In this document: piece after piece, positions 1 through 64,000 of the stretch
Numbering within the stretch: position 1 is the first letter of the stretch
Layout of the letters: each line of letters starts with the position of its first letter
Source of the DNA: a virus
DNA length: 64,000 nucleotides
Strand: one strand, 5' to 3'
Virus record (IMG/VR): IMGVR_UViG_3300032288_003086
Coordinates: 60,087 to 124,086 of that record
Notes under the pieces: model-generated
The model's input: only the letters and a program-made list of their open reading frames with translations
What the model was told of the DNA's origin: nothing
Databases searched by the model: none
Made by a program: the position numbers and the translations under genes

Positions 1-3000
1 ATCACCAACAACCAGATCATAGGTTCTGAAATATCCTTGGAGGTGAAGGACTTCATACTTCAAGGTATGGCTGCATTGTCTATCAAGAATCCTGACATGT
101 CTGCTTCTCAGTTGTTTGACTTGGCCAGGATGGAGGTGCTTAAGATGAAGGACATCAATACCTTGATATCCCAGTCTCCAGAACAAGAAGCTGAGATCTT
201 GGCTAAGTATGGCGAGGAGTTTGCCACTGCAAGATGGCTTTTAGGAGCCATGCTAGAGGGTGAGACCTTTACATATAGAAACTTGACCAATGCACAGGAG
301 TATGATAATCAAGCTACTACAAGTAAAAAGCAGAATGATATTGTCATAGCCAACCTTAAAAGATTGAAGTCTACAGTTATAGAGGAGTACAATAAGCTTG
401 AAGATCTTGAAGATGTAGCGGATGATGAGAATTTTGAAGAAGACTTCAACAAGCAAGATGAAGAGGTTGAAATCAAGGATTCATTCTATGAGGGCGCAGG
501 CTTTGTTGGTATAAAACCCAATGAGGGCAATGCTGCTTTCCGCAGGATGATTCGTTTGATTACTTATGAAGAGATAGATCCTGTCCTTGGCATCAAGGTG
601 CGCAGGATGGTAAACTCTGCTTTGATATTCAGTACCATTACCAAGATTGCCTCAACAGAGTCAAAGGGTAATGCCATTCAAGCCATAAGTGATAAGATAC
701 AAGAGCTGGACTCCCAGATCAAATACTTCAGGGAGAATGTACAAAGCAAACTGCCAAACCCTAATGTCATTCCAATAAGTTATGACAAGGCCATCAAGCT
801 CAGGGACAGTCTCAAGGCGGTATATGATACCATAGATAACATCGTAGGTCTCAATGAAGACTTCGAGGCAACTCGAAACGAGCATGTACTTAAGCAGTTC
901 TCCACTGTATTCTCAAAAACCAACATCAAGCTTATCCAAGCCGAGGTTACTACTGAGATAGAGTTCGACCAGAACAAAAAGCCAGTACCTGTTCCTACAC
1001 CTGAGTCTGCTGTGTCAGATATTGTCACGCTTTATGATATCAATAAGATAAGGAGTTCGCTGCGTGATTCCATATTGTCAATAGACATGACTAAGGATCA
1101 GGCAAAACCTCACTTGCAGAAGTTGCGTGAGCTGGCCAAGCTGCTTAATATAACCAAGCAGTCTGCCATTGACAACATGCTGGATACTTTCTTCACAGAT
1201 AGTGGTGTGATCAATGACCATGCTTTCAGGAACTTCATTGATGATGTATATATCACACTGTCAGCTTTCAATTTAGACATACCTTACTCGCTTCTGTATA
1301 ATGCAATAGGTCATACGGTCTATATGGCCATGGGTAAGAACCTGGCCATGTTTCCCCAGAACAGTGACTTCAGAAGGTCATTGAGTTTAAATAAGGATTT
1401 CTTTCAAGATTTCTCCAAGGTAAAACATGACTTCTGGTATCACAATCTTGTCAATGCGATCGAAGCTTCCGTGGAAGCATCCAATGAGTCCAAGATGCGC
1501 ATGAACAATGAGGCATTGACTACAGCATTGAAGAGGTTCACTACTCCGTATGTGGCTGCCTATGGTGAGTATATTATAAAGCATGACCCTACAATTGCTG
1601 GATCAAGCACTAAGAATGCCAATGGTGACACCATATACAAGTATGTGGATCCTAACAAGGAGATGATCATTCTTCAAAAGCTCAAATCTTTTGATAATAT
1701 TGAAGAAGGTCTTGCTGCAGTTCTTAATGATGGATTCGAGCATTTCTATGAGAACAATCCTATGTTGGACACCAATGATCCAGAAGTGCGCGCGTTCCTT
1801 CAGAACATGCGCATGGAAGTCTTTGCTGGATTCCAACAAAGATTCAACATGCCAGATGGGGGTGTCAAGATGGGTGACCCTAGGACATTCAAAGATATTG
1901 ATGATGCTGCCTTTTTGATGTCCATGCTCTCACTGTTTGTCAGTCAGGAAAGGATATATGTACCTGAGACCAAGAGTTACATCACATCATTCAAAAGGAT
2001 TCTTACAGTATATGAAGCCACTGGTACCAGTATGGTCACCAATGGTGTACTTAGAAGATATTTTGACAATGCATCTGGCAATGTACTTTCAGAAAATGGT
2101 CGTCCTAAATACCTATGGGATCTTGTCAATGTCCTCAAGCAGGAGTATGAATTGATTCGTACTAACTACGAGCAGGAAAGAACCAATGATGCAAACACCA
2201 AGAAGTACCTCAACTACAACATCAACTCTGCCATAGACGAGAAGACAGGGTTCCCCAAAGACAGGGGTTTCAGGTTCAATGTGCTTGCTGACTTTGCAGA
2301 TGCCAATCCTGATCTTGCCAAAGAGTTGATCATGGCTGCCAAGGAGGGATTGTCATTTGATGCCATCATGGCTTCCAAGTCTGAGAAAGTCCTGGTGGAT
2401 GACATGCTCAATAACCTGCACAAATATGCCCAGAATCAGTATGTGACATTCAGGGATAAGTTTCAAAGCCTGGGATTGGATGAGACACATATTCCATTGT
2501 ATGTGACAGATGTATTTGATGAAGAGGCTCAGGTATTCCAGAATGCAAATCCAACCACTGTTCTCAGGGAGTTCTTCTTCAATAACTGGATAAACTCTCT
2601 TTCATTGAACCAGATCTTTGATGGTCCAGTAGCGGTGGGTGTAAAGAACTTTGCCAACTTCTTCAAACGCCAGAAGGCTGGTGCTGCTGCTGGTCCTAGC
2701 TTATTCAATCCCCATGTGAACAAATATGGTGTGAGTAAGACATACAGGGCTGCTGTGATAAAAGAGATTGTCATGTATCTAGATGACTCTGATCTTACCA
2801 AGCCTGCGAGCTTCACTCCTTACTATGAGAAGGGTGACAAGCGCAATGTAGAAGTGAAGATGATTGATGGTCAGTCCTACAATACCATTGCTAGGATGGT
2901 CAATGTGGCTGACAGCAGGGGAAGGCTTGACAATGAATCTTACAGAATGCTTAAGCGCATGATGTATGAAACAGAAGACACTTCCCAGTATGCTAAGAAT

Positions 3001-6000
3001 GTACGCAAACTCAACAAGAGAGGTATTGTCTTCAACAGCTTGAAGACTGTGACTGCAGGTCGTATTGAATACGTCAAACAGTCAGAGCATACTATTATGA
3101 GAAAAGATGTCAGTACTCTCAAAGAGGGTGTTGACTATAATACTGCCATGCAAGAGCTGGATGTACTCTATGATCGCATCATGGATTATAGTTATATGCT
3201 GCAGGCTGGCAGGGATGAGATGGTGTTTGATCCTTCAAACAACAGGGAAAGGCTTGTATCTGAATTATACAAAGAAGCTGTGACCCAGGCTCATTCTTAT
3301 TTCGAGCCCATACCTCAACATGCATTCATGCATCACATGCTCAATTCCATGGAACTCCATAGGATTGACCAGATGTTTGATCCTAATGCAAGTAAGAAGA
3401 TGACCATCAATCCTGTGGAGGTTGACTTACAACCTTCTACTACAGGAATGACTTATTACAACCTTGATCAGGCAGTAATGGATCTACCTAATGAATTCAC
3501 ATTCATCCAGGTCTCTACTGAAAAGGATGCCAACATGGTTACCCAAGGTATCCAACAGAAGCTGTTGCTTGCTGCACAGATTGCCGCGGAGAATCCTGAG
3601 TATGCCTCTATCAAGGATGACATAAACACATACAACACAGGTCTTGCCCAGATGGTGAAGACCCAGTTGAAAGTGCTTCAAAGGATGTTCAACACCAAAG
3701 ACACAGAGGTGATAGGTAAGATCTATCAGGTCATCTCTGCAGGTCTTAAGCAGCAAGGTGCGGACAGTACCATACTCCAGTACTTTGAACTGAATCCAAA
3801 TGGTAGTCCCAAGTACAATCCAAATTTGATGGTTGTGCAGTCCACCATTGCCAACTACTTCTTTTCAATATTCAACAATAACCTGTTTGATAAAAAGATA
3901 GCAGGTAGGAAGTATTACCATGTCAGTTCCATGGGTTACAATGTAATCGAGATGGATGGTAAGGTGATAACTACTTCTGAGTATAAGCGTAACAAGTCTA
4001 AGTATGACAAAGCCATTGCTGCGGGTGAAGCCAAGGTAAGACCTTTGAGTTATACCAAGACCAAACTTGCTGATGGTACTTACAAGTATGAAGTGGAAGT
4101 GATCATTCCCAAAGAGCTTCAGTCTCTTGACCAAGAGTTCCTTGAGAAGTATATGAGTGAGTTCTTTGCTACTCGTATCCCTACTGAGGGTCAGCGTTCC
4201 ATGATTGTAGCCAAGGTGGTTGACTATATGGATGAGGCCTATGGTTCTGGTATCATTGTTCCTCCCCAAGCGCACATGCTTGCAGGATCTGACTTTGACA
4301 TTGATGCGCTATATGCCCACGTCAAGTCATCCTATAGGACTCCTGATGGAAAAAAGGTATTGTATGGAGACTATTCTCATTACATAGAGAAGTATGATAT
4401 GTCTGAGAAGGATGCCAAGTTTATGGAATACCTGGTGTATCTATCCAAGGATCCTGTAATGCAGCCACTTTTGCAGTCAGAACTTAGAAGGATTAACTAC
4501 GAAGCAGGTTATAAGCAAGAGCAGGCCAGGAACTTTGGAAGTCTCTTTGGCGGTAAGCTTGAAGAGTTCTTCTCAAAGAATGCATCCACTATGGAAAAGG
4601 GGGAAGTAGAGAGTGACTCAGAACAGGAATCCATAGATACCTTCAAGAGAGTTATTGCTGTATTCAATGTGCTGGAAGATTTGAAGAAATCCAATCTTCC
4701 ATCAGATCCTGACAGTCTTGAGAAAGAGACTAAGAAGAATGGTTCTCCTGTGATCCCACTTATTCAGAACAAAATCTTGCAAGCCAAGATGAATATCCTA
4801 TCCAATGAGGCTGTATATAAGAAGTTCATGGAAGAATCATCAAACAGGGCTGATGTGGCTGCGGATCCTTACAAGGCTGCAGTTTCAGAAAGAGGACTGA
4901 GTGAAACAGAAATATATAACAAACAAAATATATATACTCCTACAGCCATGGTTGTGGCTAGAGGTTTGAACTCTGAATCCAAAGATTCTTTGGGTATAGC
5001 GGCAAGCTTCAACAAGGGTGTGAGTATGCTGGCTACTGTGCAGGCAGAACTCAAAGGAAAAGTGGGGACTGTATATGAACCCAATGCCAAGGGTAATCCA
5101 GAGCAGAGTATTGTCACAGACAAAGTTGTTGATGAATCTGTGAAGATTGTGGGTGGTTATATCGGTGTTGCGGCGGATGCTGCTAATAATCCATATCCAG
5201 GTCCATTGCATTTGAACAGTCATACTGTTCCTGTAATGCTTGCCATGTTCACCGTAGGCATGCCACAGCGTATGGCAATCATGTTCCAGTCACTACCTAT
5301 AATCCAAAAGATAGTGGCTGAATATACTATGGAGTATGGCAGTGCCTATAAAAAGAATCCTTATTCCAAGGATATGCGATTTGATACATTCCTCAGGGAT
5401 ATGATTAATGAGCTTGAAGAACGCATAGGGATTGAGGAGTTATTGGATCAAGACATCATGTATTTGAGTAAGACTGGAGCCAACTTTGATAAGGATTCCT
5501 ACAAGCTTGTGTGGAATAACCAGATCAAAAAGGACGATCCTGAGTTTGGATCTAGCAAAGATCAGCCCTTGAACACTTTTGGATTTGAGCTTTACAACAA
5601 AAAGAACATTGCATTTACCAGGGACATCGAGGACTTCATCATTCTCAATGAGTTCAAAAACTATAGCAACTTGGCCTCGGAGATCAGCTTTAAGATCACC
5701 AAGCTTACAGATGCATTGAAGTCTATCAAGCCTGACATGGATACCTTCGACAGGTTGGTAAATACCTTTGATATAGTCAGGACTCGTCCTGAAGAATTGA
5801 TGTTGAGTAAAAAGTCAATCCAGGACTTGTTTCAGATGTATCCTGTATTGCGAGAGTCTTATGAAGCATTGAAGTACATGGACAACATGTCCAGCAAAGT
5901 GCTACTTGAGCGTACTAGTTTGATTAAAGGTATGTCTGCACTCATAGGTAATATCTATGGGTATGAAAGTTCAGAGATACGTAAGGACATCAAGGCTTTC

Positions 6001-8145
6001 ATTGGACTTCAATTGCAGCGTGCAATGGCACAACGCGAGCCTGAGTCATTCATGAATAAGATGTTCTTGGAGCAGGTGAATCCTGAGACATTCCTCAATG
6101 GGGATGTCATTGCTGACTATAACCAACTCAAGTCCAGGTATCCTGGTAACAAGTTCATCCAGGCTTTGAGGATTGTGGATATAGGTACTACCTCTAGACC
6201 TGTAAGGGTATTGGAAGCAATATCCAGCAAGCTCTCTCCTGAGATGCGTGAGATGGTATACTCTGACTTGCTCAAGTTATTGGGTGAGGGATATGCCACA
6301 GAAGAGATGGGTGTAAATGGAGAGGTGATGCGTGTACTGGATAAGGAGCGTGCATTCAGGATTGCATACCATGGCATGGTGAAATCAGGTGCTCAAAAGG
6401 TGCGTGGCGGATTCTTTGAATTAGTGCCTGCTGTGCTTTCCAAACCCATGAGCACTGCCTTGGATAGCTTCCAAAGGGATCTGGTAAAGATGGATAACTA
6501 CATCAAGAACAAGTATGATGTATTTGAGGATGTAGATGGAAATCTACGTGCAGAACCACAAGCAGAAGAAGAATATCTAAAGATGCTTACTGCTGCCATA
6601 TCCAAGAACTTTGGTCAGATGGGTATTGATGACATCATCCAGGATGCAGTTATAAAGATTGTGAGCATGAAGCTTGCAGATGGAACTATGACGCCATTCA
6701 AGCGGGTCACTTCTCTTAGAAAAATATCACAGCAACTAGATGAAACTGTGACTATGGAGGATATGGTTAAATTCTTCAACAAGATTGCTCCTGCAAATGC
6801 ACCTTCAATCATAGACAGTAAAGGTTTAAGGGTGTCTACTCTAGAGGCTCAGTACAAGGTTGCATCAGATGAGTATGAGTTATTCACTGGCGTTGACGGG
6901 GTACTTTTTCTTGATCTTGCAGATGTAACCCAGCCTTTTGAAACGAAGATGCTCAGGGCATATGGTATAACCCCTAACTACAAGGACAAGAACTACAGGT
7001 TCCCTTTATATAGGATCAACATATACGGTCAGCTGATGATGTTAAAACGCATCAATGGCAATCCTGTTGGTCAAAAGCTGATGGAAACCTTGTATCTTAC
7101 ACCATTCACCAATGTCCAGGAGTTACAACTTACAGGTGAAACTGCTGTATATGAAGTAGTTCCAGAACAAGGTGTAAGTAAGATATCTCCTTTGGCATTT
7201 ACTTCTCAGGAAGCGGCGGTGATCAAGAACATTGTCAATGGTATCCAGCAGATATCAGATACCAGGATGATGGAAGTACCAAGGTCTATGACAATTGTCA
7301 GGGAGCAGAACAGGATGTATGAGTTGAGAACCCAGAAGAATCCTTCAGGAGCCTACACTAACAAGACCATGTCTACCATCAACATGAGCATTGTAGAGAC
7401 CACTGGTAAGTTCTCAAGGTTCAAAATGGTTGGTGGGGAGTTGTTTCAGTATCTGAATAATGAGCCAGCTGCAAGAGGTGTGAAGCAAGAACAGATGGAT
7501 CTGTTTGCTCAAAGGGTTGGATTCAGCACCTGGGGTGAACTATCCAACAGCGAACGCTTCAAGGACTTTGTTAGTGGCAAAGAGAATTTGTTTCTTTACG
7601 AATTAAACAATGGGGATCCTACCTCTCCAACTGCTCAGCCATTGTCTTCAGCACCTACAACACCTCAAGTGACAGCACCTACCCAAGTTCCTGTAAGTGC
7701 TCAACCTGCTGTAACAGATATTAAAGCGGAAGATATAACCTTTAAGTCAAAGAAGTTAGAAACATTTGAAAGAGCTGAAGGATTGGACGCTGTAAAAGGA
7801 TATAGTCTAGTTATAAAAAATCAACCTAGTGTTGATCTATTTGTCTATAAGGACAAAGAGGGGTGGATTATCATAGATAACACATCTAAACTTAAACTAC
7901 CACTAAGAGGTACAGTTGATGGTAATAGTGCAAGAAAAGATGAAATAGTAGAGTTACTAAGTAATACTTTGAATTATTATGGAAAATTGGAAAGCAGTAG
8001 GAAGACATTAGAAAGTATTGGTTTTAACTTTACCCAAGCTCCTACCACTGAAAAAAGAGCTATGGACATTGTAAAGCTCAATCAGCAGGCACAGGATGTA
8101 CTTAAACAAAAAGAAGACGAATCAAGAAATTGTAACGGAGGATAA
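1..8145 (+). CDS. Giant virion-packaged RNA polymerase (crAss-like double-psi beta-barrel type), 5'-truncated by the window
   Basis: Frame is open from base 1; >2700 aa; RIP...LAGSDFDIDALY catalytic DxDxD-type motif at ~4291-4305, as in crAss-like/phi14:2 gp66 RNAPs. Confidence 0.88.
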   Translation: MTNNQIIGSEISLEVKDFILQGMAALSIKNPDMSASQLFDLARMEVLKMKDINTLISQSPEQEAEILAKYGEEFATARWLLGAMLEGETFTYRNLTNAQEYDNQATTSKKQNDIVIANLKRLKSTVIEEYNKLEDLEDVADDENFEEDFNKQDEEVEIKDSFYEGAGFVGIKPNEGNAAFRRMIRLITYEEIDPVLGIKVRRMVNSALIFSTITKIASTESKGNAIQAISDKIQELDSQIKYFRENVQSKLPNPNVIPISYDKAIKLRDSLKAVYDTIDNIVGLNEDFEATRNEHVLKQFSTVFSKTNIKLIQAEVTTEIEFDQNKKPVPVPTPESAVSDIVTLYDINKIRSSLRDSILSIDMTKDQAKPHLQKLRELAKLLNITKQSAIDNMLDTFFTDSGVINDHAFRNFIDDVYITLSAFNLDIPYSLLYNAIGHTVYMAMGKNLAMFPQNSDFRRSLSLNKDFFQDFSKVKHDFWYHNLVNAIEASVEASNESKMRMNNEALTTALKRFTTPYVAAYGEYIIKHDPTIAGSSTKNANGDTIYKYVDPNKEMIILQKLKSFDNIEEGLAAVLNDGFEHFYENNPMLDTNDPEVRAFLQNMRMEVFAGFQQRFNMPDGGVKMGDPRTFKDIDDAAFLMSMLSLFVSQERIYVPETKSYITSFKRILTVYEATGTSMVTNGVLRRYFDNASGNVLSENGRPKYLWDLVNVLKQEYELIRTNYEQERTNDANTKKYLNYNINSAIDEKTGFPKDRGFRFNVLADFADANPDLAKELIMAAKEGLSFDAIMASKSEKVLVDDMLNNLHKYAQNQYVTFRDKFQSLGLDETHIPLYVTDVFDEEAQVFQNANPTTVLREFFFNNWINSLSLNQIFDGPVAVGVKNFANFFKRQKAGAAAGPSLFNPHVNKYGVSKTYRAAVIKEIVMYLDDSDLTKPASFTPYYEKGDKRNVEVKMIDGQSYNTIARMVNVADSRGRLDNESYRMLKRMMYETEDTSQYAKNVRKLNKRGIVFNSLKTVTAGRIEYVKQSEHTIMRKDVSTLKEGVDYNTAMQELDVLYDRIMDYSYMLQAGRDEMVFDPSNNRERLVSELYKEAVTQAHSYFEPIPQHAFMHHMLNSMELHRIDQMFDPNASKKMTINPVEVDLQPSTTGMTYYNLDQAVMDLPNEFTFIQVSTEKDANMVTQGIQQKLLLAAQIAAENPEYASIKDDINTYNTGLAQMVKTQLKVLQRMFNTKDTEVIGKIYQVISAGLKQQGADSTILQYFELNPNGSPKYNPNLMVVQSTIANYFFSIFNNNLFDKKIAGRKYYHVSSMGYNVIEMDGKVITTSEYKRNKSKYDKAIAAGEAKVRPLSYTKTKLADGTYKYEVEVIIPKELQSLDQEFLEKYMSEFFATRIPTEGQRSMIVAKVVDYMDEAYGSGIIVPPQAHMLAGSDFDIDALYAHVKSSYRTPDGKKVLYGDYSHYIEKYDMSEKDAKFMEYLVYLSKDPVMQPLLQSELRRINYEAGYKQEQARNFGSLFGGKLEEFFSKNASTMEKGEVESDSEQESIDTFKRVIAVFNVLEDLKKSNLPSDPDSLEKETKKNGSPVIPLIQNKILQAKMNILSNEAVYKKFMEESSNRADVAADPYKAAVSERGLSETEIYNKQNIYTPTAMVVARGLNSESKDSLGIAASFNKGVSMLATVQAELKGKVGTVYEPNAKGNPEQSIVTDKVVDESVKIVGGYIGVAADAANNPYPGPLHLNSHTVPVMLAMFTVGMPQRMAIMFQSLPIIQKIVAEYTMEYGSAYKKNPYSKDMRFDTFLRDMINELEERIGIEELLDQDIMYLSKTGANFDKDSYKLVWNNQIKKDDPEFGSSKDQPLNTFGFELYNKKNIAFTRDIEDFIILNEFKNYSNLASEISFKITKLTDALKSIKPDMDTFDRLVNTFDIVRTRPEELMLSKKSIQDLFQMYPVLRESYEALKYMDNMSSKVLLERTSLIKGMSALIGNIYGYESSEIRKDIKAFIGLQLQRAMAQREPESFMNKMFLEQVNPETFLNGDVIADYNQLKSRYPGNKFIQALRIVDIGTTSRPVRVLEAISSKLSPEMREMVYSDLLKLLGEGYATEEMGVNGEVMRVLDKERAFRIAYHGMVKSGAQKVRGGFFELVPAVLSKPMSTALDSFQRDLVKMDNYIKNKYDVFEDVDGNLRAEPQAEEEYLKMLTAAISKNFGQMGIDDIIQDAVIKIVSMKLADGTMTPFKRVTSLRKISQQLDETVTMEDMVKFFNKIAPANAPSIIDSKGLRVSTLEAQYKVASDEYELFTGVDGVLFLDLADVTQPFETKMLRAYGITPNYKDKNYRFPLYRINIYGQLMMLKRINGNPVGQKLMETLYLTPFTNVQELQLTGETAVYEVVPEQGVSKISPLAFTSQEAAVIKNIVNGIQQISDTRMMEVPRSMTIVREQNRMYELRTQKNPSGAYTNKTMSTINMSIVETTGKFSRFKMVGGELFQYLNNEPAARGVKQEQMDLFAQRVGFSTWGELSNSERFKDFVSGKENLFLYELNNGDPTSPTAQPLSSAPTTPQVTAPTQVPVSAQPAVTDIKAEDITFKSKKLETFERAEGLDAVKGYSLVIKNQPSVDLFVYKDKEGWIIIDNTSKLKLPLRGTVDGNSARKDEIVELLSNTLNYYGKLESSRKTLESIGFNFTQAPTTEKRAMDIVKLNQQAQDVLKQKEDESRNCNGG

Positions 8146-8147
8146 TA

Positions 8148-11100
8148 ATGTCAAATTGTGCTATACTAAGAGATCCCGATTCTGGGAAAGTTGTTAATGT
8201 GTATGCTCCTAATGGTGAGCCCTCCATCCTATACCAGGATGCGCTTGTTGCATTTGGTCAAAATGCTGACAAAGCCATACTTGCCTGGGCTGCGGCATAT
8301 ACTCCTGAGTTCATGGGGTATTATGGAGACTGGATAAATGAACCTTCAAAGGTGTCTTTGGATGCCAATGGAGAACCTATATCCAGCATGGTATTCCTCA
8401 GTGTATATGATGTACTGAGGGATCCTAGATATAAGAGCATCGCCCGCAAAACAGGATACATTCCTTTCAGGGAAGCTGTCAGGATAAAGAACAGTCTTGA
8501 AAAAGCCATACCTGGATCCAGATACAAACTTGAAGAAAGCCGTGCTGAACCTGGCTATGCCAAAGTAACTGCATTGTCCAGCATCTTTTCATATGCTCCT
8601 AACTATACCAAGGAAGAGATACAAAGACAGAAGGAAAAGATCACTCCTATAATGGAGTATATGATCCGCAAGTTCCCTGGGGTTTCATATCAATGGATAT
8701 CTCCAAATCAACTTAAACAGACTGAGCACTATACTGACATACGAAGGATCAACTCCTTTGTAAAAGACAATGTGATATATCTGGTTGAGGGAAGGGTTAC
8801 TCCCCAGATTGCACTGGAAGAGATAAGCCACGTGTTTGTGGAGTTCCTCAGACAAGATCGCCCTGCTCTGTTCAAAGGTCTTTTTGAATCCCTTAAGAAT
8901 GATCCTAAGTATGCAGCTGAGTATGTTGCCATATTTGAAGGACTGAGAGCTGAGAATAAATTATTCATGAATGATCTAAAGGTCGTTGCTCAAAGTGAAT
9001 TCATTGCCAGGAATCTTGCCACTGCGTTGAAGGCTGAGTTGGAAATGAATCCAGAAGGAAGACCTTTATCTCCTTTGGGTAAGCTCTTCAAAAGGTTTTT
9101 TGATTGGTTGGCCAATGCCCTTGGTATGCCTAGGATAGACCCCAAGATGACTTTGCAGGACATAGCTGCACATCTTAATAGCAAGTACACAGAAATGGAG
9201 CTTCCTACTGAGCCATATCTGTATTACAATGCTGATCCCAATGCCAACTTCGATCCTGAAGACAGGGATGCTGCAGAAGAACTGAATCCCATAGGTGAGA
9301 CACAAAGAAAAAAGAAGACTGCTCAAGAGCTCAATCTACAAAGAGCTAAGGAGAATGTAGAGAAGTTGAATAAGATGAAGGCTTTTGTTTTGCGAACTAA
9401 GCCCAACAACAAGCAGCGTGAGAATCAAATTGCTGTCATAGATATATTGATTGACAATGCCAACTACCAAGTCACTGAACTTGAAGCTGGGCGTGCTACA
9501 GTCAGTATCACCAAGTACAAGGGGTCAGAGGACACTGAATCCTTGGATAACAAAACAGCAGAGATGGGTGCCAACTTTGGTACATTCTTCCATACGCTGA
9601 TTGAAGACTTACAGGATAGCTACATGGAGAATGGTATTAATCCTACCAAGCTCTATACTCAAGAATGGTTTGATGCATTCTATGAGAAACATAAGAAGAT
9701 GATCCAGTTCAAGGATGTTGACAAACAACTGCTGTTTGATGCAGGGTTAGAGATATCACAAGCTTTGTCTTCTGAGTTCTTACGTGGTAAGATCCTATTG
9801 CCAGAGATATCAGTGGCTGTTGAAGATGCCCAAGGTACTTTGATACTGGGTAGGTTGGATCTTATGGCACTGGATGAATTAGGTAGGGTTTCTGTAATGG
9901 ACTTGAAAACATCAAAGTCAGCACACTCTTTGGTCAACTTGAATGGTGGTCCAATGTTCCCAATGATAGACCTCAGTGTAAGTTACACTAATAAGAATGG
10001 ATGGAAAGACGGGGTTTCAGAGTTCTTTGCAGATATCCTCAATAGAACAAAGATGAACACCTACCACATGCAGCTTGCACTGTATGGAGAGATGTTGAAA
10101 AAGCTGGGTATAGTAGTGTCTTCAAGAAATGTCCTTGCATTAGCTTATAGGGTTCAAGGGAAAGAAGCTGATCAACAGACTGTAGTCCAGACAGCATTTC
10201 ATGTATTTGATGATAGCAGTTTCTACACTTTTGCTTTCAATGGTCAAAAAGCATCAGATGAAGGACGAATCATAGACACTGCTGCTAGACTGGCATTCAA
10301 TGGACGTGAAGAAGAGATAGATGAAGATGCGGCTGCTGAGACAGACCCAGGTCCTTTTGCAAGGATGAGTAAGGATGTCCAGGAAGACTTGATCAACAGA
10401 CTCATCAAACTCGCAACTGATCAGCTGGCAACTATTGAGAAAGAGCGTTCTGAAATTGAAAAGAATGACTTGATTGACAAGGACGAGAAGAACAACCTGA
10501 TAAAGATCCTTACCAAGAGGAAGGCTGGTCTTGTGGACATGTCAGAAAAACTGAAGCTTGCAATCTCCAATCCTGCATCCAGCGAAAGCCTTGCAGCTTC
10601 AAGGGCTGTGATAATAAAAGCGGCGTTGGATGTATTCTCCAATGAGATATCCACCATCTCTAGAAAGATAAATGAAGACATTGACATACCTGCCACATAT
10701 AAACTAGGCAGTGATGAGAACAGGACTGCTATTGCAACATTGCAGTCATATCTCACATCCATGGATAACATGGCTGATTACCTGCAAGGATTCAAGAATA
10801 CGATACTTGCAACCACCCTTGATCCAGATTCACAAAAGGATGAGGCACTGAAGAAGGATCTGATCCGATACTTCGACGACAAGCTTTTCACAATAGACGC
10901 CCAAAACCAGAAGATGGTCAACATAGGTAAGAGTATTACCAAAGCCATTATCATGGAGACTATTGGGACTAAGAACTTTGAGAAGGTGTTTGGGGAAGTC
11001 AAGAAGGTGCTGGCACCAAGACTTGCTTGGTTGGACAGGACTATTGAGAAGATAAAGAAAGGAGAAGCTCCTGCTGATACCATGGGTCTGAAGGCAAGGC

Positions 11101-14100
11101 GTGTGCTTGCCAGCATATTCAAGCAGGTTCAAAACCCTAAGGAAAGGCTACAACTCTTAGAAGAAGAGAGAAACAAGATTGCCAGGATGATGGATATCAA
11201 TCAGCTTACTGATGCAACTTTGGATACCTATTTGGATGGCATCTTGAATGATGACAACTCAAGTTTCTCCATGGGTCAGACCATGGGAAATGTCTTGGGT
11301 ATAAGCATGAGTGATATCATAGGTTCCAACGCGGACTCTGAAATGATTGTCAGTGCCATGTTCCAATACATGAGGAACATGACTGAAGATGCCAGGATTG
11401 AAGCATTAAGATGGGCTGATAGCTTGGGTATAGATGAGCTTAAAAGAGCTGCCATAGAATCCTTGGGAGGATTGCAACAGGCCAACAAGATATTGACTCA
11501 GGAAGTAGAAGTAGTGACTGAGTTTGATGAGAATGGTGAACCTGAGTTGAAGGAAACATATAGACAATATGTGGATCCTGTGCTTGAAGACTTTTATAAG
11601 ACACACGACAAATACAGGTCAAACCTGCGTAAGTATTCCAAACTGATACGTGAGAAGAGTGTTGAGAAAAGAAACGAGGTAGATCCTGTAAAGGCTGCTA
11701 TCCTGGATCAACAGCTTAAAGAACTCATCAAGGAGGAAGAGGCTTTGAGTTTGGAGTGGACACAGTGGAGGATTGACAACACTGAGACCAGAATCAAACC
11801 AGAAGTACTCATGCTAATGCATGGTAGTGGCTTTACCAACAGTCAGATCACTGAGAACTATAGTCAAATCAATGCAATCATAAATGCTGCGGGTGGTGAA
11901 GAGAATCTCTCTGAAGACCAACAAGAGCAGATTGATTATCTGGAAGCTGAGATATCAAGGATCAGGACTGAGACTATCAAAGACAATCCTGAAGCACAAG
12001 AAAGGATTGATGCTTTATTGGAGTACTTTGAGTTTGATTATAACTATACCCTGTGGGCAAAGAAGCGTGTTGCTATTGAAGCCAGCGGCGACAAGAAGGC
12101 TTTGGAAAGGTGGGATTACAATAACACCAATGAAGTTCCTACTGAAGATTGGAATCAAGCCAGGGAAAAGTTGTATGAGGACATGATGGACATCCTTGGT
12201 AAGGATGAGGTGTTAGGTAATCTGTATCGTGAGAGATCCCTTATCAAAGCCAAGGCAAAGATCAGAGGCAAGTTTAATTTCAACTACCTTAACCAGGAAG
12301 ACATTGATAGGTATCATGCTTTGGACGAGCAGATATCCAATAGGTTGGCATACTTGAGGGAAACATCTCCTTTGACAGAGGGTGAGGCGGCGGACTTGAC
12401 AATAGTCACACAAAGGCTTGCCAATATAGAAATCAAAGTCCTTGATCCAAGATACATACGTCAAAGGGATCAATTGAAAGATACTGTACGCAAAGCATAC
12501 GCTGCATTGAATGAAGCCAAGAAGAAATTCACTGAGGCACCAGAGTCCATTGGCTTACGTGATCAGCTTGATGCTGCCCAGAGTCACTATGAAAAGACAG
12601 AAAGGGAGTTTGCAGATTTCTTCAATAAGAATAACCAGAGCAAGTATACCTTGGGAGAGAACATCATTGCTGAAAGAAAAGCATTGAAGGAACTTCCCAA
12701 CTCTTATCTGTTTGTCAAGCAGCCTAAGAATCCTGCTGACATGGAGAGATTCCCTAACAAGAAGTATCGCATCAAGCGTCTGAAGTCTGAGTCATACAAT
12801 CCCAAGTATCAGAACTCCTTTGTGGAGGACAGGATGGGTGGGGGCATGTATCCTATGCCAAAAGGCATCAGGTTCAATGAAACCATCAATGAGTTTGAGA
12901 TATCACCTAGTGCCAAGTTCGTGAATCCAAACTTCATGACTGTGCAGAATAATCCTATAGCAAAGGATTTCTACAAGAAGTGGATTATAGAGCAGTATCT
13001 GATTAAGCAGAAGAATGCCAGTGGTAAAAGACTAGGCTTTAATCTTCCTTATGTCCAACAGCTCGCACTAGAGAATGTCATGGCAAAAGGGATGGATGGT
13101 ATGGCTAGGGAGTATCAGGAGAAACTCCAGGAGATTTCATATCAGAACAGTGAGCTAGAGAAAGCAACCAATGAATCAGGTATAGCAGGACAACAGCGGG
13201 TGTTGTTCAAAGAGAACCACCTTGTTCCTGCAGCACTTACCACCACTGATGGCATAGGTGCCATTGTGAATTGGAATGCGGGGTACTACACCAATAGAAA
13301 GATGGCTATGATATCCAATGAGATGTCGGCAGTCTTGACATTCTTGAAAGACATTCAGCGTCAGATACAGGATCAAAGCGCAGGTCTACAGGATGCCAAT
13401 AAGGAATCCCATGCTCAAAGGCTTGAGGCTATAAACTCAATCATCACCCAGATTGAATACAACAAAGACAAGTTCATATTTGGAAAGCTGTTTGAAAAGG
13501 GAGATTCTGAGAACAGTGTGTTCAATAGAAAAACCATGCGTCTGTTCATGGGTGTGGCCAGCTTTGCTCGTATGGCATTTGATGTGCCTATGCAGTTTGG
13601 TAACATGTTATCTGGAAACGTTCAGGCATTCCTTTCAACTTCCAACCATAGACATGCCAGTACTCAGAACTATCTGAACGCTAAAAAGATGATATACACC
13701 AGATGGTTCCCTAAGATGATTGCAGACTGGGGTACTGTATCTGATGCAAGTTTTGAGACCAAGTTGTTTAGATATATGAATCCATTGTCCAAAGATCTGG
13801 ACAGGTTGTTTGATGCCAATACAGTGAGTAAGATGAGAAGGCTTGGTAACAGGATTTTCAACATCACTGACTTGTCCATGGCTTTACAGGATAAAGGTGA
13901 GATTGAAATAGGACTTACCACTATGTTGATGATCATGGATGGTCGCCGCTATGAGGTATTTGATACAGATAGCCAGGGTAATTTACTGATGGATGATCAA
14001 GGCAACAGGGTTGTCAAAAAGAATCCTGATGGAAGTATCGTATATGTGAATGCCATAGATGCGTTTGGTATAGATGAAAACAACAGCATAGCACCCAAGA

Positions 14101-14960
14101 AGAATGTGAACATCTCCCAACAAGAGATCAACAGTCTTAAGTCATTGATAATGGGTGAGATATATAGGCACCAGGGTAACTATGCCAACTATACCAAAAG
14201 TAAGTTTGGTAGTACAATGCTGGGTTCACTCTATGAGTTCTATCGTAAGTATCTTATCCCAGCTGTATCAGTTCGCTTCCATTTAGGTAAACGCGAGGGA
14301 GTTGGATCCATGTATTCTTGGGATACCCAGGAAGCTTACATGGGTTGGTATATGGCACTTGGAAGAATGTATCAGTACTATGGCCTGGGTAAAGCGACTA
14401 AGACACTTCTCTATGATACTCTTCTGCCAGGACTGGTTAAAAAGAAGATAAATGCGGATACTGGTATTGAGCAACATGACTTCTATAGGGGGCGTGCAGC
14501 TATGGCTGGGCGTGAAATCCTTATAGCTATTGCTTTCTACATGCTTTATCAAACCCTCAGGAGTGCTTTATATGATGGGGATGAGGAAGATTTCACTTAT
14601 GCTGAACTGAGTATGATGCGTGCGCTTGTAAAAGTGAGTAATGAATCACGGTCTATGGTGCCTTTGTTTGTGGTTGGTAAGCCTGGGGATTACATTGACA
14701 ACTTTGGCAGCTTTACTTCAGCTTTCAGGGAGGGTAAGACTATCTGGGAACTGGGTAATAATGCATTCTTCTGGGCAAATTACCACACTACAGGAAGTAT
14801 GTTTGCCTATGAGCGTGGGTTCTATCAAAGGGATACAGCCAGGTTTGAAGAAGGAGATGCCAAAGTGTTGAAGAATCTCTATGATCTTACAGGTTGGTCC
14901 AACGTTGTAGATACATTTGAGCCATATGAAGCTGCTAAAGCCAACCTTAAAATGAAGTAA
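8148..14960 (+). CDS. Giant virion/ejection polyprotein with degenerate zincin-like motif and PD-(D/E)xK nuclease domain
   Basis: 2270 aa directly after the RNAP; N-terminal TPEF..YGDW..DANGEP; LEEISH; GTFFH...PE...GRLD...DLKT...YHMQLALY. Confidence 0.75.
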   Translation: MSNCAILRDPDSGKVVNVYAPNGEPSILYQDALVAFGQNADKAILAWAAAYTPEFMGYYGDWINEPSKVSLDANGEPISSMVFLSVYDVLRDPRYKSIARKTGYIPFREAVRIKNSLEKAIPGSRYKLEESRAEPGYAKVTALSSIFSYAPNYTKEEIQRQKEKITPIMEYMIRKFPGVSYQWISPNQLKQTEHYTDIRRINSFVKDNVIYLVEGRVTPQIALEEISHVFVEFLRQDRPALFKGLFESLKNDPKYAAEYVAIFEGLRAENKLFMNDLKVVAQSEFIARNLATALKAELEMNPEGRPLSPLGKLFKRFFDWLANALGMPRIDPKMTLQDIAAHLNSKYTEMELPTEPYLYYNADPNANFDPEDRDAAEELNPIGETQRKKKTAQELNLQRAKENVEKLNKMKAFVLRTKPNNKQRENQIAVIDILIDNANYQVTELEAGRATVSITKYKGSEDTESLDNKTAEMGANFGTFFHTLIEDLQDSYMENGINPTKLYTQEWFDAFYEKHKKMIQFKDVDKQLLFDAGLEISQALSSEFLRGKILLPEISVAVEDAQGTLILGRLDLMALDELGRVSVMDLKTSKSAHSLVNLNGGPMFPMIDLSVSYTNKNGWKDGVSEFFADILNRTKMNTYHMQLALYGEMLKKLGIVVSSRNVLALAYRVQGKEADQQTVVQTAFHVFDDSSFYTFAFNGQKASDEGRIIDTAARLAFNGREEEIDEDAAAETDPGPFARMSKDVQEDLINRLIKLATDQLATIEKERSEIEKNDLIDKDEKNNLIKILTKRKAGLVDMSEKLKLAISNPASSESLAASRAVIIKAALDVFSNEISTISRKINEDIDIPATYKLGSDENRTAIATLQSYLTSMDNMADYLQGFKNTILATTLDPDSQKDEALKKDLIRYFDDKLFTIDAQNQKMVNIGKSITKAIIMETIGTKNFEKVFGEVKKVLAPRLAWLDRTIEKIKKGEAPADTMGLKARRVLASIFKQVQNPKERLQLLEEERNKIARMMDINQLTDATLDTYLDGILNDDNSSFSMGQTMGNVLGISMSDIIGSNADSEMIVSAMFQYMRNMTEDARIEALRWADSLGIDELKRAAIESLGGLQQANKILTQEVEVVTEFDENGEPELKETYRQYVDPVLEDFYKTHDKYRSNLRKYSKLIREKSVEKRNEVDPVKAAILDQQLKELIKEEEALSLEWTQWRIDNTETRIKPEVLMLMHGSGFTNSQITENYSQINAIINAAGGEENLSEDQQEQIDYLEAEISRIRTETIKDNPEAQERIDALLEYFEFDYNYTLWAKKRVAIEASGDKKALERWDYNNTNEVPTEDWNQAREKLYEDMMDILGKDEVLGNLYRERSLIKAKAKIRGKFNFNYLNQEDIDRYHALDEQISNRLAYLRETSPLTEGEAADLTIVTQRLANIEIKVLDPRYIRQRDQLKDTVRKAYAALNEAKKKFTEAPESIGLRDQLDAAQSHYEKTEREFADFFNKNNQSKYTLGENIIAERKALKELPNSYLFVKQPKNPADMERFPNKKYRIKRLKSESYNPKYQNSFVEDRMGGGMYPMPKGIRFNETINEFEISPSAKFVNPNFMTVQNNPIAKDFYKKWIIEQYLIKQKNASGKRLGFNLPYVQQLALENVMAKGMDGMAREYQEKLQEISYQNSELEKATNESGIAGQQRVLFKENHLVPAALTTTDGIGAIVNWNAGYYTNRKMAMISNEMSAVLTFLKDIQRQIQDQSAGLQDANKESHAQRLEAINSIITQIEYNKDKFIFGKLFEKGDSENSVFNRKTMRLFMGVASFARMAFDVPMQFGNMLSGNVQAFLSTSNHRHASTQNYLNAKKMIYTRWFPKMIADWGTVSDASFETKLFRYMNPLSKDLDRLFDANTVSKMRRLGNRIFNITDLSMALQDKGEIEIGLTTMLMIMDGRRYEVFDTDSQGNLLMDDQGNRVVKKNPDGSIVYVNAIDAFGIDENNSIAPKKNVNISQQEINSLKSLIMGEIYRHQGNYANYTKSKFGSTMLGSLYEFYRKYLIPAVSVRFHLGKREGVGSMYSWDTQEAYMGWYMALGRMYQYYGLGKATKTLLYDTLLPGLVKKKINADTGIEQHDFYRGRAAMAGREILIAIAFYMLYQTLRSALYDGDEEDFTYAELSMMRALVKVSNESRSMVPLFVVGKPGDYIDNFGSFTSAFREGKTIWELGNNAFFWANYHTTGSMFAYERGFYQRDTARFEEGDAKVLKNLYDLTGWSNVVDTFEPYEAAKANLKMK

Positions 14961-14999
14961 TACAATTGATTTCCAACTAAATTTTGCTTATATTATAGT

Positions 15000-15143
15000 A
15001 TGGCCAAACCTAAAAAGACAGACAGCGTCAAGACCGTTGTCAAAACTGAAGTTAATAGACCTGGTATTCATGCTAAAACTAAAAGTAGTAAGCTGAAGTC
15101 CAGTAAGTTATACAAGAAACAATACCGAGGACAAGGTAGATGA
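15000..15143 (+). CDS. Small Lys-rich protein (47 aa, MAKPKKTD...YRGQGR)
   Basis: Translated by hand; ATGA overlap with next gene; below the ORF-track cutoff. Confidence 0.7.
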   Translation: MAKPKKTDSVKTVVKTEVNRPGIHAKTKSSKLKSSKLYKKQYRGQGR

Positions 15144-15976
15144 CCCCTACTGAAAAACAACAGTTATGGAACTGCATTAGTAAGATGCGGTCTATGCCTT
15201 GGAGAGGTCCAAGGGGTGGTGTCTATAATTGGACTCAGCGTGAACTGCGTAAGCTGTATGAGAAGCTTGTGGTCTATGGTGATGCCAATGAACCTACAGC
15301 TGCTTGGAGACTCCTTAATGAGGGTAAGTACAGGTATATGATTTATCCTTGGTATAAAGGAAAGATTTACAATTCTATCGCATTTGTTCCTCCGTGTGAT
15401 AACTTCAGGTATGCTACAGTATCATCTGTTCTTGGGGCATCGCTTTACAATTTTACTGGTTGGACAATTAATGGTCTTGATTTTGATCTAAATTACATTT
15501 CAGTTGCGGCCTCTGAGGGTTGCAATGTAAATACGCCTGTTACAAATATAAGTGAACTGTTTTTCGGCCAAGAAGTTATCATTTGGTATTATGGTACTGT
15601 TGATCCTGTTTTCACAATCTTAGATAATATAGGTAGTCCAATAACATTGACTTGGAGAACATTATGTACCAAGACTTGCTATGAGCTTCAGATTCCATCA
15701 GCTTTCAGTTTCATAGGTGATATAATCTCAGGTGTTGATTTTATTGTTAACAGTATATACCCTGTGAAAACATGGGGTTCTAATCTAGATGTTGCTAACC
15801 CTTCAGATATTGCTGCAGCAGAAGCATACTATAAACAATTGAGTGGAGCCTCTACAACGATAACATCCACTTATGATATTATAAATGATCAATACATTGT
15901 ACAAATAAAGGATGCCTATTTGGCTTATTCGCCAACTTGGTCTACTTTCAATTCTATTGAAATAACTTGTCCATGA
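15140..15976 (+). CDS. Hypothetical protein, possibly structural
   Basis: 278 aa ORF coupled by ATGA overlaps at both ends. Confidence 0.7.
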   Translation: MTPTEKQQLWNCISKMRSMPWRGPRGGVYNWTQRELRKLYEKLVVYGDANEPTAAWRLLNEGKYRYMIYPWYKGKIYNSIAFVPPCDNFRYATVSSVLGASLYNFTGWTINGLDFDLNYISVAASEGCNVNTPVTNISELFFGQEVIIWYYGTVDPVFTILDNIGSPITLTWRTLCTKTCYELQIPSAFSFIGDIISGVDFIVNSIYPVKTWGSNLDVANPSDIAAAEAYYKQLSGASTTITSTYDIINDQYIVQIKDAYLAYSPTWSTFNSIEITCP

Positions 15977-16125
15977 AAAAGAAACAGATGATCAAGCGTG
16001 CTGATGGCTCCTACTCCCAAAGGGGATTGTGGGATAATATCCGCGCCAACAAAGGATCAGGCAAGAAACCTACAGCTCAGATGCTCAAGCAGGAGCGTAA
16101 GATTAAAGCTAAATCAAAAAAATAA
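15973..16125 (+). CDS. Small basic protein (50 aa, MKKKQMIKRADGSYSQRGLWDNIR...)
   Basis: Translated by hand; ATGA overlap upstream, 2 nt gap to next ATG. Confidence 0.7.
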   Translation: MKKKQMIKRADGSYSQRGLWDNIRANKGSGKKPTAQMLKQERKIKAKSKK

Positions 16126-16127
16126 CC

Positions 16128-16409
16128 ATGGCTAAGTCCGCAGCATGGCAACGCAAAGAAGGGAAAGATCCCAAGGGTGGTCTGAATGCAAAAGGTGTCG
16201 CATCCTACAGGAGAGCAAACCCTGGAAGCAAACTTCAGACAGCAGTCACCACCAAACCTTCCAAGATCAAGAAGGGGAGCAAGGACGCCAAAAGGAGGAA
16301 GTCATTTTGCGCTCGAATGTCAGGTATGAAAAAGAGGCTGACCTCAGCTAAGACCGCTAATGATCCTAACTCAAGGATCAATAAGTCTTTGCGAAAATGG
16401 AATTGCTAA
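16128..16409 (+). CDS. Basic phage protein, DUF6321-like
   Basis: AWQRKEGK.PKGGLN.KG...RKSFCARM...LRKWNC pattern recognised from aquatic phages. Confidence 0.7.
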   Translation: MAKSAAWQRKEGKDPKGGLNAKGVASYRRANPGSKLQTAVTTKPSKIKKGSKDAKRRKSFCARMSGMKKRLTSAKTANDPNSRINKSLRKWNC

Positions 16410-16438
16410 TTATATTTACGGTCTAAACCAACCAAATC

Positions 16439-16642
16439 ATGGCAAAGCTAAAACCCACACCTATCAAAATGTCTAAGGAAGAAAAGCGCTGGAGAACAGA
16501 AGATGATCTACGCACTCTTCAAAGAGCTGGAGAGATTCAACAGGATGCATCTAGGATGAATGCTGTACGACAAGCAGCTATGGATCTGAACAAACTTGTA
16601 ATGGGTGGTAAGACCACAGGTAAGACCACAAAGAAGAAATAA
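16439..16642 (+). CDS. Small basic protein
   Basis: 67 aa, Lys-rich tail, A-rich leader. Confidence 0.7.
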   Translation: MAKLKPTPIKMSKEEKRWRTEDDLRTLQRAGEIQQDASRMNAVRQAAMDLNKLVMGGKTTGKTTKKK

Positions 16643-16644
16643 TC

Positions 16645-16833
16645 ATGGCTGAAAAGTGGATACAGAAGGCTATCAAACGCCCAGGTGCCTTTACAGCCAA
16701 GGCTAAGGCGGCAGGTAAGTCTACTGCAGCATATGCTAAATCCGTATTAAAAGAGGGCAGCAAGGCCAGTACTCGTACCAAGCGTCAAGCTGCACTGGCT
16801 CAAACACTAGGTAAAATGCGTAAAAAGAAATAA
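16645..16833 (+). CDS. Small Lys/Ala-rich protein (WIQKAIKRPGA family)
   Basis: 62 aa, tightly packed with neighbours. Confidence 0.72.
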   Translation: MAEKWIQKAIKRPGAFTAKAKAAGKSTAAYAKSVLKEGSKASTRTKRQAALAQTLGKMRKKK

Positions 16834-16834
16834 C

Positions 16835-17107
16835 ATGTCACAGAACAAAGGAAAGGCGAAGACTTCACCCGCCAGAAAAACAGGGAAGTCAACAAAGAGT
16901 ACTGCAGGTATCCCCAAGCGTGCTACATTAGATAAACGTTCACCAAAAGAACCTATGGCTATCTCAGGTGATACCATGAGTAACTATGCCATGTATAAGA
17001 AAGGTGGCAGCACTAAAGCTAAGAAGTTTGCAGCTTTAGCTCCTCCTTATGATAAGATTACAGCAGCTGATCGCATTGCGGGAGCTAAGAAGAATAAGAA
17101 AAAATAA
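16835..17107 (+). CDS. Small basic protein with YKKGG motif
   Basis: 90 aa, 1 nt after previous stop. Confidence 0.7.
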   Translation: MSQNKGKAKTSPARKTGKSTKSTAGIPKRATLDKRSPKEPMAISGDTMSNYAMYKKGGSTKAKKFAALAPPYDKITAADRIAGAKKNKKK

Positions 17108-17133
17108 TATCTAACTAATTAACAATCAATAAA

Positions 17134-17433
17134 ATGAAAAAGAAAACAATTAAGAAGTACCAAGGTACAAATGGTAGTCAAGTTTCAGATAGCACTTCTA
17201 CGCCTAAATACACATTGAGTAAGAGCGGAAATGTAGTTAAAGATTCCAAGGGAAATATTCTTAACCCAAATTCTGCAGAGGGCAAAGCAGCTTTGGATTT
17301 GCTTAATGTGTCTGCAGAGCAAAGGATAAAAATGGGTCAACAAAAAAATGGTGGCACCATGAAGATGGGAGGCACTAAGAAAAAGATGATGGCTGCCCCT
17401 AAGAAGAAAATGGCTGCAAAGAAAAAGAAGTAA
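17134..17433 (+). CDS. Small basic protein with KNGG/KMGG motifs
   Basis: 99 aa, Lys/Met-rich C-terminus. Confidence 0.7.
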   Translation: MKKKTIKKYQGTNGSQVSDSTSTPKYTLSKSGNVVKDSKGNILNPNSAEGKAALDLLNVSAEQRIKMGQQKNGGTMKMGGTKKKMMAAPKKKMAAKKKK

Positions 17434-17458
17434 TACTAACTAATTAAAACTCAAGAAA

Positions 17459-17629
17459 ATGGCAGGAATGACCAAATCAAAAAAAGGAATGGGCACTGGT
17501 GAAAACATGCAATACATGAAGCCAGGTGGCGTTAAAAAGAAAATGAACAAAGTCCCCATGAAAGCTGTACCATCCAAGAAAATGGGTATGGGTGGTAAGT
17601 ACAAGATTGGTGGCAAAAAAGGTATGTAA
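17459..17629 (+). CDS. Small Lys/Met/Gly-rich protein (56 aa)
   Basis: Translated by hand: MAGMTKSKKGMG...MKPGG...MGMGGKYKIGGKKGM. Confidence 0.68.
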   Translation: MAGMTKSKKGMGTGENMQYMKPGGVKKKMNKVPMKAVPSKKMGMGGKYKIGGKKGM

Positions 17630-17631
17630 TC

Positions 17632-17796
17632 ATGAAGAACCAAAAAGCAACAGTACAAAAGGTTCCTGGTAGCAATGGAACTTTTGTAGGTCTGAATCCC
17701 AAGGTTTCAGTCCAAAAACAACCAGGCAGCAATGGCGTAAAAGTCAATGTGAATCCTAAAGCCAAAGTAATGCCCTGCCACTATGGGGAACATTGA
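17632..17796 (+). CDS. Small basic protein with 19-aa internal repeat (54 aa)
   Basis: ATVQKVPGSNGTFVGLNPK / VSVQKQPGSNGVKVNVNPK. Confidence 0.68.
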   Translation: MKNQKATVQKVPGSNGTFVGLNPKVSVQKQPGSNGVKVNVNPKAKVMPCHYGEH

Positions 17797-17814
17797 TCAC
17801 TTTGGTCTTTGAAG

Positions 17815-17852
17815 CAAGGGCTCCCGCTTATCTTGGGAGCCCTTGTCATTTT
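17815..17852. terminator. Hairpin terminator between convergent genes
   Basis: CAAGGGCTCCC-N9-GGGAGCCCTTG perfect 11-bp stem followed by TCATTTT. Confidence 0.7.
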
Positions 17853-18435
17853 ATGCCAGTTGATTGAATCCTTCAAAAGGATTTTCGCTGGGTGGCTCAT
17901 CTTCCATAGACTCACACCAGCTTGCCAGGGTGGATACCCAGTTCCCACTCTTGTCATTTTTCTTAATGAAATAGGCTGAGGTCATGCAATAGCGATACTC
18001 CCCAGCCATAGAGTTGATATACCTACTGGTGGCATTCAAGATAGTATCCCAGTCATAGTCAGGATAGGTCTTGATAAACCACAGCATTCGCTGCTCCAAC
18101 TCTGTCAAGCTATTGCGCACAGGTCTGCCAGCGTCCTTGGAGCTAGGAAACAGATCCCTATACTTCAATAGATTCTCTTGGAAGTCTGTGGTAGACTCTA
18201 TCTTGGATGTCTTCTGTTTAGTGAAGTAGTCCTTACTCAACTCCACTAGGACAGTCTTGGCCAAGGGGGTGAGTCTGGATTCTTCATCCAAGAAGCCCTG
18301 TAGTTTAAGCTTGTGTATTTCAGTACTGTGCGCAATAGGTAGGTTCAGAGCGCAGTTATGTTCTAGGCAATAGAGCAAATAGTGACCATTGGGGGTCAGA
18401 TTATACTTCTTCAACAGTTGAAATAATTCCTTCAT
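17851..18435 (-). CDS. Hypothetical protein (possible wHTH / replication-associated)
   Basis: 194 aa ORF, overlaps upstream minus-strand gene. Confidence 0.7.
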   Translation of the reverse strand: MKELFQLLKKYNLTPNGHYLLYCLEHNCALNLPIAHSTEIHKLKLQGFLDEESRLTPLAKTVLVELSKDYFTKQKTSKIESTTDFQENLLKYRDLFPSSKDAGRPVRNSLTELEQRMLWFIKTYPDYDWDTILNATSRYINSMAGEYRYCMTSAYFIKKNDKSGNWVSTLASWCESMEDEPPSENPFEGFNQLA

Positions 18436-18901
18436 CTCGTAGGGATGTTAGTAATTTGTAATACTTCTTTAGATAATCCTTATACATGCAATTGGCATGG
18501 TGTCTCTTTATGTAATACGTTATAGATGAGCGATCTACACCAATAACAGTAGCAAGTTTCTGTTGAATGATGTTGTAATTACTTATTATAATATTGACTG
18601 TTACGGATATAATATCCGTGATGCTGCTGGTGGCACCTTTTACTTTACACTTCTTGGATACATTTTGCCCCTCTTTATTCTTGTAGGGAACTATTGACCA
18701 ATCGTTGTTGTATATAAAGTTTGCCCAAGATAGGACTCTTTCAAATGTCTTCTTGAGTTCCCCTATAATAAATTTCTCCTCTAACTGAGGCACATAGACT
18801 TTTTGGATATCAGGGAATAACCTAAGGGACATCCTCATATACCAGCTGTAGAACTCCTCAGGGGATTCCAGGGCTGAATTTGGTACGCATAAATCACTCA
18901 T
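18401..18901 (-). CDS. HTH protein, DnaA C-terminal-like
   Basis: QQKLATVIGVDRSSITYYIKRH resembles the DnaA domain IV HTH. Confidence 0.5.
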   Translation of the reverse strand: MSDLCVPNSALESPEEFYSWYMRMSLRLFPDIQKVYVPQLEEKFIIGELKKTFERVLSWANFIYNNDWSIVPYKNKEGQNVSKKCKVKGATSSITDIISVTVNIIISNYNIIQQKLATVIGVDRSSITYYIKRHHANCMYKDYLKKYYKLLTSLRDEGIISTVEEV

Positions 18902-18968
18902 GATATTTGGTTTTTAACTGTTTTTTTATTAAATTCTTACTGTAGACTATATATGTATCTAAAAGAAA

Positions 18969-19289
18969 ATGAGCAGTTCAGGTAAGGACCCTGTTGTATC
19001 CAGGGTCAAAGAATACATCACCCCAGGGTTGATTACCATACTAGGAGTCATGTTGTGGGCAGAGCTGTCCGAACTCAAGAATGATGTAAAGACCCTATTA
19101 GCACGCGATGCAGCCTCTACAATGAAGATTGATATGCTGGAGAAGGAGATTGATCGTGTCAGACAGCAGGTTTGCAATGATACTAAACCTCTAGGATATA
19201 ATACTCCAATTTCATTACCTTGGTATAAAATGATTGCCAAGAAAGAAGATGAGCTTGAGGTCCCTAAACCAAAAGAACACACCATTTGA
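18969..19289 (+). CDS. Single-TM coiled-coil protein, holin-like
   Basis: TM ITPGLITILGVMLW followed by coiled coil; directly upstream of spanin-like gene. Confidence 0.5.
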   Translation: MSSSGKDPVVSRVKEYITPGLITILGVMLWAELSELKNDVKTLLARDAASTMKIDMLEKEIDRVRQQVCNDTKPLGYNTPISLPWYKMIAKKEDELEVPKPKEHTI

Positions 19290-19837
19290 AGTATCTAATA
19301 TACATAGTGGCCATATTGATGTTCTCTTGCAACCCTGTGAAGAAGGTTCTCAAAGACAGTGAGAAGTTTGAGCAGGTGGCCCAAGAAGTGGTTAGGCGTG
19401 GGTATTGTGTAAATGACACCACCAAGGTAATTACTGTAAAAGATACTGTATATGTGTACACTACAATCAATTCAGACACTATATTTGTAGGTACTCAGTG
19501 TGAATTGGATACAGTCCTGGCATCAGGTACCTGGATACGCTTAGAAGAGGGTTATCTTATGGTCAGTGAGGTTGTCAAAGAGCGTACTAGGGAAGTGATC
19601 AAGACAGTAGATAATTACATCAGGGATACCAAGCATGAAGACATCCTTAAAAAGGACATCCTTGACAGGGAGAGCAAGATAAGCCAACAGCAGGGTATGC
19701 TTGTTGTATATAATGAACAGATCAATAAACTGACCAAGAGCCTTAATAGATTCAAATGGTCCTTAGGTGTAGTTTTGGGGGCGATTCTTGTAGCTGTAGG
19801 ATTGAGAATATATATGAAAACAATAAAACCATTCTGA
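19286..19837 (+). CDS. Lipoprotein with C-terminal TM (unimolecular spanin-like)
   Basis: TTG start; lipobox LMFS-C; coiled coil; C-terminal TM WSLGVVLGAILVAVGL. Confidence 0.6.
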   Translation: MKYLIYIVAILMFSCNPVKKVLKDSEKFEQVAQEVVRRGYCVNDTTKVITVKDTVYVYTTINSDTIFVGTQCELDTVLASGTWIRLEEGYLMVSEVVKERTREVIKTVDNYIRDTKHEDILKKDILDRESKISQQQGMLVVYNEQINKLTKSLNRFKWSLGVVLGAILVAVGLRIYMKTIKPF

Positions 19838-19838
19838 A

Positions 19839-20993
19839 ATGTCAGCAAACAAGATAGTAGTAACAAATGCAGCTACATTGAGCGCAGCCATAGCGGCTGC
19901 TGCTACCAATGACACTACCTGCATTTCCATAGAGTCCAATACAGATATCATACAACTGACATCTACACTGAACATTCCTGCTGACTTTGTAGGTAATGCT
20001 TCCAGGACTTTGATCATCGAAGGCAATGGTATCACTTTACAGCCTGCAAGTAACTTTGGCACTGATACCTCATTGATCAGGAGAAACAATGGAATTGGTA
20101 CTGACATCAAGACCTGTTCAATTGTAATCAGGGATGTCTACTTTGACTGTAGAAATTATCCTATGTATGCTTTGGAATTGTTCAGCGCATCCAATGTGAT
20201 CATTGAGAACTGTAAGTTTGACAATTGCAAGGTAGGCATGTCCTTAGCTAATGTAGACAGGGCTGCCATCAATAATTGCAGGGCATATAATGTAAAGTCA
20301 GTAGGATTCAGAGACGGGGTAGATCCTGCCTTTGTACATCCACTTAATACTTTGTGTAATGACATAACCTACACCAATTGTAAGGTTATTAGTCTAGATA
20401 CCAATCCTAGCAATATCATAGGGTTCTCATCTTATGCTACAGCTGGTTTAGCATATTATCAATGTGCCACTTTAGGAAGAGTTGGTTATTGTATCAACTT
20501 TGACAGCGCAGGTGGCACAGGAGCTACTCCTCCCAATGTAGTAAACAATGTACAGATCAGGAATTTCAAAGCTCCATCTGCGGATACAGCGATGATATAC
20601 TTACACTTGACTGATGGCTTTGTCAAGATAGATGGTCTTTATATAACCTCCACAGGTGTTCCTGTGACAGGTGGCATGATCATCGTAGAAGCCAATGCTT
20701 ATGTGCTTACTTCTACATTCAACCCACACTTATATGTGGAGAATGTACCATATCTTCCACCAAATGCTAAGTTCAAAACTGCAGGGGGCATACCTTCTCC
20801 TGTAAATTGTCCTGTAGCTCCTCCTGATAATGTAGTGACTTGGGAATTCAAGGAAATATACGACGGGCGTAATATCTTTGGTCCTGGAAGATGGTATAAT
20901 AGTCTCATACCTTATCATAGGTATGCTGAGTTCTTCGATGAGTCGAAGATCATACTTGCAGATTCAATCTTTGTAAACAACAAATATATCTAA
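19839..20993 (+). CDS. Right-handed beta-helix tail spike-like protein
   Basis: IEGNGITL, IENCKFDNC, INNCRAYN pectate-lyase-like repeats. Confidence 0.65.
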   Translation: MSANKIVVTNAATLSAAIAAAATNDTTCISIESNTDIIQLTSTLNIPADFVGNASRTLIIEGNGITLQPASNFGTDTSLIRRNNGIGTDIKTCSIVIRDVYFDCRNYPMYALELFSASNVIIENCKFDNCKVGMSLANVDRAAINNCRAYNVKSVGFRDGVDPAFVHPLNTLCNDITYTNCKVISLDTNPSNIIGFSSYATAGLAYYQCATLGRVGYCINFDSAGGTGATPPNVVNNVQIRNFKAPSADTAMIYLHLTDGFVKIDGLYITSTGVPVTGGMIIVEANAYVLTSTFNPHLYVENVPYLPPNAKFKTAGGIPSPVNCPVAPPDNVVTWEFKEIYDGRNIFGPGRWYNSLIPYHRYAEFFDESKIILADSIFVNNKYI

Positions 20994-20999
20994 ACAACC

Positions 21000-23258
21000 A
21001 TGGCATTTTATAGACATTTCTGGGATCTCGCTAATTCCACAACTTACTCCTCACATGTGATTGGGGCGTTTGATCGCAATACAACTACAGGTGGAGGCAT
21101 CTTCCGCTGGGTAGGTGGAGTTAACAACAGCACCATCACTAATATTCCTGGTGTCAGAATCAAACCTGTGAATGCTGTTACAGGATACTGGCTGCGCTCA
21201 TTTGATGGTCCAATCTCAGTAAGCTGGTTTGGATGTCAAAACAGTGTAAGCATTCCTAACACCTATGCTCAGCTTGGTGTAAATCAGCTCACTTTGGATT
21301 CTTATTATGGACCTGGCTTTGCAACCACCACTGATAACTATGATACTACAGCTATCAGGTATGCAATGAAGTTCATGGACGACATGATTGCATTGAATGC
21401 TACTCCAAGTTCTGGGGCAAGTCTTCCCGTAAATGCAAACTCATTGACATTTGAACCTAAGACATACTATCTTACAAGAATGGTAACTCTTCCAAGAGGA
21501 TCCAATACCATTCTTCCTCCTTTTGTAACAAACGACATATCAATCATCATTGATGGCAATGGAGCCACGATTAAGAAAGCAAACAATAACCAGTTTGATT
21601 TCTTCAATCGTTATCCTTCAAATCCATCCAATCCCAATGATGCCATTGAAATGAAAAAGGCAAGTGTGACCTTTAAGAATTTCAATGCTGACGGTTTGGG
21701 AGGAGTATGGCAAGGAAGTGGATATTCATTTCTGACATTGACTGCTTCAAATAATGCTTTGGTTGAGAATCTAACCATTCAGAATTTTGATATTGGTGTT
21801 AGAATGGAGTGGTGTGATTCAGCAATGATTCAAAAAATAAACACTACAGGCATTGCTACCAATAGCATACGTACTTCAAGTGGTTCTTGGCCTGGTGCAA
21901 CTCCTTCAGTAGGATGCACTAATCTAAAAATAAATCAGGTAAATGTCCTTGATACAATAAGTCAATCTGAATGTATCAAAGTAATTGACGGTGCTGGTGT
22001 AGAAATAGAACATATTGTACTGACAGGTACAAGCAAATTCGATCATGGTATCTACCTTGACTCAGGGTCTCCAACACTTCAGGGTTTTAACTTGAAAGCA
22101 TCAAAAGTTTATGATGTAAATTACATACAAAGCAATACAAATCCACAGGTTACCCAGGGATGGAACAATGCACTTGTCACAGTAAAAGCCACATCGAATA
22201 ATCGATACCTCCTTGATACTGTATACATATTATATACTATTTTCCCATACAATCTTTCTCCAACTTCAATTATAAACATTGAAGAAACGGCGTCTGTTCC
22301 TGGAAGAAATCCAATAATCGAGCTTAGGAATATTCCTGTTTACTCGACTTATCCTACAGCTCCTACATTGCCTGTAAATACTACTACTGGACTATGGCCT
22401 ACAATGTTCAGAAATGTAGGAAGCACAATTTGGGATTTTCAAACTGTAGACTTTGGCGGTGATCCTTCAGTGAATGCCGCAGCAATTGTAAATCCTACAA
22501 ATAATTTATGGGTAACGATTGCACCTGCCACTATTCCTTCAATATCTGATTTAATTTACAATAATCCTCTTTCTGCATGCTGTAACATACAAGATACGCT
22601 TGCCGCAGGTCAGGATATTGCAGATGGTCTTTTGTTTATTGGAACCGATGCTGGTGTATCCAACACAGGTGCCAGTGATGTGATCGGACTTGGTTCTGAT
22701 GCAGCTAGTGGAAACAGTGGAATTGATGTGGTTGCACTTGGTAACAGTGCAGCATTGACCAACACAGGAAGTGATGTAGTAGCCATAGGTAACAATGCAC
22801 TCTCAGGTAATACAGGTAGTGATGCTATTGCAATTGGTGAGAACGCAGGTCAGAACCAGACAGGTGCTGATGCCATCCTCATTGGTCAAGGTGCTGGATT
22901 CAACAACATTGGAATCGAAGTGGTGGCGATAGGTAAGAGCGCAGGTAATGCCAATACTGGAGACAAACTTCATGCAATGGGTGTACTTGCAGGTGCAGGT
23001 AATGCTGGAGACTTTGTTGTCGCACTTGGTTCAGGTGCTGCTCAAACCAACACTGTGAACTATGTACTTGCCCTTGGTAATGGTGCTGGAGCTAACAATG
23101 CAATTCCTAACTCCACCATCATCTCCAATGACTGTCTTCCTTCATATTTGAATTATGCAGCTGCGTCTGCTGTGATCATAGCTCCTGGTGCTACAACTGG
23201 TACATACTTATATCATGACCAGACCACTAACTCCATTGGAGCAGTAAGAATACCCTGA
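21000..23258 (+). CDS. Tail spike/fibre: beta-helix plus C-terminal 14-aa Gly/Asn repeats
   Basis: GGGIFRW...ISVSWFG N-terminus, IDGNGATI, repeats such as NTGSDVVAIGNNAL. Confidence 0.72.
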   Translation: MAFYRHFWDLANSTTYSSHVIGAFDRNTTTGGGIFRWVGGVNNSTITNIPGVRIKPVNAVTGYWLRSFDGPISVSWFGCQNSVSIPNTYAQLGVNQLTLDSYYGPGFATTTDNYDTTAIRYAMKFMDDMIALNATPSSGASLPVNANSLTFEPKTYYLTRMVTLPRGSNTILPPFVTNDISIIIDGNGATIKKANNNQFDFFNRYPSNPSNPNDAIEMKKASVTFKNFNADGLGGVWQGSGYSFLTLTASNNALVENLTIQNFDIGVRMEWCDSAMIQKINTTGIATNSIRTSSGSWPGATPSVGCTNLKINQVNVLDTISQSECIKVIDGAGVEIEHIVLTGTSKFDHGIYLDSGSPTLQGFNLKASKVYDVNYIQSNTNPQVTQGWNNALVTVKATSNNRYLLDTVYILYTIFPYNLSPTSIINIEETASVPGRNPIIELRNIPVYSTYPTAPTLPVNTTTGLWPTMFRNVGSTIWDFQTVDFGGDPSVNAAAIVNPTNNLWVTIAPATIPSISDLIYNNPLSACCNIQDTLAAGQDIADGLLFIGTDAGVSNTGASDVIGLGSDAASGNSGIDVVALGNSAALTNTGSDVVAIGNNALSGNTGSDAIAIGENAGQNQTGADAILIGQGAGFNNIGIEVVAIGKSAGNANTGDKLHAMGVLAGAGNAGDFVVALGSGAAQTNTVNYVLALGNGAGANNAIPNSTIISNDCLPSYLNYAAASAVIIAPGATTGTYLYHDQTTNSIGAVRIP

Positions 23259-23290
23259 TTTGTTTGGGTTGTTTGATTATTGGTTGGTTG

Positions 23291-23325
23291 CCCCTACAGA
23301 TGCTCTCTGTAGGGGTTTTCCTTTT
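23291..23325 (+). terminator. Intrinsic terminator ending the late operon
   Basis: CCCCTACAGA-TGCTC-TCTGTAGGGG then TTTTCCTTTT at the strand convergence point. Confidence 0.8.
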
Positions 23326-23602
23326 AGAATATCTTAGGACTCTTGCGCAACCTTGCAATCTTGAGATGCACCAGATAACCTATTAGATCATCAATGCTAT
23401 CTTCAGTATCTGGGGTAATCCCCATATTTTGTATACGTCTTAACTTGTCATTGATCCTAGCTTGTATACCTATCTCAGGATCAATATTGAAAAGCGGGCC
23501 CTGCTGATGTACAGCATCCCCATAAGCCTTGCTCTTGGAGAGTAATAGGACTTTAATTTGGTCACAGACTTCTTCTATCAGATACTCAGTACTTTTTTCC
23601 AT
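23324..23602 (-). CDS. Nucleotide modification-associated domain 1 (DUF1599-like) protein
   Basis: LLSKSKAYGD...RINDKLRRI...EDSIDDLIGY; start moved to MEKST. Confidence 0.65.
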   Translation of the reverse strand: MEKSTEYLIEEVCDQIKVLLLSKSKAYGDAVHQQGPLFNIDPEIGIQARINDKLRRIQNMGITPDTEDSIDDLIGYLVHLKIARLRKSPKIF

Positions 23603-23957
23603 GTAACCGTTCTCTTGTTGCATTATACCTGATTTTGGCATGGATGTGCCAGTCTATGTCAATATTGAGTCCACCGCAAAGATCCAGTATTCTAATGATG
23701 GAATCAGCCATCTCATCTGCAAACTGGTCTTTTACCAAAAGGGTAAAGTGTTCTGCAAATTCAGCATCATTCATATCATTGAACTGTTCCTTGATTTCAG
23801 GACTGAGAGTATGCACATAGCCTTCTCGCCTGTGCACTTCTACAGCCTCTGCAAGTTCTGTTACTACTAGCATCAAAGCTTCAGCAATGTTGCGTTCATT
23901 ATCCCAAAATCCTTTTTTTTTGGCATTGAGATAGATCACATCCCTAAGATCATTCAT
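23586..23957 (-). CDS. MazG-like NTP pyrophosphohydrolase
   Basis: LMLVVTELAEAVE...DEMADSIIRILD...K.RYN..R..HGK; start moved to MNDL. Confidence 0.8.
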   Translation of the reverse strand: MNDLRDVIYLNAKKKGFWDNERNIAEALMLVVTELAEAVEVHRREGYVHTLSPEIKEQFNDMNDAEFAEHFTLLVKDQFADEMADSIIRILDLCGGLNIDIDWHIHAKIRYNATRERLHGKKY

Positions 23958-24135
23958 CTTTGTCATAATCTGGATAGTCTTTCCATTCTTCCTCAGGAAG
24001 ATAGCCTTGGAAGAACTTGTGTGTTTTTTCATTATGCAGCAACTGGAGAAACTCCTCCAGCGCTGCAGTATCGTTGTAATTGCAAATATCGTCTATAATC
24101 TGTTCGACTACGCGATCAATGATTGTTTTACTCAT
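23950..24135 (-). CDS. Hypothetical protein
   Basis: 61 aa, translationally coupled to both neighbours. Confidence 0.6.
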   Translation of the reverse strand: MSKTIIDRVVEQIIDDICNYNDTAALEEFLQLLHNEKTHKFFQGYLPEEEWKDYPDYDKDE

Positions 24136-26057
24136 TAGAACAATGTTGTTTGTATATAACCTTTTCTAGCACCCTCAATATTAGCAATTTCCTGGTAAAT
24201 CTGTTCCAAGTAATACTTGGTATTGATACCATATTCTTCAAAGGGTTTATCCTCGAATTTGTTGAATACCCGTTGTATCCAGTGGCCTGCCTCTAGTTGT
24301 ATCTCTCTACCATCAGGATGGCATTTGAATAGCTTGACACCAGATTCTGCGATATAGTACCGCACTAGCTTCTGAAGCTTGTCTTGGGTATATATTCCAT
24401 CTTTGACATAGCGCTGTACAAAGCACCATTCGCCGCGGATTTTAACACCTCCACAGTAGTCAAAGATGTTTGTATTGGACGCCAGATAATCCTCAGGCTT
24501 TACACCATTGACAAAATACTCATACAGTGCTTTGGATACCACAAGAAAGCTTTTGTTTTTGTGTAGGGCAATATCCTTCCACTCGAACCTGCCCTTGCAC
24601 TTAGGCTCTTTACCTTTACCATAGACAGCGATGTAGTTGTTTACATCTGCAATAATCATCTTCTGGTAGGTATCTACCTCAAGCTGTAGGCTGGTCATCT
24701 CTTCCCACTCCTTGCATACTTTCTCAAATGCAGGCATCTGGTCTCTAGGTATACGAAACTCAAGGCCATCAGTATTTTGCATGAGGGGTTGTGCATCAGG
24801 TATGGCCAGCATCACATTCTCATAGAGTATACTCAGCAGCAGTTGACCATTGACAGTAATGCGGAAGGTCAACTCTGGATCATACAGGAAGCTGTGTTTG
24901 TTCTTGCTTAGACCGTATGTACTATTGAGAATAATCTTGAACAGATAGTTCAGGGGATTCTTCTTGTCATACTTCTTACGCTCCTCGAAGAACCACTCAT
25001 ACAGCTCACAGAAGTCATCTTTGGGAATATGGGCGGGAGACCACTGATTGCGGATAGCTAGATTGGGATAGAAACTGGTGACATCTGCTGTGACTATGAC
25101 ATGCTGATCATCGGAGTCATACACTCCTGAACTGATACAACCATGCACGCCACCCAATGCATACACGGTATCCACTCCAAAGGCTCTCATCATATGCTGA
25201 GGTCCCTTGATCTTACCATCTGTGATTTGCACATCCAGCTTTCTAAACCATGCAAGCATGTTACAGAATTCAGGTGTTTTGAATCGTACATAAGGCAAGA
25301 TAAGATCCTTGATAGGCACATTCTTTCTCTCTGTGCGTAGGGCCTTGATGGTTTTCTTATCCATATCAAGCTTTTGGCTCAGAAAGTGGATGAACATCTC
25401 CTTGCTTATGCGCGGCTCGCTGGCTGAATGAAGCTTTAAGCCATATTCTTTGCTCAGTTTAGCCCTCAGGTTGATCTGCTTTTTCATATCTCCAAGCAAG
25501 AATATCCCTTTGGTGCTGGATACGTCATTCATGCAATAGCTGATTACAGCTTGTAATTGCGCTTCATCCTCTACAGGTTTGTAGTGAGGATGTGGCATTT
25601 CTTCTACATTATCCCAATCCATGCTGTATTGAATCCACTTGAGTCCGCATCTTTTGGCTTCGCTATCCCAGTGGTTGAGCTTAAATATATCTACTTGTGG
25701 CATACTTAGCTTCCATTCAGGATAATCTGCAAACTCACCTTTATTGGATTTTTCAATAACACTTTGGGCATATGCATATATCTCAGATGAAGCATGTTCA
25801 CCTGAGATGACAGAGAGTCTGTCAGCTTTTTTGAGTATGAACTCTATAATCTGGGCGTCAAATGCCAGATTATTGAATCCGAACATCCAGGTTTGATTTA
25901 TCCTGCACTCCTTAAGAAACTCAACAAGGTGTTCAATGTCATTCCTAAGGGGACTTACTACAAATACCCTGCGCTCAGTACTCACATAAGACTCGAAGAC
26001 CCCGATGAAGCAATTCACCAGGGTCTCTAAGTCATATACCCAATGTTTTGTGGTCAT
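24135..26057 (-). CDS. Family B DNA polymerase
   Basis: Exo I YDLET, FNNLAFD; motif A DVTSFYPN; motif B KIILNSTYG; motif C NTDG. Confidence 0.93.
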   Translation of the reverse strand: MTTKHWVYDLETLVNCFIGVFESYVSTERRVFVVSPLRNDIEHLVEFLKECRINQTWMFGFNNLAFDAQIIEFILKKADRLSVISGEHASSEIYAYAQSVIEKSNKGEFADYPEWKLSMPQVDIFKLNHWDSEAKRCGLKWIQYSMDWDNVEEMPHPHYKPVEDEAQLQAVISYCMNDVSSTKGIFLLGDMKKQINLRAKLSKEYGLKLHSASEPRISKEMFIHFLSQKLDMDKKTIKALRTERKNVPIKDLILPYVRFKTPEFCNMLAWFRKLDVQITDGKIKGPQHMMRAFGVDTVYALGGVHGCISSGVYDSDDQHVIVTADVTSFYPNLAIRNQWSPAHIPKDDFCELYEWFFEERKKYDKKNPLNYLFKIILNSTYGLSKNKHSFLYDPELTFRITVNGQLLLSILYENVMLAIPDAQPLMQNTDGLEFRIPRDQMPAFEKVCKEWEEMTSLQLEVDTYQKMIIADVNNYIAVYGKGKEPKCKGRFEWKDIALHKNKSFLVVSKALYEYFVNGVKPEDYLASNTNIFDYCGGVKIRGEWCFVQRYVKDGIYTQDKLQKLVRYYIAESGVKLFKCHPDGREIQLEAGHWIQRVFNKFEDKPFEEYGINTKYYLEQIYQEIANIEGARKGYIQTTLF

Positions 26058-26446
26058 CGTACAATAGGTGGTTCTATAGCTGGCTTTTCATCCAGGTATT
26101 GTTTGTAATCAAATGACTCATCATTCACTGCAAAGCGGGCAATCAGTGCTTCGATATCTTCTCTTGATTCTACATAGTACTCATACCAGGTATCCAATAC
26201 CCTGCGTTCTTCAGAGTAGTTTTTGCCATTTTCCCTAGCTGCTCTAAGGTAACTTACGTCTCCTTTCTCAGTCATTTTTGGGACAAGTTGGAATGCTTCT
26301 TTGCACTCTTTACTGATCACAGCAAGGACACCTTGGTCTTTGTCATAAATCACCTCATTGTATGGACACTCCATCTCAACTGGGATCATTCTGAAGGTCT
26401 TCCCTCTGTTCCAAGAGGAATGAATAAGCATCATTGATTTTTGCAT
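26054..26446 (-). CDS. Hypothetical protein in replication module
   Basis: 130 aa, ATGA overlap with polymerase. Confidence 0.7.
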   Translation of the reverse strand: MQKSMMLIHSSWNRGKTFRMIPVEMECPYNEVIYDKDQGVLAVISKECKEAFQLVPKMTEKGDVSYLRAARENGKNYSEERRVLDTWYEYYVESREDIEALIARFAVNDESFDYKQYLDEKPAIEPPIVR

Positions 26447-26990
26447 ATAGTTTTGGTTTTAAGGTTTCCTTTTCCAGATTTGGCAGGTCGCACAATTCGC
26501 CTGTAAATCTAATATGTTCCTCGTCAACTGCAAGGATTTCACTGTACAATTTTACATACCTCTCAGGAAAGAGGAAACTTTCCATATAGATCCATTCAGG
26601 GCTGTCATGCCCATAAAACTCTCTGATCTTGTTTTTGACCAGCTTGGATAACTTACTGTACTTGCCCTGAAGGACAAGACTGTAATCCTCCCTGATACAA
26701 TGCAAGTCAAATGACATAGCTACTTGACTATCTCCAATATTATGGATTTCATCAAACATGGGACTTTGCACTAATGAATCCAGCTGGTACTTATCCCAAG
26801 CAGGATCATCATGCGGGTTGTCAAAAGTCAGTATTATCCGCTGGTCATCCACTGTATACAATCCTTCCAATTGTAGATACGATTGCTTGAATGGAAACTT
26901 GGCTGTCTTTTTCAGACCAAGCACAGGTGCCAGAAAACTCCTTGACTTCTGGAAATACCTTGAATACAACTTTTTCAGTTGATAGGTCAT
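26376..26990 (-). CDS. Hypothetical protein in replication module
   Basis: 204 aa, coupled to upstream gene. Confidence 0.7.
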   Translation of the reverse strand: MTYQLKKLYSRYFQKSRSFLAPVLGLKKTAKFPFKQSYLQLEGLYTVDDQRIILTFDNPHDDPAWDKYQLDSLVQSPMFDEIHNIGDSQVAMSFDLHCIREDYSLVLQGKYSKLSKLVKNKIREFYGHDSPEWIYMESFLFPERYVKLYSEILAVDEEHIRFTGELCDLPNLEKETLKPKLYAKINDAYSFLLEQREDLQNDPS

Positions 26991-28054
26991 AGAAGGAATT
27001 CTTGGTAGTCAGACTTATCGTGTGCTATGGTAAGTGTGTGATAGGGGAGATTGAAGTCCTTATTTACAAAATGCTTGTCAGCCATCTGTAATGCTTCCAA
27101 AGTCTTTTGGGTATACTCCTCCATGCTTTTCTCAGATATCCTAAAAGGTGCAATCTGCATATAGGGATCTACTACAAGAAACCTGAACTCCACTGGGTAA
27201 TCCACACCATATGTAGTCATCTTGACATTATCTACAATCATCTTGTAGATGGCTGCCTGTAACCAATACTTGTAATACTCCACTGTATCTGGGAACTGTG
27301 ACAAGGGCTTGGATGTTTTCTTCAAGTCATTCACGCGGATCACTTTTTCATCATGGTCTATGACTAGATTGTCAATGATACCGCGTATGCCAAACTCATA
27401 ATCAGCAAACATCACCAGCTCAGTCTCATTGTGAACAGTTGATTCCAAGCTATCCATGCCCATTAGCTTACGCATGGCTATGTTGTTGGTAAATGTCTCT
27501 CGCACCCTTTCAGCAAATACAACCATGTCCCTGTCAACAACAGTGCGACCATTCTTCTTGAGAAGAAAGTCTAAGTACTCCATGTTCTTGTCAGTGAGCA
27601 TGCGATCTAAGCGCTGCTGGTCTGTCTTGAGGGTCTGATGCAGATTCTCATCCTTGAGGATATCAAGCATGGCATTCTGTACATTCTCTAAATAGGGAAG
27701 GATGCTTTCTTTGACATCTCTGATTTGAGGATAAGCTTCTGCAATATGACTATGCAATCGCTCCATCACACGCTTGGGATTGTCACTTGGGAAAGCATTG
27801 GGTAACACTACAAACTCATCCTGGAAGTTTTCAGGATTGAGCAGCATGCAATGGATCAGTTTACCTTCAGCCATTGCTTTGTCTGTGGTGTCGTCCCTTT
27901 GTCTAAGGACATAATGTTGGTAAAACGCGCCTGGGCTGAACAGTAACCTGTTCAATCCTGAATAGGACATCAGGAATCCTTGCGCAAAAAACTCGTCTTC
28001 GAGTTTTAACTTCTCTACGAGGTCTAATTCATAGGGGTTAAGGAAGGGTTTCAT
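26987..28054 (-). CDS. PD-(D/E)xK exonuclease (RecE/DUF3799-like)
   Basis: SYSGL...GKLIH...E...RGIIDNL...DLKK...YWLQAAIY. Confidence 0.8.
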   Translation of the reverse strand: MKPFLNPYELDLVEKLKLEDEFFAQGFLMSYSGLNRLLFSPGAFYQHYVLRQRDDTTDKAMAEGKLIHCMLLNPENFQDEFVVLPNAFPSDNPKRVMERLHSHIAEAYPQIRDVKESILPYLENVQNAMLDILKDENLHQTLKTDQQRLDRMLTDKNMEYLDFLLKKNGRTVVDRDMVVFAERVRETFTNNIAMRKLMGMDSLESTVHNETELVMFADYEFGIRGIIDNLVIDHDEKVIRVNDLKKTSKPLSQFPDTVEYYKYWLQAAIYKMIVDNVKMTTYGVDYPVEFRFLVVDPYMQIAPFRISEKSMEEYTQKTLEALQMADKHFVNKDFNLPYHTLTIAHDKSDYQEFLL

Positions 28055-28484
28055 CTGGATCTTCTGTTTTTAAGTCTACTGCTTCACAGAAGGAGTCCAG
28101 AACAGCAATATATACGCCAGGATTTGTCTTGTCATAGCTCCATGGCAACCCATCAATGTAAAGAGGTACTGGTAGTATCTCTTCCACATTGTCATCATCA
28201 ATCCATCCAGCTTTTGTCATCTCGTCTTGGATCGTCTGAGCAGGATTGATAAAATCCCACTTATGACGACTAGCCCTTACAAAATGCATTCCTATGATTA
28301 TAGGTTTGGACATGCCTGATAGCGCTGCCTTGAAGGCTGGCTTGTGCATCATCCAATATGCTGCAGATAGTTTGCGATACTTCTGAGTTTGCTTGCTCGC
28401 TATGAATAATCCTGAGCGTGTCATAATCCTGCTGTTCTTGCTGGAAGGCACGGCTCCTGGTATGAATAATGGTTTTGATTTCAT
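28038..28484 (-). CDS. RusA-like Holliday junction resolvase
   Basis: VPSSKN...WDFIN...IQD...GWIDDDN. Confidence 0.75.
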   Translation of the reverse strand: MKSKPLFIPGAVPSSKNSRIMTRSGLFIASKQTQKYRKLSAAYWMMHKPAFKAALSGMSKPIIIGMHFVRASRHKWDFINPAQTIQDEMTKAGWIDDDNVEEILPVPLYIDGLPWSYDKTNPGVYIAVLDSFCEAVDLKTEDPDETLP

Positions 28485-29428
28485 CCTAACAACGATTTCA
28501 ACTGCTCTTTTACCTTAGATGCTCCAAACTCTTTGATAGAGTCGCTCACATCTTTGGCCATCTTCAAATGCAGAAAAGGTATTCCATGAGTTTGGCGGTA
28601 CTTTTCCATCATCCTGATGCCAGCTTGGTCGTTGTCAAATATAATATACTTTTCAGGATATTCAAGTATCCAATCAATGATACGCTCCAATCCTGAATTC
28701 TCGCTTTGGGGAGCAATATAGTCCCCGTCTATGCCTAGTGAACTCATGGACATGATATCCTTGAGGGAACTGCATATAAATAATCTGGGTTTGCCTTTGA
28801 TCTGGTCCCAGCCTTGGATATAGTTCTTGAAAGTCATGAACTTCTGGTCCTGCTTATAAGGCTGATATACCTTGTAAAGCTCTCCAGTACCTGTAAGGTA
28901 TGCGTAGGTAAAGCCTTTCATGACCATTTCCATCCTCTCCTCACCTTTGACTAACACCAGTTTGGACAATGCTTTGACATTGTATTTGTCTAGTATTTTG
29001 CTGCCAATATTGTATGGACTCCAAAAATCCACATCACTCTTGCTCCAAGGGCGTACTGTATAATTCTCCACTTCCCACTTTTTCTGGGGTTTTGATGGTT
29101 GAATCTCATATATACCATTGTTTTTGAGATACTCCCTATAGTCATCCATTATTTTCAGTACAGCATCCCTGAAAGAGAGTGAAAACATATGGCCAACCAG
29201 ATCAGTGGCGTTGCCTTTTATGCCTGTGGAAAAACAACAAAACCTATAACTCTTGACATCATTGGGAACATATACACACATACTGGGGGTTCTGTCCAAT
29301 GAGTTGAATACACTGTTGATCTTTATAGTCTGCCCCACCAGCTTTTGGCTCAATTTCAAATAATATTCATATATCCAAGTGACAGGAATATCATCTATCC
29401 CAGTCACTGCGTTTCTGCTTGAAAACAT
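28481..29428 (-). CDS. DNA primase (crAss-like DnaG/TOPRIM)
   Basis: DRTPS, SSLKDIM, APQSE, FDNDQAG, KDVSD; start moved to MFSSRN. Confidence 0.8.
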   Translation of the reverse strand: MFSSRNAVTGIDDIPVTWIYEYYLKLSQKLVGQTIKINSVFNSLDRTPSMCVYVPNDVKSYRFCCFSTGIKGNATDLVGHMFSLSFRDAVLKIMDDYREYLKNNGIYEIQPSKPQKKWEVENYTVRPWSKSDVDFWSPYNIGSKILDKYNVKALSKLVLVKGEERMEMVMKGFTYAYLTGTGELYKVYQPYKQDQKFMTFKNYIQGWDQIKGKPRLFICSSLKDIMSMSSLGIDGDYIAPQSENSGLERIIDWILEYPEKYIIFDNDQAGIRMMEKYRQTHGIPFLHLKMAKDVSDSIKEFGASKVKEQLKSLLG

Positions 29429-29443
29429 GGGCAAATAAATTAG

Positions 29444-29476
29444 TGAGGGGAGGACAATGGCTCTCCTCCCCTTCAC
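29444..29476 (-). terminator. Intergenic hairpin
   Basis: GTGAGGGGAGGA...TCCTCCCCTTCAC inverted repeat. Confidence 0.5.
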
Positions 29477-29494
29477 AAAGCAACACTAAAACAA

Positions 29495-30169
29495 TTAGTT
29501 CAAGTCAAGATCGCTGCCGCTGTCTCTTCCTGCAAAGGAATCAACTGGCTTCTTTTTCTTGATATGGTCTGACTCACTGAATTGAATCAACTTAGAAGGC
29601 TGTTGTCCTTCAACATACAACTGAAAACCCTTCTTGCTTCCTTCATTCTTGGGAAGGAAAAGTCTGTACTGAGTGTATCCACTCTTATTCTCATACTCTG
29701 AACCTGCAACACAGAAATGGAACCATCTATCCTTGCTTACAAGGTATGGTTTGGCATTGTTCAGATACTCTTCGATGGTGGCACCTTGGATGTCTTTCTC
29801 CTTAAGAACATCAGCAACGCCGATTTCTTTGGCAAAGTTCCAAATCCACTTGAAAATCATGTCTTCCTTCAAGGTAGTATTACCATCCTTGTTGGTGTAG
29901 TCACTATAAGAATACTGCTGGGTTTGTACCCTAGCAACCTGACCTTGGTAGTTACCTAGTTCAGGAGTATCCTTGTTGATAGGCAATCCTTCGAAACCAT
30001 CACCAATAGGTTGGGTTTCTAATTGTAACACCATATTAAATGCCGAGGCATCATAAGGTGGTACATCTAATGAAATGTCAATTACTCTGGCAATCACGAT
30101 GCCTGGTTGGATTACTTTGGGCGTCATGCTGGCACCCATCTTTTTGTCTGCTTCTTTGCTGCTAAACAT
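29495..30169 (-). CDS. Putative single-stranded DNA-binding protein
   Basis: Lies between AAA_24 ATPase and primase; acidic tail DSGSDLDLN. Confidence 0.55.
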   Translation of the reverse strand: MFSSKEADKKMGASMTPKVIQPGIVIARVIDISLDVPPYDASAFNMVLQLETQPIGDGFEGLPINKDTPELGNYQGQVARVQTQQYSYSDYTNKDGNTTLKEDMIFKWIWNFAKEIGVADVLKEKDIQGATIEEYLNNAKPYLVSKDRWFHFCVAGSEYENKSGYTQYRLFLPKNEGSKKGFQLYVEGQQPSKLIQFSESDHIKKKKPVDSFAGRDSGSDLDLN

Positions 30170-30208
30170 GTCAATGATAATTTAATTGGTTAATAATGAA
30201 TTGAATAA

Positions 30209-30958
30209 TTAATCTAAATATATACGGTCCCAATATGTGTGGACGCCGTCTTCTGTAACTTCTGAAAGAATTACATCCTTATTCCTAAGATGCTCTGGCC
30301 TGGCTCCGCAGGAGATCTCATCATTGGTTTTGAAACTAAGGATATTGGTGTTACCCTTCCTGTAAAGATAACCAATAGCATCTGAACCACTTGCGGTTAT
30401 ACGCTTTATTTTTCCTGTGAGATCCAGATCCATACTAGTGAATTCATTGCCAGACTTCTCAAGCAATGTATCTTTTACGTGTCCCATTAGGATGATCCTT
30501 GGAGCCAATCCACGCACATAGTCAAGCACTTTCATATATGCAGTACGCAACCATTGGTATCCTGCGCCATTGGGCATGTTGGTGATGGTACCATACTTGG
30601 CTTTACCTTGTGTGTACCAGTTCATTCCCATGCTTGACTTGGAATACAGATCCTCAGCATATGTGATACAGAACTCCTCAAGAGCTGTAACTGTATCAAT
30701 GGCTATATACTTGTAAGGATGTCCTGCTTCTTTGATAGCCTTGCCTATGGACTTGAGTGTTTCTATGCTATCCACTTTCATCTTGAGGGCTTCGACATAA
30801 TCAGAGCCATTCTCAAAGTCAAGTATCAAACAGTTCTCCAATCCAGCAAGCAATGTGGTCTTTCCCACTTTGGGTTTACTGAAGATGATAAGTTCCTTAG
30901 GCGACTGGGTAAGTGCCTTGACAGGTTTCATTGGAAGCTCAATTTTCTTTTCTTCCAT
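30209..30958 (-). CDS. AAA_24 / Sak4-like ATPase
   Basis: Walker A SKPKVGKTT, LDFENGS, IAIDTVT, GAGY. Confidence 0.85.
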   Translation of the reverse strand: MEEKKIELPMKPVKALTQSPKELIIFSKPKVGKTTLLAGLENCLILDFENGSDYVEALKMKVDSIETLKSIGKAIKEAGHPYKYIAIDTVTALEEFCITYAEDLYSKSSMGMNWYTQGKAKYGTITNMPNGAGYQWLRTAYMKVLDYVRGLAPRIILMGHVKDTLLEKSGNEFTSMDLDLTGKIKRITASGSDAIGYLYRKGNTNILSFKTNDEISCGARPEHLRNKDVILSEVTEDGVHTYWDRIYLD

Positions 30959-31487
30959 TGTTCTTCTGTATTAAAGTGTTTAACCAATGTTTTGAACTGA
31001 CTGGACGATTTGACAAGATTGCATAGAAATCGCGGATAGTCATGCTAGAGATATTCTGATCTTCCATGGTGTCCTCCTCTTGTTCATATTCAAAGGGAAT
31101 CTCCACTACTGCAGATACTTTTGGTTTTTTCTCTAATCTCTTAAGGTCATCTACAGGTACTACCCATGACTTGGTGCTTCCATGGGTTACTTTGGCATAC
31201 TCACTATTTGCAACCTTAATCTTGTCAAGAATAAAATAGATAGGATCCTGTGACAGGGCTCCAATCTGGTCACAAAAGTTAACATAGTCCTTTCTGTACA
31301 TGACATAGATCAAGTCAGAGGAGAACTCTTCTGTAAAGAGCAACACATGGTCTGGGTTATCCCTATAGACCTTGGGTGCTATCTGTCCATACGAGGCGCT
31401 TACGCCATAATTCTCAGAGAGTTCTTTGATTGCCCTCTCTGCGATTTTGTCCTTGGCGATTTGCCAGGGAGATTTTTGTTTTTTCAT
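30939..31487 (-). CDS. Hypothetical protein
   Basis: 182 aa; C-terminal MTIRDFYAI..PVSSKHWLN motif. Confidence 0.7.
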   Translation of the reverse strand: MKKQKSPWQIAKDKIAERAIKELSENYGVSASYGQIAPKVYRDNPDHVLLFTEEFSSDLIYVMYRKDYVNFCDQIGALSQDPIYFILDKIKVANSEYAKVTHGSTKSWVVPVDDLKRLEKKPKVSAVVEIPFEYEQEEDTMEDQNISSMTIRDFYAILSNRPVSSKHWLNTLIQKNNGRKEN

Positions 31488-31490
31488 AGA

Positions 31491-32423
31491 TTATAGGATT
31501 TGGTGAATCTTGCTTTTGGCAAAATCAGCTTTGAAGAGAGTCAAACATGGCTCACCATTGCGCACCTTTAAGAAATGCACAGCAAGGGTATTGATGTCTA
31601 CTGGGATCTTCTTAGGCCCATATTGCTCTATCCCGTACTTAGCGGGTCTGTTAATACCAATAAGAATATCAGTGAATTGTAAAAGGGCATCTGCCCCGAA
31701 GACATCGCTGTCTTTGACAAAGTTGCCAATACTGGCATTCTTGACCCTGTCAACACTTTCGATCTCCCTGTTTAATTGACTAAGCACGATGAATGCTACG
31801 GGTAACCTGCGCCTGGTCTCAGCGAGCATGTTACCCAGGTTGTATAAGGACTCTATTCTATCTTTCTCACTAGCGCTTCTCTTTATCAATAGGCTGTGAT
31901 CAAGGGTTATAAGCATTGGTTTTTTCTTGACCTCGTAAAAGTCAAAGATTTTATTACGCATTCCTTCGACATCCAGGGGTCTCTCATATGTATAGATCTC
32001 CTTGTGTTTGTTCTCATCGCAATATTTGATTGCAGAGTCCAAATCATCATCTCCAAGTTCACCTCCTACAGATGAAAGCTTTCTTACATTGATTCCTGTA
32101 TGTCCACTAATCTCACGCAGGGCTATGTTGCGGGCAAGCATCTCAAACTGAAAATCCAATACACAGAAATCCTGGTCTGGATTAAGTCTGAATGCTTCTC
32201 TGCTAATCATACTCCCTACAAGTGTCTTCCCACTGCCTGGTCTACCTGCAATCACTGTCAGACTGTTCCACTCAAGTCCATCCATAGACTTCTCATTGAA
32301 CTTCTGCCATGGGGTTTTGATACTCTTTATCTCCCCAGTCTTACGCTTTTTAGCGTAGTTGATTGCCTGGTCATAGGCTTCTGAAATGTGAATAAAACCT
32401 TGTTCTTTTAGACTTTTGGCCAT
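31491..32423 (-). CDS. DnaB-like replicative helicase (C-terminal domain only)
   Basis: AGRPGSGKT, FEM, LDH, LSQLNR, KVRNG. Confidence 0.9.
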   Translation of the reverse strand: MAKSLKEQGFIHISEAYDQAINYAKKRKTGEIKSIKTPWQKFNEKSMDGLEWNSLTVIAGRPGSGKTLVGSMISREAFRLNPDQDFCVLDFQFEMLARNIALREISGHTGINVRKLSSVGGELGDDDLDSAIKYCDENKHKEIYTYERPLDVEGMRNKIFDFYEVKKKPMLITLDHSLLIKRSASEKDRIESLYNLGNMLAETRRRLPVAFIVLSQLNREIESVDRVKNASIGNFVKDSDVFGADALLQFTDILIGINRPAKYGIEQYGPKKIPVDINTLAVHFLKVRNGEPCLTLFKADFAKSKIHQIL

Positions 32424-32460
32424 GGCATAAATATAGATAGAAAATTTAAACTTTCAAAGT

Positions 32461-33195
32461 TTACCATAAAATTATTTCTTTCTTGAACTCAGCAAGTTGA
32501 GCATTCACCTTATTGAATACATCACTACAATCCCATTCATGGAGTCTTTGATAGGCTGCAAAGGCGGGATGGGTAGTGGTACTAACCATGTGATGGTCTC
32601 CTATAATACCATCAAATGACTGGGCTTGTTTACCCATAAGCACCCATACAAGTCCTGACTGTTTGAAGTTGAGCATATCAATGACATATTCTAAGAAAGG
32701 ACGCCATATATCTGTATGTTTACCTGTCTTGGTGACTTCTGTAGTCAGGGCTGTATTAAGAAGGAGTACGCCTTGCTTGGCCCATCTATCCAGATTACAT
32801 TTGGATATATCATCTACCTCCTGTCTTTGCTCTGTAGGTACAGTACTTTCAATAGCCCTAAGCATATATCTAAGGCTGGCTTCTGGCTTTTGGGTATTGC
32901 TACAACTAAATGCCATACCATCAGCTACCCTGGGCTGGGGATAAGGATCTTGACCTATCAGAACTACCTTGACACTGTCCACAGGACATAGTTCAAAGGC
33001 TGTAAAGAGCTGTTTGAGGGCAGGGGTAAACCTGCGTCCAGACTCATTCTCTTGAACCAAGAACTTTACTATATTATCAAAGTCCCCTGATCTAAGGAAG
33101 CCTTTGAGGAAGTCTGCCCAGCCACTAGGACCAAGCTTTTCAATTAATTTTTCGCGGATTTGCTCCGCTGATAATTTTTCTTTAATTTCGCTCAT
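32461..33195 (-). CDS. ung: Uracil-DNA glycosylase family 1
   Basis: VVLIGQDPYP, ADGMAFS, WAKQGVLLLNTALT, HP. Confidence 0.92.
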   Translation of the reverse strand: MSEIKEKLSAEQIREKLIEKLGPSGWADFLKGFLRSGDFDNIVKFLVQENESGRRFTPALKQLFTAFELCPVDSVKVVLIGQDPYPQPRVADGMAFSCSNTQKPEASLRYMLRAIESTVPTEQRQEVDDISKCNLDRWAKQGVLLLNTALTTEVTKTGKHTDIWRPFLEYVIDMLNFKQSGLVWVLMGKQAQSFDGIIGDHHMVSTTTHPAFAAYQRLHEWDCSDVFNKVNAQLAEFKKEIILW

Positions 33196-33217
33196 GTAAA
33201 CTTCTAAAATTTAAATT

Positions 33218-33439
33218 ATGGCAAAGACTTATGTGGACATGTTCAAACTAGGCGCTGAGGTAATAGTCAGTTTTACCAATGAAGATGTCGTTAAACTACA
33301 ATCGATCTTGTTCAAGCATATGAGCAAGCAAAACCAGTTGGATGATGATTCTTGGACCACAATTCTCGATCTTTGTTCCAAAATAGAAGACTGTGCGAAA
33401 ACACAGGGCAAGATGGAATCAAAAGAAATCAAATTCTAA
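33218..33439 (+). CDS. Hypothetical protein
   Basis: 73 aa, TAATG-coupled to next gene. Confidence 0.65.
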   Translation: MAKTYVDMFKLGAEVIVSFTNEDVVKLQSILFKHMSKQNQLDDDSWTTILDLCSKIEDCAKTQGKMESKEIKF

Positions 33440-33786
33440 TGGAACAAGCTAGTACAATTGAGGTAATCAAGCCAGAGGCTGTGATCACCATTAAGTTAAA
33501 TAGAGACTTTTACGTCAGACTTACTATTATCCTACAAGAAATCATAGCAGGTAAGTCTAATGATGAGATGATTGCTGCTGCTAAACAGATTGAAGACAAG
33601 AACATCAGTGAGATGTGGGTTTTCAATTATGAAACCATGCTGTATTTGATTAAAGCCTGCGAGGACTATTGCAAGGAGAATAACCTCATTGAAATACGTG
33701 ATTTAGAGCAATTCAAGGCTGAGTCTGAGCAAAGGCAGCAGGAATACCTAGCTAACTTCCCTAGTCAGGACAGCGCTCCTCAGTAA
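33439..33786 (+). CDS. Hypothetical protein
   Basis: Start moved to MEQAS (TAATG overlap). Confidence 0.65.
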   Translation: MEQASTIEVIKPEAVITIKLNRDFYVRLTIILQEIIAGKSNDEMIAAAKQIEDKNISEMWVFNYETMLYLIKACEDYCKENNLIEIRDLEQFKAESEQRQQEYLANFPSQDSAPQ

Positions 33787-34175
33787 AGAATACACCCTAC
33801 TTCCTCACCTATGAGGATGCAGGCTTCTATGGCCATGGACAGTTGTTCTTTGCTACAATCAGCAAAGCTTTTGACATATTCCAAAGCAGTACCTTCTGAA
33901 TCTTTGGTTTTGACTGTAAGACCAGCTTTTCTCTTAACTTCGAGTTTTACATCTTCAAACTCATTACCTGTGCAATGGGCTAATTCTCTGATAAGAGCAT
34001 GAACTTTGGCAAGCTGTACCAGACTATGGTCATCTTTGATGACTTCATACATCGCATGAACCTTGGTGCCTGGTTTCAGGTGGCTGAGCATGCGCTCATA
34101 CTTATGCTTCTCCTTTTCTGAGCCAGGGGATAGTTTACCCCCTGGTTCCATAGTGTATTCAATTATCGTATACAT
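33780..34175 (-). CDS. NinB/Orf-like protein
   Basis: SLVQLAKVHALIRELA..TG...VK...KSFADCSKEQLS. Confidence 0.55.
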   Translation of the reverse strand: MYTIIEYTMEPGGKLSPGSEKEKHKYERMLSHLKPGTKVHAMYEVIKDDHSLVQLAKVHALIRELAHCTGNEFEDVKLEVKRKAGLTVKTKDSEGTALEYVKSFADCSKEQLSMAIEACILIGEEVGCILY

Positions 34176-35280
34176 ACTTGTATTTTATTTTCTCTTTATC
34201 AAAATCCTGCAGTGCCTTGCGAACCCAGTTCTCATCCACTGTCTTGTTGTACATCAGGATGTGGACTGTAGCTACCTCATCTGGTGAGAGCCTCAGTACC
34301 CTACCTATTCTTTGCGCTGCTTTCCTCTCGTTGCCATAAGCATGCATAATAACAGCATTACGAAGCCCAGGAACATTAACACCCTCATTGAGCTGTAATA
34401 CGCAAGATAGTCTGTCAATAGTTCCATCCTTTAACATTGTTAGATTTGCTTCACTGTTTGGATTCTGGCTGTGGTAGCTGTATTTACATAGCTTTTCAGC
34501 TTGTTCTTGGGTATTGGCAAAGACAATGCATTTGTCTTCCATATTGGACATCAGGTTAACCACATAGTCTTCCTTACTCTTGTAGGTCATCATGCTGCGC
34601 ATCCTGGCAATCCTGAAATACTGATCATCCTTGGGATTGGTGGCATTATGAATTCTCTCTGTCCAATAGTCATAATTGGCTTTTTCGCTGGTCTTAAACT
34701 CCCCTGTCTTGGTTCTGACAAAGAAATCCATCTTAGTGCCTAGGTTTATAGAGTGGATGATAATCCTGTAATCATTAAGTATCCTATCGCCAATAGCATC
34801 ATCAGTAAGGTAGTAATAAGAGATAGGACAGAACTTGCCCACCATTTCCCCCTTTTCGCTGTTTTTAATGCGAGGAGGAGTGCCAGTGAGGCCAACAATT
34901 CTGCCGCGATACATATCAAGCCAATACATGTGAGAATAAAGAAGGCTGTGGCACTCGTCAAGGTAAAGCACATCATAGGACGGCGATTGTTTAGTTAAAG
35001 ATAAGTAAGTTGTGACTACAACCCTGTCTTTAAGGTGAGATAAGCCAAATTTGAACATATCATCAAACCAACTCCCAAATATACTTTTCTTGGGAGCTAC
35101 CACAAGGAATTTGGCATCAGGATTTACCTCCTTCAAATACCAATCCATGTGTTGCAGGCCTATGTAGGTCTTGCCTACACCCATGCTTACAGCTAGGCCA
35201 CATCTGGTCATCTTCTTGGCTATGTCCAAGGCTCTTTGTTGTACAACTTCGCGTTTGGATTCTGTTACTTCTTCTGTCAT
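34159..35280 (-). CDS. Superfamily 2 (DExH/ResIII-like) helicase
   Basis: MGVGKT, LDECH, GLTGT, EGVNVP, QRIGR. Confidence 0.88.
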   Translation of the reverse strand: MTEEVTESKREVVQQRALDIAKKMTRCGLAVSMGVGKTYIGLQHMDWYLKEVNPDAKFLVVAPKKSIFGSWFDDMFKFGLSHLKDRVVVTTYLSLTKQSPSYDVLYLDECHSLLYSHMYWLDMYRGRIVGLTGTPPRIKNSEKGEMVGKFCPISYYYLTDDAIGDRILNDYRIIIHSINLGTKMDFFVRTKTGEFKTSEKANYDYWTERIHNATNPKDDQYFRIARMRSMMTYKSKEDYVVNLMSNMEDKCIVFANTQEQAEKLCKYSYHSQNPNSEANLTMLKDGTIDRLSCVLQLNEGVNVPGLRNAVIMHAYGNERKAAQRIGRVLRLSPDEVATVHILMYNKTVDENWVRKALQDFDKEKIKYKYVYDN

Positions 35281-35291
35281 TTTAATGCGAT

Positions 35292-35906
35292 TTAATACCT
35301 ATAATGTCCAATAATCTTATAGTCAAACAAACAGTCATCAAGCTCTTGTCCTGAACCTATGTTGTGAACTATTTGATAACCCTCATGCTTATGGGATTTG
35401 ATATTGGATACCATACCTGTGTGGGTAGTGCCTCCGCCAAGGGTCCAACAAACAACATCTCCAGGCATATAGTCTTTACCATCTTGAGTAATAGGTAAGG
35501 AAACACCCATTCTAGTGAAGAAAGTCATCAGATTAGGCACTCGTCTGTGATCAATGTTATTGTCAGGCTTTGTCAAACCCCACTTGTTTGGGTAGTCTTC
35601 AAAATTCTGAGACATGTCTTCATGGACTAGCTGTTGAAGGTCTATTCCTACTTTTCTATAGCTTCTGATTACCACATCACTACATACACCTGTGCCAGAT
35701 GGGACATCCCCATTTGGATAATCAATCAGCCTGTATGAAGCGTCATATACTATGTCATTGTCAATAATATCCACTGCTGCATTTGCCAGATCAGAGTGGA
35801 CAGTAGTATCCCTATAACTCATTACATCCCTGCCTGAGATATTCTCACAGGATTGATACAATAAAGGCAGTACTATACTGCCCACAATTAGAATTCTTTT
35901 ATTCAT
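35292..35906 (-). CDS. DUF1287 (YijF-like) lipoprotein, NlpC/P60-like fold
   Basis: YPNGDVP..GVCSDVVIR, D.NIDHRRVPNL, PGDVV.W, HTG, HNIG.G; signal ending YQS-C. Confidence 0.8.
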   Translation of the reverse strand: MNKRILIVGSIVLPLLYQSCENISGRDVMSYRDTTVHSDLANAAVDIIDNDIVYDASYRLIDYPNGDVPSGTGVCSDVVIRSYRKVGIDLQQLVHEDMSQNFEDYPNKWGLTKPDNNIDHRRVPNLMTFFTRMGVSLPITQDGKDYMPGDVVCWTLGGGTTHTGMVSNIKSHKHEGYQIVHNIGSGQELDDCLFDYKIIGHYRY

Positions 35907-36121
35907 TTTTTGTACGTTTCGTTGTAGTATTCTTTTGCTGTTTCATGTTTGTCACCTATTGCTCCATGTGCCCAAGCATCAATCAACTGCTCCTTTTCCA
36001 TCTCAAGGAGTTCCACAGCCTTGTCAATGGCTTCAGCAAAAGATAATGTCTTCATAGGATGCTCCAACATCATCTTGTCACCCCATTCTATCAGAGTCTG
36101 TAGTGCGGTCTTATTTGCCAT
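35903..36121 (-). CDS. KTA..MEKEQ..YYNETY family paralog 1
   Basis: 72 aa; motifs shared with neighbours. Confidence 0.7.
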   Translation of the reverse strand: MANKTALQTLIEWGDKMMLEHPMKTLSFAEAIDKAVELLEMEKEQLIDAWAHGAIGDKHETAKEYYNETYKK

Positions 36122-36268
36122 TTATATCAATGTTATTAGTATTACAATCATAATAGAGGTAATGAAGGTGATTGCGCCTATTTGTATTAAGCCTCTGTTG
36201 TTAATATAAGGTTCATACCATTCTCCACCTTCTCCTTTATTCAGCCATTCAGCAATCTTATTTGCCAT
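36122..36268 (-). CDS. Small membrane protein (MANKIAEW...)
   Basis: 48 aa with C-terminal TM; start moved to 36268. Confidence 0.55.
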   Translation of the reverse strand: MANKIAEWLNKGEGGEWYEPYINNRGLIQIGAITFITSIMIVILITLI

Positions 36269-36500
36269 ATGTTTCGTTGTAGTATTGTTCTGCTTGGTCA
36301 GTAGTCCATTGAGTATGTTGGTACTTATCAAATAATCTTTGCCCTTCAATATGTGCATCTTCTATCTGCTCCTTCTCCATTAGTAGATACACTTCCTCTA
36401 TTATGTCGATTATGTAAGGCATACATTCTTTGTAGGCATCTTTCACTTTGAGCAAGTCAACCAAGGCTTGCATTGCGGTCTGTTTGTTGGTTTGTGTCAT
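36258..36500 (-). CDS. KTA..MEKEQ..YYNETY family paralog 2
   Basis: 80 aa; shared motifs. Confidence 0.7.
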   Translation of the reverse strand: MTQTNKQTAMQALVDLLKVKDAYKECMPYIIDIIEEVYLLMEKEQIEDAHIEGQRLFDKYQHTQWTTDQAEQYYNETYGK

Positions 36501-36733
36501 TTGTTTGTTCTATTAAGTTCTCTTGCTTCATCAAGCAATTTCACTATATGTTTATAATCGTGATGGTTTATTTCACCGATTTCTCCTGCTTTTAATACAT
36601 CATCTTTTGTATAACCCATCTGCTCCTTCTCCATCTGCTTGGCTTGGTCAATTATTGAAGGTGCTAAAAGACCTCCAAAGAAATCTTCTGCATTGTCAAC
36701 CAACCATTCAACTGCGGTCTGTTTCTTTTCCAT
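36497..36733 (-). CDS. KQTAVEWL..MEKEQ family paralog 3
   Basis: Start moved to MEKKQTAVEWL. Confidence 0.68.
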   Translation of the reverse strand: MEKKQTAVEWLVDNAEDFFGGLLAPSIIDQAKQMEKEQMGYTKDDVLKAGEIGEINHHDYKHIVKLLDEARELNRTNK

Positions 36734-36808
36734 TTTCTTTACTATTAGTACCCGTTTTGATACGATTTTATACAATTTGATATGATTAGTACCCATTTGG
36801 GTATAATT

Positions 36809-36841
36809 TATGCGGAGAATAACCCTCGTATTCTCCGCATA
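36809..36841. terminator. Perfect 13-bp intergenic hairpin
   Basis: TATGCGGAGAATA-N7-TATTCTCCGCATA. Confidence 0.5.
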
Positions 36842-36843
36842 TC

Positions 36844-37092
36844 TTAGCGAGTCAACTCTTCTATGTTGATATTATACTCATCAAACATTTCGTTTATATG
36901 ATTGAGTGTGAGTTCAATACCTGGATCGTACTTATCTTGATCATCAAGATTATCTGCGTCTGCATATACTCTACTGCGTAAGTTGAACCTAATGTGCCAA
37001 AGCATCATAGCCATATCAGATGCCTTAACAGCAGCTAAATGTTCCATTCTACCCTCAGGGTCATTCAAATCAAATTCCAATACTGCTTTCAT
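36844..37092 (-). CDS. Hypothetical phage protein (MKAVLEF family)
   Basis: 82 aa with A-rich leader. Confidence 0.7.
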   Translation of the reverse strand: MKAVLEFDLNDPEGRMEHLAAVKASDMAMMLWHIRFNLRSRVYADADNLDDQDKYDPGIELTLNHINEMFDEYNINIEELTR

Positions 37093-37107
37093 GTATAATG
37101 GTTTTAG

Positions 37108-37198
37108 TAGTCAGGACAGGATTCGAACCTGCATTATTGTTGATCCTCTTTTCTAATGTTTTCTTGAGTCAACCGCTTCACCTTTCGGCCACCTGACT
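37108..37198 (-). ncRNA. tRNA-like RNA lacking a canonical anticodon loop
   Basis: Acceptor AGTCAGG/CCTGACT, D arm GCCG/CGGT, T arm GCAGG-TTCGAAT-CCTGT; 17-nt A-rich loop instead of anticodon loop. Confidence 0.7.
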
Positions 37199-37213
37199 GG
37201 TGCTTGGCACACC

Positions 37214-37615
37214 TTAATCATAAAGAGACCACAGAAAGAAATACCTTCCTTGGTCTGATTGTTTCAATTTACACATGAATATAGAACCCTCATCATAGAA
37301 CTTCCAAGTGTATGAGTCAATAATGACATACCTGGAATTATAACGCTCTATGATACCTTGTAATTCACCCTCAGTCTGGGGATTTATAGTAGTGGCAATA
37401 GATTTATTATTTTCATTAAAGAAGTAAACTACAATCAGATCCTCAGCGCGGAAACCCATACTAAGCTTGTCGTCTCCATCACCCCATCTTTTATAGGTCC
37501 AATCTACGCCTGGATACCTATCCTTCACTTCAGAAGGTGTAAACCCAAACAAAGGTTGGGAATTGGATATCAGCGGCAACACCGCCATTGCTAATAATAG
37601 AAGCAGTTTTTTCAT
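37214..37615 (-). CDS. Secreted/periplasmic hypothetical protein
   Basis: Signal peptide MKKLLLLLAMAVLPLISNS-Q. Confidence 0.7.
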   Translation of the reverse strand: MKKLLLLLAMAVLPLISNSQPLFGFTPSEVKDRYPGVDWTYKRWGDGDDKLSMGFRAEDLIVVYFFNENNKSIATTINPQTEGELQGIIERYNSRYVIIDSYTWKFYDEGSIFMCKLKQSDQGRYFFLWSLYD

Positions 37616-37818
37616 GTTTTTTGCTTATGGTATTGTTTCTCGTAATCCAGCTTTCTTTCTAGCTGGTATACCACATCTTCAATAAGAGACAATTCTCTCA
37701 ATACGCGCATGGATGGATTATCCAAGTACTCCTTACGCTTTTTGTCTATATCCTTATTGAACAAGTCAATCAAGGATTCAATGGGCGTTTTAGTTTCTGT
37801 CTTCAAACGCATTGTCAA
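37612..37818 (-). CDS. Hypothetical protein
   Basis: 68 aa, ATGA coupled. Confidence 0.55.
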   Translation of the reverse strand: MTMRLKTETKTPIESLIDLFNKDIDKKRKEYLDNPSMRVLRELSLIEDVVYQLERKLDYEKQYHKQKT

Positions 37819-38041
37819 TGTTCTTCTTTACATGTTTCCAATGTTCCAATCTCTCTATACCTGTATAGTCATGTTGGAAGTTGACCCTGAGTTCCTCTAT
37901 GATCTTGTTGACCACATAGTGTGCATACATCTTGGCCTTACCCATGGATTCTGGGTGTACAGAGCCAGTAAGACCACCTGAAGTATTCAACAACTTCAGG
38001 TAGTCCATGACTATGCGCTCAGCGGTCTCTTTTGGTGTCAT
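37790..38041 (-). CDS. Hypothetical phage protein (MTPKE family)
   Basis: 83 aa, TAATG coupled. Confidence 0.65.
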   Translation of the reverse strand: MTPKETAERIVMDYLKLLNTSGGLTGSVHPESMGKAKMYAHYVVNKIIEELRVNFQHDYTGIERLEHWKHVKKNIDNAFEDRN

Positions 38042-38694
38042 TACAATATGAACAACAATGGTATGATACAGATACCAAATGTAAGAAGGAAAGTACCTGT
38101 GAGATTAGGGGTGCGCTCTTCCTTGTAAACAGTCTTCTTTTCTCCAACCTGGAAGTTGAAGGTGTAATCCTTTGTTGCACCATTTATTATTGTAGGCATA
38201 TAAACACTGAACTGAGTACCTTTCTCAGTACTTTCTGGGAATAAGTCCTTCTGCTCCCATCCTCCTGGAATACTGCTGTACTGTGAATAGTATCCTTCAC
38301 GATAGTATACCTTGTTGCTGGGAACAATAATATCCGTATGCAAGGTATTAGGAGGTATCACACTGGCTGGCATGGATTGGTTGCGGTCAGTGTATTTGAC
38401 ACCACCATGCATAACCCTTTCAGATATACCATTCTGTATGAACAATGTTTCATCCCAAAGGATCTTCATTGTCTTGTCTGTCTTATTACGCATCACAAAA
38501 GAGATATCTTTCTTTCCTATGGTGAATACGGCATTGATCATTGAGTCTACATAACTCAAGGTTGAACTTGTATCTACCACTTGCTTGGTACTGTCAAGCA
38601 TGTTGTAGGAATAAGAACTGTAAGGAACAGTCTGGGTGTTGTAACAACTGGTCAAACTTGTGACCGCAACTGCGATTAAAATGAGTTTTTTCAT
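38041..38694 (-). CDS. Lipoprotein with C-terminal TM
   Basis: Lipobox LTS-C; hydrophobic C-terminus. Confidence 0.72.
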   Translation of the reverse strand: MKKLILIAVAVTSLTSCYNTQTVPYSSYSYNMLDSTKQVVDTSSTLSYVDSMINAVFTIGKKDISFVMRNKTDKTMKILWDETLFIQNGISERVMHGGVKYTDRNQSMPASVIPPNTLHTDIIVPSNKVYYREGYYSQYSSIPGGWEQKDLFPESTEKGTQFSVYMPTIINGATKDYTFNFQVGEKKTVYKEERTPNLTGTFLLTFGICIIPLLFIL

Positions 38695-38709
38695 TGGTTT
38701 TATTTTAAA

Positions 38710-38958
38710 TTATTTCTTTTTAAGAGTGTCTTTTGTAATTATATATACTGTATCATTCACTATGAATCCTACTTGCATGGGTATGGTGTACCCCAAGCTA
38801 TAGGGGTCACCATACATAAATGTCATTTCATCCATGACCTTGTTATAGAATCCAATACGAGTGTCAACCTTGCTTTTAGTGTACCAGAGTATAAAGCATA
38901 GTACGACCACCACCCCTATGAGCCACTTGCTCAGGGTGTCTATTTTGAATTTATCCAT
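38710..38958 (-). CDS. Small membrane protein
   Basis: 82 aa, N-terminal TM. Confidence 0.6.
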   Translation of the reverse strand: MDKFKIDTLSKWLIGVVVVLCFILWYTKSKVDTRIGFYNKVMDEMTFMYGDPYSLGYTIPMQVGFIVNDTVYIITKDTLKKK

Positions 38959-38959
38959 G

Positions 38960-39409
38960 TTAGTCTTTTTTACCTACCAGATTGCCAAACCAGGAGTTCT
39001 TCCAGTCTTCATGCACACCAATTGCTCCCAATGTGGCAAGAATGGTGGTGGTAAACCATACATTACGTGAACGCTTTACCTTCTTGAGTGCCTTGGTATT
39101 ATCCACAGCCAGTTGCATGTTCTGAGCAACTAATGTATCATTGTACTCACGTGTGGAGGCAAGATCCTTTTTGATGGTATTCAATGCGGCGTCTTTCTTG
39201 GCAAGGTCTACATATAATAATGCAAGTTCAGCCTTGGCCTTCTTAAGTTCAATGCGCTCAAGATCGCAGGTATTAAGGTCTGATAGCAATGCTTCCATCA
39301 GATAGTCTGGAACATAAACCAGCGTATCAGTGGTTTGGGCTGTAGCGCTCCTTGAGAAGGTCAGTGATAGACTCACTAGCAGCAGCGTCAATATTTCTCT
39401 TCTGTACAT
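38960..39409 (-). CDS. Exported coiled-coil protein with C-terminal hydrophobic segment
   Basis: Signal peptide, heptad repeats, WFTTTILATLGAIGV. Confidence 0.65.
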   Translation of the reverse strand: MYRREILTLLLVSLSLTFSRSATAQTTDTLVYVPDYLMEALLSDLNTCDLERIELKKAKAELALLYVDLAKKDAALNTIKKDLASTREYNDTLVAQNMQLAVDNTKALKKVKRSRNVWFTTTILATLGAIGVHEDWKNSWFGNLVGKKD

Positions 39410-39671
39410 GTTTATAGATGATTAAGGGTTTATTGTTTTCAAGTTGCATTTTCAATTCATTCACTAGAGTCACTAGTTCCGCATTCTGTTTAAGCAATAC
39501 GTCTTCACGATTAGACCATTCTTCTTTGTCCAATCTTAGTTTTTCAAGTTCTCCTGTATGCGCACAGGCAGGCATAACAACATTGTTACTGTAATGATAC
39601 AGTCGGTAATAATTGATAGCCAGAACTATAGATATAATTCCGAACATCAAAGATAAAACTTTGTACTTCAT
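39327..39671 (-). CDS. N-terminal TM coiled-coil protein (Rz-like architecture)
   Basis: TM then coiled coil; overlaps next gene by 83 nt. Confidence 0.6.
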   Translation of the reverse strand: MKYKVLSLMFGIISIVLAINYYRLYHYSNNVVMPACAHTGELEKLRLDKEEWSNREDVLLKQNAELVTLVNELKMQLENNKPLIIYKHVQKRNIDAAASESITDLLKERYSPNH

Positions 39672-39689
39672 GGTTTATTGGGTTTTTAG

Positions 39690-40103
39690 TTAATCACTGT
39701 CTTGTTCTTCCAACCTGGACTCTGAGAATCCAAGTTCTTTTGCTTGCATTGGGTGCTTTTCTATCCAATCATGACATGTTCTGCATACTGCCAACCAGGT
39801 ATCTTGCTGCAAATACTTCTTGCCTCTTCCTGCTTTGTGGTGTACATCCGTACTAGTACCCGTACAAGCGACCAAGTGTGCTTTACAGAAGGGATGCTTG
39901 GATAAGAACTCTACCCTCAATTTGGAATATAACTTGTCTAGGACATCTCTTTTGGGAGATTTGGGGTTCAATACCCTAGACTTACTTGGAAATTTAGGAG
40001 GTTCACGCTTGAACCAACAATCTTTACAATAACGGTTGCCTGCGTCATTCTTCCAAATGGGTCGCATCTCACCGCAGCCTGCACACTGCTTAAGTTTCAT
40101 CAT
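39690..40103 (-). CDS. HNH endonuclease with N-terminal Zn finger
   Basis: CAGC...CKDC; PFC...C...DVHH..GR...WLAVCRTCH..I..H. Confidence 0.8.
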   Translation of the reverse strand: MMKLKQCAGCGEMRPIWKNDAGNRYCKDCWFKREPPKFPSKSRVLNPKSPKRDVLDKLYSKLRVEFLSKHPFCKAHLVACTGTSTDVHHKAGRGKKYLQQDTWLAVCRTCHDWIEKHPMQAKELGFSESRLEEQDSD

Positions 40104-40347
40104 TTATGTCCTCTGCGTCAAGGTCTTGGAGTTTATCCAAGTCTGACGGCTCTATGATTTCATTGTCCTCTTCATATTCTTCATCCTGCTTTGCCTCACC
40201 GTATAACAAGACACTAGATTCGAATGGGTTAATCACATCGTCTCCACAGTTAATGGATATAAGATACTCAAAATCATCATCCGTCATTCTCAGATAAACT
40301 TCCAAGGAAACCTCGATGGTTTTTCCATTTGGAAGGTTGATAATCAT
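40090..40347 (-). CDS. Small acidic protein
   Basis: 85 aa, Asp/Glu-rich C-terminus. Confidence 0.7.
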   Translation of the reverse strand: MIINLPNGKTIEVSLEVYLRMTDDDFEYLISINCGDDVINPFESSVLLYGEAKQDEEYEEDNEIIEPSDLDKLQDLDAEDINDET

Positions 40348-40406
40348 TGATATAGATATACATATACATAGACTACCAAACTACCAATAATCAGGAATAA
40401 ACTTTA

Positions 40407-40414
40407 CAAATTTA
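40407..40414 (-). promoter_or_regulatory. Bacteroidota -7 promoter box TAAATTTG
   Basis: Matches TAnnTTTG in the AT-rich gap ~60 nt upstream of 40347. Confidence 0.45.
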
Positions 40415-40436
40415 AAAAATTATTGGTATTATAACG

Positions 40437-40829
40437 CTAAAGTGTAACGTCAATTTCAGTGTATTCACCATTTAGATTTACGTCTATTTTCTTAGCAACC
40501 TTCATCTGCCACGGTTCAACCTTCATGTTCTTAAGATAATCCTTAGCATTAGGTATGAATCCGCAGTCCTCTTTCACATGTTGCTCACCTAGTAATCTGA
40601 CTGGAACATCCTTGATGTGACCTGACTCGAGGGTAATCCTTACAGATACCCCGAAGATCTTCTCACATTCAAAGATTCCTTCAGCATGGTGCCTGAATGC
40701 TCTGTGTCTTACATCAGCAATCCAGGATTTGGTTTCGTCAAACCAGTTATGAATGTGGACATACTGCTCCCACGTGCCGCCGTGCTTCCTTGCAGAAGAC
40801 ATTGCATGATGCATGGGTGTAGCCATCAC
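40437..40829 (-). CDS. DUF6915-like His-rich protein
   Basis: P.HHA.SSARK.GG...IH.WFDE.K...RHRAFRHH.EGIFE.E.IFG...GEQHV.ED. Confidence 0.7.
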   Translation of the reverse strand: MMATPMHHAMSSARKHGGTWEQYVHIHNWFDETKSWIADVRHRAFRHHAEGIFECEKIFGVSVRITLESGHIKDVPVRLLGEQHVKEDCGFIPNAKDYLKNMKVEPWQMKVAKKIDVNLNGEYTEIDVTL

Positions 40830-41743
40830 TCTGTATCAACATTGATATCCCAAGCTATGGTACACTCAGTGTGCTCAATATAGTTGTGATGTTCCCAACT
40901 GAATGTACTTTTGGTAAATTCAATTGATCCGTATCCACCTTCATTGTTGTAGAAACCATCTTCATGAGCTTGAATCAAACGCCAAATCAAGTTATCAAAA
41001 TCGTCACTGCCTGCTAACTTTTCAGTGAGTTCTGAATGGTTTTCTGTATCTGACACACGAACAATTATATCATCTATCTGACCGCTGTCTCCTGAGCCGC
41101 TATATCGGATGATATACTTCATATCACCACTATTTTGGTCAGCATCCAACAGCATGGCATGCAGCCACAATTCATATGCTTCAGATGTAAGTCTACCTGC
41201 CATCATTGTTAAGTATGGTCCTAATGGTTCTGTCTTATCATCATCCTCATCCTCAATGTGTTCTTCACACTCTTCAGGTTCAAATTCTTCAGATGAAGAT
41301 CCAAGCTCGAATACTTCAGCCTTCACCACAGGATATAAATCAGGATGGAACAATTCTTTCCAGTTATCAAATATGGCATCCAGATACAGAGTACCTACCT
41401 CTTGGTCATGTACATCATAGATTACACAGGTACCTCTCATAAGGTCCAAGGTGAACTTCTGTTGTATCATAAGCGTACTTGCAATTATGAAGTTACCATC
41501 CACATACTTGCGAGCATTCACAATGGAATGCATTTGTTCATCCAAGGTAACAAATACCTTGATCTTACCCATACTTAACTCAGGTTTACGTGTGCGTAAG
41601 TTCTTGAGTCCTTTGGAGTATTTCTTCAACATTTCAATAAATTCTTCTTCAGAGTCCACATGGGAGTATCCGTTGAAGTCTGGCAGAGCCATGTTAATGA
41701 TCTCTCCATTTGATAATATCAATTCTAATTTCCTGAATATCAT
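40826..41743 (-). CDS. Protein with C-terminal DUF6878-like domain
   Basis: YSGSGDSGQID...FYNNEGGYGSI. Confidence 0.6.
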   Translation of the reverse strand: MIFRKLELILSNGEIINMALPDFNGYSHVDSEEEFIEMLKKYSKGLKNLRTRKPELSMGKIKVFVTLDEQMHSIVNARKYVDGNFIIASTLMIQQKFTLDLMRGTCVIYDVHDQEVGTLYLDAIFDNWKELFHPDLYPVVKAEVFELGSSSEEFEPEECEEHIEDEDDDKTEPLGPYLTMMAGRLTSEAYELWLHAMLLDADQNSGDMKYIIRYSGSGDSGQIDDIIVRVSDTENHSELTEKLAGSDDFDNLIWRLIQAHEDGFYNNEGGYGSIEFTKSTFSWEHHNYIEHTECTIAWDINVDTE

Positions 41744-41759
41744 GGATAATAGGATTATG

Positions 41760-41786
41760 AAAAACCCCCTGCTTTTGACAGGGGGT
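41760..41786 (-). terminator. Intrinsic terminator after vWA gene
   Basis: ACCCCCTG/CAGGGGGT stem with T-run on the minus strand. Confidence 0.65.
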
Positions 41787-41794
41787 CTCTCGAT

Positions 41795-43600
41795 TTACAA
41801 TGTTACTTTCTGTTTTATCAGATCGTTGATCTTAGTTCTAAGGAATCCTACGAACTTCATAGGGAACTCAGCAATACTGTCTATATCCAACACATTCTTG
41901 AACATGTCAGTACTACGATAACCACCAATGGTCACCTGAATCACCTGGAATCCCATCTGCTCAATCTTGATGGCAGTCTTACGCACGTGTTCTTTGGCTG
42001 CATAACCACTATACGCATTGGCATGCGGAGAACCATCGCTGAGGATGACAAACACACCTTGATTCTGGGTGAATTTACGCATGCGCTTTGCAGCTGCAAT
42101 CATGGCAACACCATCGCGATTCTCATACTTGGCGAAGATACTACCCATAGCTGTTTCATTGTTATTACCAGGTTCGCGGTATATGAATAGCTGGGTAGAG
42201 TTAGTACCGCTAGCACCCTCTTCATACCAATCTGCAGTATGACCATAGATGAACAATTCCACATCAGGTACATTCTTAAGTGCTTCATTAAGCATGATGG
42301 CAGCTTGAGCCGCAGTCTTATCTTTACCATTACTACTCATACTACCTGACTCATCGATAAGGATGCCTACGCATAGCTTATTGGTCTTGACAGTACCAAT
42401 CCTTTCATAGATGGTAGGTACATGCTGCTTTGCTTCTGCAAGCTTACCTGTATCCAACCTGCCACTACGCATGGATTTGAGAGAGAACTGGTAATCGCGA
42501 TTCTTACGCTTGAGCAGTGTACCAATGACAGATGCTTTGTTACGATCTACTTGATCTAACAACATCTTGTACCTTTTGGTAAAATAATCAGTTGGAACAG
42601 GGGTGATATAATCCACCTTACCATTGATCTCACCAGAGCTGCTGGTTTCACGAAGACTTTTCATCTCATCCACCATCTGTTGTAGTTGATCTTTATCCTC
42701 AGTATCTGGTTCAGACATGGATTCCATCATCTTTTTCATGTACTCCTGCATTTCAGCAGTACCAGATGAACCTTTGCCTTTACCACCTTCACCGCTTTTA
42801 TCACTTTCACCATCACCATCATCACCACTGTCTTCAGGCTTCTCTTCTTCAGGTGGTATCTCGATGTATTCATTCAACACACCTGCGATCTTCTTACCCA
42901 GCTTGCGACACTTGCCTGAGGTGTCAGGAATACCATCGCTTTTCTGGATCAGTTCTTTGATAGCTTCAATAGGTTTGGCAAACTCAGTGAGTTCTTCCTC
43001 GGTAATCTGATCAGGATAGCGAATGATACGGTCAAACAGATCCAATAGATGCTTGGACTTGTCTCCATCATGTGAAGGACGCTCTGCATACTTATGCTCT
43101 TTGTATTTCTTTACAAAGCGCAGGTAGCCTGGAGTATCTTCATTCATCAGTTTACTCACACGCTCTTCATTGAGCACACGCTGTACAAACTTCTCCAGGT
43201 TAGGATTGCTCTCCAGACGATGATCAGAAGATATCTCAACAGCATCCTGGTGTACAAACCTTGCCATGTTTTGAAGTGCAGCACCCAGGAATACATCCAT
43301 AGGGATACTGGAATCCTTCAACAGATCAGTAGGAAGATGTGCCTTACCTGTGTATTTGCGTTTACCAGCAAAATCATCAAGGGTGACACCCATTACACGA
43401 CTCATGGTGGATAACAAACCAGCTGCCTCGGTCACTTTACTACTTGCTTTGGAGGAATAACCATTGCCAAAGAAGAAATCGCTGTAATTCTCCAATCCTT
43501 TGTCCCAGCTTATGGAACGCTTGGTAGGATCATAATATGTGTAACCTTCATCAGCATCCCTGCTGAACCAGTCATAGAATTTGAATCCTGCTTTACCCAT
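41795..43600 (-). CDS. vWA-domain protein (CobT/NorD-like)
   Basis: SGRLD, MIDAS ILIDESGSM, NRDG, LSDGSP; acidic linker; start moved to MGKAG. Confidence 0.85.
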   Translation of the reverse strand: MGKAGFKFYDWFSRDADEGYTYYDPTKRSISWDKGLENYSDFFFGNGYSSKASSKVTEAAGLLSTMSRVMGVTLDDFAGKRKYTGKAHLPTDLLKDSSIPMDVFLGAALQNMARFVHQDAVEISSDHRLESNPNLEKFVQRVLNEERVSKLMNEDTPGYLRFVKKYKEHKYAERPSHDGDKSKHLLDLFDRIIRYPDQITEEELTEFAKPIEAIKELIQKSDGIPDTSGKCRKLGKKIAGVLNEYIEIPPEEEKPEDSGDDGDGESDKSGEGGKGKGSSGTAEMQEYMKKMMESMSEPDTEDKDQLQQMVDEMKSLRETSSSGEINGKVDYITPVPTDYFTKRYKMLLDQVDRNKASVIGTLLKRKNRDYQFSLKSMRSGRLDTGKLAEAKQHVPTIYERIGTVKTNKLCVGILIDESGSMSSNGKDKTAAQAAIMLNEALKNVPDVELFIYGHTADWYEEGASGTNSTQLFIYREPGNNNETAMGSIFAKYENRDGVAMIAAAKRMRKFTQNQGVFVILSDGSPHANAYSGYAAKEHVRKTAIKIEQMGFQVIQVTIGGYRSTDMFKNVLDIDSIAEFPMKFVGFLRTKINDLIKQKVTL

Positions 43601-43601
43601 G

Positions 43602-43778
43602 TTATTTGGTATCAAATGTTATTATCAATCTTACAGAAGGGTCTAACTCCCGCAATCTTTGTTCAAACTCGCAGACCATTTCCTCAAGGTCATATACCTT
43701 GAGGCCATGGTCATCGATATGAAAGTAAGTACCTATGGTGATTACACCATACTCGCTGTCATCAAATTCCTCTTTCAT
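43602..43778 (-). CDS. Small acidic protein (58 aa) between MoxR and vWA genes
   Basis: Translated by hand MKEEFDDSEYG...FDTK; TGATG overlap upstream, 1 nt gap downstream. Confidence 0.6.
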   Translation of the reverse strand: MKEEFDDSEYGVITIGTYFHIDDHGLKVYDLEEMVCEFEQRLRELDPSVRLIITFDTK

Positions 43779-45043
43779 CAGTTAGCTGCGATAATGGATT
43801 TTACTTTGGTACGCTCGGATACACCTGTGGAATCATCAAACAAAGGCATGATGACCTTCATCAGTGCACCTACTGTGTCAAAGCCGTCTTTGATAAGACT
43901 GGCTGCAAGCAAGGTATGACGCACAGATACCACATTGGACAACTCCTGATCCCTGAACTGCTCGCGGATGGTCTTGGATACCTTCACAATAGCTTTGGCA
44001 GTCTTCTCATCAATACCTGTACGGATGATAAGGATCTTGGACTCAGCAGCTTCTGTTGGATATGTCAACTCCACAGGCATGAAACGATCTAGCAATGCGC
44101 GGTCAATCTGGGTAGTACCTGTGTACTCCGCACCTAGGTTAGCAGTTGCAAAGAACACACACTTATCATGTACAGGTACAGTCCTGATACCTTCTCCCAC
44201 TGCAATGTCAATAGGAAGATACCTGCGTCTGTCAAGACATGGGAACAGGATATTGGCTGCTGACAATGGAGCACGATTCAACTCGTCGAGTAGTACAATG
44301 CCTTCGCGTTGTACGTGACCAACAAATGGAGCATAGTCAAACTCTGAGTGACCCTCTTTGTTCAAGCGGTGAACACCTAGCAATGCAGACTGGGCATCTT
44401 GTACAGTACCCATGTCCTGAATAGACAGATGTTTACTCATTGCTTCAGTGATGTGCGTCACTAGTTCTGTCTTACCTGAACCTGTAGGACCTATGAGCAT
44501 GGTATTCTCACCACGCATGATGTTGCGGATAAGCAGATACCATACATCCTCATCCACGTGGAATCCAATCTCAGACTCTTTAGGACAGGGGAACTTGCGA
44601 ATGATCTGCTCACGCAAAGAACCTGTGGAATCCTCCACATAATCCTTACACTTGCCTTCTACATCCACCATGTATCCCAATTCAACAAACTTGGCAGCAT
44701 ACTTGCGTGCGCCTTCACAGCGGTATTCTGAATTTGCAATCATCCAGTCCATCAGATACTCCACATCTGCATTGGTGGGAGTATTATCCGCTGACAGGCT
44801 GCCTGCATATACTGTATCTTCATAAAACATAGGACGTACGCTGCCTATGATCTTGGATTCTATCTCACCCCAGGTAATGTCAGACACAATAAAGTGCGTA
44901 CCTATGGGGAACTTGGTCAATACTTTGGCATCACCTGTGAGCCTTGTGGTTTCATTGATACCCACAGGCATCTTGTTAGCTTGGTTGCTGATGAATTTTA
45001 CTGTAAACTGGGTGCCTTCCAAGGCGGTTTTGATCAAGTACAT
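43778..45043 (-). CDS. MoxR/CbbQ/CobS-type AAA+ ATPase
   Basis: GPTGSGKT, LLDELNR, ATAN, DRALLDRF, SVR. Confidence 0.9.
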   Translation of the reverse strand: MYLIKTALEGTQFTVKFISNQANKMPVGINETTRLTGDAKVLTKFPIGTHFIVSDITWGEIESKIIGSVRPMFYEDTVYAGSLSADNTPTNADVEYLMDWMIANSEYRCEGARKYAAKFVELGYMVDVEGKCKDYVEDSTGSLREQIIRKFPCPKESEIGFHVDEDVWYLLIRNIMRGENTMLIGPTGSGKTELVTHITEAMSKHLSIQDMGTVQDAQSALLGVHRLNKEGHSEFDYAPFVGHVQREGIVLLDELNRAPLSAANILFPCLDRRRYLPIDIAVGEGIRTVPVHDKCVFFATANLGAEYTGTTQIDRALLDRFMPVELTYPTEAAESKILIIRTGIDEKTAKAIVKVSKTIREQFRDQELSNVVSVRHTLLAASLIKDGFDTVGALMKVIMPLFDDSTGVSERTKVKSIIAAN

Positions 45044-45044
45044 G

Positions 45045-45227
45045 TTAGTCTTGGTTTTTATTGTTTAGTTCAAGGTATTCAATGAGGTACTTGGCATAAC
45101 TGGTCAGGAGTATATGCCCTTTGTATGTGAACTCTTCACGACGTTCTTCTTTTGCTTTCTCATAAGCTACCTTGAGATGTTTTATCTCAGATGCATCGAT
45201 GTAATCCATCAGCTTGGTTTTGCCCAC
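45045..45227 (-). CDS. Hypothetical phage protein
   Basis: 60 aa; F.Y.G..LLTSYAKYLIEYL motif. Confidence 0.6.
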   Translation of the reverse strand: MGKTKLMDYIDASEIKHLKVAYEKAKEERREEFTYKGHILLTSYAKYLIEYLELNNKNQD

Positions 45228-45490
45228 ACCAGGTGGAGTGTATAAAATGAATCTTTGTCATAGGGAACCTGTACACCTTGGTTATACCCTGCGATCACAA
45301 CTCTTTGATAAACAGTTTTATCCATGTCTTCTATTTCAGATCCTGGACCAATGATATGCCTGCAAAATCTTAGTTCAGCACGATCCAGGATCTCTTGGTA
45401 TATAGAATCAGAAAAATTGTCTAGAAATGAAAACGCCTCAATTATCTGAGGCGTTCCATTTTTGATTTTTACGATGTTCAATGTCTTCAT
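45209..45490 (-). CDS. Hypothetical protein
   Basis: 93 aa, coupled. Confidence 0.55.
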   Translation of the reverse strand: MKTLNIVKIKNGTPQIIEAFSFLDNFSDSIYQEILDRAELRFCRHIIGPGSEIEDMDKTVYQRVVIAGYNQGVQVPYDKDSFYTLHLVWAKPS

Positions 45491-45696
45491 TGGGTCAGTT
45501 CAATAATCTGATACCAGGATTCCCAATCAGTACCTGCTAATTCAACCATCATTTTTTTGATGCTGGTTTTGCAGCCTGATTTCTTGGAATAACCTTCACT
45601 AGTCAAAATAGGTTTGTTGTTCTTGACGCTGGAAATGTGCCAATACCATTGGCCATCCATCCCCTGCCAGATTTCGATTTTGTACTTGTTTTTCAT
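45487..45696 (-). CDS. YegP/DUF1508-like protein
   Basis: DGQWYW...N.K.ILTSEGYSKKSGC..SI; start moved to MKNKY. Confidence 0.72.
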   Translation of the reverse strand: MKNKYKIEIWQGMDGQWYWHISSVKNNKPILTSEGYSKKSGCKTSIKKMMVELAGTDWESWYQIIELTQ

Positions 45697-45706
45697 GTGT
45701 ATAGTT

Positions 45707-45961
45707 TTAAAGATTAGGATCTTCTTTCTTTCCAAACTGCCACTCATAGTACTGCTTGCCATCATTCACAAGCTTCTGCAACTCCTCGTTGGATATTTCT
45801 GGATTGTAATAACCCACATAGGCTCTGATTAGATCAAACTTCTCAGCAGTATCCCTCAGCTCTGTAGCGAAGGCTATGAGGATATCATAGTCAAACTCTT
45901 GCTTTTCTTCCTTTGACTTCTCCAAGAACTCAAGGAACACGGTCATTGCAGTTTTTGCCAT
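45707..45961 (-). CDS. Distant KTA..YY family paralog
   Basis: MAKTAMT...EK..LIRAY...GKQYYE. Confidence 0.6.
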   Translation of the reverse strand: MAKTAMTVFLEFLEKSKEEKQEFDYDILIAFATELRDTAEKFDLIRAYVGYYNPEISNEELQKLVNDGKQYYEWQFGKKEDPNL

Positions 45962-45962
45962 A

Positions 45963-46100
45963 TCAGAAATCTTCGTCTAAGTAATCTTCACCTCTATATT
46001 TAGGGTGATTCTTGTTCATGTCATTGATACCCTTTACCCAAAGGATGCAGATGACAATCAAAATCCCTATGCCTATAAGTGTAATTTCAGTGAGTGTCAT
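45963..46100 (-). CDS. Small membrane protein (45 aa)
   Basis: Translated by hand; TM then WVKGINDM...HPKYRGED; fills the gap exactly. Confidence 0.6.
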   Translation of the reverse strand: MTLTEITLIGIGILIVICILWVKGINDMNKNHPKYRGEDYLDEDF

Positions 46101-46381
46101 GGTTGCAAATCTAAGTCTTTTTTGAATTTAAACAAGCATGTGATAAATTCCAGAAGTTTATCCCTGTCCTCAAACTCATACTCTGCTGTTTCAAACAACT
46201 TGACCTTCCATATATCATTACTGATCTTATCAGATTCTTGGGATATCAGACAAAAGTTCTCATTGGTGTTACTTAGCTCAAGTTCGTAGTAATACCAGCC
46301 GTGAGCATCCCCCGATTCCTCAGGGGATACTACGACCTTTTCAAATCCAAACGCAATAAGATCTATTTCTTTAATCTTCAT
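46097..46381 (-). CDS. Hypothetical protein
   Basis: 94 aa. Confidence 0.62.
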   Translation of the reverse strand: MKIKEIDLIAFGFEKVVVSPEESGDAHGWYYYELELSNTNENFCLISQESDKISNDIWKVKLFETAEYEFEDRDKLLEFITCLFKFKKDLDLQP

Positions 46382-46384
46382 TAC

Positions 46385-46996
46385 TTAAAAGATTTGGAAT
46401 CCACCACACTCCCGAAGGAATGAAATGAACTCATATACATACTCTTTAGATACACTATGCGTGGTATGATATAAGATACCATCATGTTCTATCTCACCAT
46501 TCTTTACATACAATGTGCTGGATACTACAGCTTCCACATCGTAGTTGTGCAATACCTTCTCCAATGATTCCTTGTCATCCATCCATTTCTCCACCATCTG
46601 ACCATGGTCATTTATGGTGCTATAGGTAAGAGTACCAAAGAACACACCTATGGAATTCCAGCCATCGAAATGATTCTCGATATAGGATTCCATGAAGTTG
46701 GCGAGCTTATCACATTCAGCTTGGGTTTTAAGACCACCGCCGTCATTGTAATGCAGCTGATTGAGGAACTTCTCATCATGTTCGAAACCGTACAGTTCAG
46801 TGACAGATGCTATAATCATTGCAATAGGTCTCCAGGACCATAGGTTGGCTCTGAAGTATACTCCTGGGTTCTGCGTGCGGAATTCCTGCAGCTGCTCCCA
46901 GTATTTGTCTTGTTCCTCCTTAGTGGAACTATCCCAGTTAATAGTAGGTTCTACACCCCTTAGTACAGGAGCGATACCATAGACATCCATTCCCAT
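46385..46996 (-). CDS. Conserved phage protein (MGMDVYG...CGGF family)
   Basis: YFRAN.W.WRP, F..FL..CGGF.I motifs. Confidence 0.7.
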   Translation of the reverse strand: MGMDVYGIAPVLRGVEPTINWDSSTKEEQDKYWEQLQEFRTQNPGVYFRANLWSWRPIAMIIASVTELYGFEHDEKFLNQLHYNDGGGLKTQAECDKLANFMESYIENHFDGWNSIGVFFGTLTYSTINDHGQMVEKWMDDKESLEKVLHNYDVEAVVSSTLYVKNGEIEHDGILYHTTHSVSKEYVYEFISFLRECGGFQIF

Positions 46997-47379
46997 TATT
47001 TACCGAATTTGCGTTTAATGTCTTTCATTAACTTCATCAATTCCTCAGATGCCTGGGGATCTTTGAAGAGCTTTTCAATACGCGGGTCATTCATATCATC
47101 AATGCCCATTTCTTTGAGTATATCAGTGATGTTATCGCTAGCTTCACCCATTTTGTCTATTTTCTCAAGAGTCTGTTGTTCCATATCATCAATCATATCC
47201 CTGAGAAGAGTGATACTAGCCAGTACGCTGCTAGGAGCGCCCACGCATTTTACAGCCCTTGAAGATGGGAATCCATTCTTATCGAATTCCACAGCAACCA
47301 TAAGAACTGATTTGTTCTCTTCATTTTTTTCATAGTCATCCAGCATATCAAATGCTTTCTGTAGCATGCTTTTACTCAT
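46996..47379 (-). CDS. Hypothetical protein
   Basis: 127 aa, TAATG coupled. Confidence 0.65.
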   Translation of the reverse strand: MSKSMLQKAFDMLDDYEKNEENKSVLMVAVEFDKNGFPSSRAVKCVGAPSSVLASITLLRDMIDDMEQQTLEKIDKMGEASDNITDILKEMGIDDMNDPRIEKLFKDPQASEELMKLMKDIKRKFGK

Positions 47380-47671
47380 CTAATTTCTTTTTGATGTCGG
47401 GCTCCGCTTCTTCAATTAGTTCAATAATGGGGTGGAGCTTATCCACTATTGAACGCACTGTCTTGTAATGGTCTGTCTTTTTGAAGGCATTTTCTTCCTC
47501 CTTGGATATCTTCACCACTACATAAGGCTGGACATTAAGCCCCTCATCGAGGCTTATGTCCAACCTTTCTGTACGATATCCTTGTTCAAAGGTCTCTTCT
47601 ATCTGCTCGAGATAGGATCTGAATTGGTAGTAAACCAAGGATACCTCAGTGTTGTCAAGTTCTTTTATCAT
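47372..47671 (-). CDS. Hypothetical protein
   Basis: 99 aa, coupled. Confidence 0.62.
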   Translation of the reverse strand: MIKELDNTEVSLVYYQFRSYLEQIEETFEQGYRTERLDISLDEGLNVQPYVVVKISKEEENAFKKTDHYKTVRSIVDKLHPIIELIEEAEPDIKKKLDE

Positions 47672-48159
47672 AACGCAAGTTTTTGTTCACTTAGATCATA
47701 GAAGTCTAAAGGTAACAACTTATTCTCAATCCATGCGTCAATGACATCCACTGTTTTTATGCCTAACTCCCTGAGTGTGGGCATTTCAGCATACTTACCA
47801 TCCTTGTAGTAATCCAACTTGATGTCTGGAAATATCACAGCAAACAGCTTATTGATATACCCAAAACTCTTCTCATACTTCATCTTGTTGAGTACTTCGG
47901 TGGCACGCAAATGCTTATTGCGGATGGCAAACTTGGTACTTTCAGGCATACTCTCGAACTCATTGACAGAGTAAGCCTTTGGGCCCAGCATTAGTTGCTG
48001 GTACAATCCATATTGGATGCCATTCATCTGATAATGATGATTCATCTGACGATATACATTGTCAGATTGTGACATTTCCCCATAAGGAATGAAGGTTGAT
48101 TTTTGGGTGTTCTCGTAGTTTACGGCTACACCTTTGGCTGTTGCAGTGACTGTTTTCAT
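47668..48159 (-). CDS. Hypothetical protein
   Basis: 163 aa; TLRELGI...LLP.DFY C-terminus. Confidence 0.7.
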   Translation of the reverse strand: MKTVTATAKGVAVNYENTQKSTFIPYGEMSQSDNVYRQMNHHYQMNGIQYGLYQQLMLGPKAYSVNEFESMPESTKFAIRNKHLRATEVLNKMKYEKSFGYINKLFAVIFPDIKLDYYKDGKYAEMPTLRELGIKTVDVIDAWIENKLLPLDFYDLSEQKLAL

Positions 48160-48167
48160 GTTGAATA

Positions 48168-48344
48168 TCAGTTTTTTGGTTTTTGTTTATTGATTAGAAA
48201 TATCAGGAATAAGGGTACTGAGATTGGCGCGGATAACCATATGAGCCAGTCTTTGTAGGTGATCTTTTTGGGTTCGATGTTGTAGGCAAGTACGGCGATC
48301 AAGGTCATAATTGCGTAGGCCAACATCACATAGGCATAAATCAT
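48168..48344 (-). CDS. Small two-TM membrane protein (58 aa)
   Basis: Translated by hand MIYAYVMLAY...; TGATG overlap with upstream gene. Confidence 0.55.
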   Translation of the reverse strand: MIYAYVMLAYAIMTLIAVLAYNIEPKKITYKDWLIWLSAPISVPLFLIFLINKQKPKN

Positions 48345-48628
48345 CAATAGTGTACGTTCTCACATTCAAATACCAGGAATGGTAGTATCATATGAGGCAA
48401 TGTGAATTCAAACTCGTTGTCATTATGTGACATGCGCACACCTTGTATTTCAGGTATGATTTGTTTTGCCAACTCCAAAATACGCCTGTGGCTATCTGCT
48501 AGGATAGTATGGGTCTGACCCATATAGTTGAACTGGACAAAGTACTTAAACAAATAAGGCTCAACAATAACCTGCTGAGCCCCTTGCACAATCTGATCGT
48601 GATAATGTTCTTTAATTCTGCTCATCAT
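48344..48628 (-). CDS. Hypothetical protein
   Basis: 94 aa. Confidence 0.6.
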   Translation of the reverse strand: MMSRIKEHYHDQIVQGAQQVIVEPYLFKYFVQFNYMGQTHTILADSHRRILELAKQIIPEIQGVRMSHNDNEFEFTLPHMILPFLVFECENVHY

Positions 48629-48947
48629 ACATCGTTATTATGCCTCTACATTTGAGGCGGATTATTCTTTCAATATTCTCACACTTTTTAACCAGATAGT
48701 GTTCCACGTTTTCCTGAGGAAGGATATTGTAGTATACATTCTCCACAATCTCCTTCATGCTGTAATACTTGGTATCTACCATCTGGCGACTCCTACCATC
48801 ATAGACCCTGTGGTAGTATTCCGTATTCTTGCTTTCAGGGGGATTGACTATGTTATCCCAATTCTCTCTGAGTATACTACGGATGTGTGGCAGGGATGTT
48901 TGCAGTATCTGCATCATCTTGAGGTATTTTTCGAATTGTGTGTACAT
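48612..48947 (-). CDS. Hypothetical protein
   Basis: 111 aa. Confidence 0.6.
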   Translation of the reverse strand: MYTQFEKYLKMMQILQTSLPHIRSILRENWDNIVNPPESKNTEYYHRVYDGRSRQMVDTKYYSMKEIVENVYYNILPQENVEHYLVKKCENIERIIRLKCRGIITMYDEQN

Positions 48948-48970
48948 GGCCTTATGAATAGGTTGAAGAT

Positions 48971-49006
48971 AAAAATAAAGGGGATATTTCGCAATACCCC
49001 CCTTAT
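48971..49006 (-). terminator. Intrinsic terminator
   Basis: GGGGATATT/AATACCCC imperfect stem with T-run on the minus strand. Confidence 0.5.
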
Positions 49007-49022
49007 GACCCAGTCACCAAAA

Positions 49023-49400
49023 TTATTTGCTTTCCATCTCTTTGCGCTGGCTATCTTCCATGAACAGGATTGCCTTGATAATGTCTTTCTTATCAGCATA
49101 TGGCAATAAGTCCTTGTATTGTTTGCGCAGCACTTTGATATGACGGTAGCTGGACTTGTTTATCTTCTTCCATCTTTGTTTGGTAAACCCATTGGATGGT
49201 ACATTCTCCAATGAATTTACAAAGGGCATGTTGGGCAGGGTTGTGATTGACGAGGCTACAATCTCTATGTAGGTCCTAGTCAAGGACAGCTTACCCATTT
49301 TCTCCAATTCAAGTTCTCTGGCTTTGAGGGAATCAGCTTGAGTCTGTCCAAAGGCATAGGAGCTCATGCAGACCATAATTGCAATAAGGGTTTTTTTCAT
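49023..49400 (-). CDS. Exported hypothetical protein
   Basis: Signal peptide MKKTLIAIMVCMSSYAFG-Q. Confidence 0.65.
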   Translation of the reverse strand: MKKTLIAIMVCMSSYAFGQTQADSLKARELELEKMGKLSLTRTYIEIVASSITTLPNMPFVNSLENVPSNGFTKQRWKKINKSSYRHIKVLRKQYKDLLPYADKKDIIKAILFMEDSQRKEMESK

Positions 49401-49419
49401 TCAGGGTTGGTTTTAGTGA

Positions 49420-49806
49420 TTAGTCCATATCTTTTAACTTGTCAATCAACTTCTTAAGGGTCTGAATGGAAGACTCCTTGCTCTCTTCAAACTCCATTAC
49501 GCCGCGTATTACAAAAGATCTGATCAGTTCTGGGGAACCCGTATTGATAATAGCTTCTATGATCTGACTCTTCTTCTCAATAGCATCATCATTTTTCATC
49601 TTGAAATACTCTTCCATGATTTTGGAGTTCATGGAATCAGGTAAACCACAAGCGTCAAATACACTCTTTTTGTCGTGGTCAAATGAGATAGGCTCATTGA
49701 CTGTCTCATTGGGGATGTTGGCAATAGCCCAATCTATATCAGATTTGGACAATTTGTTCTCAGTGGTCAGTAAGACCTCCATGATACGATGTTTGGTTGT
49801 CATCAC
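49420..49806 (-). CDS. Hypothetical protein
   Basis: 128 aa. Confidence 0.65.
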   Translation of the reverse strand: MMTTKHRIMEVLLTTENKLSKSDIDWAIANIPNETVNEPISFDHDKKSVFDACGLPDSMNSKIMEEYFKMKNDDAIEKKSQIIEAIINTGSPELIRSFVIRGVMEFEESKESSIQTLKKLIDKLKDMD

Positions 49807-49832
49807 TTTTGTGATTTAAGGGTTTACGGATA

Positions 49833-50189
49833 TTACTCTGCTACTTTAACATTCTTACGCTTGCGGCGGACTTTGTGTACAGTACGATGCACAGGTGTCA
49901 AATAGGTTTGATATGCACCTTTTGTATCATAACGCTTCACTAGATTCCACACATAGTCAGGATGGAGCAGGTAGCACTTATTGATTAACTTGTCTGCATG
50001 ACAGGTAGCATCAGAGATAGTAATCATCGCAGCTGTATTGTCCACAGTAACCTCAAAGGGTTGCAATGGCTTTTCAGCTTCATTCACAAATGCATCAGGG
50101 AACAATTCCTTGAGCTTTTTGAAGTTCTTCTTGCCTGCTATCTCAACAAGCAATTCTTTTGTAATACTGATTTCGATAGGCTTTTTCAT
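49833..50189 (-). CDS. Hypothetical protein
   Basis: 118 aa, basic C-terminus. Confidence 0.62.
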   Translation of the reverse strand: MKKPIEISITKELLVEIAGKKNFKKLKELFPDAFVNEAEKPLQPFEVTVDNTAAMITISDATCHADKLINKCYLLHPDYVWNLVKRYDTKGAYQTYLTPVHRTVHKVRRKRKNVKVAE

Positions 50190-50202
50190 GTTGGTTTTGG
50201 GA

Positions 50203-50646
50203 TTAATAGATTAATTTATAAGTGATAGGATACGAGCCTCCGCCATTGCAGAGATGCATAATTGAATCAGACAAATTTACATAATAGGTATAGAATCCCA
50301 CACTCCCTGTCAACTGTGTAATTTTCTGTTGATTATCTACATTGACCACAGCATTGAAGTTCTGGGCAGTATATGTGTAACGCATACCTACTTGTGTATT
50401 GTTATCCACAAGCTTTGTAGTATCAACAGGGGTGAGTACTCCACTATCCCAATTAGAAGCAGGTATCTGCAATGAGAAGCTGGGATGCACAGACTTGACA
50501 CTAGGCTTGGTATCCTCATCCTTACCACAGGAAGAGAACAATACTGCAACAATTAAAATACAAGCTATAGATACAATGGTTGTAGCTACACAGGCCACTA
50601 TTGCTATGGCCTTCAATATATTAGATAAGAATACATTCTTAATCAT
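50203..50646 (-). CDS. Lipoprotein
   Basis: Hydrophobic N-terminus then LFSS-CGKDED, resembling the Bacteroidota lipoprotein export signal. Confidence 0.65.
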   Translation of the reverse strand: MIKNVFLSNILKAIAIVACVATTIVSIACILIVAVLFSSCGKDEDTKPSVKSVHPSFSLQIPASNWDSGVLTPVDTTKLVDNNTQVGMRYTYTAQNFNAVVNVDNQQKITQLTGSVGFYTYYVNLSDSIMHLCNGGGSYPITYKLIY

Positions 50647-50671
50647 TTGAATATCAGTTTTTTAGTTAAAA

Positions 50672-50860
50672 TTAGGAAACACTATAGTGTAGATCATCTA
50701 GATCATCATCCTTTTGATCTTCCTCTTCCCAATCATGTGCAAACTCATTGAGGAATTGTCTGCAGGCATATTTCACATCCTCATCTTGATGATGATGAAG
50801 ACAACTCATCACCATACCTATGGTGTCTGAGAGCAGCTTTTCTTGTTCTTTTTTGTCCAT
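50672..50860 (-). CDS. Small acidic protein
   Basis: 62 aa. Confidence 0.55.
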   Translation of the reverse strand: MDKKEQEKLLSDTIGMVMSCLHHHQDEDVKYACRQFLNEFAHDWEEEDQKDDDLDDLHYSVS

Positions 50861-51002
50861 GTTAATTTTTTCTCACTGTTATACAAACACTTATGACTTT
50901 ACCCCTTGATTATGTCAGAATTATTGTGTAACTTATGTTTACATCAGTTACATGAACATAGGGGATATATTTTTCTTTGGTACTACCTTTCTTTGTCAGC
51001 TG

Positions 51003-51033
51003 AAAAAATGGGGGAAACGTGATGTCTCCCCCA
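51003..51033 (-). terminator. Intrinsic terminator
   Basis: ATGGGGGA/TCCCCCAT stem with T-run on the minus strand. Confidence 0.6.
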
Positions 51034-51055
51034 TACGATGGACAGCAATTACTTG

Positions 51056-51376
51056 TTAGTGATCTTTTGGACCACCATTCTGTGAATAGAACTCTCTCAA
51101 GTACTGTTCTTTGGCCCACTGCTTGCTGACTTGTTGTTCTAGCTGCTCTTGTTCGTGGGCTTCAATCATTTGATCAAAGATATCTTGGTCGAGCTTTTGC
51201 TCAACCACGTTATCCATGTCAGGTTCATCCTGATTATCTACCCATATCTGATATGTGTAGATGTCATTGATGTTATTGGTGATGAACTTACTGGAGAACT
51301 CTTCAATGGTACCAGTCCATGTACCATCTAAAGTACCTGATGAGTTGAAGATGATGTAATACCTGAATCTTTCCAT
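51056..51376 (-). CDS. Hypothetical acidic protein
   Basis: 106 aa. Confidence 0.62.
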   Translation of the reverse strand: MERFRYYIIFNSSGTLDGTWTGTIEEFSSKFITNNINDIYTYQIWVDNQDEPDMDNVVEQKLDQDIFDQMIEAHEQEQLEQQVSKQWAKEQYLREFYSQNGGPKDH

Positions 51377-51389
51377 GTGCTTTTGGGTT

Positions 51390-51593
51390 TTAGTAGTTAG
51401 ACGGATTATCCTTTTCCAATTGTTTGTTACTGAAATACCATATCACAAATCCTGTGATGAGCATCCATACACCTGCAATAAGAGCAGCGGTATTGTCTGC
51501 TGTGATTATGAATGGTACAATCAACCCCATTATGACGGTCATAGCGCCGATGAGGTTGACAATCACTAGTACTGCTTGATTAAATGTTTTCAT
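51390..51593 (-). CDS. Small two-TM membrane protein
   Basis: Start moved to MKTFNQ, directly after the repeated leader. Confidence 0.62.
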   Translation of the reverse strand: MKTFNQAVLVIVNLIGAMTVIMGLIVPFIITADNTAALIAGVWMLITGFVIWYFSNKQLEKDNPSNY

Positions 51594-51617
51594 GTATATG
51601 AGTTTTAAAGTTAGTCT
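51594..51617 (-). repeat. Conserved 24-nt early-gene leader, copy 1
   Basis: GTATATGAGTTTTAAAGTTAGTCT; 22/24 identical to 53647-53670. Confidence 0.7.
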
Positions 51618-51629
51618 CTGCATTAATAC

Positions 51630-51866
51630 CAATACACTTGGTCATAGTAACCTGTGGGATTACTACAACCTTGTGTATCAGCGTGATGTGTTCATACGGG
51701 TCACTTGCCTAAAAGGCGTTTGGACACTGATGTGCAGGAACATCAATCCTGGCTCATTATTCTAATGGCAAACTACCCCTGCGAGAGTGACCTCGCTTCT
51801 CATCATCTGGCACATAATGTATGTGGCTTTCGCGGCGGACTACCCAGGTTACAAGCCTAGGACGTG
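51630..51866 (-). ncRNA. Multi-hairpin structured RNA candidate
   Basis: At least six hairpins, several with G-U pairs valid only on the minus strand; no credible ORF. Confidence 0.5.
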
Positions 51867-51971
51867 TGACTGAGGGAGGACTCGAACCTCCTTATTAGGA
51901 ATAGCTAACAGTGGCAGTACTACCCAGGTTATCCATACTGGCATTGGTCGTTAGAGCAATACCACTCAGTC
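51867..51971 (-). ncRNA. tRNA-like RNA with expanded central arm
   Basis: Acceptor GACTGAG/CTCAGTC+A, T arm GGAGG-TTCGAGT-CCTCC; no canonical D or anticodon arm. Confidence 0.62.
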
Positions 51972-52034
51972 ATAAAAGCCTGAACAACAGACTTTACGGA
52001 GTCCATTGTTCAAGCTAGTTTATACTAATGCCTA

Positions 52035-52430
52035 TTAGAAGGCAGCATCGTTGTGGTCTACTACTACACGACGATTAGGAGTAATGCGAGGGCTGGCAGA
52101 TACATCAGCAGCACGACGATCACTTTCAAGCATACTACGCTTTAGTTCAAAGTCTTCTGAACCGATAGCTTTAAATACATCTACTAAGCGACCAGTCTCA
52201 GCTTCGTAGCCTCTGGACTTTACAATCTCCACATTGTTACCTTCGAAGTTGGTAGTGAAGAATAGTGGTTCACCTGTACCTTCTTCTTGACGGTAGTTGG
52301 CACCTTGAGTCATTTGAAAGTCTGCCAGTTCATCAGTTGTGAAGCTGTGCACTTTGTAGGTGTAAACACGGATACTCTTGCCAGTTGATTCTGACGTTTT
52401 GTTGTACTTGTTGATCAGTTTACCTTTCAT
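52035..52430 (-). CDS. Early hypothetical protein with flexible tail ending DHNDAAF
   Basis: 131 aa; hairpin element ~60 nt upstream. Confidence 0.72.
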   Translation of the reverse strand: MKGKLINKYNKTSESTGKSIRVYTYKVHSFTTDELADFQMTQGANYRQEEGTGEPLFFTTNFEGNNVEIVKSRGYEAETGRLVDVFKAIGSEDFELKRSMLESDRRAADVSASPRITPNRRVVVDHNDAAF

Positions 52431-52480
52431 GGTTTTGATTGATTTAAGTGTTAATAATATAAGAATTGTAGATATTAAGA

Positions 52481-52522
52481 AGTGAGGCCATATGTGGGGC
52501 CGAGCGGCGCGAGGCCCATATG
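52481..52522 (+). promoter_or_regulatory. AGTGAG + capped hairpin element, copy 1 (cap GAGCGGCGCGA)
   Basis: GGGCC/GGCCC stem extended by CATATG; AGTGAG 15 nt before the cap. Confidence 0.6.
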
Positions 52523-52565
52523 TATATACTACCTACTTAAAGTGTAGATAGTATATACAAAGGTT

Positions 52566-52760
52566 TTACTCCATCTCTTCGGTGGCTGCCAATCCCAGCC
52601 ATACAAAGAACAGGTAATAGACTACAGTACACCCTATCCATAATCCTGAAGAGAATATGTCTGAGGGACTGAAGGTGAACAGTGTGCATATACACAATGT
52701 CCACACTGCGATAAAAGGGAAAAGTACGATGATTAAACGAGCTATATTCTTCTTGGTCAT
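52566..52760 (-). CDS. Small two-TM membrane protein
   Basis: 64 aa, hydrophobic. Confidence 0.6.
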   Translation of the reverse strand: MTKKNIARLIIVLFPFIAVWTLCICTLFTFSPSDIFSSGLWIGCTVVYYLFFVWLGLAATEEME

Positions 52761-52893
52761 TTTATATAAGTGTTTGAGTTAGAGTCAATTAAAACCAGGC
52801 TCCTATCTGTTGAGGTCAAGGGTGCTACCCTTATTTCTCGAACCTTAGTGGATTTGTACCACCTGTGCAGCCTAGGAGCCTGGTATACTGTAA

Positions 52894-53316
52894 TTACTCA
52901 GACATTGCGTACTGAGTGGAGGCGTCACCATCCCAATAGTCAGCCTCGGAGACGACTTTGAGATAGGTGACTTTACGAGCAGTTTGAATCTGCTCATCAG
53001 TGAGACCACGCTTCAACATATCCTCGCAGATAGTGAAGGTAGTGTGACTAATGTGTTCCATACCATCATACTCATGAATGTGATACTCACATCCATCAGG
53101 TACTTCCTCGACAGCTAGTTCAGCAAACATACCACTGGCTTTGTCAAGACCAAAGCTAATAGCCTCGTTGACAATGCGCTTGTCATCGCGCATATTCCAA
53201 TAAGTACTGTCCAGTCCATGACTTGTGAACATATCAGGGTGGACAGATTCCAGGTGCTTTAAGAATTCTTTAGAGAATCCAAAGCCACCAAAACGTTGAT
53301 TGATTAATACCTTCAT
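52894..53316 (-). CDS. Conserved phage protein (IN..FGGF.FS...EYDG.E family)
   Basis: Motifs recognised; 140 aa. Confidence 0.72.
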   Translation of the reverse strand: MKVLINQRFGGFGFSKEFLKHLESVHPDMFTSHGLDSTYWNMRDDKRIVNEAISFGLDKASGMFAELAVEEVPDGCEYHIHEYDGMEHISHTTFTICEDMLKRGLTDEQIQTARKVTYLKVVSEADYWDGDASTQYAMSE

Positions 53317-53342
53317 GCGTTTGAGGGTTTAAAGGGTTAGAA

Positions 53343-53645
53343 TTACAAGTTATCTGCCACTACAGCAGAGTCAATTTCAGACAATGACCCCGCTATCAAG
53401 ATGGGGCAACTGGATTCAATATCCCACACATTGTACTTAATAACGCCGTTCACTTCAATGGGATCAAGGAAGTAGGCGTGGAGGTCAAGCTGCTGTTCAA
53501 TGTACTCATTGCCTTCAAAGAGATGATTATCAAACTCTTTCTTGGCGGCGGTGTAACCTTTAGTCTCACCAGAAGCAAAGGAGAATACAGCAACAATAGT
53601 AAGTGTAAAGGCTATGATAACAGCCAGGAAGATGTTGTTCTTCAT
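53343..53645 (-). CDS. N-terminal TM hypothetical protein
   Basis: 100 aa after conserved leader. Confidence 0.62.
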   Translation of the reverse strand: MKNNIFLAVIIAFTLTIVAVFSFASGETKGYTAAKKEFDNHLFEGNEYIEQQLDLHAYFLDPIEVNGVIKYNVWDIESSCPILIAGSLSEIDSAVVADNL

Positions 53646-53646
53646 T

Positions 53647-53670
53647 GTATATGGGTTTTAGAGTTAGTCT
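53647..53670 (-). repeat. Conserved 24-nt early-gene leader, copy 2
   Basis: GTATATGGGTTTTAGAGTTAGTCT. Confidence 0.7.
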
Positions 53671-53676
53671 AATAAA

Positions 53677-53825
53677 AATCCCTCTGCACTCAGTTGTAAT
53701 ACAATTCAAGGATGATGCACTTTTTGCACCTCTTTAAACCTAACCAACCCAGTAAACCTGGTTCATACTAATACGTCTATCAGCACATATTGGATTTTTT
53801 GTATTACAACTGGTGCATTGGGATT
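53677..53825 (-). ncRNA. ~150-nt element closed by a long terminal stem
   Basis: AATCCC..TGCAC.CAGTTGTAATACAA pairs with TTGTATTACAACTG-GTGCA..GGGATT. Confidence 0.55.
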
Positions 53826-54093
53826 AGTGCATAATGTGATAAGCATCCTGCAATCTCTTTTCAAGACTGCCCAGGTAAATACCCTCATCACTATACACTG
53901 GAAGCCTGAGAACATCAGCATTCAACTTAGTACCACCAAAATGCTCCATGTTGATCATATCAATAAGATAATGACCTACATAGAAGGCAATAGTCCAAGA
54001 ATACCCATTGTCCCTTTCAATTACTCGTAACAAAGGATCCTCTGTTGTTGTAAGTGTAGGAGCCCACCATCCTGTGTGAATGAAATCTTTCAT
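53824..54093 (-). CDS. Early hypothetical protein
   Basis: 89 aa after a degenerate leader copy (54098-54118). Confidence 0.6.
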   Translation of the reverse strand: MKDFIHTGWWAPTLTTTEDPLLRVIERDNGYSWTIAFYVGHYLIDMINMEHFGGTKLNADVLRLPVYSDEGIYLGSLEKRLQDAYHIMH

Positions 54094-54443
54094 TGGCGTA
54101 TATGATTTAGAGTTAGTTATCTAATGCCGCACTTTTTTTACTGAAAAGGGTAAATAGTGAAGTGAGATTGGAGGGGAATAGGTGTTGTACTCCCCTCACA
54201 ATCAATCACTTACAGACTAAAATGCTCCACATTCTCATGCTTCATAGCTAGTCTTTTGCTGTTGTAGCCATAAGTGGCCCAGTGTTAGCATAGTTCACAC
54301 TGTTAAGTCGATTACATGGTGCACTCCTTTGTAGTAATCCACACTGAATTGTGTGAACAACGCACACTGGCGAGTTTGCATTCCAGGGTGGTAGAGATTT
54401 CAGCTATTCAAGTTTAACAACAGTGAATAGGTATATTGTAAGA

Positions 54444-54485
54444 AGTGAGGAACAATGCAAGGGCGAGCGGAGCGAGCCCTATTGT
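54444..54485 (+). promoter_or_regulatory. AGTGAG + GAGCGGAGCGA hairpin element, copy 2
   Basis: AGGGC/GCCCT stem extended by ACAAT/ATTGT; AGTGAG 15 nt before the cap. Confidence 0.65.
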
Positions 54486-54511
54486 GTACAGGTGTAGTTA
54501 CTGTGTATGTA

Positions 54512-54532
54512 AGCACGAGCGGAGCGAGTGCT
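54512..54532 (+). promoter_or_regulatory. GAGCGGAGCGA hairpin element, copy 3 (no clear AGTGAG)
   Basis: AGCAC/GTGCT stem. Confidence 0.6.
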
Positions 54533-54830
54533 ATTTGTGCGATAACTTGAGTGTATAGAAAATAGTTTACGATGACTACCCATTTGTTTATATCCAAGCT
54601 TATACAGTACTCGCACCAAGGTTTCAGAGGGTTTCTCTAGATTGGTGTAGCCTGTAAGCATTGAATGGCAAAGAGGAATACTACAGGTTAATTACTCCTG
54701 TGTCATCGTAAACTATATAAAACCACCCGCTTTCTCTAAGCTTCTGTGCGGGTGGTATGAGAGAGTCCTTGTAGCTCAGGACATAAAAGCGAGGAGCCCG
54801 CTATGGACTCCCCGCTGTAAAGACTGCTGA

Positions 54831-55205
54831 TTAAAGCTCAGCATCTTCTGCACTCACCACGGGCTTGCGCACAGTGGTGGTGTTGGAGGTAGCTTTGCGT
54901 GCAGCGACTGCAGCTTGGCGTTGCTCCAAGGTCAGAACTGCTTGAGTCCTGAGGTAGAGGTTCCCAGTCTTGGGATTGATTGCACCCTCTATGTGCAATG
55001 TGTCCGCAGATTCGAACTGCGTACACCAGCGCAATTGGTCAGCCTCCTCGTCAAACTGGACGGTGGTATAACCTTTTGCGCCGTCCCTGCTAAGCTTCTC
55101 AGTGAAATACTGAAGAGTTAGAGGGTTGGCACTGATTTCGCTCAGTGAAGCGCCGTACCAGTTAGCGCCTGCGCTAGTGGTACGGATGTACATTGCTGTA
55201 ATCAT
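54831..55205 (-). CDS. First early gene; hypothetical protein with tail ending SAEDAEL
   Basis: 124 aa; hairpin element ~30 nt upstream. Confidence 0.7.
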   Translation of the reverse strand: MITAMYIRTTSAGANWYGASLSEISANPLTLQYFTEKLSRDGAKGYTTVQFDEEADQLRWCTQFESADTLHIEGAINPKTGNLYLRTQAVLTLEQRQAAVAARKATSNTTTVRKPVVSAEDAEL

Positions 55206-55219
55206 CGTAAATGGCTATT

Positions 55220-55256
55220 AGTGAGTGATATGCTGAGACCGAGCGGAGCGAGGTCT
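55220..55256 (+). promoter_or_regulatory. AGTGAG + GAGCGGAGCGA hairpin element, copy 4
   Basis: AGACC/GGTCT stem; AGTGAG 15 nt before the cap. Confidence 0.65.
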
Positions 55257-55447
55257 ATACAGTAAAATCCGCGTAGTTGGTACTATACTTCGCAACTACG
55301 CGGCGGTCACCGATGGTGCATGCTAGGCTTTCTCGCCATAGACTGCCTCCCTATAAGCCTTATAAGCTTCATAGAGAGATGTAGCATACACTACTACACC
55401 ATCGATGACCCAAGTTCTGAGCTTGGATTCCATCGTAGCTGGCTCAC

Positions 55448-55488
55448 AGTGAGGATGCTATGCACAGGCGAGCGGAGCGAGCCATGTG
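55448..55488 (+). promoter_or_regulatory. AGTGAG + GAGCGGAGCGA hairpin element, copy 5
   Basis: CACAGGC/GCCATGTG stem with bulge; AGTGAG 16 nt before the cap. Confidence 0.62.
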
Positions 55489-55730
55489 ATGTCTCTCTCT
55501 CCTTGAAAGAATTCTTTTTAAGTTGTTGCTAGATTTCGCGAGGCCTCTGTAAACTATGGGGGGTACCCCTCTGACTCCGCGAGGCCTGGGGGGTTGTTGC
55601 TAGGACCCCCACATCTCCTCTAATGTAGAGCATTTTACTATGGCGTTTTAGATAATTGATAATGAAAAGATTATCTAAATTCTAGCAACATATATGTGGG
55701 AGTGGTGAGGTGGATGATATAAGTGGTTGA

Positions 55731-56840
55731 TTATATGACCACTCCATCTTGGATTTGGAAGGGGGATACTGTAAAGGATTTCTTGTCTTCATGGAGTTGT
55801 ACTGTTGCTCCACCTTGTGTCCATTGGTTGAGTACGCCAGTGTATCTTGGTTTTAGGTAGCATAGGGATCCTACTGCCCAGGCTGTGTGTACTTCATCTG
55901 CCAGGTTTCTACTGGAGTCTGTCTGGTTTTTATGCCAGTGGCCGAACATGATATTGACTCCCACGCGCATTCTGACTTGTCTTGCAATGTTGACTGTTCC
56001 AGATCTGAGTCCTAGTTCATGTCCATGGGCTATCCAAAGTTGTCCAAATTTTGCCACTTTTTGTTCAGGTACGTGTATGATATCTAGATCTTGTAGTTGC
56101 ATCAGGGTGGGCATATCCATACCATATAGGTTGGCTAGTTCTTCGCAGCGGCTGATGATGTAGGATTCTAGTCTTTTCTCGTGGTTACCATCTTTCCAGT
56201 AGATGGGTATTTTGGGGAACATTTTTCTCAGTGATTTTAGGAAGGAGCGTCCCACGTCGATTTCATCTTTGAGGTATCTGCCATTGGGTGCGCTTTCAAA
56301 CCTGGATACATTTTCCATGTCCATGATATCTCCATTGAGGTAGATGCCATTTACATTGCGGCGTTTGAACTCGGCGAAGCATGCTTGTACTGCGAACTTG
56401 TCATGGTATGGGAGATGGATGTCGTTGCATATGCCTAGGTTGGTTACACCTTGTATGATATAGGGTTCATTGATTTCGCTCCAGCTGTTGGGAAAGTCTA
56501 TAGTTTCAGCTAGGGGATCTTCAAAGTCAGGGCCTTCAGTGACATCTGGTTCTAGGATATAGGTCTTTTGAGCAAATGATTGAGCAGCGATGTCCATGTT
56601 TTGTACAATGGACTGTGCGATTTCATTTAGATTATCTTCTACAAAGTCTTCTATTTTTCCTGCGCGCGAGTGTACTACGTATTTCTCAACGGTGTATACG
56701 CTGTGTTTGATATCAGGGTTTGTTTTGAGGAAAAGCTGGGCGGTCTTGAATGCTGGTATATTGCGGGTTACTCCTGCCCCATCATTTTTCTTTACGAATT
56801 CATGTATGAGATCTTTGAGTTTTCTGTTCCTTCTTACCAT
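55731..56840 (-). CDS. Calcineurin-like metallophosphoesterase
   Basis: DIHLPYHD, GDIMD, GNHE, HGH, GHWH. Confidence 0.88.
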   Translation of the reverse strand: MVRRNRKLKDLIHEFVKKNDGAGVTRNIPAFKTAQLFLKTNPDIKHSVYTVEKYVVHSRAGKIEDFVEDNLNEIAQSIVQNMDIAAQSFAQKTYILEPDVTEGPDFEDPLAETIDFPNSWSEINEPYIIQGVTNLGICNDIHLPYHDKFAVQACFAEFKRRNVNGIYLNGDIMDMENVSRFESAPNGRYLKDEIDVGRSFLKSLRKMFPKIPIYWKDGNHEKRLESYIISRCEELANLYGMDMPTLMQLQDLDIIHVPEQKVAKFGQLWIAHGHELGLRSGTVNIARQVRMRVGVNIMFGHWHKNQTDSSRNLADEVHTAWAVGSLCYLKPRYTGVLNQWTQGGATVQLHEDKKSFTVSPFQIQDGVVI

Positions 56841-56843
56841 GGT

Positions 56844-57152
56844 CTATAGGATTGCGCTAAAGCGTTTGATTATGTTTCTTACTTGGCGTGGGCTTAGCTT
56901 GTTTATAAGGTAGGTCTCATGCCATAGTACCTGTTCTTCAGTCATCTCAGGATGGAGGAAGTGCAGTGCCTCATGAAGTAGGGTGCTGATGAGTTCATCC
57001 CTGTAATCCAGTTCAATACGCTCTATATCAGTGTGGCAATAGCCTCTGGCTGAGCGTAGTTTCTTGACATGGAATATATGAGGCTTCTCCCTAAACAACT
57101 TGTACAGCTTACGTACAAATCGATCCTTGTTTATGAGTGGTGTCTGAGGCAT
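56844..57152 (-). CDS. Small zincin-like metallopeptidase
   Basis: TLLHEALHF...E..V HExxH motif. Confidence 0.68.
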   Translation of the reverse strand: MPQTPLINKDRFVRKLYKLFREKPHIFHVKKLRSARGYCHTDIERIELDYRDELISTLLHEALHFLHPEMTEEQVLWHETYLINKLSPRQVRNIIKRFSAIL

Positions 57153-57209
57153 GGGTACAATTAAATATAGATATTTCCAAGGTAATTATCAACAGGTTAG
57201 GAAAAAAAC

Positions 57210-57254
57210 CTTGAGTACATAAATCTCTAAAGTTTAAATTTGTGATTATATTTG
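57210..57254 (+). promoter_or_regulatory. Bacteroidota sigma70-type promoter(s) for the packaging operon
   Basis: TAAATTTG (57235) and TATATTTG (57247) match TAnnTTTG; TTG at 57211. Confidence 0.55.
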
Positions 57255-57258
57255 CCCA

Positions 57259-57591
57259 ATGCGATTGAAATTATATGAGTATGCCATCCTTTGGCACCCT
57301 ACTACTGCAGAGGCAGAGCAGGGGATGAGGTCTATCTTGATCATAGAGCCTACGTATGTATTGGCTGTAGATAAAAGAGCAGCCATGGTTTCAGCCTCCA
57401 TGGATATCCCAAGTGTATACAAGGATACATTGGATCAGGTGGAGATATTGGTGCGTCCTTTCTTGGAGCAGTCTTCAGTGGCTTTTACTGGAACAAGTTC
57501 GACCAATGGGAACTTTTATGTGGACACCTTGACCAACAATTATTCATCAGTGGACTATAACATCATAAAAAACAATACATCAAATGAGTGA
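57259..57591 (+). CDS. Hypothetical phage protein
   Basis: LYEYAILWHP...VEILVRPF. Confidence 0.68.
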   Translation: MRLKLYEYAILWHPTTAEAEQGMRSILIIEPTYVLAVDKRAAMVSASMDIPSVYKDTLDQVEILVRPFLEQSSVAFTGTSSTNGNFYVDTLTNNYSSVDYNIIKNNTSNE

Positions 57592-57811
57592 GAAAAAAGA
57601 GAAGCCTTCGCGCGAGCAGATTATCAAGTGGTACAATGATGAGATTGAGCTGGCCAAGTTGAGGGCTGAGTTGGCATTGCATCAGCGCAATGCTACAGTA
57701 TCAGAAGCTGAGAGATTGCAGGCTATTGCTGTGATTGCACAAATGACTCAGGACCCAGAGCCTGAGCAGTCCAACATGTCAATACAAAGGGAATCTGAGG
57801 ATGGATGTTAA
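57584..57811 (+). CDS. Hypothetical coiled-coil protein
   Basis: 75 aa, coupled. Confidence 0.65.
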   Translation: MSEKKEKPSREQIIKWYNDEIELAKLRAELALHQRNATVSEAERLQAIAVIAQMTQDPEPEQSNMSIQRESEDGC

Positions 57812-58253
57812 AAGAGTGACCAAGAAGATAAGGCTTGATTCTCTTACTACGGCTATCAGGTACCAGCTCATTACTGAGTTGGTGTTCTTGCGTAAGTTGT
57901 CTATTACGGAGAATGACCTTATCTATCTTTCTTATTTGGCTCAATGGGGTCCAATGCCCATGAAGCAGTTCTGCCATAAGGTTGTGGTGGAGTTATATGG
58001 TCAGCAGATTTCTACAGATGTGGAGAAGCATCCTGTGAGGGTTCAAGCTGTGCGTAACAGATTGGGTATTTTAGAAAAGAGGGGGTTGATACAAAGGATC
58101 AAGGATGAGGGCAAGAAGCTTATTTCTCTTCCTGGTTCTTTTGGTGTGAACGCCAGTGGGAATATGTTATTGGAGTATAACTTTCTGTACATTGAAACCA
58201 AAAAAGATCAAAGATCTGATGCCATTGTTGGCTCAGGAGTTGCAGCTCTCTGA
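57801..58253 (+). CDS. Winged-helix-like protein
   Basis: QAVRNRLGILEKRGLIQR pattern. Confidence 0.55.
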   Translation: MDVKRVTKKIRLDSLTTAIRYQLITELVFLRKLSITENDLIYLSYLAQWGPMPMKQFCHKVVVELYGQQISTDVEKHPVRVQAVRNRLGILEKRGLIQRIKDEGKKLISLPGSFGVNASGNMLLEYNFLYIETKKDQRSDAIVGSGVAAL

Positions 58254-58578
58254 GAAGGAAGTGGCTTCAGTATTGAATGTGTATTGGGATAAGATCCGCA
58301 AGTTGCTTAGTTCTTTGGATCATAACAGGGTTTACCTCAAAGGTCTTGGAACCTTCTATGTCAAGCCATGGGCGGTGGACAAGAAGATGGAGGTCAATCA
58401 TAGGACTATTGACAAGTATACAGAAATGCCTACTCCTAGGAGTTTGATGATTATTAGTCAGGCTATCTTGGACAATGTAAAGCTTCAGAATGTCAAAGAG
58501 CGGGAAGCTGAGTTAATGAAAATTAAAAAACGTAAAAGGGATGAAAGGCGTAATCAAGATTTGGAAGGAAAAGGATAA
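58192..58578 (+). CDS. IHF/HU-like DNA-binding protein
   Basis: LAQELQLSEKEV...RVYLKGLGTFYVK; probable TTG start; typical crAss position upstream of terminase. Confidence 0.65.
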   Translation: MKPKKIKDLMPLLAQELQLSEKEVASVLNVYWDKIRKLLSSLDHNRVYLKGLGTFYVKPWAVDKKMEVNHRTIDKYTEMPTPRSLMIISQAILDNVKLQNVKEREAELMKIKKRKRDERRNQDLEGKG

Positions 58579-58882
58579 GATTCTAGAAGGCATTGCAAAC
58601 AGTGTCTTCAAGAAAGCTGATGTGGAACACATTGCAGCAGAGCGTATGTCTATATGCGACACTTGTCCTGACATTGATAGGGAAGGAACTAAATGTATGG
58701 TTCCAGGTACAAGTCCTTGTTGTGGAGTTTGTGGATGCTCACTAGGTCTAAAGACTAGGGCGTTGTCTGCAGCTTGCGACAATGGCAAGTGGCTGGCTGT
58801 GCTTTCCCAGGATGAACAGATCGCGTTGGATATGCATCTTAACAAAGATGATAATCCTTCCAACCATGAAAATAGTATTTGA
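58541..58882 (+). CDS. Cys-rich Zn-binding protein
   Basis: R..IC..C...CGVCGCSL.LKTR....C..GKW. Confidence 0.68.
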   Translation: MKGVIKIWKEKDKILEGIANSVFKKADVEHIAAERMSICDTCPDIDREGTKCMVPGTSPCCGVCGCSLGLKTRALSAACDNGKWLAVLSQDEQIALDMHLNKDDNPSNHENSI

Positions 58883-59678
58883 TCCCGCAACACACAGTTA
58901 CAAGACAGACCAAAATGAGGAGTACACCAGTGTAACAAAACTGATATCAAAGTATAAGCAGCCCTTTGATCAAAAGACAGCTGCTATGAAAGCTTCCAAG
59001 AATAAGAAAGGGAAGTGGTACAACATGTCCATACCTGAGATTATTGGTGTATGGGAAAAGGAGTCCAAAAGGAGTATAGACTTGGGTAACTGGTACCATG
59101 ACCAAAGGGAAAAGGATCTACTGCAGTGCGAAACTATCACCCTCAGCGGAGAGATCCTTAGCATACACCCTTGCCTGTATGATCAAGAAGGTCGCAAGAC
59201 TGCTTGTGATCAGAAGATTGGCAATGGTGTATATCCAGAACTTTTCCTGTATCTCCCCTCAGCGGGTATAGCTGGTCAGAGTGACAGGGTCACCATATCA
59301 AATGGTAAAGTTGATATCCTCGATTATAAAACCAACAAGGAGATCAAGACCCAAGGCTATCGCAATTATGAAGGCATCACCCAGAAGATGCTATATCCGC
59401 TGAGTCATCTGGATGATTGTAACTTGAACCATTACGCTGTTCAGTTAAGCATTTACATGTACATCATTCTTAAACACAATCCCTTGTATACACCAGGGGA
59501 TTTGACATTACATCATGTAGTGTTTGAGGAGGATTATGACAAGGATGCTTTCGGCTATCCTGTTTATCTGAGGGATGTAAATGGAGAATTCATCATAAAA
59601 GATGTGATCCCATATAAGTTGCCTTATCTCAAGAGTGAAGTCCATACGCTTATCGAACATTTTAAACAAAATAAATAA
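58866..59678 (+). CDS. PD-(D/E)xK nuclease
   Basis: HSY...SVT...GNWYH...PE...AGQSD...DYKTN...YAVQLSIY; start moved to MKIVF. Confidence 0.82.
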   Translation: MKIVFDPATHSYKTDQNEEYTSVTKLISKYKQPFDQKTAAMKASKNKKGKWYNMSIPEIIGVWEKESKRSIDLGNWYHDQREKDLLQCETITLSGEILSIHPCLYDQEGRKTACDQKIGNGVYPELFLYLPSAGIAGQSDRVTISNGKVDILDYKTNKEIKTQGYRNYEGITQKMLYPLSHLDDCNLNHYAVQLSIYMYIILKHNPLYTPGDLTLHHVVFEEDYDKDAFGYPVYLRDVNGEFIIKDVIPYKLPYLKSEVHTLIEHFKQNK

Positions 59679-59684
59679 ATAAAC

Positions 59685-59960
59685 ATGAAACTAAAAGGAA
59701 AAAGGGTGCTGTTGAACAGACCAGAACTTGAGAAATCACCAATCCACATGACTCCTGAAGTGCAGGAGAGTCTTGACAGGGAGAACATGAAGAAGTGGAC
59801 GCACTTGGAAGTATATCAGATAGGGGAGTCTGTTGAAGGAATCTCCGTGGGTGATATGGTATATCTTCCAAAGAATGCCATTGAGCGTTGTGACCTTGTA
59901 GAGGTAGAGGGTACACTTAAATTGATGGTGTCAGATTTTGACATTGCAATCATATGGTAA
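59685..59960 (+). CDS. GroES-like co-chaperonin
   Basis: LKGKRVLL...IG..V..ISVGD.V...DIAII. Confidence 0.68.
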   Translation: MKLKGKRVLLNRPELEKSPIHMTPEVQESLDRENMKKWTHLEVYQIGESVEGISVGDMVYLPKNAIERCDLVEVEGTLKLMVSDFDIAIIW

Positions 59961-60466
59961 AGCTATTTGATATTGCCAATGGTACGGTGGTTCCCAGTGA
60001 ACACTGCTATACCTTGAAGGATCTCAAGGCGGTCTTTGAAGCATATCCTGAGCACTATATGGATGCCTTTGCATATGTCTTTTACATGACCTGTCCCAAT
60101 CCAGATCTAAATCCTTTCTTTGATGTGGTGGAAACTGACAAAGAAACTCTTATATTACGCCAGCTGAATTCTTCGTTCTCCGTGGAGGATCCAGTTGTGA
60201 TCAATGCTGTTAAGTTATGTACGCAGCTTTATGAGACCCCGACTCTCAGGTCATATATGGGTATCAAAAAGATGTTGGATAAACTGGCTACCTATATGGA
60301 AACAGCGCCTATTGAAGCAGGGAGGGATGGTAACATCATGGCACTAGTGAATACTGCTGCCAAGTTTGAGAACATCCGCCAGAGTTTCAAAGGTGCGTAC
60401 AAAGACCTGATGGAGGAGCAGCAATCACAGGTGCGCGGAGGTCAACAACTGGCATATGACCAATAA
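59954..60466 (+). CDS. Conserved crAss-like protein, candidate terminase small subunit
   Basis: Position upstream of TerL; C-terminal VRGGQQLAYDQ. Confidence 0.5.
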   Translation: MVKLFDIANGTVVPSEHCYTLKDLKAVFEAYPEHYMDAFAYVFYMTCPNPDLNPFFDVVETDKETLILRQLNSSFSVEDPVVINAVKLCTQLYETPTLRSYMGIKKMLDKLATYMETAPIEAGRDGNIMALVNTAAKFENIRQSFKGAYKDLMEEQQSQVRGGQQLAYDQ

Positions 60467-60674
60467 GAAAATCGATCAATCGCTGTTCAACTGGATATTC
60501 CACTTCAATCCATGGACAGAGTTATGGAATGCATTCCCTAGGGAGAAGTATTTGGATTACTTCAATGATCCTGAGGATCCCAAGATGATAGTGATACGCT
60601 CTAAGAACTTCAAGACTCTTGCAGAAATCATCCGCAAGATAGAAGGAGATCCTAAGCGTATAGATGAATTATGA
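60456..60674 (+). CDS. Hypothetical protein
   Basis: 72 aa; WIFHFNP....W motif; coupled. Confidence 0.62.
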   Translation: MTNKKIDQSLFNWIFHFNPWTELWNAFPREKYLDYFNDPEDPKMIVIRSKNFKTLAEIIRKIEGDPKRIDEL

Positions 60675-62884
60675 CAGAATACTTTATTAAGATACCTACC
60701 TATGACGCTGATAGCGGGTTGTGGAGCCATATGGAGTTCACAACCAGGGAGGATTTGCTTGCTTTTGTAAAAGGTATATTCAAAGAACCTGGTCAGTATG
60801 GGTTTGACAAGACATCTCTTTTGTTTAACGAACAGGCAAGAATCTTCAACAAAACAAGGGTATATTGTATAGCTCCTCCTAGGTCAAAAGACTTTGTCCT
60901 ATACTGGGATACTGAAAAGGAGAAGTGTCGCAATGGAGTAATCTTCAAATCAGAGGGTAAGACCTGGTATATCACCAGGGATTACTACATGTGGTTGAAC
61001 TTCCTACCTATATATAATAAGGAGGTGGGGAAGTTTACCTTTGCGGATGTGCGTGATGCTCAATATCATATGGCACTTTATGAAGAGATTGCTAAGCTTA
61101 GTTACAAGCATGTGGCGATCTTGAAGAAACGTCAGATTGCATCCTCCTACTTCCATGCTGCCAAGATGATTAATGGTTTTTGGTTTGAGGAAGGATTTGT
61201 AAATAAGATTGCAGCCTCTCTCAAAGACTACATCAATGAGAAAGGAACCTGGCGTTTTTTGGATGAGTATAGGAACTTCCTCAATACTCATACTGCGTGG
61301 TATCGTCCTTGCCAACCTGATAAGACCTTCAACTGGGAACAGAAGATTGAGACTGTCCAGGGTGGTAGAAAGCGCGATGTGGGTCTGAAGTCTGTAATGA
61401 TTGGTATTACATTGGAGAAAGATCCTACTGCTGGTGTAGGTGGTCCATGCAATTTCTTCCTCCATGAGGAGGCTGGTATTGCACCCAGGATGAATGAGAC
61501 CTTGGAGTACCTCTTACCTGCACTTAAATCAGGTATGATCTATACAGGAATGTTTGTAGCTGCGGGTTCTGTGGGTGATTTGGATCAGTGTGAACCCTTG
61601 AGGGATCTCATATTCAATCCAGATTCCAAGGATGTACTGGCTGTAGGCACTAATCTAGTCAATGAGAATGGTGATTATGGTGAGTGTGGTTTGTTTATAC
61701 CTGAGCAGTGGAGTATGATTCCATGCATTGATGAGTGGGGGAACTCACTTGTGGAGAATGCGGTGGATATGATCCAAGAGGAACGCAAGCGGTGGAAGAA
61801 GGATCTCAAAGCCAACGATTATCAGCTGAGGATATCCCAGAAACCTATCAATATAGAGGAGGCATTTGCATATCGTAAGTCTTCAGTATGGCCCTTGCAT
61901 CTAATCACTAGTCAGTTGCGCAGGATTGAGGACAAGGAATATTACTGTGAGACAGTTCAGCTTATTCGCAATGACCAAGGACATGTGGAGGCTGAGCATT
62001 GTAAGAAGCTGCCCATCATGGAATTTCCTCTTTCACCCAAGACAAATGATAAAGAGGGGGCTGTTCTCATATGGGAACGCCCTGTAAAGGATGCGCCTTT
62101 CATGACTTACTATGCTTCTGTGGATCCTGTGGGTGAGGGTAAGACTACAACCTCGGATTCTTTGTGTAGTATATTCATATATAAGAGTCCACTCCAAGTA
62201 ACTAAAAGGAAGTATGATGGCTCTGTGGAGAATCATATAGAACATGATCAGATTGTGGCATCTTGGTGTGGGAGGTTTGATGATTTGAATAAAACCCATG
62301 AGCGCCTAGAGATGCTTATTGAATATTATGGGGCGTGGACGATTGTGGAGAACAACGTCTCCTTGTTTATCCAACACATGATCTTCAAAAAGAAGCAGAA
62401 GTATCTAGTACCTAAATCTCAGATCCTGTTTCTCAAAGACCTGGGTTCAAATAATAATGTATTCCAAGAATATGGCTGGAAGAATACGGGCACCTTATTC
62501 AAATCACATCTCATATCCTATGGTGTCAACTTCTGTACAGAGGAGATAGATAATGTGACTAAGGAAGATGGCACCATTGTCAAGACTACTTATGGGATAG
62601 AGCGCATCAAGGATCCTATCCTATTGAAAGAGATGCAGCAGTATAGAGAAGGTTTGAACGTGGATAGGTTGGTGGCATTCTGTGCGCTGGTAGCCTTTGC
62701 CAAGGTTCAACAATCCAACAGGGGATATCCTCATAAGATTGAAACTGAAACAAATCCACACAGATCCGAGCAAAAGTCATCAAATTTGACTAAATTAAGT
62801 ATGAACCCCTTTCGTAATTTAGGGAAACCTGTGCCCAAATCAGGTAATACCTTCAGAAGACAGGCGTTTAGAAACATAAAATAA
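60671..62884 (+). CDS. terL: Terminase large subunit
   Basis: KKRQIASSY Walker A variant, FLHEEAG Walker B, YASVDPV and NVDRLVA nuclease motifs. Confidence 0.9.
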   Translation: MTEYFIKIPTYDADSGLWSHMEFTTREDLLAFVKGIFKEPGQYGFDKTSLLFNEQARIFNKTRVYCIAPPRSKDFVLYWDTEKEKCRNGVIFKSEGKTWYITRDYYMWLNFLPIYNKEVGKFTFADVRDAQYHMALYEEIAKLSYKHVAILKKRQIASSYFHAAKMINGFWFEEGFVNKIAASLKDYINEKGTWRFLDEYRNFLNTHTAWYRPCQPDKTFNWEQKIETVQGGRKRDVGLKSVMIGITLEKDPTAGVGGPCNFFLHEEAGIAPRMNETLEYLLPALKSGMIYTGMFVAAGSVGDLDQCEPLRDLIFNPDSKDVLAVGTNLVNENGDYGECGLFIPEQWSMIPCIDEWGNSLVENAVDMIQEERKRWKKDLKANDYQLRISQKPINIEEAFAYRKSSVWPLHLITSQLRRIEDKEYYCETVQLIRNDQGHVEAEHCKKLPIMEFPLSPKTNDKEGAVLIWERPVKDAPFMTYYASVDPVGEGKTTTSDSLCSIFIYKSPLQVTKRKYDGSVENHIEHDQIVASWCGRFDDLNKTHERLEMLIEYYGAWTIVENNVSLFIQHMIFKKKQKYLVPKSQILFLKDLGSNNNVFQEYGWKNTGTLFKSHLISYGVNFCTEEIDNVTKEDGTIVKTTYGIERIKDPILLKEMQQYREGLNVDRLVAFCALVAFAKVQQSNRGYPHKIETETNPHRSEQKSSNLTKLSMNPFRNLGKPVPKSGNTFRRQAFRNIK

Positions 62885-62891
62885 CACAGCT

Positions 62892-64000
62892 ATGGCATTA
62901 GTTATAAATGCAATGCAGGCGAAAGCGGGGGCCAAGACTGACCACACCCGCATGGGTACGCTTACTCAGCCTATACAGTTTCTTCCAAAGACACAGAAGG
63001 ATGGTGAGTGGGGTGCATGGAACATGGACTGGTTTGAGATGGAAGGTCTTAGGCAGATTCGCCGCAATGCTCGCAAGCTTTTGAAGAACTACAAGCTGGC
63101 CAATGGTATCATTGACAGGACTGACTACATCGTAGAAGAAGACAATGAGTATGCAGATTTGGTAGATACGCTCACGCGCGAGGATGCTTCAGCTCTTGAG
63201 CTTAAGTTCTACCCCATCATCCCCAATGTAATCAATGTAATGTGTGGGGAGTTTGCCAAAAGGGCAGACAAGGTACAGTATGTTACTACAGACCCTACTA
63301 GTTTCAATGAGATGTTGGAGCAGAAGCGGGCTATGATTGAGCAGTTCTTGCTTAAGAATGCTGAAATGAAAATAGCCATGCAGATGATTGAGATGGGGGC
63401 GGATCCTGAGTCAGATGAGTTTAAAGAAGCCCTATCACCTGAGAAGCTAAAGACTTTGCCTGAGATTGAGCAGTTCTTCAAGAAGGACTATCGTTCTTTA
63501 GTGGAGCAGTGGGCCAATCACCAGCATGAAGCTGACAGTGAAAGGTTCAAAATGAAGGAGTTGGAGAATCGCGCCTTCAGGGATATGCTTACTACAGACA
63601 GGGAGTTCTGGCATTTCAGGATGGATGAGGATGATTATGAGGTTGAGCTATGGAATCCAGTGCTGACCTTTTATCACAAGTCTCCTGACATCAGGTATAT
63701 ATCACAAGGAAACTTCGTAGGTAAGATAGAACTACATACAGTCTCTGACATCATAGACAGGTATGGATATTTAATGAATGATGAAGAACTCAGATCACTT
63801 GAAAACATCTATCCAAAGAAAGCTGCGGGGTATCCAATCCAAGGTTATCAAAATGACGGTACTTATTATGATGGTACTAGGAGTCATCAGTGGAACGTTA
63901 GTTCTCCTTCTCTTGGATTTCGTCAGTTCACTTCTGTCAATGATTATTTCTTGGCTGCGGGGGATGACATCATCACTAGGATCCTTAATGAGTCGGAAGA
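62892..64000 (+). CDS. Portal protein (3'-truncated by the window)
   Basis: ORF MALVINAMQAK...QPIQFLP...KNYKLANGII...FYPIIPNVINV runs off the window; follows TerL as in crAss-like phages. Confidence 0.8.
   Translation, partial: MALVINAMQAKAGAKTDHTRMGTLTQPIQFLPKTQKDGEWGAWNMDWFEMEGLRQIRRNARKLLKNYKLANGIIDRTDYIVEEDNEYADLVDTLTREDASALELKFYPIIPNVINVMCGEFAKRADKVQYVTTDPTSFNEMLEQKRAMIEQFLLKNAEMKIAMQMIEMGADPESDEFKEALSPEKLKTLPEIEQFFKKDYRSLVEQWANHQHEADSERFKMKELENRAFRDMLTTDREFWHFRMDEDDYEVELWNPVLTFYHKSPDIRYISQGNFVGKIELHTVSDIIDRYGYLMNDEELRSLENIYPKKAAGYPIQGYQNDGTYYDGTRSHQWNVSSPSLGFRQFTSVNDYFLAAGDDIITRILNESE

What the first reader, a model, noticed from the sequence alone, without database searches (positions are those of the whole stretch)
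52476..55488. Five co-oriented DNA hairpins with a near-invariant GA-GC-GGA-GC-GA cap and a fixed-distance AGTGAG box: candidate promoters for the virion RNA polymerase
Seen: the 11-nt cap GAGCGGAGCGA starts at 54465, 54517, 55241 and 55470, with variant GAGCGGCGCGA at 52502. Each cap is closed by a stem of different sequence that stays complementary (GGGCC/GGCCC, AGGGC/GCCCT, AGCAC/GTGCT, AGACC/GGTCT, GGC/GCC), i.e. covariation. Four copies carry AGTGAG 15-16 nt 5' of the cap, and two share TAAGAAGTGAGG. All lie on the plus strand, the template for the minus-strand early genes; two sit 30-60 nt upstream of start codons (52430, 55205). Established: GC-GNA-GC triloops and tandem sheared GA pairs are unusually stable in ssDNA; the N4 virion RNAP recognises template-strand hairpins with a C-GGA-G loop; crAss-like phages package an unrelated RNAP for early transcription. 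Inference: these are bipartite hairpin promoters for the RNAP at 1-8145, with the start near CTCACT, convergent with N4. Alternative: PriA/primase priming sites, since ColE1 n'-pas has a similar GAGCGCAGCGAG hairpin and AGTGAG.
Basis: partly seen in the sequence, partly recalled or inferred. Interest (0 to 1): 0.88.

Follow-up and report, generated by a model that had tools for sequence, protein, structure and literature searches.

The report
Candidate hairpin promoters for crAss-like virion RNAP
A freshwater crAss-like phage carries five conserved DNA hairpins on the template strand just ahead of its first early genes, which look like start signals for the RNA polymerase it injects, a class of signal not yet described for these phages.

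Summary
The 11-nt cap GAGCGGAGCGA (one copy GAGCGGCGCGA) occurs five times, all on the + strand and all within 3 kb. These are the only copies in the 124-kb genome (0.15 expected by chance). AGTGAG lies 15-16 nt 5' of four caps.

New evidence:
- The giant ORF is a homologue of phi14:2 gp66, the crAss-like virion RNAP (hhalign 98.3%).
- Eleven further copies occur in three related contigs, at syntenic sites before orthologous early genes and always on the template strand.
- Base pairs covary, including a G-C to A-T double change inside the cap.
- The loop triplet is uniform within a genome but differs between genomes (GGA, GCA, AAA, AGA).
- The G000 heptamer GCGGAGC is the same mini-hairpin sequence that N4 virion RNAP binds.
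- Terminator-like hairpins precede some copies.

Best reading (about 0.45): template-strand hairpin promoters for the injected RNAP, convergent with N4. No RNA data exist, so promoter activity is inferred.

Rivals are an RNA 5'-leader element, primase or PriA priming sites, and a regulatory protein site.

The motif is confined to a narrow clade. It is absent from other relatives and from phi14:2.

The parts
55467..55483 (+). Hairpin h1: GGC + cap GAGCGGAGCGA + GCC
55448..55453 (+). Box AGTGAG of h1 (CTCACT in the mRNA sense), 16 nt from the cap
55323..55433 (-). 36-aa ORF starting 37 nt after the h1 cap. Weakly similar small ORFs follow the first hairpin in G001 and G002.
   Evidence: translations; pairwise scores are low, so conservation is weak
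55236..55256 (+). Hairpin h2: AGACC + cap + GGTCT
55220..55225 (+). Box AGTGAG of h2, 15 nt from the cap. In the mRNA sense it is followed by AATAGCCATT TACG ATG.
54831..55205 (-). 124-aa early-type gene behind h2. Its family has a conserved C-terminal (E/D/K)DAx(F/L) tail.
54788..54816 (-). Terminator-like hairpin plus T-rich tail just after the 124-aa gene
54715..54756 (-). Second terminator-like hairpin (ACCACCCGC/GCGGGTGGT, then TTTTATA), upstream in the mRNA sense of h3 and h4
   Evidence: read. Its loop is too long for the scan.
54512..54532 (+). Hairpin h3: AGCAC + cap + GTGCT. It has no box and forms a tandem pair with h4.
54452..54485 (+). Hairpin h4: AGGGC + cap + GCCCT, with an outer ACAAT/ATTGT extension
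54444..54449 (+). Box AGTGAG of h4 (within TAAGAAGTGAGG)
52489..52522 (+). Hairpin h5: GGGCC + cap GAGCGGCGCGA + GGCCC, with an outer CATAT/ATATG extension
52481..52486 (+). Box AGTGAG of h5 (within TAAGAAGTGAGG)
52035..52430 (-). 131-aa gene behind h5. Orthologues sit behind hairpins in G001 and G002.
1..8145 (+). C-terminal 2714 aa of the 3882-aa gp66-like virion RNAP, the presumed reader of the hairpins

Best explanation
The five elements are promoters, or essential promoter parts, for the early transcription units of a crAss-like phage. They would be read as a DNA hairpin on the template strand by the injected gp66-type virion RNAP.

Proposed structure. Each element folds as 2-5 variable Watson-Crick pairs, a tandem G.A/A.G step (CGAG against CGAG), two G-C pairs and a 3-nt loop.

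Proposed recognition. The polymerase recognises the constant frame and reads the loop triplet sequence-specifically. Transcription would start downstream, at or near the fixed-distance box: CNCAYY in the mRNA sense, 15 nt after the cap, with TAC 31-33 nt after it.

What is shown:
- the sequence recurrence, strand and base-pair covariation;
- synteny before orthologous genes;
- homology of the giant ORF to gp66.

What is inferred:
- that the hairpin forms in vivo;
- that the virion RNAP binds it;
- where RNA synthesis starts.
For: 1. Non-random and unique. There are 5 copies against 0.15 expected, all on one strand, and they are the only ones in the genome.

2. Sixteen instances in four sequences. 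G000 has 5, G001 has 4, G002 has 5 and L056 has 2. All lie on the strand that is the template for the neighbouring genes. In the complete relative G001, the 4 copies are the only ones in 125 kb.

3. Structure is selected.
- Pair 35-50 reads GC 12, AU 2, CG 2, with none unpaired.
- Pair 39-46 reads GC 14, AU 2; GAACGCAGTGA occurs in both G001 and G002.
- 0 of 500 shuffles reach the observed covariation score, and all six slid registers score lower.
- The orthologous pair G000 h4 and L056_350 keeps the flanks but swaps the stem AGGGC/GCCCT for TTGCGC/GCGCAA.

4. The loop is uniform within a genome and differs between genomes.
- G000: GGA x4, GGC x1.
- G001: GCA x4.
- G002: GCA x4, GATA x1.
- L056: AAA x2.
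- In a 97%-similar strain (run X3), both h1 and h2 show the same G>A at the first loop base, among 22 differences in 706 nt.
- This pattern fits a co-evolving trans-acting reader. The RNAP cores of G000 and G001 are only 50% identical.

5. Context.
- The copies precede orthologous genes in three genomes.
- In 6 of 16 copies an ATG lies 33-37 nt after the cap, and in 8 of 16 a TAC lies 31-33 nt after it.
- Terminator-like hairpins lie between the preceding gene and h3/h4 and likewise in L056. A new start is therefore needed there.

6. The giant ORF is a gp66 homologue. In vitro, gp66 transcribes single-stranded or denatured DNA efficiently, does not transcribe double-stranded M13 DNA and only weakly transcribes native phi14:2 DNA; it also drives rifampicin-resistant early transcription (passages of bioRxiv 10.1101/2020.03.07.982082).

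7. Precedent. N4 virion RNAP binds a template-strand GCGGAGC mini-hairpin. This is the same heptamer as in G000. GCGNAGC and GCGNNAGC are exceptionally stable in DNA, and 11 of 16 copies fit that formula.
Against: - No RNA data exist. No run on record as RNA holds this DNA, so no 5' end supports a start.
- In phi14:2, the one crAss-like phage studied, early transcripts showed no common upstream motif. My scan of its first 9.7 kb found no comparable hairpin, nor did the model.
- The motif is confined to a narrow clade. 29 of 32 IMG/VR loci with the neighbouring phosphoesterase gene lack any GAGCNNNGCGA hairpin, including L018 with an 86% identical phosphoesterase.
- 5 of 16 copies are not GNA or GNNA mini-hairpins closed by G-C pairs (AAA x2, GGC, and the two A-T variants). 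The X3 strain has AGA, so extreme stability is not universal.
- Nearest-neighbour folding is unremarkable.
- In G001 and G002 only 2 outer pairs are complementary.
- The hairpin is about 25 nt from the box, whereas N4 starts about 11 nt from the loop centre.
- The first two genes of the leftward block (56844-57152 and 55731-56840) have no hairpin.
- Position just before start codons fits an RNA-level element equally well.
Confidence: 0.45

Rival explanations
1. RNA-level element. The region is transcribed from upstream, and the hairpin acts in the mRNA leader. It would be bound by a phage protein or cut by an RNase to control stability or translation of the gene that follows.
For: - The element sits 33-72 nt before start codons of orthologous genes.
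- The stretch from box to ATG is conserved within genomes.
- Loop uniformity within a genome would also fit an RNA-binding reader.
- Base-pair covariation cannot tell the two strands apart.
Against: - In the mRNA sense, the invariant frame becomes tandem U.C/C.U mismatches with a pyrimidine loop (UCC, UGC, UUU). That is a poor RNA structure. The opposite strand gives tandem sheared G.A next to GNA loops of known stability.
- Terminator-like hairpins lie between the preceding gene and h3/h4.
- h3 and L056_294 have no gene or box directly behind them.
Confidence: 0.2
2. Single-strand initiation signals. The hairpins would be recognised by a primase or a PriA-type primosome and mark an origin region.
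For: - Mini-hairpin sequences occur at the G4, St-1 and alpha3 priming sites and in RSF1010 ssiA (passages of PMC13037366).
- ColE1 carries GAGCGTAGCGA next to AGTGAG.
- The cluster lies at the cumulative GC-skew minimum and near the strand switch.
Against: - Each copy is tied to the start of an orthologous gene in three genomes, with fixed spacing to a box and often to the ATG. A priming site has no need of this.
- All copies are on one strand. That strand would be the leading-strand template for a fork leaving the divergence point at about 57.2 kb.
- The GC skew here also follows gene direction, so it does not locate an origin.
- The ColE1 match is within chance and has a different layout.
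Confidence: 0.1
3. A binding site on DNA for a phage or host regulatory protein that is not the virion RNAP. Examples are a repressor or activator of early genes, or a cruciform-binding factor. Alternatively, it is part of a terminator-plus-promoter cassette used by the host RNAP.
For: - The frame is conserved, the loop is genome-specific, and the element lies upstream of genes.
- Strain differences in this region are cassette-like: a 187-nt deletion ends at the 3' edge of h3, and the 89-aa gene is replaced in run X3. Regulatory cassettes that flank shuffled early genes in other phages behave this way (recalled, not checked).
Against: - Stems keep complementarity but not sequence. This points to a folded strand rather than a duplex operator.
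- Sigma-70-like matches in the region are no more frequent than in shuffles (23 against 19.9).
- The Bacteroidota-type TTTG...TAnnTTTG motif is not found near the hairpins.
- No U-run follows the hairpin on either strand.
Confidence: 0.15

Closest known systems
Coliphage N4 early promoters P1-P3 (hairpin promoters of the N4 virion RNAP)
   Same: - Both are small DNA hairpins on the template strand upstream of early genes of a phage that injects a giant RNAP.
- Both have a GC-rich heptamer with a 3-nt purine loop closed by C:G. The G000 heptamer GCGGAGC is the very sequence cited for N4.
- In both, stem bases vary while pairing is kept.
   Different: - The polymerase here is a two-barrel gp66/QDE-1-type enzyme, not a T7-like single-subunit RNAP.
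- The stem is interrupted by an invariant tandem G.A step.
- A second conserved box lies 15 nt beyond the hairpin, so the geometry differs from N4, which starts about 11 nt from the loop centre.
- Loops AAA, AGA and GGC occur.
- No biochemical data exist.
Mini-hairpin DNA, GCGNAGC / GCGNNAGC
   Same: 11 of 16 copies contain GCGGAGC, GCGCAGC or GCGATAGC. All three are listed as stable mini-hairpins, with Tm of about 71-73 C.
   Different: Five copies do not fit: GCAAAGC x2, GCGGCGC and ACGCAGT x2. Here the element is embedded in a longer stem with CGAG/CGAG steps.
Primase / PriA single-strand initiation sites (G4 origin, RSF1010 ssiA, ColE1 region at 1332)
   Same: These are mini-hairpin-type caps on single-stranded DNA. 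ColE1 has GAGCGTAGCGA with AGTGAG beside it.
   Different: The phage copies are coupled to gene starts, lie on one strand only, and have the box on the other side of the cap at a fixed 15 nt. That the ColE1 site is the n'-pas is recalled and was not verified.
phi14:2 gp66-dependent early transcription
   Same: The polymerase is homologous, prefers single-stranded templates and gives rifampicin-resistant early transcription. phi14:2 also has long, highly transcribed non-coding stretches among its first early genes, which resembles the long gaps here.
   Different: phi14:2 early transcripts had no detectable common upstream motif. Neither my scan nor the model found this hairpin there.

Membership tests
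N4-type hairpin promoter of a virion RNAP | Hairpin with a 3-nt loop and GC-rich heptamer on the template strand of early genes | tested here: met
   All 16 copies lie on the template strand of the adjacent ORFs. Heptamer GCGGAGC occurs in 4 of 5 G000 copies.
N4-type hairpin promoter of a virion RNAP | Continuous 5-7 bp stem next to the loop; start about 11 nt from the loop centre at a template C | tested here: not met
   There are only 2 pairs next to the loop, then a tandem G.A step, then 2-5 pairs. The conserved box is about 25 nt from the loop centre. The start site itself was not mapped.
N4-type hairpin promoter of a virion RNAP | Read by a T7-like single-subunit virion RNAP | tested here: not met
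   The giant ORF aligns with phi14:2 gp66 (98.3%) and carries DFDID. No PDB sequence hit to N4 vRNAP was found.
N4-type hairpin promoter of a virion RNAP | Activity depends on supercoiling and SSB; initiation shown in vitro or in vivo | not testable with these tools
   No RNA run holds this DNA.
Mini-hairpin DNA (GCGNAGC / GCGNNAGC) | Sequence formula with G-C closing pairs and a G...A loop | tested here: inconclusive
   11 of 16 copies fit and 5 do not.
crAss-like (gp66-type) virion RNAP, for the ORF at 1-8145 | DFDxD catalytic motif and homology to gp66 | tested here: met
   DFDID lies at residue 2599 and is invariant in 22 of 22 aligned homologues. hhalign gives 98.3%, E 2.5e-14. Packaging into virions was not testable.
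Intrinsic (rho-independent) terminator | G+C-rich stem-loop followed by a U-run on the transcribed strand | tested here: not met
   No T-run follows any of the five hairpins on either strand. None is among the 12 terminator-like sites.
Primosome assembly / primase recognition site | Supports primer synthesis on single-stranded DNA; located at an origin | not testable with these tools
   Only resemblance is available: mini-hairpin caps at known sites and the ColE1 match.

The most novel reading that the evidence does not exclude

An enzyme unrelated to N4 vRNAP would have converged on the same solution. That solution is a template-strand mini-hairpin, down to the identical GCGGAGC heptamer.

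The 3-nt loop would act as a specificity code (GGA, GCA, AAA, AGA) that co-evolves with each phage's polymerase.
Probability: 0.4. Interest if true: 0.85.

Novelty: new variant of a known kind. Interest (0 to 1): 0.66.

Why it matters
How the injected RNAP of crAss-like phages finds the early genes is an open question.

State of the literature I could see:
- The only experimental study found no common motif upstream of early transcripts. It showed only that the enzyme prefers single-stranded DNA.
- A 2023 review of the order does not contain the word "promoter".
- My searches found no paper describing such promoters.

What this finding offers:
- A defined, short element (about 50 nt) with natural loop variants gives a direct in vitro test. 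The test needs only oligonucleotide templates and recombinant polymerase.
- If confirmed, it would show convergent promoter logic between two unrelated virion RNAPs.
- It would also give a search handle for early regions in uncultured phages.

Tried and rejected
- **Exact bipartite pattern in IMG/VR.** AGTGAG, a 14-17 nt gap, then the cap gave 12 loci. None has the hairpin layout; they are tandem repeats or chance matches.
- **blastn of 52000-56000 against GenBank phages.** No match.
- **RNA evidence.** No RNA holder is listed among the 22 runs, so expression could not be examined.
- **Covariance model R1.** Over 40 sources (502,557 bases) it found only the training copies and their duplicates in L055. 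Nothing turned up in distant relatives or in phi14:2.
- **De novo scans.**
  - A scan for recurrent loops with differing stems recovered this element only in G000 and L056. It was not recovered in G001 or G002, whose outer stem is constant.
  - The 9-mer recurrence scan and the plain hairpin list added nothing.
- **GCGNAGC / GCGNNAGC strand bias.** Downstream of the phosphoesterase gene in 30 loci the counts were 35 on the template strand and 23 on the coding strand. 14 of the 35 come from G001 and G002, so there is no general bias.
- **phi14:2 first 9.7 kb.** No comparable hairpin in a crude perfect-stem scan.
- **Host-type promoters.** Sigma-70-like sites are not above shuffles. The Bacteroidota TTTG...TAnnTTTG motif has 4 hits in the genome, none at the hairpins.
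- **Folding energies.** DNA top strand, DNA bottom strand and RNA sense strand were folded. Most z-scores lie between +0.9 and -2.5 and a few reach about -3 to -3.5, with no strand consistently favoured, so thermodynamics gives no decision between strands.
- **Identity of the giant ORF.**
  - PHROGs, Pfam, and PDB searches by sequence and by profile gave nothing useful.
  - The ESM Atlas gave only a weak lead to PF05183 (score 0.79).
  - hhalign against gp66 settled the question.
- **"SSB-like" reading of the 124-aa protein.**
  - The C-terminal (E/D/K)DAx(F/L) tail is conserved in 20 of 20 family members.
  - The AlphaFold model (pLDDT 78.6) had no Foldseek match at E <= 0.001 and no VIA match at Z >= 5.
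  - An OB fold is therefore neither shown nor excluded.
- **More relatives.**
  - IMG/VR scans with the 131-aa and 124-aa families returned only G002 and G001.
  - 17 further homologues of the 124-aa protein exist on short contigs, but their DNA could not be fetched.
- **Literature on the ColE1 string.** None of the 8 papers listed contains it.
- **Not done.** Complex prediction and the search of protein representatives were not used.
- **Supplements.** The supplementary tables of the phi14:2 paper (primer-extension end points) were not available and may bear on whether hairpins precede its early starts.

Full report
**Setting.** The window is the last 64 kb of a 124,086-bp virus record with a 123-bp terminal repeat.
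- Genes run rightward from about 57.26 kb, wrapping through the record start to about 23 kb of the window. They run leftward from 57,152 down to about 23.3 kb.
- PHROG hits identify a large terminase, a DNA polymerase, a helicase and exonucleases.
- The leftward block begins with a 102-aa ORF and a metallophosphoesterase at 55731-56840.
- After these come 5 kb of small ORFs separated by unusually long gaps of 117-737 nt. The finding lies in these gaps.
- DNA runs that hold the stretch come from freshwater, plankton and sediment metagenomes.

- The cap with up to 1 mismatch occurs five times, all on the + strand, at 52502, 54465, 54517, 55241 and 55470. Shuffles expect 0.15, and 0 of 100 reach five.
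- These are the only copies in the whole genome.
- AGTGAG lies 15-16 nt 5' of four caps. AGTGAG by itself is not enriched, so only the spacing counts.

**The polymerase premise.**
- The ORF at 1-8145 is the C-terminal part of a 3882-aa protein with DFDID at residue 2599.
- 114 homologues of 1.5-4.7 kaa exist, many on contigs of 120-130 kb. In an alignment of 22 of them the three aspartates are invariant.
- Sequence searches of Pfam, PHROGs and PDB were silent.
- A profile comparison with gp66 of Cellulophaga phage phi14:2, annotated as the catalytic RNA polymerase subunit, gave probability 98.3%, E 2.5e-14 over 879 columns.
- The phage therefore encodes a crAss-type virion RNAP.

**Relatives.** Using the phosphoesterase as an anchor, 32 IMG/VR loci were fetched.
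- Only two carry GAGCNNNGCGA hairpins on the same relative strand: a complete 125,114-bp genome (G001, locus L047) and a 17.6-kb fragment (G002, locus L019).
- In G001 the strict cap occurs three times in the whole genome. A fourth, variant copy brings the total to four.
- A metagenome scan anchored on the 140-aa gene added L056 with two copies, and L055, which duplicates G002.
- In all there are 16 instances.
- The other relatives lack the element. These include L018, whose phosphoesterase is 86% identical.
- Nucleotide similarity downstream of the phosphoesterase is lost in all but G001 and G002. This is a fast-evolving region.

**Structure.** Pair counts on the 16-row alignment:
- The two pairs next to the loop and the two pairs outside the G.A step are never unpaired.
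- Pair 35-50 shows three pair types (GC 12, AU 2, CG 2).
- Pair 39-46 switches G-C to A-T in GAACGCAGTGA, which is present in both G001 and G002.
- The three outermost pairs hold in G000 and L056 (7 of 16 rows) but not in G001 or G002, where the flanks are the constant AGC...GCG.
- The covariation score is 0.346 against 0.170 in shuffles (0 of 500 reach it), and all slid registers are lower.
- The rows are related, so these figures overstate independence.

The clearest single case is the orthologous pair G000 h4 and L056_350. They have identical flanks (TAAGAAGTGAGGAACAATGC... and ...TGTGTACAGG) but stems AGGGC/GCCCT against TTGCGC/GCGCAA. Standard folding energies are unremarkable on either strand.

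**Which strand is structured.**
- The invariant frame is C-GA-GC...GC-GA-G on the + strand. That is two CGAG tetrads able to form tandem sheared G.A pairs around a GC-NNN-GC mini-hairpin.
- GCGNAGC and GCGNNAGC are documented as extraordinarily stable in DNA. GCGGAGC melts at about 73 C, GCGCAGC at about 71 C and GCGATAGC at 71 C, and only GNA triloops form the structure (passages of PMC13037366).
- Eleven of 16 copies fit the formula.
- On the mRNA-sense strand the same positions give U.C/C.U mismatches and pyrimidine loops.
- This asymmetry favours a function of the + strand as DNA. The + strand is the template for all neighbouring genes.

**The loop behaves like a specificity element.**
- G000: GGA in four copies and GGC in one.
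- G001: GCA in all four.
- G002: GCA in four and GATA in one.
- L056: AAA in both.
- In run X3, one contig covers 54991-55696 with 22 differences. Two of them are the same G>A change at the first loop base of h2 (55245) and of h1 (55474), giving AGA in both.
- Parallel change in separate copies, with an untouched frame, is what a co-evolving reader would produce. Gene conversion over 11 nt seems less likely.
- The RNAP cores of G000 and G001 share only 50% identity, although the phosphoesterases share 84%.

**Context.** In the mRNA sense each unit reads: hairpin, 15 variable nt, a box, and often TAC at +31 to +33.
- The box is CTCACT in G000 and L056, and CACATC or CGCATC in G001 and G002. The common form is CNCAYY.
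- TAC at +31 to +33 occurs in 8 of 16 copies.
- In 6 of 16 an ATG follows at +33 to +37.
- The first hairpin after the phosphoesterase precedes a 36-43-aa ORF in G000, G001 and G002 (weak similarity).
- The second precedes the 124/147/149-aa family.
- A later one precedes the 131/127/132-aa family.
- After the 124-aa gene come two terminator-like hairpins, then the tandem pair h3-h4. L056 shows the same order.
- Genes in this region without hairpins carry a different A/C-rich leader, CTAACnCTAAAAC.

**Comparison with what is known.**
- N4 early promoters are template-strand hairpins with a GC-rich heptamer centred at -11. The closing C:G pair and the loop 5'G and 3'A are needed for hairpin extrusion and stability, and the polymerase reads -11A/G, -10G, -8G and +1C (PMC4496689).
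- The heptamer bound by mini-vRNAP is GCGGAGC (PMC13037366).
- The related P23-45 virion RNAP uses an AT-rich motif.
- A 2023 review never uses the word "promoter". Three searches found no report of hairpin promoters in this group.

**Verdict.**
- The element is real, structured, strand-specific, conserved in position and tied to early-type genes.
- Promoter function for the virion RNAP is the best-supported reading. It remains an inference, at about 0.45.
- The main weaknesses are the absence of any RNA data, the narrow distribution, the non-GNA loops in some strains, and the fact that a leader-RNA role fits the positions equally well.

Noticed in passing
window 55269-55303: A second hairpin with a conserved loop and unrelated stems lies between the small ORF and h2. 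Its + strand loop is GTACTATACTTCG. G001 keeps the same loop with stem CTCCG/CGGAG. G002 has loop TACTGTACTTC with a 13-bp stem.
   Followed up: partly
window 54831-55205 and 52035-52430 (minus strand): Both genes behind hairpins end in an acidic tail...EDAEL and ...NDAAF. The (E/D/K)DAx(F/L) tail is kept in 20 of 20 members of the 124-aa family. The AlphaFold model (pLDDT 78.6) has no clear fold match.
   Followed up: partly
window 53677-53825 and 52794-52884: Long inverted repeats each fill an intergenic gap. The arm sequences (…GCACTCAGTTGTAATA… / …TATTACAACTG…GTGCATTGGGATT) recur in G001 next to tRNA-like genes.
   Followed up: no
window 54150-54215: AGTGAG is followed by a different hairpin (GAGGGGA...TCCCCTC) and by the conserved TCAATCACTTACA. 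The same block occurs in G001 after the 127-aa gene, where it looks like a terminator with a T-run, and in L056.
   Followed up: partly
window 55540-55625: A G/C-rich block containing GGGGGGTACCCCTCTGA lies just downstream of the phosphoesterase stop. It is conserved in G001 and G002 (83% over 71 nt with L019).
   Followed up: no
window 53700-54090 and 54531-54719: In the strain of run X3 the 89-aa gene is replaced by 291 other letters. 187 nt next to h3 are replaced by 11 letters. The early region is a mosaic of cassettes.
   Followed up: partly
window 37108-37198 (minus strand): Rfam scores a tRNA here (44.5 bits), but ARAGORN calls no tRNA anywhere in the window.
   Followed up: no
giant ORF, residues about 1008-1017 (outside the window; genome about 59.6 kb): An invariant HExxH-type block (YHEAFHGVFR) occurs in the N-terminal half of all 22 aligned giant proteins. 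This suggests a zincin-like domain fused to the polymerase.
   Followed up: no
window, upstream of minus-strand starts at 51376, 52760, 53316, 53645, 54093, 37092: A recurrent A/C-rich leader, CTAAC(n)CTAAAAC, lies 10-30 nt before start codons. No Shine-Dalgarno sequence is visible.
   Followed up: no
G001 against G000: The phosphoesterase is 84% identical, but the RNAP core is only 50% identical. The two genomes are mosaic relatives.
   Followed up: no
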